From the IMG/VR virus record IMGVR_UViG_3300046059_000011, positions 1-35,330 of that record: a stretch of 35,330 nucleotides of DNA. The stretch is one strand, 5' to 3'. Both the position numbers and the translations under genes were made by a program. The notes beneath the pieces were generated by a model, which saw nothing but the letters and a program-made list of their open reading frames with translations, did no database searches and was not told the origin of the DNA. This stretch comes from a virus (Duplodnaviria; Caudoviricetes). Positions 1-35,330 of the stretch are shown one piece after another (position 1 is the first letter of the stretch; every line of letters begins with the position of its first letter).

Positions 1-2
1 CA

Positions 3-761
3 CTATGTCACCCTGAAGTGGCCTTCCCTGGGGCAGTAGATTTCACCGCGTTTCTTCAACACCTCGATGTGGTGCTGGATGGTTTCTGGGTCGGATCCAG
101 TGGCTTCTACTGCCCGCTGGATCACTGCACCTTCCGGTGCCATTTCATCATCGTGCTGTGCCTCGATGTCTCGGATCGATTGAAGTGTTTCTTCCATACG
201 TTCCACCTGGGGGGCTTCCCCAGTATCCGTATCAGGATCGCTTCCATCTGGTTCGCCACTTCCGCTGTGGGGTTCGATGCGTTCGATCTGGATGTTCGTG
301 AATACAGCCGACTGGCACACTTCGGTGCGTACTGCATCGGGTGGCCGAAGGCTGTGATTGATGGGGTGCCAGTTCCCGATCAGTTCATCCACGGCTTCAG
401 CCGACAGTGGCCGATGCAGGTACACGTGGAATCCCTCGGTGTGGGGTTCGTGAACGATGAAGATGTATCCGCCATCGTTCGCCAGTAGATCCTGATGGGC
501 GTAATCCCAGATCTGGAACCGGCCACGGCTGCCGTCCCCGTTGTATCGGATCTGGCAGGATTTCACTTCGATGGGGGTGTTCGTTCGGGGGTCTACTGCA
601 TCGTGGGCTGATTCCGGGCAGAAGTCTGAATCCTGGGGATCTAGATCGTAGTGATCACGAACCCACTGTTCAGCATCGTTTCCGTTTTGCTTCGATCCGG
701 TGGACAGTTCGCCTGGCCACTGTTTTGGATCGAAGCCACGCTGCTGTTCAGGATCAGCCAT
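3..761 (-). CDS. PD-(D/E)XK restriction-like nuclease fused to a C-terminal MCM-type winged-helix domain
   Basis: HDAVD...PIEVKSC nuclease motif. C-terminus IQHHIEVLKKRGEIYCPREGHFRVT resembles the haloarchaeal MCM C-terminal wHTH. In-frame ATG at 761 preferred over the ORF-track start at 821. Confidence 0.65.
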   Translation of the reverse strand: MADPEQQRGFDPKQWPGELSTGSKQNGNDAEQWVRDHYDLDPQDSDFCPESAHDAVDPRTNTPIEVKSCQIRYNGDGSRGRFQIWDYAHQDLLANDGGYIFIVHEPHTEGFHVYLHRPLSAEAVDELIGNWHPINHSLRPPDAVRTEVCQSAVFTNIQIERIEPHSGSGEPDGSDPDTDTGEAPQVERMEETLQSIRDIEAQHDDEMAPEGAVIQRAVEATGSDPETIQHHIEVLKKRGEIYCPREGHFRVT

Positions 762-1064
762 CACCGAAAACACCCCTCGATGGGGATCTGGCCGGGAACA
801 CCCCGGCTTCCCCGGACGCAACTAAGGCCCTACAACACTGCCGGGGACGAACCGGCAGCCCCAGGCAGGCCCGTTTCCAGCCTGGATTCCGACACTGATC
901 CCGCCTGGCGTTCGCCTGGTGTTCGTCGTACCGATACCTTCCCGCGTTCCGACAGCCGTGGATGTGGTGGGGATTAGAGGATCGATCACCACCGTTCAGG
1001 GGTTTGGGTGGGGTAACATCGTTCGCTGCACGATACACCCTGGGATGCTGTGGCATAGATTATG

Positions 1065-1084
1065 AACCATCATCACGCTGGTTT
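1065..1084 (-). promoter_or_regulatory. Degenerate copy of the AACCAGC-ATCAC-GCTGG palindromic promoter element
   Basis: aaccatcatcacgctggttt, one mismatch to the 33171 copy, intergenic, followed on the minus strand by TTCATAAT. Confidence 0.5.
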
Positions 1085-1085
1085 G

Positions 1086-1439
1086 TCACCAGTTACTTTC
1101 CTCGGGGTCCACACGGATTATCGCTTCCAATTCCCAGAGCACCGCTTCAGCGGTGACATCTGGGCCTTCCTGAACCGATACAACCAGTTTATCGGCGTGT
1201 TTCGTGGATTCTTCAGTGATGCCTTTCAGCCGTTCCTGGGCATATTCTGGGGATCCGATGGGGCCTTCCACGGTGGTAAGTTCGAGGTTCACGATGTAGT
1301 GATCACGATTATATGATTCCACGTGAAGCTGGGTGACAGCGTGGCCCAGTTCCTCGATCTGTTCTGTCGCTTCGGCCACGGCCAGATGCACATCTGTCGG
1401 GATGCGTTCCGGTGGGATGTCGGGTGAACGTTCCACCAC
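1086..1439 (-). CDS. hypothetical acidic protein
   Basis: Acidic ORF with GGTGA SD upstream, closely packed with neighbours. Confidence 0.75.
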   Translation of the reverse strand: MVERSPDIPPERIPTDVHLAVAEATEQIEELGHAVTQLHVESYNRDHYIVNLELTTVEGPIGSPEYAQERLKGITEESTKHADKLVVSVQEGPDVTAEAVLWELEAIIRVDPEESNW

Positions 1440-1445
1440 GCCAGA

Positions 1446-1970
1446 TCACCTGCCCCCTTCCAGGAATTCCATCAGTTTCTGGCGTTCCTCGGAATCTTCA
1501 GGCAGTTCCAGCGTGGCTTCGATGGTGATTTCCCCCAGTTCGGCCTGGGGTTCGAACGCTTCATACCGGCCTTCGGGGGCTGGTGGGGCAGGATCCCAGG
1601 TGAAATCCAGATCATCGATGTGGATCCGTTCGCCTGCCACCTGCACGAACGGCGTGAACTGCTGTGCATCGAGGTATGTAATCAGGCCAGGCGGGTGCGT
1701 TACTTCCTGATCTTCCTGGATGAACGCACCGTTCGAAGCCAGAAAGTGTTCCACATCCCGAAGCGTATCCAGGCGGTCCTGGCTGATGTCGGGTTCGGCC
1801 TGCTGTTCACGCACCCAGGCCAGCAGCCCTTGCACCAGATCACCTTCACGGAAGCCGTTCCGGTATCCCAGCAGGAACGCCTGTTCCTGCACTTTCTGAT
1901 TGTATTCCTGAAGCCGTTCACTGATTCCGCCCATTTCCCCCGTTCCAGGGGGAAGGTTTGTGTCGTTCAT
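1446..1970 (-). CDS. hypothetical acidic protein
   Basis: Acidic 174-aa ORF, TAATG overlap with the upstream gene. Confidence 0.8.
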   Translation of the reverse strand: MNDTNLPPGTGEMGGISERLQEYNQKVQEQAFLLGYRNGFREGDLVQGLLAWVREQQAEPDISQDRLDTLRDVEHFLASNGAFIQEDQEVTHPPGLITYLDAQQFTPFVQVAGERIHIDDLDFTWDPAPPAPEGRYEAFEPQAELGEITIEATLELPEDSEERQKLMEFLEGGR

Positions 1971-2527
1971 TAGTAATAATCCGCTGGGTTTGCTTCACCG
2001 TTCGTGATCAGGTGATCGATGCGGTTCTGGATCCGTTTCTGGATGTGTTCGCCTGCCTCGATGGGATCCATCCCGGCGTGCAGCCGATACACCAGGTACA
2101 GGCTGATCACGTGGGCGTGGCACAGTTTCGGGAGGCACCAGCAGGCGATGGGCTTTCCGTAACAGTTCAGCACTGCATCCTGCATTTCCTCGGATTCCTG
2201 CACTGCCTCGATCAGCGTATCAGCGTATTTCAGCAGGCTGTCCTTCCTGGCGTGTTCGGAAACAGGATGCGGGTTCGCCAGTGGTGATCGGTCTAGATCA
2301 TAGTGGGCGTTCCGCCTGCCCACATAGATCGCTGGCCCGTCTTTCACGTCCTGAAATCCGGTGGGATTCCCGTTCAGGATCACCACGGATTCAGTCACCT
2401 GGCGGTGTTCCTCGGATGCGGCCAGATCCCAGGCATCGATAACGTGCTGCCAGTTCTGGATCAGGTCGGGGTCGGGTTCTGCCGACATTATTATGGCCAT
2501 CGTGGGGGGATCGGCCCGATGATCCAC
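1970..2527 (-). CDS. DUF4326-like protein
   Basis: AIYVGR...SPLANPH...GKPIACWCLPKLCHAHVI signature. The true start is probably near 2488-2500. Confidence 0.75.
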   Translation of the reverse strand: MDHRADPPTMAIIMSAEPDPDLIQNWQHVIDAWDLAASEEHRQVTESVVILNGNPTGFQDVKDGPAIYVGRRNAHYDLDRSPLANPHPVSEHARKDSLLKYADTLIEAVQESEEMQDAVLNCYGKPIACWCLPKLCHAHVISLYLVYRLHAGMDPIEAGEHIQKRIQNRIDHLITNGEANPADYY

Positions 2528-2709
2528 GCACTGGCCACCATCAGCAGGCAGGCCACGCCAGTGATGAAGAACCAGGCTGATTCAGGCTGTGGATATGCCA
2601 TCATCGCCACACCGATCATCAACACTGAAACCAGCCCGATGAACCCGAACAGCAGGCATTTCAGGATGGCTGTGATGTAACCCATATCAGGGGTTGTGTA
2701 ATGAACCAT
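2491..2709 (-). CDS. small membrane protein (2 TM)
   Basis: Two hydrophobic segments; fills the gap between neighbouring genes. Confidence 0.6.
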   Translation of the reverse strand: MVHYTTPDMGYITAILKCLLFGFIGLVSVLMIGVAMMAYPQPESAWFFITGVACLLMVASAWIIGPIPPRWP

Positions 2710-3121
2710 CTTTTATCACCATCCCGTTCATTTCCTGGGTGATTTTCCAGTGCTGGCCGGTGTCCACCAGATCATCGAGGCTGAAGAACTGGTGGCCACC
2801 CTGGTAGTTCTTCCACGATACAGCGAACAGCACCCGGCCACCCGTGATGTCTCGGATCCGTTCGCACTGCTGTTTTTCTTCATCGAGAATCTGGCAGGTG
2901 GGTGGCTTCCGGTGTTTTTCCTCGATGATCAGCACCTGGGTGTGGTGGCCTTCATACTGGCTGATCACCGGATCATCCCGAAGGGCCACGATGTCGGCCT
3001 GATCGATGTATTCCTCGGTTTCTTCATCCAGGATTCCGTGGCCGCTGGATGGGGCTTTCTGGGTGTAGAATTCAGCCTGATGCAGTGCCTGCTGAAGTTT
3101 CCGTTCGCTATAATTCGACAT
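2687..3121 (-). CDS. hjc: archaeal-type Holliday junction resolvase (Hjc family)
   Basis: ERKLQQAL...KAPSSG...ADIVAL...LIIEEK follows the Hjc E..R/K.P.SG..D.IA..IE.K pattern. Confidence 0.7.
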   Translation of the reverse strand: MSNYSERKLQQALHQAEFYTQKAPSSGHGILDEETEEYIDQADIVALRDDPVISQYEGHHTQVLIIEEKHRKPPTCQILDEEKQQCERIRDITGGRVLFAVSWKNYQGGHQFFSLDDLVDTGQHWKITQEMNGMVIKDGSLHNP

Positions 3122-3503
3122 TGATATTCACCCCGTCTTTCATCACCCGAAAGCACACACCCAGGTGGCTTTTCCTGGCGATGCTGAACTGGATGGCATA
3201 GTGTTCCCCTGGCTTCACCGGATCGCCATCGTTCGGTTCTTCCGCTGAAACGGTGGCTGATGTTACCAAAACCACTGGTTCGCCATCATCCGTTTCCGTT
3301 TCGTAAAGGATGATATACTGATGTTTCAGGGGTTCTGGATTATCGGTTCGGACCCAGGTGAATTCAGTTTCATCCACCACGGTAATGAAGGCCACCGTTC
3401 CCTTCCTGGATACTTCATTCCCGGATCGGGACGAACGATAATACGCCTTCACATCATCGCCAGGATCGAGGATCGATATTTCGGGGGGTCCGTAATCAGG
3501 CAT
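3108..3503 (-). CDS. hypothetical beta-rich protein
   Basis: Acidic ORF, ATG at 3503 overlapping the end of the upstream gene. Confidence 0.7.
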   Translation of the reverse strand: MPDYGPPEISILDPGDDVKAYYRSSRSGNEVSRKGTVAFITVVDETEFTWVRTDNPEPLKHQYIILYETETDDGEPVVLVTSATVSAEEPNDGDPVKPGEHYAIQFSIARKSHLGVCFRVMKDGVNINVEL

Positions 3504-3990
3504 CGAACCACCCCTGGCCACCATCTGTGCCACGTGGCAGTTCCTCGGTTCGGGGTTCGGCTTCCCGATCCGCCAGTTCCCGAAGCGAACAGGAATACTG
3601 CCGGGGCAGGTTCAGCCAGCGTTCACCGCGTTTCTGGCGTTCGGCTGCCTTAGTCTCGGGTTCCCCGACCCGTTCGTATGCAGTGGGGTGGAACACCATC
3701 GAACGGTAGAACGGGTGATCCTGGTAGTAAACCAGAATCAGGCGGTCCTGATCTGCTGCCATCTTCACCAGTTTCTGCATCACGCCGATGGTTTCCGGTT
3801 CATCGGGCAGGTAACTGAAGCCCGTGAACACGAACTGCTGCCGTTCCTCGGGATTCACCTGAAGCACACCACGGAAGCCGATCAGTTTATTCCCAGATCC
3901 ACGGTGTCTGATCGAGTCGGTGATCCCGCATCGAGGCTTCCCCTCGATGATCTGCCGAAGTTCCGAAAGAACGCTTCCATCACCAGCCAT
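3496..3990 (-). CDS. hypothetical protein
   Basis: 164-aa ORF coupled to both neighbours. Confidence 0.75.
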   Translation of the reverse strand: MAGDGSVLSELRQIIEGKPRCGITDSIRHRGSGNKLIGFRGVLQVNPEERQQFVFTGFSYLPDEPETIGVMQKLVKMAADQDRLILVYYQDHPFYRSMVFHPTAYERVGEPETKAAERQKRGERWLNLPRQYSCSLRELADREAEPRTEELPRGTDGGQGWFDA

Positions 3991-3991
3991 C

Positions 3992-4207
3992 TTAGTGGAA
4001 CCCTGGGTTCTGTTCTGAATCCGGTTCGGTTTCAGGCCGATACGATGGGGCCACCTTAGCGAACATGATCACTGTGGCTGCACCGGCAGCGTAAGCCATC
4101 GCCAGGTAGAAGCCGGTGAACCACCAGATGGTGGCCGTTCCCGCTGTCACAGCCAGTATCAGGCCCGCCAGGAACTGCCTGGCGTGATCAGCCCGATCAC
4201 CCGCCAT
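3992..4207 (-). CDS. small membrane protein (2 TM)
   Basis: FLAGLILAVTAGTATIWWFTGFYLAMAYAAGAATVIMF; start after a GGTGA SD. Confidence 0.65.
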   Translation of the reverse strand: MAGDRADHARQFLAGLILAVTAGTATIWWFTGFYLAMAYAAGAATVIMFAKVAPSYRPETEPDSEQNPGFH

Positions 4208-4604
4208 CATCACCACCAGGCACATCGCCCAGTTCCACGGCTGGATCCTCGACGTGTTGGGCAGCACGCATCTGCCTGGAATCACGCACCAGATCCCAAG
4301 CCCGATCCGTGAACTTCAGCACTTCCATCCCGCCGTGGTCCACCATCGGGTGGGTTTCTTCCGCATCGAGGATCCCAGCAGCCCCGAACAGTTTCAGGTT
4401 CTGCTGATCATGGTAGTTCATCTGTTCCAGATCCAGTTCACCACCATCATCCACCAGCCTGGATTCCACATACAGCAGGGTGTTCCGTTCACCCCTCGAT
4501 AGATCGGCTGCATCCAGGATCTGATCACAGTCGTGATCGATGATTCCCAGGATGTTCAGCGGATTCCCACACGTGGTGCAGGTGTATCCCCCTTCAAGTT
4601 CCAT
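4197..4604 (-). CDS. hypothetical protein with N-terminal CxxC/HxC zinc motif
   Basis: YTCTTCG...DHDC; acidic; ATG at 4604 after a GGTGA SD. Confidence 0.75.
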   Translation of the reverse strand: MELEGGYTCTTCGNPLNILGIIDHDCDQILDAADLSRGERNTLLYVESRLVDDGGELDLEQMNYHDQQNLKLFGAAGILDAEETHPMVDHGGMEVLKFTDRAWDLVRDSRQMRAAQHVEDPAVELGDVPGGDDGG

Positions 4605-4995
4605 CCTGATCACCCAGATTTTCCTCGGGTGCCTGAAGTTCGAACGTGGCTTCACTATCCAGTTCCAGTTCCTCGGGATCTAGATCGGCTTCAGCTAGAT
4701 CCTTTCTGGCCCCGGCCATCACGGGTTCATCGGCTTCGAACATCGCATTCACCAGTTCGTTCACGGAATCGAACCCGTGGGTTTCCAGTGCCACTTCCAG
4801 CCACCGCTGATCTTCCTCGATGTCGCTGGATTCCACTTCCTTCAGCCAGCGAACTAAGGCACCATTCGCTGCTGCACGCATCGGGGCCTGTTCGTTCGTT
4901 TCTCGGTTCTTCGCCACCTTCCGAACGATGTCGGTGATGGTGGCTTCCGGTTTGATACTTCCCTGTTCGCCGCTGATTCTGTCGTTTTCGTTCAT
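4594..4995 (-). CDS. hypothetical acidic protein
   Basis: Acidic helical ORF, coupled to the downstream gene. Confidence 0.75.
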   Translation of the reverse strand: MNENDRISGEQGSIKPEATITDIVRKVAKNRETNEQAPMRAAANGALVRWLKEVESSDIEEDQRWLEVALETHGFDSVNELVNAMFEADEPVMAGARKDLAEADLDPEELELDSEATFELQAPEENLGDQDGT

Positions 4996-5005
4996 CTGTA
5001 TCGTG

Positions 5006-5323
5006 TTATCTGTGATCCATCCGTGGATCCCCGTAATCTGCCTTCACGTTATGACGCCAGAATATGGCCCCACACGTTCTGCACTGCATCAGGTCCCATT
5101 TATCGTGGCCGCTGATGATGGTGGGTTCGGCCACATCTGGATCCTCGGGGACATCACCCGGCCAGTCGGGATCTGGGTCCCACGGCTTCGGGGCTGGCCG
5201 CATCAGTTCGGTGGTGTCGCACTGGCAGGTGGTGAACAGTTCACCCACTTCCACAGCCAGATCGATCCCATTCAGATCCTCGATGGTTCGATCATCGAGG
5301 CTGTAAGGGGGGTTCCTGGCCAT
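5006..5323 (-). CDS. zinc-ribbon hypothetical protein
   Basis: CQC...CRTCG motifs; acidic. Confidence 0.7.
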   Translation of the reverse strand: MARNPPYSLDDRTIEDLNGIDLAVEVGELFTTCQCDTTELMRPAPKPWDPDPDWPGDVPEDPDVAEPTIISGHDKWDLMQCRTCGAIFWRHNVKADYGDPRMDHR

Positions 5324-5324
5324 C

Positions 5325-5489
5325 CTACACCACCGGCTGGATTAGGCCAGCCTGAACTGCTGTGAAGTATGCACCGATGGCCAGCACAGCACCCACCAGC
5401 ATTTCATCGATCAGTGCAGCCCGAAGGCCATTCACGATGAACAGCAGTGCCAGCAGCCCCAGGATCACGGTGGCAGCGAACCACAGCAT
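5325..5489 (-). CDS. 54-aa membrane microprotein (not in ORF track)
   Basis: Translated by hand: MLWFAATVILGLLALLFIVNGLRAALIDEMLVGAVLAIGAYFTAVQAGLIQPVV; TGATG overlap and GGTGA SD. Confidence 0.7.
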   Translation of the reverse strand: MLWFAATVILGLLALLFIVNGLRAALIDEMLVGAVLAIGAYFTAVQAGLIQPVV

Positions 5490-5740
5490 CACTGATCACC
5501 GTTCATCACTTCGAACCGGGGATCATCCATCGCGGTTCGGATGAACCGTTCGTGCTGTTCCCTGCTGAATTCCCTCGATGCATCCACCAGTTCGTTCACT
5601 GTCTCGGAATCCACCGGGGGTTCATCGATCACCTGGGCCACTTCATCGCCATCGTGCCTGCTGCTATTATGGTTCGAAACCGTGGGTTCTGCTTCCTTAG
5701 TTTCAACCACGCTGTTACAGGCGGGGCATACAGCCAGCAT
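5489..5740 (-). CDS. small CxxC/H zinc-binding protein
   Basis: CPAC...HNSSRH; TGATG coupling. Confidence 0.75.
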   Translation of the reverse strand: MLAVCPACNSVVETKEAEPTVSNHNSSRHDGDEVAQVIDEPPVDSETVNELVDASREFSREQHERFIRTAMDDPRFEVMNGDQ

Positions 5741-6195
5741 CAGGAATCACCCTGTTCCGGTTCCACTTCATAGATACCGAGGGAATCGGTGTTCCTGATG
5801 GCGATCTGTCTTTCACCGTGGCCATCCAGGTATATCGCTGCATCACCGCCTGTAACCCGGTATCCCGATTCTAGCTGAACGGTTCGATCCGATTCCCGTT
5901 TGGGAAGATTATCTGGGATGTCGTGGAACTGCATCCGAAGTTCGGGTTCCTCGATCACCAGGCCACCGAACCGCATCCCGGTCAGATCATTAGGGTAACT
6001 GCTGGAATTATCGAACGTGATTCCGATACCTAGATATGGTGCATTCGGGGTTTCGAACACCGCCATCACGTTCCCGGCGTGTTCCTCGGTGCCTGGCGTG
6101 AACCGTAACAGTTCAGCACCTTCCATCCAGGCTTCGATCTGTTCTTTAGACAGTTCACCCGGTGAATCCTCGGTATCGCCATCCGGGGGATTCAC
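5740..6195 (-). CDS. hypothetical protein
   Basis: Acidic ORF with GTGA overlap and SD. Confidence 0.75.
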   Translation of the reverse strand: MNPPDGDTEDSPGELSKEQIEAWMEGAELLRFTPGTEEHAGNVMAVFETPNAPYLGIGITFDNSSSYPNDLTGMRFGGLVIEEPELRMQFHDIPDNLPKRESDRTVQLESGYRVTGGDAAIYLDGHGERQIAIRNTDSLGIYEVEPEQGDS

Positions 6196-6344
6196 TGCTG
6201 ATCACCATCCCAGTCGGTTAGATCTTCCTCGGGTTCGTTCGAATCCTGGTAGGCCATACGCTGCACCGCCATCCCGAAGAACGTTCCCAGCAGGAAGGCC
6301 CCAAACAGGCCCAGGGAATACAGTGCGATCTGCACCCCCACCAT
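6192..6344 (-). CDS. 50-aa single-TM microprotein (not in ORF track)
   Basis: Translated by hand: MVGVQIALYSLGLFGAFLLGTFFGMAVQRMAYQDSNEPEEDLTDWDGDQQ; overlaps both neighbours at start/stop. Confidence 0.7.
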   Translation of the reverse strand: MVGVQIALYSLGLFGAFLLGTFFGMAVQRMAYQDSNEPEEDLTDWDGDQQ

Positions 6345-6667
6345 CACTGATCCCGTTCCTCGGAATCGGCCAGATCCTCGATCATCTGGGTGGTTTCTTC
6401 ATCGGCTGCCTCGATGAATTCCGTGTTATCCTCCACTTCATCCACCATCGCATTGACCACATCCACGACAGTATCCCGAGACAGCCGGGAAACCCCTTCA
6501 CGCCGATGAACACCATCCACGAACGTATCGAACATCGCCCCATCATCCTTCAGGGCCTGAATCCCATCGGTTAGGGATCGATACGCCACGTATTTCTGCA
6601 CGATTTTGCTGTTTAGGATCTGTTCTAACTGGGATTCAGTCAGATCATCAGGCTTCATTTGAATCAC
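6344..6667 (-). CDS. hypothetical acidic protein
   Basis: Acidic helical ORF; the start may be the ATG at 6658. Confidence 0.75.
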   Translation of the reverse strand: MIQMKPDDLTESQLEQILNSKIVQKYVAYRSLTDGIQALKDDGAMFDTFVDGVHRREGVSRLSRDTVVDVVNAMVDEVEDNTEFIEAADEETTQMIEDLADSEERDQ

Positions 6668-6986
6668 CTTCCTCGATCCTAAACACCTTTTCTGGATGTT
6701 CTTCAGTCTCGATAGCCATCATCCCAGCTTCTAGATCAGCGTGATGATCGCCGCCTTCAGGAACGGCACCCAGAACGCCCGAAGTTTCACCCGGGCCGTG
6801 TTCAGTAGTTTCCATTTCACCTGTTACGCTCGGGGTTCTGATAGTGAATTGGCCGATGTACCCCACCAGGTAATCCGGCAGGATCAGTTCCCCATCTTCC
6901 ACCACCAGCGTATCATCCGGCGTGGCTGTGGGAACCTCGGTATCTGTCCCATATTCATCCGGGGAAGGGGGTTCTTCAGGCTTCAT
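6648..6986 (-). CDS. hypothetical acidic protein
   Basis: Acidic ORF overlapping both neighbours. Confidence 0.7.
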   Translation of the reverse strand: MKPEEPPSPDEYGTDTEVPTATPDDTLVVEDGELILPDYLVGYIGQFTIRTPSVTGEMETTEHGPGETSGVLGAVPEGGDHHADLEAGMMAIETEEHPEKVFRIEEGDSNEA

Positions 6987-7338
6987 CCAGATTACCCACC
7001 TGTTCCGCTGTTGCGTCCCAGTTTTCGAACCCTGGTTCAGACAGCCGGTTACTGATCATCTGCTGCACTTCCCCGTTCACGTTCCGATGCAGGTTCAGCA
7101 GTTTCTGCCGAAGGGCCTGTTCGTGCTGATCTGAAGCCAGCCGAAGCACTGGCCGGAACTGAACCCGGACGGATGCGTATGGTTCGAACGATTCGTAATC
7201 ACCCGTGGAAACCGTTTCATCCACCGAGACAGTGGCACCCACTGCATACATCGTGGATCCAGCCGGATCTTCAGCCACATCCACTTCGATCCCATCCTGA
7301 AGTTCGATGGAACCCAATTCGGGCTGTTCAGTCGCCAT
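6976..7338 (-). CDS. hypothetical viral protein
   Basis: Acidic frame from the ATG at 7338 (MATEQPEL) after GGTGA; VSTGDYESFEP motif. Confidence 0.75.
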   Translation of the reverse strand: MATEQPELGSIELQDGIEVDVAEDPAGSTMYAVGATVSVDETVSTGDYESFEPYASVRVQFRPVLRLASDQHEQALRQKLLNLHRNVNGEVQQMISNRLSEPGFENWDATAEQVGNLDEA

Positions 7339-7591
7339 CTTCATCACCTGTATCTTTCTCGGTTCGCTGTGGATCGAACTGCCGGGCGTTTTCTGCCAGC
7401 GGTTCGGTCGGGTTTTCACCGACCACAGCCTGATACGACTGCCTGAATTCCTCGATGGCCTGAACTGCCGTTTCACCTTTCCCTTTGATCCGCCATTTTT
7501 CCTGATCGCGGGTTCCCGTTCCTCGGGTGATTTCAGCCTGGATCGATGCACCTTCATCCGTTCGCTTCACGTGTTCTGTTTCGTCAGTCAT
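7328..7591 (-). CDS. small protein of a type recurrent in haloarchaeal mobile elements
   Basis: GASIQAEITRGTGTRDQEKWRIKGKG motif (recognised from memory, not searched). Confidence 0.75.
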   Translation of the reverse strand: MTDETEHVKRTDEGASIQAEITRGTGTRDQEKWRIKGKGETAVQAIEEFRQSYQAVVGENPTEPLAENARQFDPQRTEKDTGDEDGD

Positions 7592-7841
7592 TTTTTGGCT
7601 TCACTTTCATTTCGAACCAGTCGCCATCTGGCCCTTCCCCGACCACTTCCACGGGGAAGCCTGCATCTTCGAACGTTTCCTGCACTGTGCGTTCATCCGC
7701 ATCGGCCACCTTCACCACAGCACCATCCAGAACCGGATGGATCTGGAAGGGCTGTTCTGTTGGATCTGAATCGATCTGATCTACCAGCACTTCCAGCACT
7801 GCATCACGGTGTGCCAGTGCCTGTTCTTTGCCTTCGAACAC
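7584..7841 (-). CDS. hypothetical acidic protein
   Basis: GTG start with GGTGA SD; first gene downstream of leader hairpin A. Confidence 0.75.
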   Translation of the reverse strand: MFEGKEQALAHRDAVLEVLVDQIDSDPTEQPFQIHPVLDGAVVKVADADERTVQETFEDAGFPVEVVGEGPDGDWFEMKVKPKND

Positions 7842-7885
7842 GGTTTATCACCGTATCAGCACCGTTTACTGGCGGTGCCAGCCAG

Positions 7886-7932
7886 AACCGTTCCACCCGG
7901 CCACTGCTGCTGGCCGTGGTGGAAATCCGGTT
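7886..7932 (-). promoter_or_regulatory. Conserved leader hairpin copy A
   Basis: Minus strand: AACCG-GAT-TTCCACC-A-CGGCCA-GCAGCAG-TGGCCG-GGTGGAA-CGGTT. Confidence 0.75.
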
Positions 7933-7970
7933 TATAAACCGTATGTCGCTTTATCTATCCTGGTAGAAGG

Positions 7971-8249
7971 CTACTGCATCAGTTCTTCGCTGAAATCAGC
8001 CTTCCATTGATCGAGGGAACGGGGTGGTTCCCTGCCGTTTTCCTGGTAGTGGCACCGCCTGCACAGTGCCTTCAGGTTCGATTCATCCCCGTTAGTAGGA
8101 TCGCCATCGATGTGGTGAACTTCGAACTGATCCACTTCATCATGGCCACGGCCACAGCAGGGGCAGGTGTAATCTTCTTTATCTCGTTCTGCCCAGAATC
8201 GTTTTGTGTGCTTCGATCTGGCTGAATAGTGTTTCTGATCAGATCCCAT
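7971..8249 (-). CDS. HNH endonuclease
   Basis: CPCCG...FEVHHIDGDPTNGDESNLKALCRRCH; ATG at 8249. Confidence 0.9.
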   Translation of the reverse strand: MGSDQKHYSARSKHTKRFWAERDKEDYTCPCCGRGHDEVDQFEVHHIDGDPTNGDESNLKALCRRCHYQENGREPPRSLDQWKADFSEELMQ

Positions 8250-8251
8250 AG

Positions 8252-8452
8252 TTACAACCAGTCGGTGGCCTGGGTCTGATCCCGTTCTTCCCTGGCCCAG
8301 CGTTTCGCATCGCACTGATCCGAACCACACCGATACACCACCGTGTGGAACCGTTCGTTCAGATCAGGGAACTGTGTTTCCCAGGGAATGGTATCCACCT
8401 GCTGCCAGGCGTGTTCGTGATCCTCGATCTGCCGATCTAGATCATTTCCCAT
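8252..8452 (-). CDS. small hypothetical protein (HxH...CxxxxC)
   Basis: Acidic 66-aa ORF packed between neighbours. Confidence 0.65.
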   Translation of the reverse strand: MGNDLDRQIEDHEHAWQQVDTIPWETQFPDLNERFHTVVYRCGSDQCDAKRWAREERDQTQATDWL

Positions 8453-8454
8453 CC

Positions 8455-9243
8455 CTATTTCGTGTTATCGATGCGTGGGGCCAGCATCATATCGAACAGT
8501 GATGTTTTCAGCATCACTGGGAAATCCTGGCCGGAATACACCTGGATTTCATCGTACCCCTTCAGCACCTTCGAAATGTCGCTGAAGTAATCCAGGCTGA
8601 ACATCGATTCCACGGCTTCATCGGGATGTTTCGTGAATTCCACTTCCCCATCGGATTCATCGAGACTATACGTGCCTGAATCCGTATCCCCCGATGCGAC
8701 CCAGTTCACGCTGTGATCTTCCACGCTGATAGAGGTGTGATCGCTGAACATATCGTTCAGGTCCACCGCATCCTTCAGCGTGGATCCATCAATGATCCAG
8801 CCAGCAGGCAGTTCATCTTCCAGCCTCGGATGATCAGGATCCTGCCGAACAGAATCAGGATCGATCCCACCCATATCCACATCCACCTGGCCGGTGGTGA
8901 TGTTAAACGCCCAGTTATGCTTCATCCCGAATTCGAACTGCACGGGAACATCAGCATCAGCGTATCCCATCACTTCATCCAGTTTCTGGGTGTTCAGACC
9001 CATCCGAAGGCCGTCCGGCTGCACAGCGTAATACTGGATCCGTTCGTTTTCCTCGGGATCTAGATCGATGAACGTACCTGCCACGTTCGCTGGATCGATC
9101 ACCCACACACGGATCAGGCCATCGAGGAACTGGAACCTGGCTTCCGATACCAGGCAGTTCAGTGCATCCAGCACATCGTGAACCAGCCCCGCTTCCCAGA
9201 TGATCTTCATCTGGATTTCTTCATGATCGGGTGAAGATGTCAT
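8455..9243 (-). CDS. pcn: DNA polymerase sliding clamp (PCNA)
   Basis: LVSEARFQF...IDPANVA...ASGDTD...SMFSLDYF...DFPV...MLAPRI, typical of haloarchaeal PCNA; 262 aa. Confidence 0.92.
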   Translation of the reverse strand: MTSSPDHEEIQMKIIWEAGLVHDVLDALNCLVSEARFQFLDGLIRVWVIDPANVAGTFIDLDPEENERIQYYAVQPDGLRMGLNTQKLDEVMGYADADVPVQFEFGMKHNWAFNITTGQVDVDMGGIDPDSVRQDPDHPRLEDELPAGWIIDGSTLKDAVDLNDMFSDHTSISVEDHSVNWVASGDTDSGTYSLDESDGEVEFTKHPDEAVESMFSLDYFSDISKVLKGYDEIQVYSGQDFPVMLKTSLFDMMLAPRIDNTK

Positions 9244-9476
9244 AGCTGATCAGGGTCCACGCCCAGTTTTTCTAGCTGTCGTTCACGGTGGCCTTCCCAG
9301 GCCCGATCCGACAGTTCTTCAGCGTGCTGCTGTGGGCAGGCAGCCAGGTCCTGATGGCGTTCATCAGGAAGTTCTGTTCCACAGTGCCTGCACCGTTCAG
9401 GTTCTTCGGGATCCGGCTGTGGCTGGCTGCCAGGCAGATCCGAGACTGAACAGCCGGGGGGCAGGTTATTCCCCAT
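9240..9476 (-). CDS. small zinc-binding protein
   Basis: NLPPGCSVSDLPG N-terminus, CRHCG...H...C. Confidence 0.7.
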   Translation of the reverse strand: MGNNLPPGCSVSDLPGSQPQPDPEEPERCRHCGTELPDERHQDLAACPQQHAEELSDRAWEGHRERQLEKLGVDPDQL

Positions 9477-9825
9477 CGGCGTTCACCCCGATCAGTTCCG
9501 CATCACCGGCTTCCAGTCGGCCATCATCCATCGGCAAATCGATATTCAGCACCTGCCCCCAGGGGATGATCCTGGTGGGAACCAGGTGGCCAGCACCTTC
9601 AGCACGGATGGCTTCCTTCCCGATCACCACGGTGGCCCCCGCCAGTTCCATAACCTGCACCTGATCGAACGTTTCCGTTCGAACGGTTTCCTGATGAATC
9701 CCCGCCTGGGTAGTGATCGAGACTGTGGCCAGCCCCAGTTCATCGGTGGTTTCCGAACCCAGCGTGATGTAGTTCAGCCCCTCGATGTCGGAATCAGCCA
9801 GCCAGTCGTTCAGTTCTTCCGACAT
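9466..9825 (-). CDS. hypothetical protein
   Basis: Acidic beta-rich ORF, coupled. Confidence 0.75.
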   Translation of the reverse strand: MSEELNDWLADSDIEGLNYITLGSETTDELGLATVSITTQAGIHQETVRTETFDQVQVMELAGATVVIGKEAIRAEGAGHLVPTRIIPWGQVLNIDLPMDDGRLEAGDAELIGVNADGE

Positions 9826-9827
9826 CG

Positions 9828-11105
9828 TTACTGTTCCACCAGCAGCATCCGATCACCATTCTGTTCCCGAACTTCCACGGTGTATGGCCCCACCACGGAA
9901 GATCCGTGCTGTTCCTCGGAATCCCAGGTGAAGTTATTCGATGCAGTCACCTTCCGGCCATCCACGATGGCCAGCAGGTTCCCCGATCCGTGAACCCCAT
10001 CGTATTCCTCGGGGGGTGCGTTCACCGGGATCCAGTTTTCGTTCGACAGATCGGACAGTTCTGCTTTCTGCATTTCCTCGATCTGCTGGGGTGGCACGAC
10101 ATCACCCCTGGTGGTGACATCCTCGATTTCAGCATCACCGTCCAATTCCACCGTTTCAGCTGAATCGGCCTGTCGGCCTTCACTGATCCCGCCATCGGCT
10201 TCCTCGGGATCATCACCGTATTCGAAGGAATCCAGCCCCTGGTGCTGTTCTGCTATATCATCGTAATCCCGGCCTTCATCTTCATCGAGGGGTTCGGGCT
10301 GGCCGATGTCCACGATGTCGCACTTCCCAGCATCGGCGTAATCCTGGGCGTATTCGGGAACGTTTCCGTCTTTGTCTCGGGTGAAGATCGTTCGGGTTAG
10401 GTAACAGAACCCGACCACACCAGGCATATCTTCACCACAGGCGTGGGGGTGGATCAGCCACACCCGCGTTCGGCCCGGCTGAATCCTCGGTGGGGCCTTG
10501 TTACTGTGAACGCTGATCCCCTTGTTCAGCCCCAGTTCCAGCGTTTCATCGATGAAATCCCACGGTTCTTCATAGTAGGATTTCCCCACACGCATCAGCA
10601 GATCCTGGCCGTTCGCCGGGGTGATCGCACCCCAGTGTTCCCGATCTTCGAAGCCATCGTGGGCCATCCGATCCAGGTGCCTCGATAGTTCCGAGGAAGG
10701 CACCGAACCCACATCTGGATACAGGCCAGCTTCCACCTGGTTTTCTAACGCATCCCGGTGGGCTTCCTGGTGGGTTTCTGTCGAATCAGGATCACCAGGG
10801 TACAGGCACCGGATGTTTCGTTCCACTTCCACGGCAGCCAGGAAGTTCGATCCGTTCAGCGATTCGTATCCACGGGGCAGACTCTCTTTGTAGGGAATCG
10901 GGTGCAGATCACCGTTCTGATCGGTGAACACCACGAACCCAGGCAGCGTGCCACCGCTGCTGAACGCCTGGGGGTCGCATCGGATGTATGCGTTCCCGGC
11001 CTTCAGGTAGCCACACCCACGTTCTTTGTTCGGAATCGTTTCCACATCGCCATCAGCCTGGGAAAATTCATCCCAGGTGTCGGGGTTGATTTCTTTGTTC
11101 GCCAT
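9828..11105 (-). CDS. large hypothetical protein
   Basis: Acidic frame from the ATG at 11105 (MANKEINP) after GAGGT; ERGCGYLK and RVWLIHPHAC motifs; acidic linker. Confidence 0.85.
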   Translation of the reverse strand: MANKEINPDTWDEFSQADGDVETIPNKERGCGYLKAGNAYIRCDPQAFSSGGTLPGFVVFTDQNGDLHPIPYKESLPRGYESLNGSNFLAAVEVERNIRCLYPGDPDSTETHQEAHRDALENQVEAGLYPDVGSVPSSELSRHLDRMAHDGFEDREHWGAITPANGQDLLMRVGKSYYEEPWDFIDETLELGLNKGISVHSNKAPPRIQPGRTRVWLIHPHACGEDMPGVVGFCYLTRTIFTRDKDGNVPEYAQDYADAGKCDIVDIGQPEPLDEDEGRDYDDIAEQHQGLDSFEYGDDPEEADGGISEGRQADSAETVELDGDAEIEDVTTRGDVVPPQQIEEMQKAELSDLSNENWIPVNAPPEEYDGVHGSGNLLAIVDGRKVTASNNFTWDSEEQHGSSVVGPYTVEVREQNGDRMLLVEQ

Positions 11106-11194
11106 CGTTCGAACCTCGATAGTAGCCACTGCCGGGTGGCCAGCCGTGTTCCTGCATCTGTTCTGGTGCCTCGATGTCGGCAGCCACCACGCCG

Positions 11195-11239
11195 AACCGT
11201 CCCACCAGGCGGGGGGACCCACCTGGTGGATTTCCGGTT
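11195..11239 (-). promoter_or_regulatory. Conserved leader hairpin copy B
   Basis: Minus strand: AACCG-GAAA-TCCACCAGGTGGG-TCCC-CCCGCCTGGTGGG-A-CGGTT. Confidence 0.7.
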
Positions 11240-11263
11240 GGGAAAATATCGCTTCGATCTAGA

Positions 11264-11386
11264 TCAGGGGCCAGCGATCACGAACCCCCGCCTGAATTCC
11301 CGCTGGCAGAACGGGCAGTGATCCGGGTTCACGATTCGATTCACCAGCCGATCACAGCCACGGCAGTTCTGGATTTCAGGCCCCAT
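11264..11386 (-). CDS. 40-aa zinc-finger microprotein (not in ORF track)
   Basis: Translated by hand: MGPEIQNCRGCDRLVNRIVNPDHCPFCQREFRRGFVIAGP; overlaps the upstream stop codon. Confidence 0.65.
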   Translation of the reverse strand: MGPEIQNCRGCDRLVNRIVNPDHCPFCQREFRRGFVIAGP

Positions 11387-11658
11387 CATCGATCCACCGA
11401 CAGAATCGAATCTTTCTGATGGCCACAGATCTGGCAGGTTCCTGGGTCCCGCATCGGGTTCGTGGCCAGGATGAACGCTGCCACCTGCACTGCCTGATCT
11501 GGATCCAGTGAAACGCTTCCCCTACGTATCTTATCGATGTGAACGTGATCCTGCTGATCCCGTTCTGCCTCGATACGCGGGGTTTGAAAGGTGGCTTCAA
11601 CCACCGTGATCACCATTCGGGGAATGATCATCCCCGAGGGTTCGAACCAGTTCTTCAC
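11386..11658 (-). CDS. small hypothetical protein with CxxCG
   Basis: GTCQICGH; the true start is probably near 11604-11616. Confidence 0.6.
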   Translation of the reverse strand: MKNWFEPSGMIIPRMVITVVEATFQTPRIEAERDQQDHVHIDKIRRGSVSLDPDQAVQVAAFILATNPMRDPGTCQICGHQKDSILSVDR

Positions 11659-11950
11659 GGATCTGATCGAGGTAGATCACGCCATCGTTCGGGAATCCCA
11701 GAATCGCATCGCTGGCCGATTCCAGTTTTTCCCTGGATGCTTCAACCTGATCAACACCCCACGTGATTCCGGTGCTGATGCACTGATCCAGGCCAGCACC
11801 GTGATCGAACAGTTCCTGGCTGATCGTTAGGGTGATCAGCACTGTTTCGCCTTCCTCGGTGCCACCGTGTTCCTGCTGGATTCGCTGGCCCAGTTGATCC
11901 CACAGTTCCTGTTCATCCATCTGCTGGATGTGGTTCGCTATGTCGTTCAT
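11597..11950 (-). CDS. hypothetical acidic protein
   Basis: Acidic ORF, coupled. Confidence 0.75.
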   Translation of the reverse strand: MNDIANHIQQMDEQELWDQLGQRIQQEHGGTEEGETVLITLTISQELFDHGAGLDQCISTGITWGVDQVEASREKLESASDAILGFPNDGVIYLDQIREELVRTLGDDHSPNGDHGG

Positions 11951-11952
11951 CG

Positions 11953-12306
11953 TTAGAAATGGGGATCCTGCCGCTGTCTGGCGGCTTCTTTCTGGTTACA
12001 GTTATCACACGCCATCATCTTCTCGGTGCTATCCCCTCGATGCCAGCCGTTCGCACCATCTGCATCGTGGCACATATTACACACGTAGTGGACAGTGCCA
12101 CAGTCGGGGCAGGTAAGCCGGATGCAACCCATCTGGAAGCGATCTTCCAGCCGGGTCCCGAACCGATCTTCACCCCGAGGGGATTTCACGAACTGGCCGT
12201 GTTCTGCCTCGGTTAATTCGGTGCTGCACGTTTTCGGGTTCCCGTGTTCGTTCGTTTCATCCAGTTCAGCGTGGCAGTGCATCGTGATGTTCCGATCTTC
12301 AGACAT
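11953..12306 (-). CDS. multi-cysteine zinc-binding protein
   Basis: CPDCG, CNMC and CDNC motifs; ATG at 12306. Confidence 0.75.
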   Translation of the reverse strand: MSEDRNITMHCHAELDETNEHGNPKTCSTELTEAEHGQFVKSPRGEDRFGTRLEDRFQMGCIRLTCPDCGTVHYVCNMCHDADGANGWHRGDSTEKMMACDNCNQKEAARQRQDPHF

Positions 12307-12476
12307 CGTGAACACCCTGCCGCTGTTCCAGCACCAGCCGCGCATCAAAGCCGCTGTTCATCTTACTGTTCTTCCATCGTGCCACGTATTTGCCGTGGTA
12401 GCCACTTCGGTTCTGCATCGTTTCAGTGCATCCGTTACGTGGGTGCGAACGGATCCTGATGTGGCAGGATCGGCCA

Positions 12477-12533
12477 TCACCGTTCCACCAGGAACCCCCG
12501 CACACGGGGTGTTCCTCGGTGGAAATCCGATGA
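12477..12533 (-). promoter_or_regulatory. Conserved leader hairpin copy C
   Basis: Minus strand: TCATCG-GAT-TTCCACC-G-AGGAAC-A-CCCCG-TGTG-CGGGG-GTTCCT-GGTGGAA-CGGTGA. Confidence 0.75.
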
Positions 12534-12565
12534 AAAAGCGTGGGTTCGAAGCCGGGGGATCGGTT

Positions 12566-12913
12566 TCAGGCGTTCGCTGAACCTTCGAACCGTGGATCAT
12601 CTTCGGCCATGCGTTCCCAGTCAGATTTCCACTGATCGAACTTCATCCGATCAGCCCCAGTGTAATCTTCCCGGAAATCAGCCCACTGTTCAGCGGGAAC
12701 GGTGGCACGGGGCTGGCCCCGAAGGATGTCCGACATCATCCGTTCGATCTTCGAATCATTCGTGATCACGTCGCCAGTTCGAGGATCTTCGAAGCGTTCC
12801 CAGTCGTCGTGATCATTGGGTGACTGAAATTCATAGAACTGGCCGGATTTCGCATCGAACAGCACACCGGCCACTTCCACGCCATCAACTTCCTCGGTGT
12901 GGAAGGGATGCAT
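12566..12913 (-). CDS. hypothetical protein
   Basis: Acidic ORF from the ATG at 12913 (TGATG overlap, GGTGA SD). Confidence 0.75.
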   Translation of the reverse strand: MHPFHTEEVDGVEVAGVLFDAKSGQFYEFQSPNDHDDWERFEDPRTGDVITNDSKIERMMSDILRGQPRATVPAEQWADFREDYTGADRMKFDQWKSDWERMAEDDPRFEGSANA

Positions 12914-13116
12914 CAGTTCACCGTGATGATCCGGCAGCCACACGGCAGTTCCACCAGATAGGCAAAACTGCCGTTCATGTCGTTCAGGCTGGTGATGTTC
13001 CCACTGAATCCAGTGGATCGCCTGGCGACTGTTAGGCTGGGTTCACCGATTCGTTCCTCGGATCCGGGTTGATGTTCTTCCCCACAGTCGGGGCAGGTGA
13101 ACTTCACCGACATCAC
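12913..13116 (-). CDS. CPxCG zinc-finger protein
   Basis: FTCPDCG...LPCGC. Confidence 0.7.
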   Translation of the reverse strand: MMSVKFTCPDCGEEHQPGSEERIGEPSLTVARRSTGFSGNITSLNDMNGSFAYLVELPCGCRIITVN

Positions 13117-13412
13117 TGATCCACCTTCCCAGTCCCTTCCAGTTCAGTATCAGCGTGCGCATCGTGTTCACTGTGCCAGTCCAATTCGAAGGTGAACCAG
13201 CAGGTGCTGGATCCGCCACGATGCTGCACCTTCACATAGGCTTCATCTTTCGGACCCCCGAGGAACAGATCACCACCGGATCCCACAACCTGGTAGATGG
13301 GTTGATTACATTCGGGGCAGGTAGAACCCAGTTGTTCCTGAACCTTCGAAAGCAGCGCCTGAACGCTGGTGTCGAAGTTCTTCGGATCATGCGTGTGTTC
13401 TATCCGCATCAC
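13113..13412 (-). CDS. hypothetical zinc-binding protein
   Basis: CPEC...H...C; coupled. Confidence 0.7.
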   Translation of the reverse strand: MMRIEHTHDPKNFDTSVQALLSKVQEQLGSTCPECNQPIYQVVGSGGDLFLGGPKDEAYVKVQHRGGSSTCWFTFELDWHSEHDAHADTELEGTGKVDQ

Positions 13413-13792
13413 GCATCACCTTCCCTGGCTTCCTCGGGGTTCACTGGATCAGGGTTCACGTTCCGTTCGATGTCGAACTGGGGGAACACCAGCCGCGTTT
13501 CGCTGCTGCTGGTATCGATCAGATCTAGCTGCACCTGCATATCCAGATCCTCGATGTGATCCTCGGGGACGCTTTCCGGGATGTTGTGGGATCTGCCGCT
13601 TTTGCATCCATCCTGGATGCGGTCCACGGCCACGGCCACCACACGAACCAGGTTGATGTTCATCCTGATCTGTTTCCACACCACCCGAATCGATTCTGCT
13701 GCCCGATCATCTGGATCCTGATTCAGATCCTCGGTGATCCACACATCTGGGGAACCGCTTTTGTCGATCACCTTATCAGCGAACACCATCAC
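13409..13792 (-). CDS. hypothetical protein
   Basis: Acidic ORF flanked by identical 18-bp junctions. Confidence 0.7.
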   Translation of the reverse strand: MMVFADKVIDKSGSPDVWITEDLNQDPDDRAAESIRVVWKQIRMNINLVRVVAVAVDRIQDGCKSGRSHNIPESVPEDHIEDLDMQVQLDLIDTSSSETRLVFPQFDIERNVNPDPVNPEEAREGDA

Positions 13793-14076
13793 GCATCACC
13801 TTCCTGTTCGTATTTCTGGGCCACACTGTTCAGGTAGTAGGGCCTGGCACTGAATTCCATCCAGCGATCTTCCCAGCGGATTCCCTGAAGTTCGAAGCCT
13901 GCATCTTCAGCGTGTGATCGGATTTCAGCCAGGTGTTCGGCCACATGATTATCGTGGACCTTCACCACCATCTGGTGCTTTCCGTTCTGGCCATCCACTA
14001 GGTTGTATCCGGCGTGGCCTTCGATGAATTCAGCAAACTGTTCCGGGTTCGTTCGGATGTCGTATTTGTTTCCCAT
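13789..14076 (-). CDS. hypothetical protein, first gene of the accessory/early region
   Basis: Acidic frame from the ATG at 14076 (MGNKYDIR) after GAGG; the upstream extension in the ORF track is not acidic. Confidence 0.75.
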   Translation of the reverse strand: MGNKYDIRTNPEQFAEFIEGHAGYNLVDGQNGKHQMVVKVHDNHVAEHLAEIRSHAEDAGFELQGIRWEDRWMEFSARPYYLNSVAQKYEQEGDA

Positions 14077-14145
14077 CGTTCGTTCCTCGATGCAGCCGTA
14101 ACGTGGCTGCCACCGGATCCCGAACCGCCTGGCGGGATCAGCCAG

Positions 14146-14189
14146 CACCGTTCCACCCAGTCGCACACGACTGTGGTGGAATTCCGGTG
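14146..14189 (-). promoter_or_regulatory. Conserved leader hairpin copy D
   Basis: Minus strand: CACCG-GAA-TTCCACC-A-CAGTCG-TGTG-CGACTG-GGTGGAA-CGGTG. Confidence 0.75.
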
Positions 14190-14600
14190 AATCCAGTGCG
14201 TAATCACCCCTGCTGCCAGGGGCTTTCCGTAGCACTGCCGTTCGATCAAAGCGTGGGGTGCCTTCGAACAGCAGTAAGGATCTGGTGTTTCCGTTCCACC
14301 CCGAGACATCAGTTCTGGCCCATCGTTCCATCGGCCCGCCTGCACTGCCGTTCCAGGTTCTGGCCATCAATCTGCCCCGGTGGTTTCTGCTACCCAGCAG
14401 CACCGTTCAGTTAGGTGCTGTCTGTTGTGGATGCGGGTTCCCGGCACGCCAGGCCGATCTTCCGAAGCCTGCCACCTATCGAACGCTGTGCGTGATCCGG
14501 GGGCTGCACCCCGAGGCAGGCCACGAACAGCGGGGAACCAGAATTGTGTCCCCTGGTTCCCAGTGGGGGGGCTGTCATATCTGGATGTGATCCGTTTGTT

Positions 14601-14685
14601 CCTACCCATACCCACACACCCTGGGTACTTAGTTGTTAGGGATACCACCCTTACACCCTAACACCATCCTAACAATATGGTAACA
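14601..14685 (-). promoter_or_regulatory. Putative early promoter/operator region
   Basis: TACCCA-N13-TGGGTA inverted repeat, CTAAGTA TATA-like box on the minus strand, three CCTAACA-type boxes. Confidence 0.5.
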
Positions 14686-14813
14686 GGCCAGTCGGTATTC
14701 AGTAGAAGCCGCTGTGCAGCCGCTGAAGCGATTCTTCGATCAGCAGGTCCAGGCACCAACACGTGTGCGCCCAGCACAGCACGCACCGCCACGGCTGGCA
14801 GCCTGGCCGATCT

Positions 14814-14972
14814 AAAGTAAAGGGGATCCCTGGGCCAGTGTGTTTCACCTGGCCTGGTGGAACGGTGATTTCCCAGCGGATCCGATGGGGGTGGTGGGGG
14901 GTTCAGACCCGGTTCGGATCTGTGCCTCTGACATCGGATCACCGTGTGCGATGATCCTGGATCCCCTGGGCA
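14814..14972 (-). ncRNA. Candidate trans-acting antisense small RNA (~155 nt)
   Basis: CTTAAT ~27 nt upstream; 9-bp closing stem AGGGGATCC/GGATCCCCT; internal hairpins with G-U pairs that work only on the minus strand; TTTACTTT 3' end; seeds complementary to the leader hairpins. Confidence 0.6.
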
Positions 14973-15030
14973 GTTCAGCGTATGATGGCGGGGTGATTAA
15001 GGTTTAGGGAACTGGTTGGGCTGCCTTGAT

Positions 15031-16740
15031 CTAGATCACCCGAACGTTATTGTACGTTTCCCCATCTTCCCCATCCACCACCCAGGTGCCATCATCGTTC
15101 CGAGACTGAAGCGTTCCCACCACCAGCAGGCCACCGGCCTGGCCACCGCCTGCAGTGCCACCAGACCGATCACTAAATTGCTGGATATTGTTACTGATGT
15201 CGTTCCTGATCAGGCTGCCACCGCTGCCGATCAGATCCCCGAGGTTCCGTTTCGATGTTCCGAAATCGATGGCCGTTTTCGCTGCCTCGGGGGTTACGCT
15301 GTATTCCACTGATTTCACGCGGAAGATATTACTGGCCACCTTCGATGGGATCCCCCGACTGGGATAATACACTTCGGCTTCATCGCCTGGATCGGCTGGG
15401 TGAACGCCTGGAACCGGGGCCTGGCCAGATACTGGGGTTCGAAGAAACTGTTCCAGTGCTTCTTTGGCGATGTCTAACGCCTGGCTGAAGCTGGTGAAGG
15501 TGTTACTCGATAGGGATTCAGCCCGAAGGTTGATCTGATCGATGTCGTTCTGGGGGGCTGGGCTGGAATCGTATATCACACCTGCATCTGGGTATTCCCC
15601 TGTTTCGAACGGGTTATCTAAAGACCACTGCAGATCGCCATCATACGCCCAGGCCCAGATGTTTACGGATCCTGACCCGTTCACCTTTATGAAGTTCCGA
15701 ACGCCATCCAGATCCCGGTTCGCTGCTGGCTTCAGCACGTTATCACCTTCGCGGAACAGGTATCGATCCGGGCTGGCCGTGGATTCCGGCTGCACCACCA
15801 GTTCATCGAAATCGTTTACATAGTATTCCCAGGAACGGGCTTCATCCAGGCCCGAGATATACGAAACGATACGCCGAACGGCTTCATCCACACTGGTTAG
15901 GTTCGCCAGCGAAAAGTTCCAGTCTGTCTTTACGTAATTGAAGATCTGCCCCCCGAGGGATACGATGTCATACTGGCCGGGGGAAACATCGGTTGTGATG
16001 CTGTCCACCTGCACCCATTTTTGGTTTCCACCCGATAGTGCCAGTTTGAACGTATCTGTTCCATACGCATCTTCCACGCTGTCACCTGGGGGAAGATCGA
16101 TGCTGGCCGTTACGGTGTTTCCATCATCATCCTGGCCGGTGATGTCGGCTGAATAGGTTACGCTGGTGGTGTTCACATAGGAATCGATGCGGATTTCCGC
16201 TTCATACCCGTTTGAAGCGGTTTCGTGCTGATTGAATTCATCGTTCGATACGTTAAATTCTTGAACGTGTGCGATGTCTATTACCCCGAAGTCCACAGAA
16301 CCAGCGAACGTGCCATATGTGGATTCCAGATCCGAGGGATCGAACGTGATTTCCCGAACCTTCCCGGCTGATGTATCCACTATTGCATCGATCACCTGAA
16401 ACAGATTATCTTCATCGATGGATCCGGCTGCGGTAGCATCCTTTAGCAGCCCATCGGCTTCCCGTGCATCCACCGTTACGATGGGGTTTTCTTCATCATC
16501 CTTCACGGAATCGGTGTATCCATCGAACGTTACGGTATTGTTCTGATCCGTGATGGTGATGCTGATGTCTTTCTGTTCTTCCAGTGCGTGTGGCCGTTCG
16601 CTGGTATCGAGGGTTACAGTGGCTGAATTCGGTTTGTTTTCTTCCTGGATGATCTTTATTTCGGCTGCATCCTGGGAAACATCCCCTTCCGGCTGGATGG
16701 TGACTGTCCAATTAACAGAATACGCCTGGGTGCTGGGCAT
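15031..16740 (-). CDS. baseplate hub / tail-tip protein (gp27/gpD-like)
   Basis: N-terminal PNSATVTL...FDGYTDSV...VTVDAR and C-terminal GDEAEV...FRVKSVEYSV...TAIDFG, typical of hub proteins; lies in the tail module. Confidence 0.65.
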   Translation of the reverse strand: MPSTQAYSVNWTVTIQPEGDVSQDAAEIKIIQEENKPNSATVTLDTSERPHALEEQKDISITITDQNNTVTFDGYTDSVKDDEENPIVTVDAREADGLLKDATAAGSIDEDNLFQVIDAIVDTSAGKVREITFDPSDLESTYGTFAGSVDFGVIDIAHVQEFNVSNDEFNQHETASNGYEAEIRIDSYVNTTSVTYSADITGQDDDGNTVTASIDLPPGDSVEDAYGTDTFKLALSGGNQKWVQVDSITTDVSPGQYDIVSLGGQIFNYVKTDWNFSLANLTSVDEAVRRIVSYISGLDEARSWEYYVNDFDELVVQPESTASPDRYLFREGDNVLKPAANRDLDGVRNFIKVNGSGSVNIWAWAYDGDLQWSLDNPFETGEYPDAGVIYDSSPAPQNDIDQINLRAESLSSNTFTSFSQALDIAKEALEQFLRTPVSGQAPVPGVHPADPGDEAEVYYPSRGIPSKVASNIFRVKSVEYSVTPEAAKTAIDFGTSKRNLGDLIGSGGSLIRNDISNNIQQFSDRSGGTAGGGQAGGLLVVGTLQSRNDDGTWVVDGEDGETYNNVRVI

Positions 16741-16762
16741 AGTAGTTAGGTCAGCCGCTGGT

Positions 16763-17602
16763 TCACATCGATAATGTCCACGTTACCTTCAGTTCCTGGC
16801 TGCTGGTTTTATCGATAGTAGGATCCACCACTGTTCTGTTCAGAATCGTATCATCCGAGGTTTTCGAAGCCCCTGCACTGCTGGGCATACCGGATAATGC
16901 GGCTTCAGCGATGGATACGTTCGCCTGGCCAGTTCCGAACAGCCAGGTGCCAGTGATTTCCACGGCTGAACCATCACGGGTGTATTCACCACCGTTCGTG
17001 TTCGGATCCAAATCGATTCTGGTATCTTCAGCGCCGAGGCTAGTATCTGATTCGGATACGCTGGTTCCATCAGTTCCCACGGCCAGCCAGCGGAACGGGT
17101 GCTGCACGTAAGAGACATCCACGCTGATGTTATCAGTCCCCGATGATGGGGCTGAATCGAACTGCAGCAGTCCGTTCCAGTAATCCATCGCATAATCGGC
17201 TGGGGCAGACTGGCTATTACCACCCACCGTTACGCTGTCCACCGTTTCGATGGGGAAATACGGATATGGTAACTGGAAATCGGTGGTGGTTCCATCACCG
17301 CTGAAGGTGATTCCGGTGGTGGATCGAGGCAGGCCAGCCAGCCACCGAAGGATTTCATTTTCACCTTCATTCACCACGGTGTTCTGTTCCACCTGCTGCA
17401 CCACTTCACCTGTATCTGCCTCGATCAGTTCAAAAGTGAACGTTCCCTGCATCCGGCTTCCCACTTCATCGTGGAAATGGCCTGGGCGTTCTGGGCGATC
17501 TGGATCTTCACCGCTGATTCCCAGTGCGTTCAGGATGTTCCTTCGGGCTGTTCTGCTGAATTCCCGGATGTCGGGTGTGCTGTTATCCTTCATCGTAATC
17601 AC
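16763..17602 (-). CDS. tail fibre/baseplate-associated structural protein
   Basis: NTVVNEG...WLAVGTDGT...DTSLGAE...IAEAAL...IDKTSSQELKVTWTL resembles tail-fibre attachment domains, with an inserted beta domain. Confidence 0.6.
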   Translation of the reverse strand: MITMKDNSTPDIREFSRTARRNILNALGISGEDPDRPERPGHFHDEVGSRMQGTFTFELIEADTGEVVQQVEQNTVVNEGENEILRWLAGLPRSTTGITFSGDGTTTDFQLPYPYFPIETVDSVTVGGNSQSAPADYAMDYWNGLLQFDSAPSSGTDNISVDVSYVQHPFRWLAVGTDGTSVSESDTSLGAEDTRIDLDPNTNGGEYTRDGSAVEITGTWLFGTGQANVSIAEAALSGMPSSAGASKTSDDTILNRTVVDPTIDKTSSQELKVTWTLSM

Positions 17603-18327
17603 TTCCCGTATGCTTCCCAGCGAAAATCCGCTGTGCCTGAACCGGCTGCCGTGGTTATGTATGCCTCGATGGTGAACCCAGTGCTGCTAATGGTGGTGGG
17701 ATCCACACGCCAGAACCCGAATTCCACGCTGGTATCATCGATGGCGTTCAAGTGGGCCACCGCTGAATCACAACCGTTCTGATATGGATTCGTGAACGTG
17801 ACCGAGACTGTCTTAATCCCAGCCGTATCGATGGCTATGGTTCCAGATGTGCCTGATTTCCTGCCGGTGATGTTCCGGTTCGCCTGATCATCCCGATACG
17901 GAACGTATTCCCGGAAATCGGTGGTTCCAGTCACCCCAGAACCATCGGTGGTGGCTTCCCAGATCTTCAGTACATACTGGCCGGATGGTGTGCTTCCATC
18001 GCTGGTGTAAGTCACCTGCGCGTTCCCGGTGGCTGAATCAGACACCACCAGGAAGATTTCGTTCGTTGTGGATGCATCGAGGGTTAGGGTGATCGCTGCA
18101 TCGTTCCGAACCAGATGGCCACCCAGGAACGCATCGCCCACCGCTATATCCACATCGTAACTGCTGCCACTTGTGGTGATGTCGAAATCCCCGCCAGTGA
18201 ACGGATCCACGATGTGATCCGACATCCGGCCACCGTTTCCGCTGATCAGCCGATCCCGTTCGGAATCGATGGCCGATTCCTCGGAAAAGCCGCTGTTCGA
18301 TCCGACAGGATACGCTTCGATGGCCAT
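17599..18327 (-). CDS. tail fibre/receptor-binding-like structural protein
   Basis: Thr/Ser/Gly-rich beta protein; C-terminal VSVTFTNPY...GFTIE...FRWEAYG resembles fibre tip domains. Confidence 0.6.
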   Translation of the reverse strand: MAIEAYPVGSNSGFSEESAIDSERDRLISGNGGRMSDHIVDPFTGGDFDITTSGSSYDVDIAVGDAFLGGHLVRNDAAITLTLDASTTNEIFLVVSDSATGNAQVTYTSDGSTPSGQYVLKIWEATTDGSGVTGTTDFREYVPYRDDQANRNITGRKSGTSGTIAIDTAGIKTVSVTFTNPYQNGCDSAVAHLNAIDDTSVEFGFWRVDPTTISSTGFTIEAYITTAAGSGTADFRWEAYGK

Positions 18328-18338
18328 TATCGATGAAC

Positions 18339-18377
18339 ACGGCAGTTCACCGCATAAACCAGCATCACGCTGGATTC
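18339..18377 (-). promoter_or_regulatory. Putative late promoter, 39-bp exact duplicate of 24842-24880
   Basis: acggcagttcaccgcataaaccagcatcacgctggattc; TTTAT at -31 to -27 from the ATG at 18327. Confidence 0.75.
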
Positions 18378-18385
18378 AGCGGGGG

Positions 18386-19507
18386 TTACGGTGGCCCTAT
18401 CGCACCATCGCCATCATCAGTGGACATATACAAAGCCCCATCTGATTCAAACCCTTCATCCCAGATCCCGGACATCCCCCAGCCGTCACCTTCAGGAACG
18501 TTCACTTCATGCTGAATGGTTTCCCCAGTCGGATCCGAGGTTCTGATCGCCAGTTCGATCCCAGCATGGCCGCTGATATATTCACCAGCCTGCTGGAACG
18601 ACATCGTTAGTTCGATCAGGCGGGTGTTATCTGGCACATCTTCAACATACACCCAGTTTTCCCCACCACCACGCTGTTCATCATACACCGAATTCGTTAA
18701 TCTGTAAATTTCCCCGCCATACGCTTCCACATCGATGGTGGCCGTATCTGATTTTGTCCCAGATTCCACCAGTGCAGTGTGGCTTCCCACCTGGTTTTCC
18801 GTATCAGGCCACTTCAGCGTGATCGGATAGGTGGCACCGCCCGGAACGTTTTCCACTTCCCGGTTCACCACGTATTCCCCATCGATAAACAGAACGATAT
18901 TCCCCGACTGTTCGGAACCGAGGTTATTCACCACATTCACGTTAATAATAGCAGTGGCACCTTCAGCCACGGCGCTGTTCGTATCGTATATATCCACGCT
19001 GAAATCCCCTTCAGGAACATCGTTTCGAACCTGAACGGTGATCGAGGTGCTGGCTGAATCGAATCCAGATTTCACGGTGGCCGAATAATCCCCTGCATCG
19101 CCATCTGCAGTATTCCAGGCCAGTGTGGTTGTTTCCGTGCTGTTCGCTGGCACTGTTACATCCTGATCATCCCGAACCAGATTATCGATGGTTAGGGTGA
19201 TGGTGCCTGATTCCTCGGAATCGTTATTATTCGTAACTTCCACCGTTACGGTTAGGGTATCCCCCTCGATGATCGGGCTGTTCGTGGATCTGATGGAAAG
19301 TGCCAGATCACCAGATGCGACAGATGCGACAGTTTGCCCCAGTTCAGGGGAAGCCAGCAGCACTTCATCACCCACAGAGGGGGCTGATTCGCCCCTAGCC
19401 TTTCCATCGCCGTATATGATGGCCTGATCGCCTGTTCCCTTCGGTGTGCGTGAAAGGCCCAGTTCCTCGGTGAACAACAGCACCTTTTCGCCTATTTTTA
19501 CCATCAA
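18386..19507 (-). CDS. Ig-like (CARDB-type) repeat protein, putative adhesin
   Basis: Two TNSP/AxxEG...VxVxN...W...G.Y/H.A.V.SG repeats followed by a distinct C-terminal domain. Confidence 0.7.
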   Translation of the reverse strand: MMVKIGEKVLLFTEELGLSRTPKGTGDQAIIYGDGKARGESAPSVGDEVLLASPELGQTVASVASGDLALSIRSTNSPIIEGDTLTVTVEVTNNNDSEESGTITLTIDNLVRDDQDVTVPANSTETTTLAWNTADGDAGDYSATVKSGFDSASTSITVQVRNDVPEGDFSVDIYDTNSAVAEGATAIINVNVVNNLGSEQSGNIVLFIDGEYVVNREVENVPGGATYPITLKWPDTENQVGSHTALVESGTKSDTATIDVEAYGGEIYRLTNSVYDEQRGGGENWVYVEDVPDNTRLIELTMSFQQAGEYISGHAGIELAIRTSDPTGETIQHEVNVPEGDGWGMSGIWDEGFESDGALYMSTDDGDGAIGPP

Positions 19508-19510
19508 GGA

Positions 19511-21562
19511 TCACCCGCCATACCTCGATACCACCCCACCACCTTCATATTCATTTCCACTGGTATCGTATTTCGCACCGATGATTTCCCACTGGGTGTT
19601 CGGGTTCTGATCGGCATCGCCAGAACCGGCTGCCGGATCCAGCGTAACCGAATTCACGGTGGGGGTGTTCGTTTCGCTGCTGCTGATGTCGATTTTCAGC
19701 CAGTAATCGTTTAGTAGCCCACCCTGCAGGTTCGGTAATTCGTATTCAGTGGTTCCGGCCTGCAGCGTGGCTGAATCGGTGTTATTCGGCTGGCCGTTCC
19801 CGCTGGTATCTTCATAGACCGTGATGGTGATCCCCCCGCCGTTTAGGGTGAAATCCACAGTGATGTCAGGATCGCCGGAAAGAACACGGCTGCCACCATC
19901 ACCGAGGGAAATAATATCAGTAAGATCGAAGATCCCCGTGGCAGGCAGCAGGTTCGATTCCGAGACAGACAGCGTTTCTGTCGGGAACGTGGCCAGGCCC
20001 AGTGCTGGCAGCAGGTTCAAATCGGACAGTGCCAGCGTATCGCTTAGAGCCAGTAATCGTTCGAAATCGAGGTTCTGATCCCGAACCAGAAGATCATCCT
20101 GCAGGTTCAGATCTGCATCGCTGGTATCAGTGGTGTTTTCGCTGATGTCCGATGGGCGATCATCGATGGTGTTCGTAACTGAATCAGCATCGGTTTCAAC
20201 CCGATACAGTTCGATATAGTTTCCGCTGGTAGGATACCCAGATGTGGCTGTCTGAACGGTGGCAGCACCATCCGTATTATCATCTTCCACCCAGATGTGA
20301 TTCGTATCGTTCGATCCCAGTAGCAGCCTGGTATCGTTCCACGTGCTGGTGGTGCCTGAAGCGATTTCGTAATCCCCACCGAACACGGTGAAATATATAT
20401 CGCCATCGATGGTTTCACCGCCATCATCACCCCCTTCCTCGTATTCCCGATCCTGGATCAGTATGGCACGGACATCTACCACCCGCTGAATGGTGCCACC
20501 CGAGACTTCCACCCGATACAGTTCCAGTGCATCAGCCGGAAACGCCGACTGATTCACCTTCACCGTTCCGTATCCATCCCCATCCTGATCATCCACGTAA
20601 ACGTAATTCGTATCGTTATCAGACAGCGTTACGGTGGTTTCGTTCCATTCCAGATAATCATCGTTCAGGCTGCCGCTGCCACCTTCCACGGTGAATTCCT
20701 GGCCGGTGAACGATGAATCACCGCTTCCAGAACTGCCTGCATACGTCCCAGTCTGCTGCACTTCCTGATCGACGTAACTGGATACATCACCGATCCCGCT
20801 GGTGGGATCCTTCACGATCATCACATCCAGATCATACTGGAACAGCCCCTGCAGGTAATCAGGTGCCTCGGGGCTGTTCCTGATTGATAAGGAATCGATC
20901 AGGCACCAGCCTTTCTGGAATTCTGCCGAAAGAAACGCTAGCACGTTATTACGTGCTTTTTCCCACAGCGTAGACTGGCCATCCCCATCAATCATCCCCG
21001 AGACTGTTACCTTTGGCACCAGTCCCGCATTATCGATGGATCTGGAAATCCCCTGCAGCCGCTTTACCTGTTCAGTCTGTCGTTCGTAATTCTGGGTGAC
21101 TGAACGTGGGTCATATCCTAAATCAAGGCTGCCCAGTTCGAACGTGTTTCCCGTATCTGGTGGGTTTCGGGATGGGTAGGCTGAACTGTCGGTGGTATCG
21201 TCGTTTACCGTAAAGGTGAACGAATATGTGGATTCGCCTTTCGACTGGCGAAACGGATCATCTTCGATGATGCAGGTGCCAGAAAAGAACGGATCGAATT
21301 CCACATCCACTTCACCACCAGCGATGGCGATTTCCTGCATCCGTTCCAGTTCAGCCAGATCATCTGCATCTTCACCCAGCGGTGGATCTAGTGCCAGCGT
21401 GCCATCCGCCTGGAACTGAAGATCCTGAAAATCGCTTTGATAGAAATCAGTTGATTCCTTATCTACTGCTGGCTGGGGGCTGTTTCCCACCCTGGCCAGT
21501 TTTCGGTATTCCTCGGGTGGATTTTCGAATGTGTAACCGGCCACTGTAAGTTCATACGCCAT
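19511..21562 (-). CDS. distal tail/baseplate protein
   Basis: Directly follows the tape measure gene; internally duplicated beta domains. Confidence 0.6.
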   Translation of the reverse strand: MAYELTVAGYTFENPPEEYRKLARVGNSPQPAVDKESTDFYQSDFQDLQFQADGTLALDPPLGEDADDLAELERMQEIAIAGGEVDVEFDPFFSGTCIIEDDPFRQSKGESTYSFTFTVNDDTTDSSAYPSRNPPDTGNTFELGSLDLGYDPRSVTQNYERQTEQVKRLQGISRSIDNAGLVPKVTVSGMIDGDGQSTLWEKARNNVLAFLSAEFQKGWCLIDSLSIRNSPEAPDYLQGLFQYDLDVMIVKDPTSGIGDVSSYVDQEVQQTGTYAGSSGSGDSSFTGQEFTVEGGSGSLNDDYLEWNETTVTLSDNDTNYVYVDDQDGDGYGTVKVNQSAFPADALELYRVEVSGGTIQRVVDVRAILIQDREYEEGGDDGGETIDGDIYFTVFGGDYEIASGTTSTWNDTRLLLGSNDTNHIWVEDDNTDGAATVQTATSGYPTSGNYIELYRVETDADSVTNTIDDRPSDISENTTDTSDADLNLQDDLLVRDQNLDFERLLALSDTLALSDLNLLPALGLATFPTETLSVSESNLLPATGIFDLTDIISLGDGGSRVLSGDPDITVDFTLNGGGITITVYEDTSGNGQPNNTDSATLQAGTTEYELPNLQGGLLNDYWLKIDISSSETNTPTVNSVTLDPAAGSGDADQNPNTQWEIIGAKYDTSGNEYEGGGVVSRYGG

Positions 21563-21568
21563 ATCAGA

Positions 21569-23881
21569 TCACGTTCCGTTATTCTGCCGCTGTTCCCGTG
21601 TTACCTGATCGGCCACGTTCCGACTGAACGAATACGGATCATCCTGCAGATCCCCACCCACATCCACGTTCACTTCCGTGTTATTGATTTGCCGCTGAAT
21701 CCCGCTGGCCTGCTGCCGGTTCTGCTGCTGCACCCGGCTGAATGATGTTTCTCGCTGATCGAGAGACAGATCATCAGCAATGCTGCTGGTATCCACCCGA
21801 TCCAGGGTTTCTATATCCCCGATGTCCCTTCCGATTACTTCCGAGACAGCATCAGCCACTTCATCGATTCCTTCCAGGAAGTTATTTACGATGTCTATCA
21901 CACCGTTTATGGCCGTATCGATCCCCTGGCTGATCAGTTCGATAATCCCGTTAAACACGGATGCGAATAGATTGAACAGCACGTTTAACTGCACTTCCGC
22001 TGCCGATACCAGGAAGATCAGCCCTTCCAGCACCAGGTTCGGCAGCGTGTTCAGGAAGAAATCGATGAACCCCTGGGCGATTCCCTGAATCCAACCCATT
22101 ATGAACTGCCCAGCACCGGCCAGGATGCTTACGATGTATTCACCCACAGAAACGATGGCACTGATGATAATATCGCCCACGTTCGTGAAGGCAGATGCGA
22201 ACGTATTCAGGATCTGTTTGGCGTTATCCACAGCACCCTGCAGATCACCACGCACCAGGCCCACGATGATTCCACCTAACGCACCCAGCAGCGGGATCAG
22301 GCCGAAGGACAGCACCGAGGCTGCCACCAGGACTGCATCCACCACATCACCGCTGAAGAAATCAGCGAACGCTTTACCTGCATCGCCCACTGCACCCAGG
22401 AACCCGACCATATCCAGAATCTTCACAGATGCCAGCCCGATGGCTGCACCGATGGCCACCAGTGCCGTTGTGGATCCAGCGATGATCGAACCCACTGTGG
22501 AAAGGATCGATCCGAGGCTGCTGAACGCACCCACCACAGTGGATAGACTGGGGATCACCCCCGCCAGGAACTGCCCCATCGATATGAACAGGCCGATAAG
22601 CCCGTTAAAGCCCAGCAGCGTGGCCACTGTGGATGTGATCCCAGCCAGTTTTACCAGGATCGGGGCCAGCAGCAGCAGGCTGATCACCACACGCCGGATT
22701 CCGGGGGAAAGGCCGTTTACAGTTTCCATAAACCCATCCAGAACATCTACCAGGCCAGTGATGGCGGGGATCAGCACGTTCCCCACGTTCGTTCCGAATT
22801 CCAGCAGGGTGGGGGCCAGATCGATCAGGGAATCCAGCAGATCCATCAGTTCCGGCTTTAGTTCTTCCACGCTGGCAGCCATCGCATCCAGTGCATCACC
22901 CCCATTATCCTGCAGGAAATTCACCAGATCCCGAAGCACTGGAAGGGCAGCACGTGCTAGATCGAACATCAGCCCCACCAGCGTAGGCAGCACATCGGCA
23001 GCGATGGATCCGAATTCCCGCAGTGCCTCTTTGAACTGATCAGTGCCACCCACAGCGTTCAGCATTTCCCGAACCACATCTGGGATCGCATCCACCGCAT
23101 CCCGGATCAGTGGGATAAATTCCCTGCCGAAATCCACGATAAGCGGCTTCAGTTCTTCCTTCAGATCCCCCACCACGCCTGCTAAGGCACCAGTGGCCGT
23201 GGTTTGATCCTGCAGTTCTTCCTTCTTTTCACGTAACTGCCGAAGCCGTTCCTGCTGCTGGGATGTAAGCCCACCCTGGGTTTCGGCCATCGTTTCATAC
23301 TGGCTGATCAGCCTATCTGTCTGTGCCAGTTCTTCCTGGTTCTGCTGGGCCTGCTGTTCCCCGAAGGCCAAAATACCGGATCCGATGATCAGCCCGAACG
23401 CACCGGCCAGTGCAGCAGCACCAGCGGCCAAAGCCCCGAGGGTAACAACTAACGGGGCCAGCACTGTGGCTGCCGTAAGCACTGCCGGGATAAGAGACAG
23501 CGTGAACGCTGTGGATAATGTTCCCACCGATAGGCTGGCACCAGAGGCAGAAAGCGATAGGCTGCTGAACGCACCAGATGTGGCCTGGCTTTGGGCGGCT
23601 GCCTGGGTAGCCTGATCGCCAACTTCATCCAGTGCATCCTGCAGGAACTGGGCCTTCACGCCTGTACTAACGGCTTCATCGCCCACTTCATCCAGTGCTG
23701 CCTGAAGGACTGCAGCCGTTCGGGTGGCCGAACCCATTTCATCTGCAGCCGCATCCAGCCCTTCGGCTGCCACATGGCCATCATCCGAAAGGCCGGTGAG
23801 TTCAGAACCCACATTTTCCAGGCTTTCTTCGGCTGCCTCGGTAAGTGCTGATACCAGCACCCGAACGTTCGCATCAGCCAT
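21569..23881 (-). CDS. tail tape measure protein
   Basis: 770 aa, Ala/Leu/Gly-rich helical and hydrophobic repeats, downstream of the chaperone pair. Confidence 0.9.
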   Translation of the reverse strand: MADANVRVLVSALTEAAEESLENVGSELTGLSDDGHVAAEGLDAAADEMGSATRTAAVLQAALDEVGDEAVSTGVKAQFLQDALDEVGDQATQAAAQSQATSGAFSSLSLSASGASLSVGTLSTAFTLSLIPAVLTAATVLAPLVVTLGALAAGAAALAGAFGLIIGSGILAFGEQQAQQNQEELAQTDRLISQYETMAETQGGLTSQQQERLRQLREKKEELQDQTTATGALAGVVGDLKEELKPLIVDFGREFIPLIRDAVDAIPDVVREMLNAVGGTDQFKEALREFGSIAADVLPTLVGLMFDLARAALPVLRDLVNFLQDNGGDALDAMAASVEELKPELMDLLDSLIDLAPTLLEFGTNVGNVLIPAITGLVDVLDGFMETVNGLSPGIRRVVISLLLLAPILVKLAGITSTVATLLGFNGLIGLFISMGQFLAGVIPSLSTVVGAFSSLGSILSTVGSIIAGSTTALVAIGAAIGLASVKILDMVGFLGAVGDAGKAFADFFSGDVVDAVLVAASVLSFGLIPLLGALGGIIVGLVRGDLQGAVDNAKQILNTFASAFTNVGDIIISAIVSVGEYIVSILAGAGQFIMGWIQGIAQGFIDFFLNTLPNLVLEGLIFLVSAAEVQLNVLFNLFASVFNGIIELISQGIDTAINGVIDIVNNFLEGIDEVADAVSEVIGRDIGDIETLDRVDTSSIADDLSLDQRETSFSRVQQQNRQQASGIQRQINNTEVNVDVGGDLQDDPYSFSRNVADQVTREQRQNNGT

Positions 23882-24320
23882 CCTGATCCACCCGTTTTGG
23901 TGCGTTCACGGGATCCGGTGCCTGTTCCCGCATCTGTTCGGCTTCAGCACGTTCCTGTTTCAGTTCTTCCAGGGTAGACATCTGCCCCTGGGGGCTGGGT
24001 GCCTTCATCCCTGCCTGTTCCATCTGTTCCCGCTGTTCAGCCCGTGATTCCTGATCCTGAATCATATTCCGTCGTTCCTGTCGGGAACCCACCCGGCTGC
24101 TGTTCGGGTTCGCCTGTTCACGCTTTTCTTCACGCACTTCCTCGATATGCTGGGATGTGGCCGAATACACATCGTAATTCAGATGGAAGCGTTCACCATC
24201 CGGCAGATGTCGTTCACCGAGGATCTGGCTGGGCAGCATCCCGTATTCCCTGGCCATCAGCCCAGCCTTCAGCATCACTGGATTATCTTTGAAAGGATTC
24301 TGCCCGATCCTGGGCTTCAT
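23874..24320 (-). CDS. tail assembly chaperone C-terminal extension (gpT-like), probably expressed by frameshift
   Basis: Overlaps the end of 24283..24831 in the +1 frame; AREYGMLPSQI motif; sits just before the tape measure gene. Confidence 0.7.
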   Translation of the reverse strand: MKPRIGQNPFKDNPVMLKAGLMAREYGMLPSQILGERHLPDGERFHLNYDVYSATSQHIEEVREEKREQANPNSSRVGSRQERRNMIQDQESRAEQREQMEQAGMKAPSPQGQMSTLEELKQERAEAEQMREQAPDPVNAPKRVDQDG

Positions 24321-24831
24321 CCAGCAGCGTTTCTGGATCCTGGCCAGTTACTGCACCGATCAGGAACGTTCGATCCTGATCCGTGAGATCGGCCAGATCG
24401 AACCAGCCGGGGTTCCCGATGTGATCTGGATCAGCCCAGTGAACCCGTTCTGGCTTCACCACCTGGGGCATAATCACATCCCGGAAGAACAGGATCACCC
24501 GGAACCTATCATCCAGTTCATCCAGATCTTCCTGGTCCACTTCATCCAGATCCACATCACCAGCATCGGCCAGATCCACATCACCAGCATCGGCCAGATC
24601 CGCATCGGGATCTAGATCACCCATATCTTTCGCCAGATCGGTGATCCCGTATTCATCGATCAGGGACGCGAACTTAGTGGGCTGCATCACAGCCACCCGC
24701 ACCTTCATCTGGCCATCCGGCAGCACCACGTCTTTCGTTTCCGCTGTTTGTTCCTGATACGCTTCCTGGCTGGCCCACTGAACATCATCTTCCGCTTCCT
24801 CGGGGGCAGCCTTAGTGGAATCAGTCGCCAT
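24283..24831 (-). CDS. tail assembly chaperone (gpG-like)
   Basis: Acidic ORF in the canonical position upstream of the tape measure gene. Confidence 0.75.
   Translation of the reverse strand: MATDSTKAAPEEAEDDVQWASQEAYQEQTAETKDVVLPDGQMKVRVAVMQPTKFASLIDEYGITDLAKDMGDLDPDADLADAGDVDLADAGDVDLDEVDQEDLDELDDRFRVILFFRDVIMPQVVKPERVHWADPDHIGNPGWFDLADLTDQDRTFLIGAVTGQDPETLLDEAQDRAESFQR
24546..24601. repeat. 24-bp in-frame tandem repeat (~2.3 copies)
   Basis: ccagatccacatcaccagcatcgg x2, encoding DLADAGDV repeats. Confidence 0.9.
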
Positions 24832-24841
24832 ATCCCGAGGA

Positions 24842-24880
24842 ACGGCAGTTCACCGCATAAACCAGCATCACGCTGGATTC
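24842..24880 (-). promoter_or_regulatory. Putative late promoter, 39-bp exact duplicate of 18339-18377
   Basis: TTTAT at -30 to -26 from the ATG at 24831, immediately preceded by the CCAGC-N5-GCTGG palindrome. Confidence 0.75.
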
Positions 24881-25004
24881 CACAGGGGTTTTCTGCGAAC
24901 AGGCTGCTAACATTTCCCTAACCTATATTTGAACGGTGTGCATTTTATTGAGTTACCAGCAGCCCCACTGGTGGAACGGTGGCACGCTGGAACGGTGATC
25001 AGAT

Positions 25005-25607
25005 ATGGGAACATCTTCGAAAGAAGGGATCGGAAAGGATCCCGAAAAAGTGGATGCAGCAGCACCGACTGATGAACAAGTTCTGGAACACCTGGAACAG
25101 CAGGCTACCCCCGAGGCAGCCGCTGATGATCTAGATCAGGAACTGCCATCACGGGCTGAACTGTTCCAGGTGGTGCAGGATCAGCAGGAATCCATCGAGC
25201 GGCTAGAAGATCGGGTGTCAGATTTGGAAGCCGAAGTGGATGAAGTTTCCTTTGAAGCCACTACCATCGAGGAAGTGGCCGAACAATTCAAGAAGGGGGA
25301 AATCGGAGGGGAAGCCGGGGCTGAATTCCTTCAGGAATTCGTTTCCGTCCCCCCATCAGACAGCCTGATAAACGCCAGATCGAACCAGTTATTCTTCCGG
25401 ATCATCCGGGAACGTCGTGTGGGAAAGCCCGTGCTGGCAAAACACGTGGTGAACTGGCTGGATTTTCACGATTCAGCGAATCCCTCGGTGAAAGCGAAAC
25501 GGGTGATGGAACGGGTAGAGCAGCATCGGGATGATGATCATTACATCGGCAGCATCGAGCTAGGGAAGTACCGGGGACAGAACGTTATCTGGTTGAACCG
25601 TGACTAG
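25005..25607 (+). CDS. coiled-coil plus putative winged-helix protein, candidate replication initiator or regulator
   Basis: Only convincing plus-strand gene; GGTGA SD; acidic coiled coil followed by a more basic helical C-terminus; next to the repeat array. Function is inferred. Confidence 0.7.
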   Translation: MGTSSKEGIGKDPEKVDAAAPTDEQVLEHLEQQATPEAAADDLDQELPSRAELFQVVQDQQESIERLEDRVSDLEAEVDEVSFEATTIEEVAEQFKKGEIGGEAGAEFLQEFVSVPPSDSLINARSNQLFFRIIRERRVGKPVLAKHVVNWLDFHDSANPSVKAKRVMERVEQHRDDDHYIGSIELGKYRGQNVIWLNRD

Positions 25608-25624
25608 CCCAGCACGAACAGCAT

Positions 25625-25870
25625 CCTAACACGGAAGCGGCAATTTTCGCTGTTAGCTGAGTGTTAGGTGTTAGGCTTCAGAAAGTGCGTGGCTGGTAGC
25701 CACGCCATCTTTCTTTCTAGTTCTCTTTATAAGGTAGTTATATATAACGTATGAGCTAACACCTTCCTAACATCGATGTAACAGCGGGAAGCGTGAAATA
25801 TAGACGATCACCGTGGTTTGCCTAACACCACGCTGATTTTCACGGCTAACAGCTAACACCAATCTAACAT
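25625..25870. repeat. CTAACA box array around an AT-rich core, putative replication origin
   Basis: About ten (C/G/T)CTAACA boxes; three inverted on the left and the rest direct on the right of an AT-rich core containing the palindrome GTTATATATAAC. Confidence 0.6.
25687..25718 (+). terminator. Hairpin plus T-rich tract downstream of the plus-strand gene
   Basis: GCGTGGCT-GGT-AGCCACGC followed by CATCTTTCTTTCT. Confidence 0.45.
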
Positions 25871-26077
25871 CCCGCCGTCCGTGCCTACTTAAAGACGGCC
25901 TCGGCTTCAGTACTGGGTGCTGTTCTAAGGAACGTGAAGGGGTGTTGAAGCGGATCCCATCGAAGCCGATGCGTACCACGTGAACCTTCGTTCGCCTTCA
26001 GCAGCAACCCAGTGTGGCCAGGTGCAACCCAGAACGTGTGAACCACGAGGAACTTATCCCCTGGTTCATCAGCGGGA

Positions 26078-27091
26078 TCAGTATGCAGCGGTTTGGCTGT
26101 TCACCAGCGTACTCTGGATGTCGTATGTTCCACTGGTATCTTCGGCTTCCCAGCCGATGTTCTCGATGATCGCATCCTGTTCGTTCACCTGGGCTTCATC
26201 GGTGGCTAAAATGATGTTCGGCAGATCCAGTTCCAGGCTGTATGCAGTGGATCCGCCCGTGACCGTGTTCTCGGGGCTGATCCACTTACAGTTTAGACTG
26301 GCTTTATACAGTGCATCCTGAACGGTGGTGGCCGACGCCCCGCCCAGGAATAACTGCATTGCGTTCGTGTTTTCGAAATCCAGATTCAGGTTCCCGGAAA
26401 CAGCCCGTTCACCTACGTGGCATTTCGCTGGGGTTCGGCTGCCTCGGATCTTTTCATCCAGATCGTTATCGATGGTGGCACTGAATTCGGCCACATCCAC
26501 GGATCGATCCGTGCCATCGAGATTAATGGTTCCATCGTGCCACACGAACGGCCTGGCATCGCTGTAGGTAGGTGAAGCCTGGGTTCCCTGAAGTTCGGGT
26601 TCTTGGGCGTTCATGTCGGCAGATACCATCAGGTATTCCTCGGGCGTGTGGCTGATTTCCAGGCTGCCGATCCCTACACCCTTATGCCGAAGGGAATCGA
26701 TGGCACCCAGGCCGATTTCCACAGCGTAACTGGGCAGTTTATTGTCGGTGCTGAAGGTGTGTTCCCCGGTATCATCCGCGCTATCACCATCCGAATCAGA
26801 TGTAACCACAGATGTGGATCCGAACGCACCTTTCAGCAGGTAGCCCAGGCCGTTTTCCGGGCCTGCCACCATTTCCACGCTGCCATCATCTTCGAACACC
26901 CCGGCAGTGCCATCGAACCTGGATCTCCCCCGAATGTTCGAATTGAACAGCACGCCGTTTTCCATACTGAACCCATCACTGTTGATGGGCAGGAAAACCG
27001 AAGGACTGCCACCACCCCCGTAACTCGATTCTTCCGTTAGGCCACAGTAGCCTAAGTGCGACTGTGCATCCGTTCCGATGTTCTGGGTCAT
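26078..27091 (-). CDS. major tail tube protein
   Basis: GYCGLTEESSYG...HTF...LPSYAVEIG...VSGNLNLDFEN, siphovirus tail-tube pattern; position. Confidence 0.85.
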   Translation of the reverse strand: MTQNIGTDAQSHLGYCGLTEESSYGGGGSPSVFLPINSDGFSMENGVLFNSNIRGRSRFDGTAGVFEDDGSVEMVAGPENGLGYLLKGAFGSTSVVTSDSDGDSADDTGEHTFSTDNKLPSYAVEIGLGAIDSLRHKGVGIGSLEISHTPEEYLMVSADMNAQEPELQGTQASPTYSDARPFVWHDGTINLDGTDRSVDVAEFSATIDNDLDEKIRGSRTPAKCHVGERAVSGNLNLDFENTNAMQLFLGGASATTVQDALYKASLNCKWISPENTVTGGSTAYSLELDLPNIILATDEAQVNEQDAIIENIGWEAEDTSGTYDIQSTLVNSQTAAY

Positions 27092-27550
27092 TTACTGATC
27101 ACCTGCATCTGTCTCGGTGTTCCCATCAGATGAATCAGCATCACGCTGGTTTTCACCATCTGCATCTGGGTAGTGGGTGCTAAGGTGGCCGTTCAGGGAT
27201 TTCACCGAGGGGAACACGTCGCCACAGGTCCCATCATCGGTGGGGTGTTCGCACACCACGCCATACTGGATCAGCGGGTTCGACAGTTCCCCGTGGGTTA
27301 GTTCTTCGGCCACGGGTGCAGCCACAGCGTTCGCTGGTGCTTCACCTGCATCAATGGCTTCCTCGGAAGCCACCGGCAGGGGTTCGTGCATCCTGAAGTT
27401 CCCTTCAGGCGTTTCCTTGATCATCATCTGGAAGCGAATCCCGAAATCATCCAGAACCACCGATGTTTGCCTGCCTCGGAACTGGATGGCTTCACGGATC
27501 ACTTCCCCATCTTTATCTTCAGGTTCAGTGTTGGGAAGTTCACGTGCCAT
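27092..27550 (-). CDS. C2H2-type zinc finger protein
   Basis: CEHPTDDGTCGDVFPSVKSLNGHLSTH; ATG at 27550. Confidence 0.7.
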   Translation of the reverse strand: MARELPNTEPEDKDGEVIREAIQFRGRQTSVVLDDFGIRFQMMIKETPEGNFRMHEPLPVASEEAIDAGEAPANAVAAPVAEELTHGELSNPLIQYGVVCEHPTDDGTCGDVFPSVKSLNGHLSTHYPDADGENQRDADSSDGNTETDAGDQ

Positions 27551-27563
27551 ATTCGGATCTAGT

Positions 27564-28115
27564 TCACGGCTTTCGACGTTTCGTTTCCACCACGAAATCG
27601 GCTGTTCCGTATTTGAGGTGGATCTGTTCACCCTGCACGTTCAGTGCAAAATCGAACTGCACCGCATCTGCACCGGAAGCCAGGTGTGCATCCTTAGCGA
27701 TGGGATCACCAGAACCGGGGCTGGATTCCAGGCTTCGGTTTTCCTCGATGTTGTTCACCACGTTCCCGATGATGATCTGGGCCAGTTCCAGCCCATACTG
27801 CTGATCATAATCGGCCACGAACGCACTGATGCTGAACGTATATGTGGTATCGTTCGCCTGGATGTTCCTGGCGTTATCACCCACCCCAGTCGGGATGGAC
27901 ATCACCACCGGCAGTTCGAAGTGGTTCAGTAACTGTTCGGCTGAAACCACACCTTTCACGTGGTGTTGCACATCAGGCGATGATCCGGTTCCATCGAGGT
28001 TCCCAGAATTCAGGTGGTTATCCACGGCCACCGAACGGAATCGTTCCAGCACTTCCAGTTCGGCTTCGGTGAACCCATCGAAATCCGATGGATCGAAGCC
28101 TGCATCAGTGGCCAT
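27564..28115 (-). CDS. tail terminator/completion protein
   Basis: Size and position between the gp10-like gene and the tail tube. Confidence 0.6.
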   Translation of the reverse strand: MATDAGFDPSDFDGFTEAELEVLERFRSVAVDNHLNSGNLDGTGSSPDVQHHVKGVVSAEQLLNHFELPVVMSIPTGVGDNARNIQANDTTYTFSISAFVADYDQQYGLELAQIIIGNVVNNIEENRSLESSPGSGDPIAKDAHLASGADAVQFDFALNVQGEQIHLKYGTADFVVETKRRKP

Positions 28116-28643
28116 TTAGACCGCACCCCCGGTATCGAACGCATCATCCACTGCATCCTGGGCTACCTGTTGCGTTCGGCCTTCCCACCGGTTCATCGAT
28201 CTATCGATGAATTCGTTCGGGAAGGTTTCGTGGCCATCCTGGAAGATCGCCCAGCGGATGTTTTCAGCCGCCTGTTCCAGCGTTTGGCCTTCATCCGGGG
28301 TAATCTTAGCACTGGCCCACTGCAGGATCGGATCCAGCGGTGGGGGGCTGGTATCGTAATCCGTCCCCTCGATGATGGCGTGATGCAACGGCCAGCCATC
28401 TTCCGTTCGCTTCCTCGGTGCGATGGAAACCCGATACGGATCCGTGGATTCCGTGTGGGCTTTGATGGTGGTGGCCATGTTCACCCGAGGGATTCCCACC
28501 CCTTCCGGGGCTTCATCCTTCATGTGGCGTTCGGCCAGCACTGCTAGCTGATCCACCGCATCTTCAGCACCATCCCCGAGGATCTGTTTCCAGCGTTCAT
28601 CCACACGGGATGGCACATCCACTTTAATTTCCAGATCAGCCAC
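28116..28643 (-). CDS. HK97-gp10-like neck/tail completion protein
   Basis: MKDEAP...IIEGT...PPPLDPILQWA...PNEFIDRS; GTG start at 28643 after GGTGA. Confidence 0.7.
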   Translation of the reverse strand: MADLEIKVDVPSRVDERWKQILGDGAEDAVDQLAVLAERHMKDEAPEGVGIPRVNMATTIKAHTESTDPYRVSIAPRKRTEDGWPLHHAIIEGTDYDTSPPPLDPILQWASAKITPDEGQTLEQAAENIRWAIFQDGHETFPNEFIDRSMNRWEGRTQQVAQDAVDDAFDTGGAV

Positions 28644-29109
28644 CGTAATCACCCCCGAAGTTCGTAAGCCCCGAGGATCGGCCAGTGGCCGGGAAATCGC
28701 TTCCCTGGGCTTCCGTGGTATCGGTGACATCGTAACCGTTCACTGTCACCCAGTCATCGAACTTTGATTCAGCACGCTGTTCCAGGAACACGTGCCTTTT
28801 CTGGCCTTCATCCTGTTCAGATCGGAAGTTTTGGGCCACGCTTTCGTGTGTCTCGGATGCGGCCAGCAGTTCCACTGCCTTCACCAGCAGCGGGTGATTA
28901 TCTTCGATGGTGGTGTGATCCGGCAGATCACTGGGAATATCCTGATCGGTGGCACGCTTCCACCATGCCTGCACGCTGTCCGTGGCAGAAACGATGAACG
29001 TTTCCACATCTGGATTATCCCCCTGCTGGGGAATATCGATGTATTCCAGCACGCCATCGCTGGTGGCCCAGTGATCATCATCCAGATCTGAACTTGTTAC
29101 GTTCGCCAT
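28636..29109 (-). CDS. head-tail adaptor protein
   Basis: WATSDGVLEYI...FIVSATDSV...AVELLAA helical pattern; position after the capsid genes. Confidence 0.6.
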   Translation of the reverse strand: MANVTSSDLDDDHWATSDGVLEYIDIPQQGDNPDVETFIVSATDSVQAWWKRATDQDIPSDLPDHTTIEDNHPLLVKAVELLAASETHESVAQNFRSEQDEGQKRHVFLEQRAESKFDDWVTVNGYDVTDTTEAQGSDFPATGRSSGLTNFGGDYGG

Positions 29110-29460
29110 TTAATCATCACCCGATGATGTGCTACCCCGATAGAAATCATCTTCCTGGTTATGGCGTTCATCCAGGCGGGCTGTTTCTTCCCGAAGTTCC
29201 TGGATTTCCTCGACGTTCATTCCCATCCGTTCCAGCACCATTTCCTGCCGGGATACGATGTGATCCTGTTTCTGATCCACCCGGTTTACCTGCTCCTCGA
29301 TGTGATCCTGGCTGTCAGATATGGATTCCACATCTGATTCCACATCGGTGATGTCACTGTGCAGCGAACGGTATGCAGCAGCCGTTCCCAGCCACAGCAG
29401 CACCACCATAAACCAGGTGTGATCCTGGGCCAGTGTGACTAGATCAGCCAGCCCAGCCAT
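29110..29460 (-). CDS. membrane-anchored coiled-coil protein
   Basis: One N-terminal TM helix followed by heptad repeats. Confidence 0.7.
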   Translation of the reverse strand: MAGLADLVTLAQDHTWFMVVLLWLGTAAAYRSLHSDITDVESDVESISDSQDHIEEQVNRVDQKQDHIVSRQEMVLERMGMNVEEIQELREETARLDERHNQEDDFYRGSTSSGDD

Positions 29461-29466
29461 CTGGGA

Positions 29467-29874
29467 TCACCCAGCCCGCTGATCCAGTGCCTCGATCACT
29501 GAATCCCGAGGATCACCATCCCGGTTCTGTTCGGCAGTTCTTACGGCTTCCAGGTGGCCATCCGCTTCACCATCTTCGATGGCAGCGGTGACTGCCTGCC
29601 AGGATTCATCCACGAACCCTTCAGAATCGAAGCCATCCCTATCGGCTTCAATTTCCTCTGGTTCAGCGGGATCATCCTGTTCGGCAGCGGGTGGGGCTTC
29701 ATCGGTGGCAGCATCATCAGGCCGTTCCCAGCCCCGTTTTAGATACTGATCCACCATCGAATCTGGCACGTCGAACGTGCCAGGCCCGACGTATCGCCGT
29801 TCATCGGAATCTTCCCCTTCAGCGGAAGCTTCCACGAACGTGGCCCGCCTGGGCCAGTGCAGTTCTGTGGACAT
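29467..29874 (-). CDS. acidic head-associated hypothetical protein
   Basis: Follows the major capsid gene; C-terminal AEQ...PRDSVIEALDQR helical motif. Confidence 0.7.
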   Translation of the reverse strand: MSTELHWPRRATFVEASAEGEDSDERRYVGPGTFDVPDSMVDQYLKRGWERPDDAATDEAPPAAEQDDPAEPEEIEADRDGFDSEGFVDESWQAVTAAIEDGEADGHLEAVRTAEQNRDGDPRDSVIEALDQRAG

Positions 29875-29881
29875 CTGTGAT

Positions 29882-30988
29882 CTAGATGTCCTGGATGATG
29901 GCCCAGTTATCCGGTCGGTGCAGGTGGAACCCGATTTCCTGGGCGATCTTGAACCAGGTGACGAGGGGATCGTTATCGGTCCACATCTGGGTTAGGAACC
30001 CGTTGCCCATGTCCACGCTGAAATCCCCGCTGGGCGGGGCCTGTTCGCCGTGTTCGGACAGTCGATCAGCGAACCACGGGATGAACGCCGATACCTGGCC
30101 GGGCGCACCGATCACGATGTTCCGCCGCTGGGTGCTATTTGCTGCATCGTAGGGTTCCAGGATGTTATCCTTCACAGCGTTCGACGGATCTTCCACCACG
30201 TTATCGGATCCATCGACTGGCTGGCCGTTCGCATCAGTGCGAACCACCTGGGTGCGAACAGGCTGGATTTGATCCACCGGCAGGATGTTCGCCACCTGAT
30301 CTTCGGTAAGCCCCTGGGTGTCCACACCGCTGAACCGGGATTCCAGATCATCGTTTTTCTTCAGATCCCGAAGGGCAGATGGTGACATATAGGCCGTGAT
30401 CTGGCCGGCCTGATCCAGCATATCACCATCATCCTCGATCTGGAATTGTGCATCGATGAAGCTGTTCTGGGGGGTGCTGTTCGCCGTATCGCTGAAGGCA
30501 GTGGTGGGGGTGAACACGTGGGACGAATCCAGATCAGGGTGGGCAGTCTGCCCATCATCCCCGATCAGGCCATCAATCCCACCGTATCCCTGCCAGGCCA
30601 CCAGCGATCTAGCGATTTCCAGCCGAAGCCGAAGGGTATCAGCAGCGGCTTCGAACAGGTTCAGGATTTCCTGATCCGTGTTCAGTTCCGTATCTGCACC
30701 CTTTTCCGGGCTGATTTTCGCTTTGAAGGTTTCCACGCCGATGGTGGATTCATCGAGATCATCCATGTCCACCACGCGACTTTCGGACGCCAGATCCCCA
30801 CGCGGCATCGGCATTTCGCTGCCGTCCATCGTGAAGTATGTTTCCTGGCTATCTGAAAGTTCCACCAGCGGGAATACTTCAGTAGCGATCAATGCGTTCT
30901 GTCGGTTCTGGTTATCCAGATCCCGAACGATTTCGTTCCGAAGCGTTTTCGGGGAAATCGTATCGGCTTTGGATAGTGTAAATCCCAT
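29882..30988 (-). CDS. major capsid protein (HK97 fold)
   Basis: 368 aa, LIATEVFPLVE...; follows the protease/scaffold and decoration genes. Confidence 0.85.
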   Translation of the reverse strand: MGFTLSKADTISPKTLRNEIVRDLDNQNRQNALIATEVFPLVELSDSQETYFTMDGSEMPMPRGDLASESRVVDMDDLDESTIGVETFKAKISPEKGADTELNTDQEILNLFEAAADTLRLRLEIARSLVAWQGYGGIDGLIGDDGQTAHPDLDSSHVFTPTTAFSDTANSTPQNSFIDAQFQIEDDGDMLDQAGQITAYMSPSALRDLKKNDDLESRFSGVDTQGLTEDQVANILPVDQIQPVRTQVVRTDANGQPVDGSDNVVEDPSNAVKDNILEPYDAANSTQRRNIVIGAPGQVSAFIPWFADRLSEHGEQAPPSGDFSVDMGNGFLTQMWTDNDPLVTWFKIAQEIGFHLHRPDNWAIIQDI

Positions 30989-30994
30989 CGATTA

Positions 30995-31414
30995 TCACCT
31001 GTAAACCGCGACAGCGACCCGATCCCCGACGTGCAGGGATCGAACGTTCGTTCCCACTACCAGGCCATACGCATCCGAACGGGTTACAGCGGTGGTGCCA
31101 TCCCCGAGAGTGTCGGAAACGGTGCCACCGGAACGTTCGGCCACCAGATCGCCTGCCGATGGGGTGTAAGTTCCCTCGGGGTTCAGGTAGTAAACCGGCT
31201 TACAGACCCGAACCATATCGTCCGTGGTGTCGTCCGAGGGATCCGTAACCAACATCCCAAGTGCAGCAGCATCATCGGTGGCCTGCTGCACCTGGGTGAA
31301 TTCGTTGCCTTCACCCGAGACTTCCATCAGATCGCCGGGGGTGGATGTTGCACTATCCGTTACTTCCACGGGGATCTTATCCCCAGGTTCGAAGGCCACG
31401 TATCTGGATGTCAT
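30995..31414 (-). CDS. head decoration/cement protein
   Basis: 139-aa beta-rich protein between scaffold and capsid genes. Confidence 0.65.
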   Translation of the reverse strand: MTSRYVAFEPGDKIPVEVTDSATSTPGDLMEVSGEGNEFTQVQQATDDAAALGMLVTDPSDDTTDDMVRVCKPVYYLNPEGTYTPSAGDLVAERSGGTVSDTLGDGTTAVTRSDAYGLVVGTNVRSLHVGDRVAVAVYR

Positions 31415-33138
31415 TAGGTTTCACCCCCGCTGATTGCTGCCTGAAGTTCGTGTTCCGAACCGTATTCCTCGGAGCTGATCCCGTGCTGTGCCTCGATGTA
31501 TTCCGAAGGTGACTGGCCACGGGAATCGGCAGCGTGGATTTCCCGTGCAGTCATAACGGATCGGGCTGCCTGATCCGTTTCCTCGGATCCGCTGGCTTCG
31601 GATTCCACCGAACCCACGGATTCATCAGCGGCCACGGCAGCCGACAGTTCATCCCGTTTGGCCTTCGAACGTCCGAATTCACGCCAGCGTTCGCCCGCCA
31701 TCGCTTCCAGTTCCGAAAGCGGCTTCCCGGCCAGATCCTCGGTGCGTTCCTGCTGATCCTCGGTGTCGTACTTCGGAAGGGCTGCCTCTAGATCAGCGAT
31801 TTCAGCCCGAAGATCTTCACTGAACGCATCCACGACACCCTGGGGGGCAAATCCATCATCATCTGGGTCCACACCCTGGGATGCAGCGATCTGTCGGAAG
31901 TGTTCCGCTTCATCCGAGAGACTGGAAACCTGGGCTTCCAGTTCCTCGATCTGTTCGTCTTTCGATTCCACTGTTTCCGACGCCTGGCTTAGTGCTGCCT
32001 TAGCAGCATCCAGGTCCTGGGGATCAGTGGGGAAATCGTTTCCATCAGTCATTTCTGAAGTGTTCGCTTCCTGTTCTGCCTCGATACTTCCGGCAGCAGC
32101 CCGAAGGGTGCGAACGAACCCATCAGCCTGCTGCCTGGGGGAACTGGCTGCCATCCGGCCAGATGCAGCCGCTGCACCGGCCAGTTCCGGCAGGTTCCCG
32201 TTCTTTGCCCCTTCCACAGCCTGATCAGGCACGACATCCACCCGCTGGATGTCCGTGGCTGCTACCTGAAGGGATCCATCATCCCGCTTCACCGGCTGGC
32301 CACTGGAATCGGTTTCCAGTGCGATGTTCCCCACGATGCTGAACCCGAACCCATCGAACGAACCCGCTTCAGCCGCTTCCACGGCTTTCGAATTCGTAAA
32401 TTCGGATTCCCGCATCGTGATGGCTTCACGCCCATCATCCAGGCTATCCTGGCTGAATTCCTGGGCCACACCGATTTCACCCAGTGCAGTCTGTGCTGCC
32501 ACTGAATCATCATCGGGGTGATCAAAGCCGATCCTCGGGGGGTCCCCAGCCTGCATCCGTTCCTGAACCCGCTGGAACGTATCGGGGATGGTTCCCTCGG
32601 GAACGTGAACCGATGTGGGTTCGCCGTTCACCCACAGATCATGCTGGCCGCTGGCCCACACGATACCCTTCAGCCCATCGGCTGAAGCATCGGCAGGATC
32701 AGCAGCCTCGATCTGTGCAGTGAACGACCGGCTGGCTTCCATCGATCCAGGCATATCAGCGATTTCATCCTGGCTTACATCCCAGGATTCCATCGAGGAT
32801 TCACTGTGGGCTGGCCTGGCCTGCCCAGGCACCCAGCCATCATCCCGTTCCTGCATCACCTGGATCAGATAGGCCGGATCATCTTCGGTGCCTTCCACCG
32901 ACTGATCGGCCTGATTCCCGGACCCATCACGGATCCGTTCATCGAACGTGGCTGTGGCAGTTCGATCCACTACCACACCACGCCAGGTGCCGCCTGAACT
33001 GCTACCCTGCACGAAATCGCCAGTGTCAAACTGGTAATCCACGTCCTGGGCCTGGATCACAGCATCGGCAGCATCGGCTGCTGCCTGCTGAAGATCATCG
33101 ATCAGGCTGTGGATCGCCTGAACTGCTGCTGGATCCAT
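31414..33138 (-). CDS. prohead protease-scaffold fusion with N-terminal SH3/Tudor-like domain
   Basis: RIGFDH...GFSIVG protease-like core, C-terminal coiled-coil scaffold, N-terminal GDFV...GTWRGVVVD...GTEDDPAYLI. Confidence 0.7.
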   Translation of the reverse strand: MDPAAVQAIHSLIDDLQQAAADAADAVIQAQDVDYQFDTGDFVQGSSSGGTWRGVVVDRTATATFDERIRDGSGNQADQSVEGTEDDPAYLIQVMQERDDGWVPGQARPAHSESSMESWDVSQDEIADMPGSMEASRSFTAQIEAADPADASADGLKGIVWASGQHDLWVNGEPTSVHVPEGTIPDTFQRVQERMQAGDPPRIGFDHPDDDSVAAQTALGEIGVAQEFSQDSLDDGREAITMRESEFTNSKAVEAAEAGSFDGFGFSIVGNIALETDSSGQPVKRDDGSLQVAATDIQRVDVVPDQAVEGAKNGNLPELAGAAAASGRMAASSPRQQADGFVRTLRAAAGSIEAEQEANTSEMTDGNDFPTDPQDLDAAKAALSQASETVESKDEQIEELEAQVSSLSDEAEHFRQIAASQGVDPDDDGFAPQGVVDAFSEDLRAEIADLEAALPKYDTEDQQERTEDLAGKPLSELEAMAGERWREFGRSKAKRDELSAAVAADESVGSVESEASGSEETDQAARSVMTAREIHAADSRGQSPSEYIEAQHGISSEEYGSEHELQAAISGGET

Positions 33139-33167
33139 CCCTACCCAGGCAGATGCAGGCTTTACGG

Positions 33168-33200
33168 ATAAACCAGCATCACGCTGGTTTCGAAACCAGC
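33168..33200 (-). promoter_or_regulatory. Putative late promoter with three AAACCAGC half-sites
   Basis: ataaaccagc-atcac-gctggttt-cg-aaaccagc; TTTAT at -34 to -30 from the ATG at 33138. Confidence 0.7.
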
Positions 33201-33350
33201 AGGATGTGTGTTACTGATCCTCGATGCGACTGGTGAAGATCGAACCGGCCACCCAGCCGAAGATCAACCCAGCAGCGAACCCAACTGCCAGGTAATGAAA
33301 CTCTTTGAACGTGGATGCGAACTGTTTCACCCCCACAGTGGGGGTGAACT

Positions 33351-33734
33351 TCACTGCTGATCCCCGTCCGACCCTTCGGGTTCTTCCCGAACCGCCTGTT
33401 CACCAGGCAGTTCGTAATTATCAGCGATCCGGGCGATGGTTCGCATCAACCCCCGGATGAAGCCGATCCCCGTGATGCGAACGATCTGCACGAACGTGAA
33501 CAGTGCGAACGTAACCAGGATGATACCGGCCAGGTACTCGATTACCCAGCCCAGATCCGCCTGGAACGTGAATGTCGCCTGAAGATCGATGATCCCCAGC
33601 CAGTAAGAAACAGCGAACGCCCCGATCACCAGTGCCAGCAGCCCCACGAAATAGGCATACGCAAATGATACCTGCCAGGGCTTCCCCGGCTTCAGCGGCT
33701 GAAGATTACCGCCAGGATCCTCGGATTCAGACAT
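33351..33734 (-). CDS. membrane protein (2 TM)
   Basis: Two long hydrophobic helices. Confidence 0.75.
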   Translation of the reverse strand: MSESEDPGGNLQPLKPGKPWQVSFAYAYFVGLLALVIGAFAVSYWLGIIDLQATFTFQADLGWVIEYLAGIILVTFALFTFVQIVRITGIGFIRGLMRTIARIADNYELPGEQAVREEPEGSDGDQQ

Positions 33735-34188
33735 CCACGTTCACCCCCAGTTTCATCGCTGCTGAACGGATCCGGCTTTCGATGTTTCGAACCGCCTGAT
33801 CATCCACGCCTGCACAGCCTGGGTGATCCTTCCCTTCATACGCATAGAATATTTCCCGTGGTTCCAGCCCGCTGTGGTGCCACAGCACCCACACCAGCGT
33901 TTCCTGGGCGTTCAGCCCCTTCCCGAGTAGATTGATTAGTACCCCCGTATCAGTGAATCCATCCCCCTGCTGTAACTGTTTCAGCACTGTGGACAGCTTC
34001 GGATCAGTGGGATCATCAGCCCAGCCGGGCTGATCCCGCATCACCTGCCGCGATGCACGGTTTAGGATTTCCCTACCCTCTTTATCGAGGTAGGGGGATG
34101 TTCCGAAGTTCTTCCCGCGCTTCGGTATCGATTCACCTGTTCCTGGATCACCATCACCAGCACCATCCCGTTCCATAGTGGACATCAT
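33727..34188 (-). CDS. putative HTH transcriptional regulator (sigma-region-4/LuxR-like C-terminus)
   Basis: LNAQETLVWVL...GLEPREI...AVRNIESRIRSAAMKL; AT-rich upstream region. Confidence 0.6.
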   Translation of the reverse strand: MMSTMERDGAGDGDPGTGESIPKRGKNFGTSPYLDKEGREILNRASRQVMRDQPGWADDPTDPKLSTVLKQLQQGDGFTDTGVLINLLGKGLNAQETLVWVLWHHSGLEPREIFYAYEGKDHPGCAGVDDQAVRNIESRIRSAAMKLGVNVDV

Positions 34189-34261
34189 CGCACACTTAAG
34201 AGTCCGTTAATGTAAGGTTATGGGAAACCTACCCAAATAATCCACATATGGGTTCTGAAAG

Positions 34262-35260
34262 TTACGCCGCGCCAGTCCGTTCCAGCCGTTCGTTCAACAC
34301 CGTGGGGTTAAATTCCTGATCTGCATCGATCACCTTCGGTCTGAACCCGTTCGTTCCCCAGATACGGTTCAGGTGATCTTCCCCGATTTCTTCCTCGCTG
34401 ATCGGTTCGTCCCCTTCAGGTAGTTCTAACAGTGGCCGGATGTCGGATCTGCACCACGGATGATTCGGGGGCAGCAGCCACGGCTGTTCCACCATATCCA
34501 CTGTCACTTCATCCAGCCGCCTGCATACAGTGCTGGTTTTCTTATCGATCACCGCATCATACGTGGCATACCGGAAGCCGTTATTCAGATACCTTCGATG
34601 GGTGGCAGTTACATACGCATCCTGCACGGAATCGTGGCTGATCAGTTCAGCCTTTGATTTCGCCGTTTGCCCGGTAATCCCGTTTTCCCGTCTGGTATCT
34701 GCATCCCCATCCAGCAGCACCTGTTCCACCCGTGTGGCCAGATCCATCTGATCATCCCGATTCGAAAACACGGGTTCGTTCTTACTGAACCCGATCTGGA
34801 TCTGTCGGGTGGCCTGATCCCCGATTTCACTGGCCAGGGAATCATCGTTTTCATACAGCAGTGCAGCATCGATGTTCCGAAGTTCGGCGTTCAAAGCCCG
34901 ATCAGCGTGATCGAGGTTCGGGGATCCGATCAGATCCGATTCATCGAACTGTCCGGGAAGCGTTCGCTGAACCCGGCTGAAGGAAGCCCGTGCAGCCCGT
35001 GCCATCGTGGTTTTATGTCGTTCTTCCAGCCAGTTCACCAGCTTCACCCGCAGTTCACGGGCTGCCAGTCGGGTGATATGTTCGTTAATCCGCCTGGCCT
35101 TCGATCTGGGGCTGGCCGTGTTCTGCTGAAGGATCTTGATCCCTTCCCCCTGAAGGAAATCCTCGATCACCGACTGAAGATCACGCACCACTTGCCTGGA
35201 ACGCTGCCTGGCACGCCGAAGATCCGTTCCGTTACTCGATGCTGGGTCCCTGGCCGACAT
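34262..35260 (-). CDS. MuF/SPP1-gp7-like minor head protein
   Basis: YDAVIDKKTSTVCRRLD...PPNHPWCRS signature. Confidence 0.88.
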   Translation of the reverse strand: MSARDPASSNGTDLRRARQRSRQVVRDLQSVIEDFLQGEGIKILQQNTASPRSKARRINEHITRLAARELRVKLVNWLEERHKTTMARAARASFSRVQRTLPGQFDESDLIGSPNLDHADRALNAELRNIDAALLYENDDSLASEIGDQATRQIQIGFSKNEPVFSNRDDQMDLATRVEQVLLDGDADTRRENGITGQTAKSKAELISHDSVQDAYVTATHRRYLNNGFRYATYDAVIDKKTSTVCRRLDEVTVDMVEQPWLLPPNHPWCRSDIRPLLELPEGDEPISEEEIGEDHLNRIWGTNGFRPKVIDADQEFNPTVLNERLERTGAA

Positions 35261-35266
35261 CGAGGA

Positions 35267-35329
35267 TCACCCGCCCCGCCAGCCTTCCCAGCCACCCAGC
35301 ACCCGATCCTTCATGCTGGCACAGAATCG
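35267..35329 (-). CDS. 3' end of an upstream gene (portal by synteny), partial
   Basis: Open frame RFCASMKDRVLGGWEGWRGG* whose stop overlaps the GGTGA SD of the MuF gene. Confidence 0.35.
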   Translation of the reverse strand, partial: RFCASMKDRVLGGWEGWRGG

Positions 35330-35330
35330 G

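Follow-up and report, generated by a model that had tools for sequence, protein, structure and literature searches.

Four bulged hairpins dispersed along the minus strand of a relative of Haloarcula virus HHTV-1 are predicted to make up, each with the H-type pseudoknot that follows it, a two-part leader RNA at the head of an early gene block. The nearly fixed 3' arm of the hairpin is the likely target of a virus-encoded antisense small RNA, which would probably repress the early blocks jointly, so that they would be turned off together. Sequence evidence firmly backs the structure of the leaders and their complementarity to the small RNA; that these RNAs are transcribed, that they pair and that the effect is repressive are predictions. 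The analysis covered the whole stretch of 35,330 nucleotides (the window), and the features concerned are collected in Table 1.

To our knowledge, almost nothing is known about the timing of gene expression in archaeal tailed viruses. The group in which this multi-target small-RNA regulon is predicted includes a virus that can be grown, HHTV-1 on Haloarcula hispanica. With its four targets, a seed defined to 11 nt and a regulator gene that would take part in the loop, the regulon is experimentally tractable.

Table 1. Coordinates of the leader elements, the candidate small RNA and the regulator gene in the window.
Feature	Position	Strand	Remarks
Leader hairpin, copy 1	7886..7932	-	Heads block extending to Holliday junction resolvase
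Pseudoknot of copy 1	7858..7885	-	Stem 2 GGCACC/GGUGCU
Leader hairpin, copy 2	11195..11239	-	Heads gp52-like, PCNA and HNH block
Pseudoknot of copy 2	11164..11194	-	Stem 2 pairs 5/6
Leader hairpin, copy 3	12477..12533	-	17-nt perfect complement to candidate small RNA
Pseudoknot of copy 3	12452..12476	-	Stem 2 GAUCCU/AGGAUC
Third hairpin after copy 3 pseudoknot	12428..12446	-	ACGUAAC loop; upstream of ATG at 12418
Leader hairpin, copy 4	14146..14189	-	Bulged 5' arm, variable upper stem, seed-target 3' arm
H-type pseudoknot of copy 4	14116..14145	-	Stem 1 CUGGC/GCCAG, stem 2 GAUCCC/GGGAUC
Third hairpin after copy 4 pseudoknot	14092..14110	-	ACGUUAC loop; 15 nt upstream of ATG at 14076
Leader upstream of copy 4	14190..14600	-	Long, conserved, structured, non-coding; includes 10-nt seed-like site 14291-14300
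Predicted early promoter	14627..14690	-	TATA-like 14627-14641; upstream TGTTAG repeats, 11-bp period
Candidate trans-acting antisense RNA	about 14814..14975	-	5' stems, exposed seed, 3' hairpin, T run; both ends predicted
Seed CACCGUUCCACC	14856..14867	-	Invariant in 5/5 genomes
Predicted small-RNA promoter	14996..15009	-	BRE/TATA-like; class shared with regulator-gene promoter; spacing compared with PMC8707807
Predicted regulator-gene promoter	24916..24930	+	CTAAC repeats upstream
Regulator-gene leader	24955..25004	+	Seed-target sites 24970-24981 and 24986-24997; no 5'-arm copy
HHTV-1 gp32-like protein	25005..25607	+	Coiled coil and predicted C-terminal winged helix

Leader hairpins in the window and in related genomes

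The first-pass annotation of this DNA had placed four copies of the hairpin on the minus strand; their coordinates proved exact, and their architecture and folding are as it described, with fold z-scores of -5.3, -4.5, -5.6 and -5.2 for copies 1-4 and equal stability in 0/200 shuffles. A degenerate two-arm pattern finds these four copies and none on the plus strand of the window, compared with a mean of 0.01 and a maximum of 1 in 200 second-order Markov genomes. The covariance model that the same annotation had suggested was built and recovers precisely the four window copies (62-78 bits), the next match in the window scoring 16 bits. Over five related genomes the element occurs 17 times, these copies representing about five orthologous classes and thus not being independent; additional pattern scans gained only genome G003.

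Each of the four hairpins is intergenic (next start codons at 7841, 11105, 12418 and 14076), as expected from the earlier description of copies that occupy intergenic gaps and head gene blocks, except that copy 4 lies at the end of a conserved non-coding leader of ~450 nt and not in a short gap. The block of copy 2 was taken to start at 11105 and not at 11222, because HHTV-1 gp52 was followed as a guide. The first genes of the blocks often lack an SD motif.

Outside the virus group, pattern scans returned 50 metagenome loci, nine GTDB loci and one unrelated viral contig; an upper stem was present in 18 of these 60 motif matches and a pseudoknot in seven, and because none combines the two (0/60), they were rejected as chance. 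The element is absent from the part of the HRTV-25 record covered, and from two viruses sharing only the tail gene, for which up to 10 kb per side was covered. Rfam 15 gave no matches anywhere in the window, even at E values as high as 1, and ARAGORN also found nothing there. A description of these elements was not found in the literature searched, whose coverage excludes the original HHTV-1 genome paper, so that prior notice may exist; the virus names and contig ids had no match in six supplementary files of PMC10690425. Among the sequencing runs listed for the HHTV-1 early region none was an RNA data set, which counts neither for nor against expression.

The pseudoknot and evidence for action at the RNA level

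The (T)GGC noted in the first pass after the hairpin is present, but is actually the first strand of an overlooked pseudoknot, and the unit described then as a hairpin is a hairpin plus pseudoknot, often with a third hairpin. The H-type pseudoknot lies directly 3' of the hairpin in 17/17 copies (five genomes), with a stem 1 of 4-5 bp, a loop 1 of 1-3 nt, a stem 2 of 6 bp and a loop 2 that measures 0 nt in 16/17 copies. Stem 2 is fully paired (6/6) in 16/17 copies, compared with 1.9% of random window positions (n = 3000), 5/6 pairs or better being reached by 9.9% of such positions (n = 3000). Stems 1 and 2 each contain five pairs that change on both sides.

Covariation in the element was assessed in 16 of the 17 copies, aligned by MAFFT without fitting. 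Paired cells make up 94% of this alignment and 12/23 pairs show both-side changes; shuffles reach this in 0/500 cases, and slid registers are 23-45% paired. The copy left out, A3, whose upper stem spans 61 nt, scores 48 bits with the covariance model. Between its two arms every copy has a self-complementary spacer, with lengths ranging from 12 to 61 nt. The 3' arm, GGUGG(A/G)ACGGU, is nearly fixed, and changes in the 5' arm are mostly G-U wobbles (U-G or G-U in 11 cells, with one U-A to C-G swap), the sole exceptions being five A-A cells adjoining the bulge, which reads GA(A/U) in 17/17 copies. The basal-stem covariation claimed earlier holds only for the outermost pair, which changes on both sides, the remaining changes being G-U wobbles. 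Because the 5' arm drifts by wobble only and the pseudoknot covaries, the elements appear to act at the RNA level, as had been proposed, and not as DNA-level sites. The gene strand outfolds its complement in only 13/17 hairpins.

A classical attenuator, one of the roles first envisaged, is weakened by the lack of a downstream U-tract, TTTT occurring within about 120 nt downstream in only 1/17 copies. Kink-turns have tandem G-A/A-G pairs beside a 3-nt bulge; at most one G-A pair is possible in this hairpin, where U-A and C-G pairs follow the bulge. HDV-like and theta ribozymes form a nested double pseudoknot; by inspection the element is a hairpin and then a simple H-type knot, and it has no Rfam match. 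The bulge-helix-bulge substrate of the splicing endonuclease has a 4-bp helix between two 3-nt bulges (PMC7714728), and the leader hairpins have one 3-4-nt bulge and a 6-7-bp helix with no opposing 3-nt bulge.

A candidate complementary small RNA and its predicted regulator-gene target

The suggestion that the hairpins are probably small-RNA targets gains support from comparison of the genomes. The candidate small RNA holds the exact complement of the hairpin 3' arm, and a complementary seed with its own promoter motif is present in 5/5 genomes; the columns that never vary among the five small-RNA loci are concentrated at the 12-nt seed and within the promoter motif. G002 and G003 carry both in reversed orientation, so that in every genome the strand read from the promoter would be complementary to the target. 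Opening of the seed is computed to be cheaper on this strand in 7/7 candidate RNAs. Exact 11-mer sites in the five records number 29, comprising 17 hairpins, five regulator leaders and seven small-RNA loci, compared with a chance expectation of 0.35-0.5 per genome. Pairing is kept by wobble where the target varies (A to G in 2/17 copies) and where the seed varies (C to U in G001). No relative with an altered seed was found, only wobble variants, and since no joint change of seed and targets occurs, the trans pairing is a matter of complementarity without compensatory covariation. With a separate locus and a conserved seed that is predicted to be exposed and is complementary to several leaders, the candidate has the attributes of a trans-acting antisense small RNA. 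An ORF over the small RNA (14658-14942, HHTV-1 gp41) is doubted, because two genomes have the cassette the other way round and the two peptides resemble each other in patches only. In HHTV-1 itself the predicted seed-bearing transcripts, of about 130 nt, map to 34270-34410 and about 48780-48910.

The second seed-target site of the regulator leader overlaps an SD-like GGUGA, 6 nt before the regulator ATG, and this leader is kept in 4/4 genomes with the second site over GGUGA. The structure model of the gp32-like protein has three helices plus a beta wing topology (pLDDT about 90), and its top structural matches are winged helices with middling Z scores (best 7.6), the Foldseek rows being non-significant. 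Homologues of gp32 number 24, and a provirus carrying the regulator gene was not found in GTDB. The same small RNA would cover the ribosome-binding motif of the regulator, blocking translation of the winged-helix protein, which suggests repression and a feedback loop; it is from this leader that the repressive sign suggested for the early blocks is extrapolated.

A protein-based reading of the same sites, in which a viral protein recognizes GGTGGAACGGT in RNA, or the sequence serves as a DNA operator, and the ‘small RNA’ locus is a further binding site or decoy, is very unlikely. In its favour, the 11-mer hardly varies, is found in either orientation and follows promoters, and the virus does encode a predicted winged-helix protein. 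However, such a site would not account for the variable but always self-complementary spacer, the observed variants are those tolerated by wobble pairing, RNA made from the cassette promoter would in every case bear the complement and not the motif, and a better candidate for an operator is the set of CTAAC repeats that precede the promoters.

Proposed mechanism and its energetics

In the antisense model, the 5' arm would be an in-cis copy of the seed, weakened by the GA(A/U) bulge and G-U pairs, and would for that reason lock the target site until displaced by the unbulged small RNA, probably with the assistance of an exposed RNA end or a chaperone. Displacement of the 5' arm would undock the hairpin from the pseudoknot, which the block may need for stability or translation initiation. 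In a pseudoknot-free model at standard salt, an 11-bp duplex on the intact hairpin gives a net +1.9 to -7.3 kcal/mol, the same duplex without the 5' arm -5.4 to -15.6 kcal/mol, and whole-molecule cofolding -2.0 to -13.5 kcal/mol. Invasion of the intact hairpin is thus predicted to be only marginally favourable, and the hairpin offers the small RNA no obvious toehold.

The strongly favourable binding computed for a target lacking the 5' arm would suit internal promoters combined with antisense control, an arrangement we consider unlikely, in which the T run just before each internal hairpin is a TATA box and transcription starts after the 5' arm, leaving the mRNA target free, while the hairpin forms in read-through RNA alone and there shields the target. 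TTT is found within the 12-14 nt upstream of 10/12 internal copies, against a background of 4-4.5%, copy 1 carries TTTATAAA, and in halovirus HF2 the repeats scattered over intergenic gaps act as promoters whose TATA starts at -26 (PMC8707807). In the HF2-type promoter comparison, a T run lies just upstream of the hairpin in 11/17 copies, without a conserved BRE-like motif. The T runs lack the upstream CCC(T/G)AA motif common to the small-RNA and regulator promoters and are missing in 4/5 first copies and in two internal copies, and the G003 hairpin begins just past a tRNA-Glu gene.

This G003 hairpin, which starts 2 nt past the tRNA discriminator, would suit instead processing with 5'-end protection, in which the early polycistronic RNA would be cut before or within the hairpin, for example just before it at a U tract or tRNA end, and the new end would be shielded by hairpin and pseudoknot, the small RNA being incidental or tuning decay. 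Creation of downstream 5' ends by tRNase Z in Haloferax (PMC4326828), the resemblance of the upstream U runs to aCPSF1-bound signals (PMC8716108) and the constancy of the bulge in 17/17 copies are in keeping with this; most of the runs, however, are one U3-U5 tract, and efficient aCPSF1 binding needed two U4 tracts (PMC8716108). Processing also leaves unexplained the single fixed arm, the separate complementary cassette and the unshielded sites of the regulator leader, the bulge-helix-bulge motif is absent, and we regard this reading as unlikely.

Activation, with the small RNA opening an inhibitory hairpin or blocking termination to turn the downstream blocks on, is given the least credence. 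The target is wholly sequestered by default, as in activating switches, and the SD motif is often missing from the first genes, but start codon and SD motif are not hidden by the hairpin (46-90 nt off), and the identical seed covers the SD motif in the regulator leader.

Joint repression by the antisense small RNA could also be part of a larger RNA strand-displacement circuit serving as an early-to-late or immunity switch, a tentative idea that we rather doubt, in which seed-locked pseudoknots recruit ribosomes or block nucleases and two small RNAs shut the blocks in order. One small RNA would lie beside the early promoter and the other beside the late promoter, and the two would differ by one base at the 5' end of the seed; at position 12 the first block and the later ones would each match one of the two, hence the proposed order. 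The repeated pseudoknot ahead of often SD-less first genes offers a handle on haloarchaeal translation start or mRNA protection, and the module, if it works as predicted, would provide a compact RNA switch for haloarchaeal genetics.

Comparison with known systems

The P4 CI RNA, like the C4 RNA discussed below, resembles the candidate in being a viral small RNA that pairs with viral leaders. The compact H-type geometry of the leader pseudoknot appears similar to that of T2/T4 gene 32-type pseudoknots, but here the pseudoknot is preceded by a bulged antisense-target hairpin. In the early region of T7, RNase III sites likewise form hairpins with internal bulges that separate early genes within a polycistronic RNA; the present elements differ in the pseudoknot that follows and in a 3' arm that is fixed and has a complementary candidate small RNA. 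The counter-transcript of halovirus phiH is cis-encoded. It likewise provides antisense regulation in a haloarchaeal tailed virus and triggers processing (PMC6210493), whereas the 11-12-nt seed would act in trans at several loci. The HF2 repeats are also dispersed in early-region gaps and head gene blocks, but are AT-rich promoters conserved in sequence (PMC8707807), whereas here RNA structure is conserved with covariation.

The timP/TimR and tisB/IstR1 leaders (PMC11228461, PMC7708055) share with the present elements a 5' leader pseudoknot, required there for translation, under antisense RNA control, which here is predicted. These are single bacterial toxin loci, and protein S1 binds the tisB pseudoknot; the present module recurs ahead of non-toxin gene blocks, and its antisense target adjoins the pseudoknot and is not inside it. 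The phage P1/P7 C4 antisense RNA (PMC8198154) is similarly a viral small RNA that pairs with short leader sites, beside a DNA-binding regulator. Unlike those of C4, the targets here would be locked by a bulged seed copy and are followed by a pseudoknot, with no Rfam match; and C4 serves one operon of a bacterial temperate phage, whereas the candidate described here would control 3-5 dispersed early leaders together with a regulator gene, in an archaeal host.

A structured leader RNA in HHTV-1-like viruses

The window virus is a close relative of HHTV-1 (Haloarcula hispanica tailed virus 1; Clampvirus, Madisaviridae; taxonomy after PMC8651126), which lyses its host and whose life cycle is termed unexplored in PMC4810249. 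PCNA, resolvase, capsid and tape-measure genes were identified, nearly all genes lie on the minus strand, and the product of the gene after hairpin copy 2 has 72% identity to HHTV-1 gp52. An HNH endonuclease gene lies between PCNA and copy 1, where HHTV-1 has no annotated gene. GGAG/CTCC, TGAG/CTCA, GAGC/GCTC, CATG and AGCT are strongly avoided across the whole window (8-16% of expected), a bias that suggests possible escape from host restriction.

The four early-region hairpins claimed in the first-pass annotation were confirmed at exactly the positions it gave (folding z -4.5 to -5.6), in excess of chance expectation. Five genomes hold 17 copies: four each in the window and HHTV-1, and three, five and one in the related IMG/VR records G001, G002 and G003, the last a 4-kb fragment. 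The covariance-model scan which that annotation had proposed, with a model trained on 16 of the 17 copies, gave exactly 17 matches of at least 48 bits in 225,518 bases, the next scoring 19.8 bits. The full architecture recurred in 0 of 60 motif matches outside this virus group. Two viruses (L082, L083) share the gp40-like tail gene (61% identity), beside which the region is unrelated and oppositely oriented; the element was absent from both in flanks of up to 10 kb on each side of that gene. It belongs to no Rfam family, and no description was found in the literature searched, including part of the supplement of PMC10690425. The structured leader RNA is very probably real and previously unlisted.

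The 3' arm is GGUGG(A/G)ACGGU throughout (G variant in two copies). Relative to its commonest form, the 5' arm has wobbles in 11 cells and a single compensatory change, plus five A-A mismatches that adjoin the bulge (GAA in 13 copies, GAU in 4). The upper stem spans 12-61 nt. Directly 3' of every hairpin (17/17) lies an H-type pseudoknot (stem 1, 4-5 bp; loop, 1-3 nt; stem 2, 6 bp), by a parse that is rule-fitted. In an unfitted MAFFT alignment of 16 copies, 94% of cells are paired, compared with 23-45% in slid registers and 0 of 500 shuffles matching. Covariation in homologues, singled out as critical at first pass, is present: 12 of 23 pairs in this alignment change on both sides, ten of them in the pseudoknot, counts that kinship among copies inflates. 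By inspection, a third hairpin with loop CG(A/U)(U/A)AC stands shortly upstream of the start codon in many copies. TTT stands a short way before 11 of 17 copies (10/12 internal, 1/5 first; background 4-4.5%), and TTTT follows one of 17. In G003, a tRNA-Glu(UUC) gene directly precedes the first hairpin, which starts 2 nt past the discriminator base; T-arm-like hairpin remnants occur upstream of some other copies.

Upstream of copy 4 is a multi-domain non-coding RNA of about 400 nt, kept in five genomes, with changes on both sides in 25 of 59 predicted pairs and no Rfam match. A predicted long-range helix joins its 5' end to a seed-like site. HHTV-1 gp42, annotated over this RNA, is doubtful. 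GOLLD and ROOL, large phage RNAs near tRNAs, offer an analogy.

Coordinates of features (window unless stated)
Feature	Position	Strand	Remark
Hairpin copy 1	7886-7932	-	
HNH endonuclease gene	7971-8330		
Hairpin copy 2	11195-11239	-	
Hairpin copy 3	12477-12533	-	
Hairpin copy 4	14146-14189	-	
Long non-coding RNA	14190-14600; HHTV-1, about 34640-35040	-	
Seed-like site	14291-14300		
CTAAC (TGTTAG) repeats near the early promoter	14640-14690		
Small-RNA cassette	candidate RNA, 14814-14975	-	promoter motif, 5' stems, seed, 3' hairpin, T-rich end; 5/5 genomes
Seed	14856-14867	-	complement of 3' arm
CTAAC repeats	24900-24920		11-bp period
gp32-like gene	25005-25607	+	opposite to most window genes; coiled coil and predicted winged helix, weak structural scores
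TGTTAG/CTAACA repeats	25620-25870		
tRNA-Glu(UUC) gene before first hairpin, G003	L063 3538-3615		
Second seed-bearing locus	L007 48760-48960; L066 1440-1560; L086 2077-2130		before first late gene

Candidate small RNAs and the regulator gene

Invariant columns in an alignment of the five cassette loci concentrate at the promoter motif and at the 12-nt seed. In G002 and G003 cassette and promoter are inverted together, pointing away from the early promoter. The seed opening cost is 0.6-5.0 kcal/mol, below that of the opposite strand in 7/7 candidate RNAs. Beyond the window, all three genomes that cover the early-late junction (HHTV-1, G002 and G001) have a second seed-bearing, RNA-like locus between their last early and first late genes, with two copies in G001 carrying a wobble-compatible U. 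The exact 11-mer occurs at 29 sites across the five records, every one of them in a hairpin, a regulator leader or a small-RNA locus.

The gp32-like regulator gene has a promoter of the same class as the small RNA, and its leader contains two target sites and no 5'-arm copy in 4/4 genomes. The second site overlaps GGUGA, the haloarchaeal Shine-Dalgarno core, a few bases before the ATG; GGUGA precedes many coupled genes in the window. The regulator promoter is preceded by CTAAC repeats, in the window and at the corresponding place in relatives. In G002 and G003, where the small-RNA and early promoters diverge, such repeats also lie between the two; these arrays suggest a putative promoter switch that works in two directions and is bound by the gp32-like protein. 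Immediately past the gene, dense TGTTAG/CTAACA repeats around an AT-rich stretch look like a possible iteron-type replication origin.

Proposed mechanism

Structure, covariation, complementarity and cassette architecture are evident from the sequences. The small RNA would be transcribed and pair with the 3' arm of the leader hairpins, displacing the bulged 5' arm and so reducing expression of the gene block. Such trans-acting viral targeting of the leader is probable; the repressive sign is borrowed by analogy from the regulator leader, and the whole reading, a real leader RNA targeted and most likely repressed by the small RNA, is moderately favoured. In energy models, invasion of the intact hairpin is the weak step: the predicted net energy of the 11-bp core is +1.9 to -7.3 kcal/mol there and -5.4 to -15.6 in the absence of the 5' arm, and invasion may therefore require a chaperone, an exposed end or a start site within the hairpin. 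Target position 12 is G in first blocks (9 copies) and U in later blocks (8), with G001 copy 3 as the exception; the facing base is C in the first small RNA and A in the second of HHTV-1 and G002, with one of each in G001. This match, of one base, hints at ordered control of the blocks.

Comparison with known systems

Other systems for comparison include P4 CI, T7 RNase III sites and gene 32 pseudoknots, and further classes are kink-turns, theta ribozymes and exonuclease-resistant RNAs. PMC8716108, PMC4326828 and PMC7714728 served as sources on termination, tRNase Z and the bulge-helix-bulge motif, respectively. Known haloviral parallels are the phiH antisense RNA (PMC6210493) and the HF2 promoter repeats (PMC8707807). 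The timP and tisB leader pseudoknots under antisense control, like P1 C4 (PMC8198154), resemble the halovirus leader/small-RNA system in its proposed mode of action.

What the first reader, a model, noticed from the sequence alone, without database searches (positions are those of the whole stretch)
14814..15001. Candidate trans-acting, two-seed antisense sRNA controlling several viral leaders
Seen: on the minus strand, CTTAAT (15001-14996) lies ~27 nt upstream of a self-contained ~155-nt unit. The unit is closed by AGGGGATCC/GGATCCCCT and ends in TTTACTTT. It contains GGATCATCG-CACA-CGGTGATCC and CAGATCCG-AAC-CGGGTCTG hairpins, whose G-U pairs work only on the minus strand. Seed 1, CGCACACG (14950-14943), is complementary to the CG-TGTG-CG loops of leader hairpins C and D. 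Seed 2, ATCACCGTTCCACCAGG (14869-14853), is a perfect 17-nt complement of hairpin C's 3' arm and an 11-12-nt complement of A and D. It matches B with one G-U pair and also matches the leader of gene 25005. All these targets are on the sense strand of 5' leaders, in both gene orientations. Known: phage P1 C4 and P4 CI RNAs are bipartite trans-antisense immunity regulators, and halovirus phiH uses a cis-antisense RNA. Inference: this is an RNA-based lysis/latency or immunity switch in an archaeal virus. I do not recognise it as a described family.
Basis: partly seen in the sequence, partly recalled or inferred. Interest (0 to 1): 0.92.

Follow-up and report, generated by a model that had tools for sequence, protein, structure and literature searches.

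The report
Archaeal virus multi-target antisense RNA
A salt-loving archaeal virus and its relatives carry a small non-coding unit with a short exposed stretch that mirrors a tag in the leaders of several of the virus's own genes; tag and mirror change together between viruses, so the unit likely makes an RNA that pairs with those messages and likely switches them off, a kind of control not found described for archaeal viruses.

Summary
The window is an HHTV-1-like halovirus. The unit (14971-14814, minus strand) is conserved and non-coding. It has a predicted promoter of its own and an unpaired 12-nt seed, and it occurs in 5 virus records with this seed, inverted together with its promoter in 2 of them. 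The seed's complement marks four bulged leader hairpins in the early-gene region and the leader of gene 25005, a predicted winged-helix protein; 24 of 25 non-self sites in 7 records lie in sense leaders. The strongest evidence is covariation: two distant relatives carry a different seed (3 of 11 positions changed), and their leader sites changed to match. Seed 1 is an accessory, present in 3 of 5 units. Against: no transcript data exist here, and folded leader hairpins bind the unit no better than random windows in equilibrium cofolding. A lysis/latency switch is not shown, since HHTV-1 is described as lytic. Best reading: a trans-acting, multi-target antisense repressor that works like P1 c4 and P4 CI but belongs to neither family.

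The parts
14814..14971 (-). Predicted antisense RNA, 158 nt, from predicted start G14971 to the pyrimidine tail
   Evidence: start inferred from promoter spacing; the overlapping ORF reads the seed in three different frames in three genomes
14996..15009 (-). Predicted promoter: CCC(T/G)AAC-type motif plus TATA-like box; same motif as the gene-25005 promoter
   Evidence: motif followed after 31 nt by a purine in 6 of 6 units; in the 5 type-1 units this is the first base of the fold
14936..14957 (-). Seed-1 hairpin; the seed (14950-14943) is complementary to the loops of leaders C and D
   Evidence: present in window, HHTV-1 and G006, absent in G004 and G007
14904..14922 (-). Variable hairpin, not conserved in other records
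   Evidence: contig in run X1 has three loop changes and one U-G to U-A change
14853..14869 (-). Seed 2 (core 14867-14856), single-stranded linker, the only long invariant block of the unit
   Evidence: (mean unpaired probability 0.54-0.88 in 5 units)
14814..14854 (-). 3' hairpin (14854-14833) and pyrimidine tail, predicted terminator
   Evidence: stem sequence differs between units while the hairpin is kept
14079..14192 (-). Leader D: bulged hairpin (site 14157-14146, loop 14172-14159) plus two further hairpins before ATG 14076
12415..12535 (-). Leader C: 17-nt complement 12492-12476, loop hairpin 12509-12496
11109..11242 (-). Leader B: site 11206-11196 with one G-U, before ATG 11105
7825..7935 (-). 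Leader A: site 7897-7887, before GTG 7841
24955..25004 (+). Leader of gene 25005 from its predicted start: two tandem sites (24968-24982, 24988-24999); the second covers a GGTGA Shine-Dalgarno-like motif
   Evidence: tandem sites kept in 6 of 6 records where this leader was seen
25005..25607 (+). HHTV-1 gp32 ortholog: coiled coil plus predicted winged-helix domain; candidate DNA-binding regulator
   Evidence: Foldseek top hits are mostly winged-helix proteins but none reaches E 0.001 except gp32 itself
14291..14300 (-). Weaker 10-nt site inside the long early leader; role uncertain
   Evidence: imperfect in G006 and G004
14627..14674 (-). Predicted early promoter with an upstream array of CTAAC-type repeats (candidate DNA operators)

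Best explanation
The unit at 14971-14814 is a conserved, non-coding, foldable element whose exposed 12-nt seed is complementary to five leaders of the virus's own genes; it is likely transcribed from its own predicted promoter into a small RNA that is predicted to pair with those leaders in trans and likely represses them. Shown: conservation, complementarity, the leader position of the sites and seed-target covariation. Inferred steps: (1) the RNA starts at G14971 and ends in the pyrimidine tail; (2) at gene 25005 it would cover the Shine-Dalgarno-like motif and block translation of a winged-helix regulator; (3) at leaders A-D the site is normally paired to an imperfect cis copy of the seed that carries a 3-nt bulge, and the perfect trans copy would displace it, helped at C and D by loop-loop contact with seed 1, probably on nascent RNA; (4) loss of that hairpin would expose the message to decay or early termination. 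The likely purpose is self-specific shut-off of early genes, either as a timer in the lytic cycle or as superinfection immunity.
For: Units with this seed in 5 records: window, HHTV-1, G006, and inverted with the promoter in G004 and G007. The seed is the only long invariant block and is unpaired. Promoter spacing is 31 nt in 6 of 6 units. 24 of 25 non-self wobble-tolerant sites in 7 records lie in sense leaders. Seed switch: G005 and G014 carry the site GTGACGGGACGG in 3 and 1 leader hairpins, the matching cis arm, and a unit with the matching seed. Cognate duplexes are -24.8 to -34.4 kcal/mol and non-cognate -13.4 to -22.9, over 27 seed-site pairs. Site variants keep pairing through G-U (window B, G004 D, two G005 sites). 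Hairpin-1 arm changes are mostly one-sided and wobble-compatible: 88% of 322 cells paired over the whole leader structure, 0 of 500 shuffles as high. Seed 1: GTGTGC loops in 6 of 6 C/D hairpins of the three genomes with the GCACAC loop, 0 of 3 in the two without; HHTV-1 has a matched U-A change next to the D loop. In an accessibility-aware scan, seed-2 sites take 6 of the top 16 places among 380 helices, the gene-25005 leader first.
Against: No expression data. In equilibrium cofolding the folded leaders bind no better than random windows: -4.7 to -11.5 kcal/mol against a null mean of -8.3 and a 5th percentile of -16.4 (n=120); the gene-25005 leader gives -10.6 (similar). Opening the site costs 10-17 kcal/mol. 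In the scan the other 10 of the top 16 are non-leader hits, mostly from a non-conserved C-rich linker, and local folding underestimates target structure. In the G005 and G014 units part of the seed is predicted paired. G006 seed 1 has a terminal mismatch to its loops. The seed switch may be one evolutionary event, and the records are related. The sign of regulation at A-D is not determined by any search. G005 and G014 have the system without a gene-25005 homolog.
Confidence: 0.6

Rival explanations
1. Same RNA, opposite sign at A-D: the bulged hairpins are attenuators or processing signals that silence early genes; the RNA opens them (activation, IsrK-like) while it blocks the winged-helix repressor, which gives a pro-lytic toggle.
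For: The site is masked in cis by default, as in activated leaders. The unit's promoter carries the CTAAC-type motif that is arrayed around gene 25005 and the early promoter, so mutual repression is possible. IsrK activates by strand displacement (PMC4825925, passages).
Against: The RNA binds the 3' arm, so the site stays covered in both states. Forced opening gave no shared new structure at the start codons of the 16 leaders (read by eye). It needs opposite effects from one seed. G005 and G014 lack the gene-25005 homolog.
Confidence: 0.2
2. The functional object is the double-stranded site, recognised by a protein or nuclease. Leaders A-D form it in cis and are not real targets; the RNA supplies the partner only for arm-less leaders such as that of gene 25005.
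For: Poor cofolding with folded hairpins; the cis hairpin and its 3-nt bulge are kept even when the sequence switches.
Against: Seed 1 matches the C and D loops and covaries with them. In G005 all three intergenic sites found are hairpin-type, yet a matching unit is kept. The helix sequence changes between lineages, which fits pairing better than protein reading.
Confidence: 0.1
3. The 11-12-mer is a DNA operator for a viral protein (for example gene 25005), and the unit is one more operator copy.
For: A predicted winged-helix protein has two tandem sites in its own leader.
Against: Variants are G-U-compatible and flanking stems covary; tandem spacing varies from 15 to 17 nt; the system exists without that protein; separate CTAAC arrays are better operator candidates.
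Confidence: 0.05
4. The unit is a functionless inverted duplicate of a leader, or chance.
For: The reverse complement of the unit has a hairpin-site-hairpin layout like a leader, so it may have arisen that way; G006 has extra inverted copies near the end of its early region.
Against: The two seeds are not collinear with an inverted copy; only the seed is conserved; promoter geometry is fixed; the seed switch is matched.
Confidence: 0.05

Closest known systems
c4 antisense RNA of phages P1/P7 (Rfam RF01695)
   Same: Virus-encoded structured RNA that pairs through short exposed stretches near a ribosome-binding site; sequence differences give virus-specific control (PMC12197685 section 7; PMC8198154 passages).
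   Different: No Rfam match. Archaeal virus; stand-alone unit that can be inverted or moved; 5-7 sites spread over about 17 kb, not one c4-icd-ant operon; targets masked by a bulged cis copy of the seed.
CI RNA of satellite phage P4
   Same: Antisense RNA acting on leader sequences of early genes, by premature termination (PMC4825925, passages).
   Different: CI is processed from the transcript it regulates, between seqA and seqC; this unit has its own predicted promoter and distant targets. Termination is untested here.
IsrK of prophage Gifsy-1
   Same: Trans RNA that binds one strand of a leader helix and releases the other (PMC4825925, passages).
   Different: IsrK activates one downstream locus and comes from the same transcript; no sequence or Rfam relation here.
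Halovirus phiH Tant and HFTV1 antisense RNAs
   Same: Antisense control in haloarchaeal tailed viruses (PMC4284463, PMC6210493, PMC12542753; passages).
   Different: Those are cis-encoded, overlapping their targets on the opposite strand; this unit does not overlap its targets.

Membership tests
c4 antisense RNA (RF01695) | Match to the family covariance model | tested here: not met
   0 Rfam matches at E<=1 in the window; only tRNA-type matches in 4 relative loci
c4 antisense RNA (RF01695) | Two short exposed seeds pairing with a bipartite target (bipartite layout recalled) | tested here: inconclusive
   Met in 3 of 5 type-1 units; no seed 1 in G004 and G007, and none seen in G005 or G014
c4 antisense RNA (RF01695) | Encoded in one operon with icd and the antirepressor gene it represses | tested here: not met
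   No such families among 56 ORFs; the unit is inverted or relocated in relatives
c4 antisense RNA (RF01695) | Seed differences between related viruses matched by target differences | tested here: met
   (predicted pairing only; heteroimmunity itself not tested)
c4 antisense RNA (RF01695) | Matured from a precursor by RNase P (recalled) | not testable with these tools
   needs RNA end mapping
P4 CI RNA | Processed from the primary transcript that carries its targets on both sides | tested here: not met
   Own predicted promoter and tail; opposite orientation to the early operon in G004, G007 and G014
P4 CI RNA | Causes premature transcription termination and immunity | not testable with these tools
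   no RNA data
phiH Tant-type cis-antisense RNA | Transcribed from the strand opposite its target, overlapping it | tested here: not met
   Nearest sites lie 0.55-0.7 kb away, the others 2-10 kb

The most novel reading that the evidence does not exclude
Madisaviridae-like haloviruses run a natural strand-displacement RNA circuit: one or two stand-alone antisense RNAs with a swappable 12-nt address open bulged leader hairpins across the whole early region, and the address defines exclusion groups between co-occurring viruses. It would be a first multi-target trans-acting regulatory RNA network in an archaeal virus.
Probability: 0.4. Interest if true: 0.9.

Novelty: new variant of a known kind. 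Interest (0 to 1): 0.82.

Why it matters
The antisense control reported for archaeal viruses in the papers seen is cis-overlapping. A trans-acting RNA with one seed and many leader targets would show that c4/CI-like logic exists in archaeal viruses, apparently independently. It can be tested at once: HHTV-1 is cultured on Haloarcula hispanica and carries the whole system, and natural seed variants provide a ready cognate/non-cognate control. It could also give a programmable RNA switch for haloarchaea and shows that several annotated HHTV-1 'genes' (gp41-43 region) are probably RNA elements.

Tried and rejected
Rfam: nothing in the window. Two-seed pattern scan of viral contigs and target-pattern scans of metagenome and genome contigs gave only chance hits: none of those loci matched the window or HHTV-1 by blastn. 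Protein scans of metagenome and genome contigs with alignment A1 and of viral contigs with PCNA found nothing. L149 and L401 were chance matches. Sequencing runs: no RNA holder listed; only DNA contigs were laid. Coding role for the unit rejected: three frames in three genomes. My interim note that G005 and G014 lack the system was wrong; they use another seed. G001, G002 and G003 share the structural genes but gave no unit or leader match; G003 and G001 have an unrelated sequence after gp40, and G001 and G002 are fragments. Gene 25005: no informative Pfam, PHROG or NCBIfam family; Atlas hits are unnamed archaeal clusters; 20 representatives without names; no full-length homolog in 401 sampled genomes of one archaeal phylum (1 partial coiled-coil hit), so no proviral evidence; the VIA structure search could not be run, so the winged-helix call rests on weak Foldseek hits and the model's secondary structure. 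K-turn and hammerhead readings of the leader hairpin were considered by eye against recalled consensus and dropped. Look-ups in earlier findings by place and by sequence were empty.

Full report
Context. The window is a 35-kb fragment of a tailed halovirus close to HHTV-1 (Madisaviridae): major capsid protein 86% identical, same gene order, with PCNA, Holliday-junction resolvase, HNH and tail genes. The unit lies between the last tail-module gene (gp40 ortholog, 15031-16740) and the predicted early promoter.

Observation. The 17-nt match was reached by 1 of 3000 simulated units. The wobble-tolerant 11-mer GGTGGRRYGGT is expected 0.5-0.9 times in the window and 0.23 times in synonymously shuffled CDS; it is seen 7 times: 1 self, 5 leaders, 1 CDS. 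Codon bias does not explain it. Rfam has no match.

The unit in relatives. It follows gp40 in HHTV-1 and G006 and is inverted, with its promoter, in G004 and G007. Only the seed and a few flanking bases are invariant. Lengths run from about 85 to 158 nt. The seed is unpaired or mostly unpaired between stems whose sequences differ (mean unpaired probability 0.54-0.88; fold z -2.2 to -7.0). A CCC(T/G)AAC-type motif with a TATA-like box lies exactly 31 nt before a purine in 6 of 6 units; in the five type-1 units this is the first base of the fold. The same motif precedes the gene-25005 leader in 6 of 6 records. The overlapping ORF (HHTV-1 gp41) reads the seed in three different frames in three genomes. 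A DNA contig in run X1 shows three loop changes, one U-G to U-A stem change and a seed-end change that keeps a U-G pair.

Targets. In 7 records with this seed, 24 of 25 non-self sites lie in sense leaders; I count the HHTV-1 site at 35081 as a leader although the annotated start of gp43 lies 12 nt before it. Class I (16 copies with an arm) is a long hairpin whose 5' arm is the seed interrupted by a 3-nt bulge, followed by one or two more hairpins and a start codon. On 13 aligned copies, 88% of 322 cells pair and 9 of 25 pairs change on both sides; in hairpin 1 the arm changes are mostly one-sided and G-U-compatible while the site hardly varies. The structure was derived from these sequences and they are related, so the shuffle control overstates significance. 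Class II is the gene-25005 leader: two tandem sites, the second over a GGTGA motif shortly before the ATG; from its predicted start it folds with the core of the first site in a loop. The protein is a coiled coil plus a confidently modelled helix-helix-helix-hairpin domain whose best structural neighbours are mostly winged-helix proteins, all with E above 0.001. CTAAC repeats cluster at its promoter, behind it and before the early promoter (15 of 39 in the window).

Covariation in trans. A covariance model of class I found weak matches at position D in G014 (E 2e-4) and G005 (E 0.011). There the site reads GTGACGGGACGG, 3 of 11 aligned positions changed, and the cis arm has changed with it. 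Each record also holds one non-leader copy in the opposite sense inside a unit with hairpins: at the inverted unit-1 position in G014, and at the end of the early region in G005, there with the same promoter geometry and a U tail. G005 has three such leaders, two with A-to-G changes that keep G-U pairs. Cognate duplex energies are -24.8 to -34.4 kcal/mol, non-cognate -13.4 to -22.9 (27 pairs). Finer cases: HHTV-1, G004 and G006 carry a second, paralogous unit beyond the part covered by this window. In HHTV-1 it pairs 18 bp with leaders A and B against 11 for unit 1, while unit 1 is better for C and gp32; D and the other genomes are less clear-cut. Its folds are weaker (z -2.1 to +0.3). Seed 1: the three genomes with a GCACAC loop have GTGTGC loops in 6 of 6 C/D hairpins despite different stems; the two without have 0 of 3; a contig in run X3 shows another D-type stem with the same loop. 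These are few, related genomes: the seed switch may be a single event.

Against. No RNA run is listed, so expression is unknown. Equilibrium cofolding of the whole unit with folded leaders is not better than with random windows (-4.7 to -11.5 versus mean -8.3, n=120); without the 5' arm it is -11.6 to -19.2 (similar). The model cannot form kissing loops and is not set for molar KCl, but the result means invasion must be kinetic, co-transcriptional or assisted. In the genome-wide scan 10 of the top 16 hits are not seed-2 sites. Type-2 seeds are predicted partly paired.

Mechanism. Shown: anatomy, conservation, covariation. Inferred: transcription, pairing in vivo and sign. I commit to repression (0.6), because covering a Shine-Dalgarno-like motif is repressive, one sign for all targets is simplest, and the hairpins look like protective 5' structures (two directly follow a tRNA gene: G007; G005). 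Activation at A-D is the main rival (0.2). Whether repression serves a lytic timer or immunity is open: HHTV-1 is listed as virulent and lyses cells, and its life cycle was called unexplored.

Known systems and literature. It works like P1/P7 c4 and P4 CI, with an IsrK-like displacement geometry, but fails membership of each. Papers seen: passages of PMC4284463, PMC4810249, PMC8651126, PMC4825925, PMC2864571, PMC8198154, PMC6210493, PMC12542753; passages and section 7 of PMC12197685. Nine searches showed no description of this RNA or these leaders; only listings were seen for the other hits. The original HHTV-1 genome paper (recalled) was not among them, and subscription papers and all supplements were not seen, so prior mention cannot be excluded. 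An earlier AI note on a Bacteroidales phage (e1-5845808) describes a similar logic; it is unchecked and not used as support.

Verdict. A real, conserved, probably trans-acting multi-target antisense RNA of an archaeal virus; new variant of a known kind; interest 0.82.

Noticed in passing
window 14600-14190 (-): About 400-450 nt of conserved, apparently non-coding structured leader between the early promoter and hairpin D, alignable in HHTV-1, G004, G005, G006, G007 and with shared motifs in G014; no Rfam match. Candidate large non-coding RNA or antitermination element.
   Followed up: partly
L120:48790-48915; L136:1850-1995; L144:2030-2175 (-): Second paralogous antisense unit at the far end of the early region, with its own promoter-like motif and a seed that prefers GGTT-type sites; G006 has three seed-like copies there. 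Outside this window.
   Followed up: partly
window 14639-14674, 24907-24922, 25626-25868: Clusters of CTAAC-type repeats, often 11 bp apart, at the early promoter and on both sides of gene 25005: candidate operators or iterons for the winged-helix protein.
   Followed up: partly
L123:3538-3615; L140:14027-14200 (-): tRNA genes (Glu-TTC in G007; a long, possibly intron-containing one in G005) directly before class I hairpins; T-arm-like stretches precede some other copies.
   Followed up: partly
window 1062, 18339, 24842, 27130, 33153: Repeated short hairpin followed on the minus strand by a T-rich tail, 39 of 49 nt or more shared between two copies (families D4/D9); possible terminators or processing sites.
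   Followed up: no
window 14800-14700 (-): Element between the unit and the early promoter, with a second CGCACACG; a diverged inverted copy lies at the far end of the early region in HHTV-1, G004 and G006.
   Followed up: no
whole window: Strong tetramer avoidance: GGAG/CTCC, TGAG/CTCA, GAGC, CATG, AGCT and GCGC at 0.08-0.22 of expectation, suggesting restriction-site avoidance.
   Followed up: no
L133 and L145 (G003, G001): Close relatives by capsid (83-84%) whose sequence after gp40 is unrelated to the early region, with no gp32 homolog, unit or leaders found; could be a module swap, a provirus boundary or chimeric assembly.
   Followed up: no
L400:4221-4915 (-): In G014 a different reverse-strand gene sits at the gp32 position, with two near-matches to the type-2 site in or after it.
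   Followed up: no
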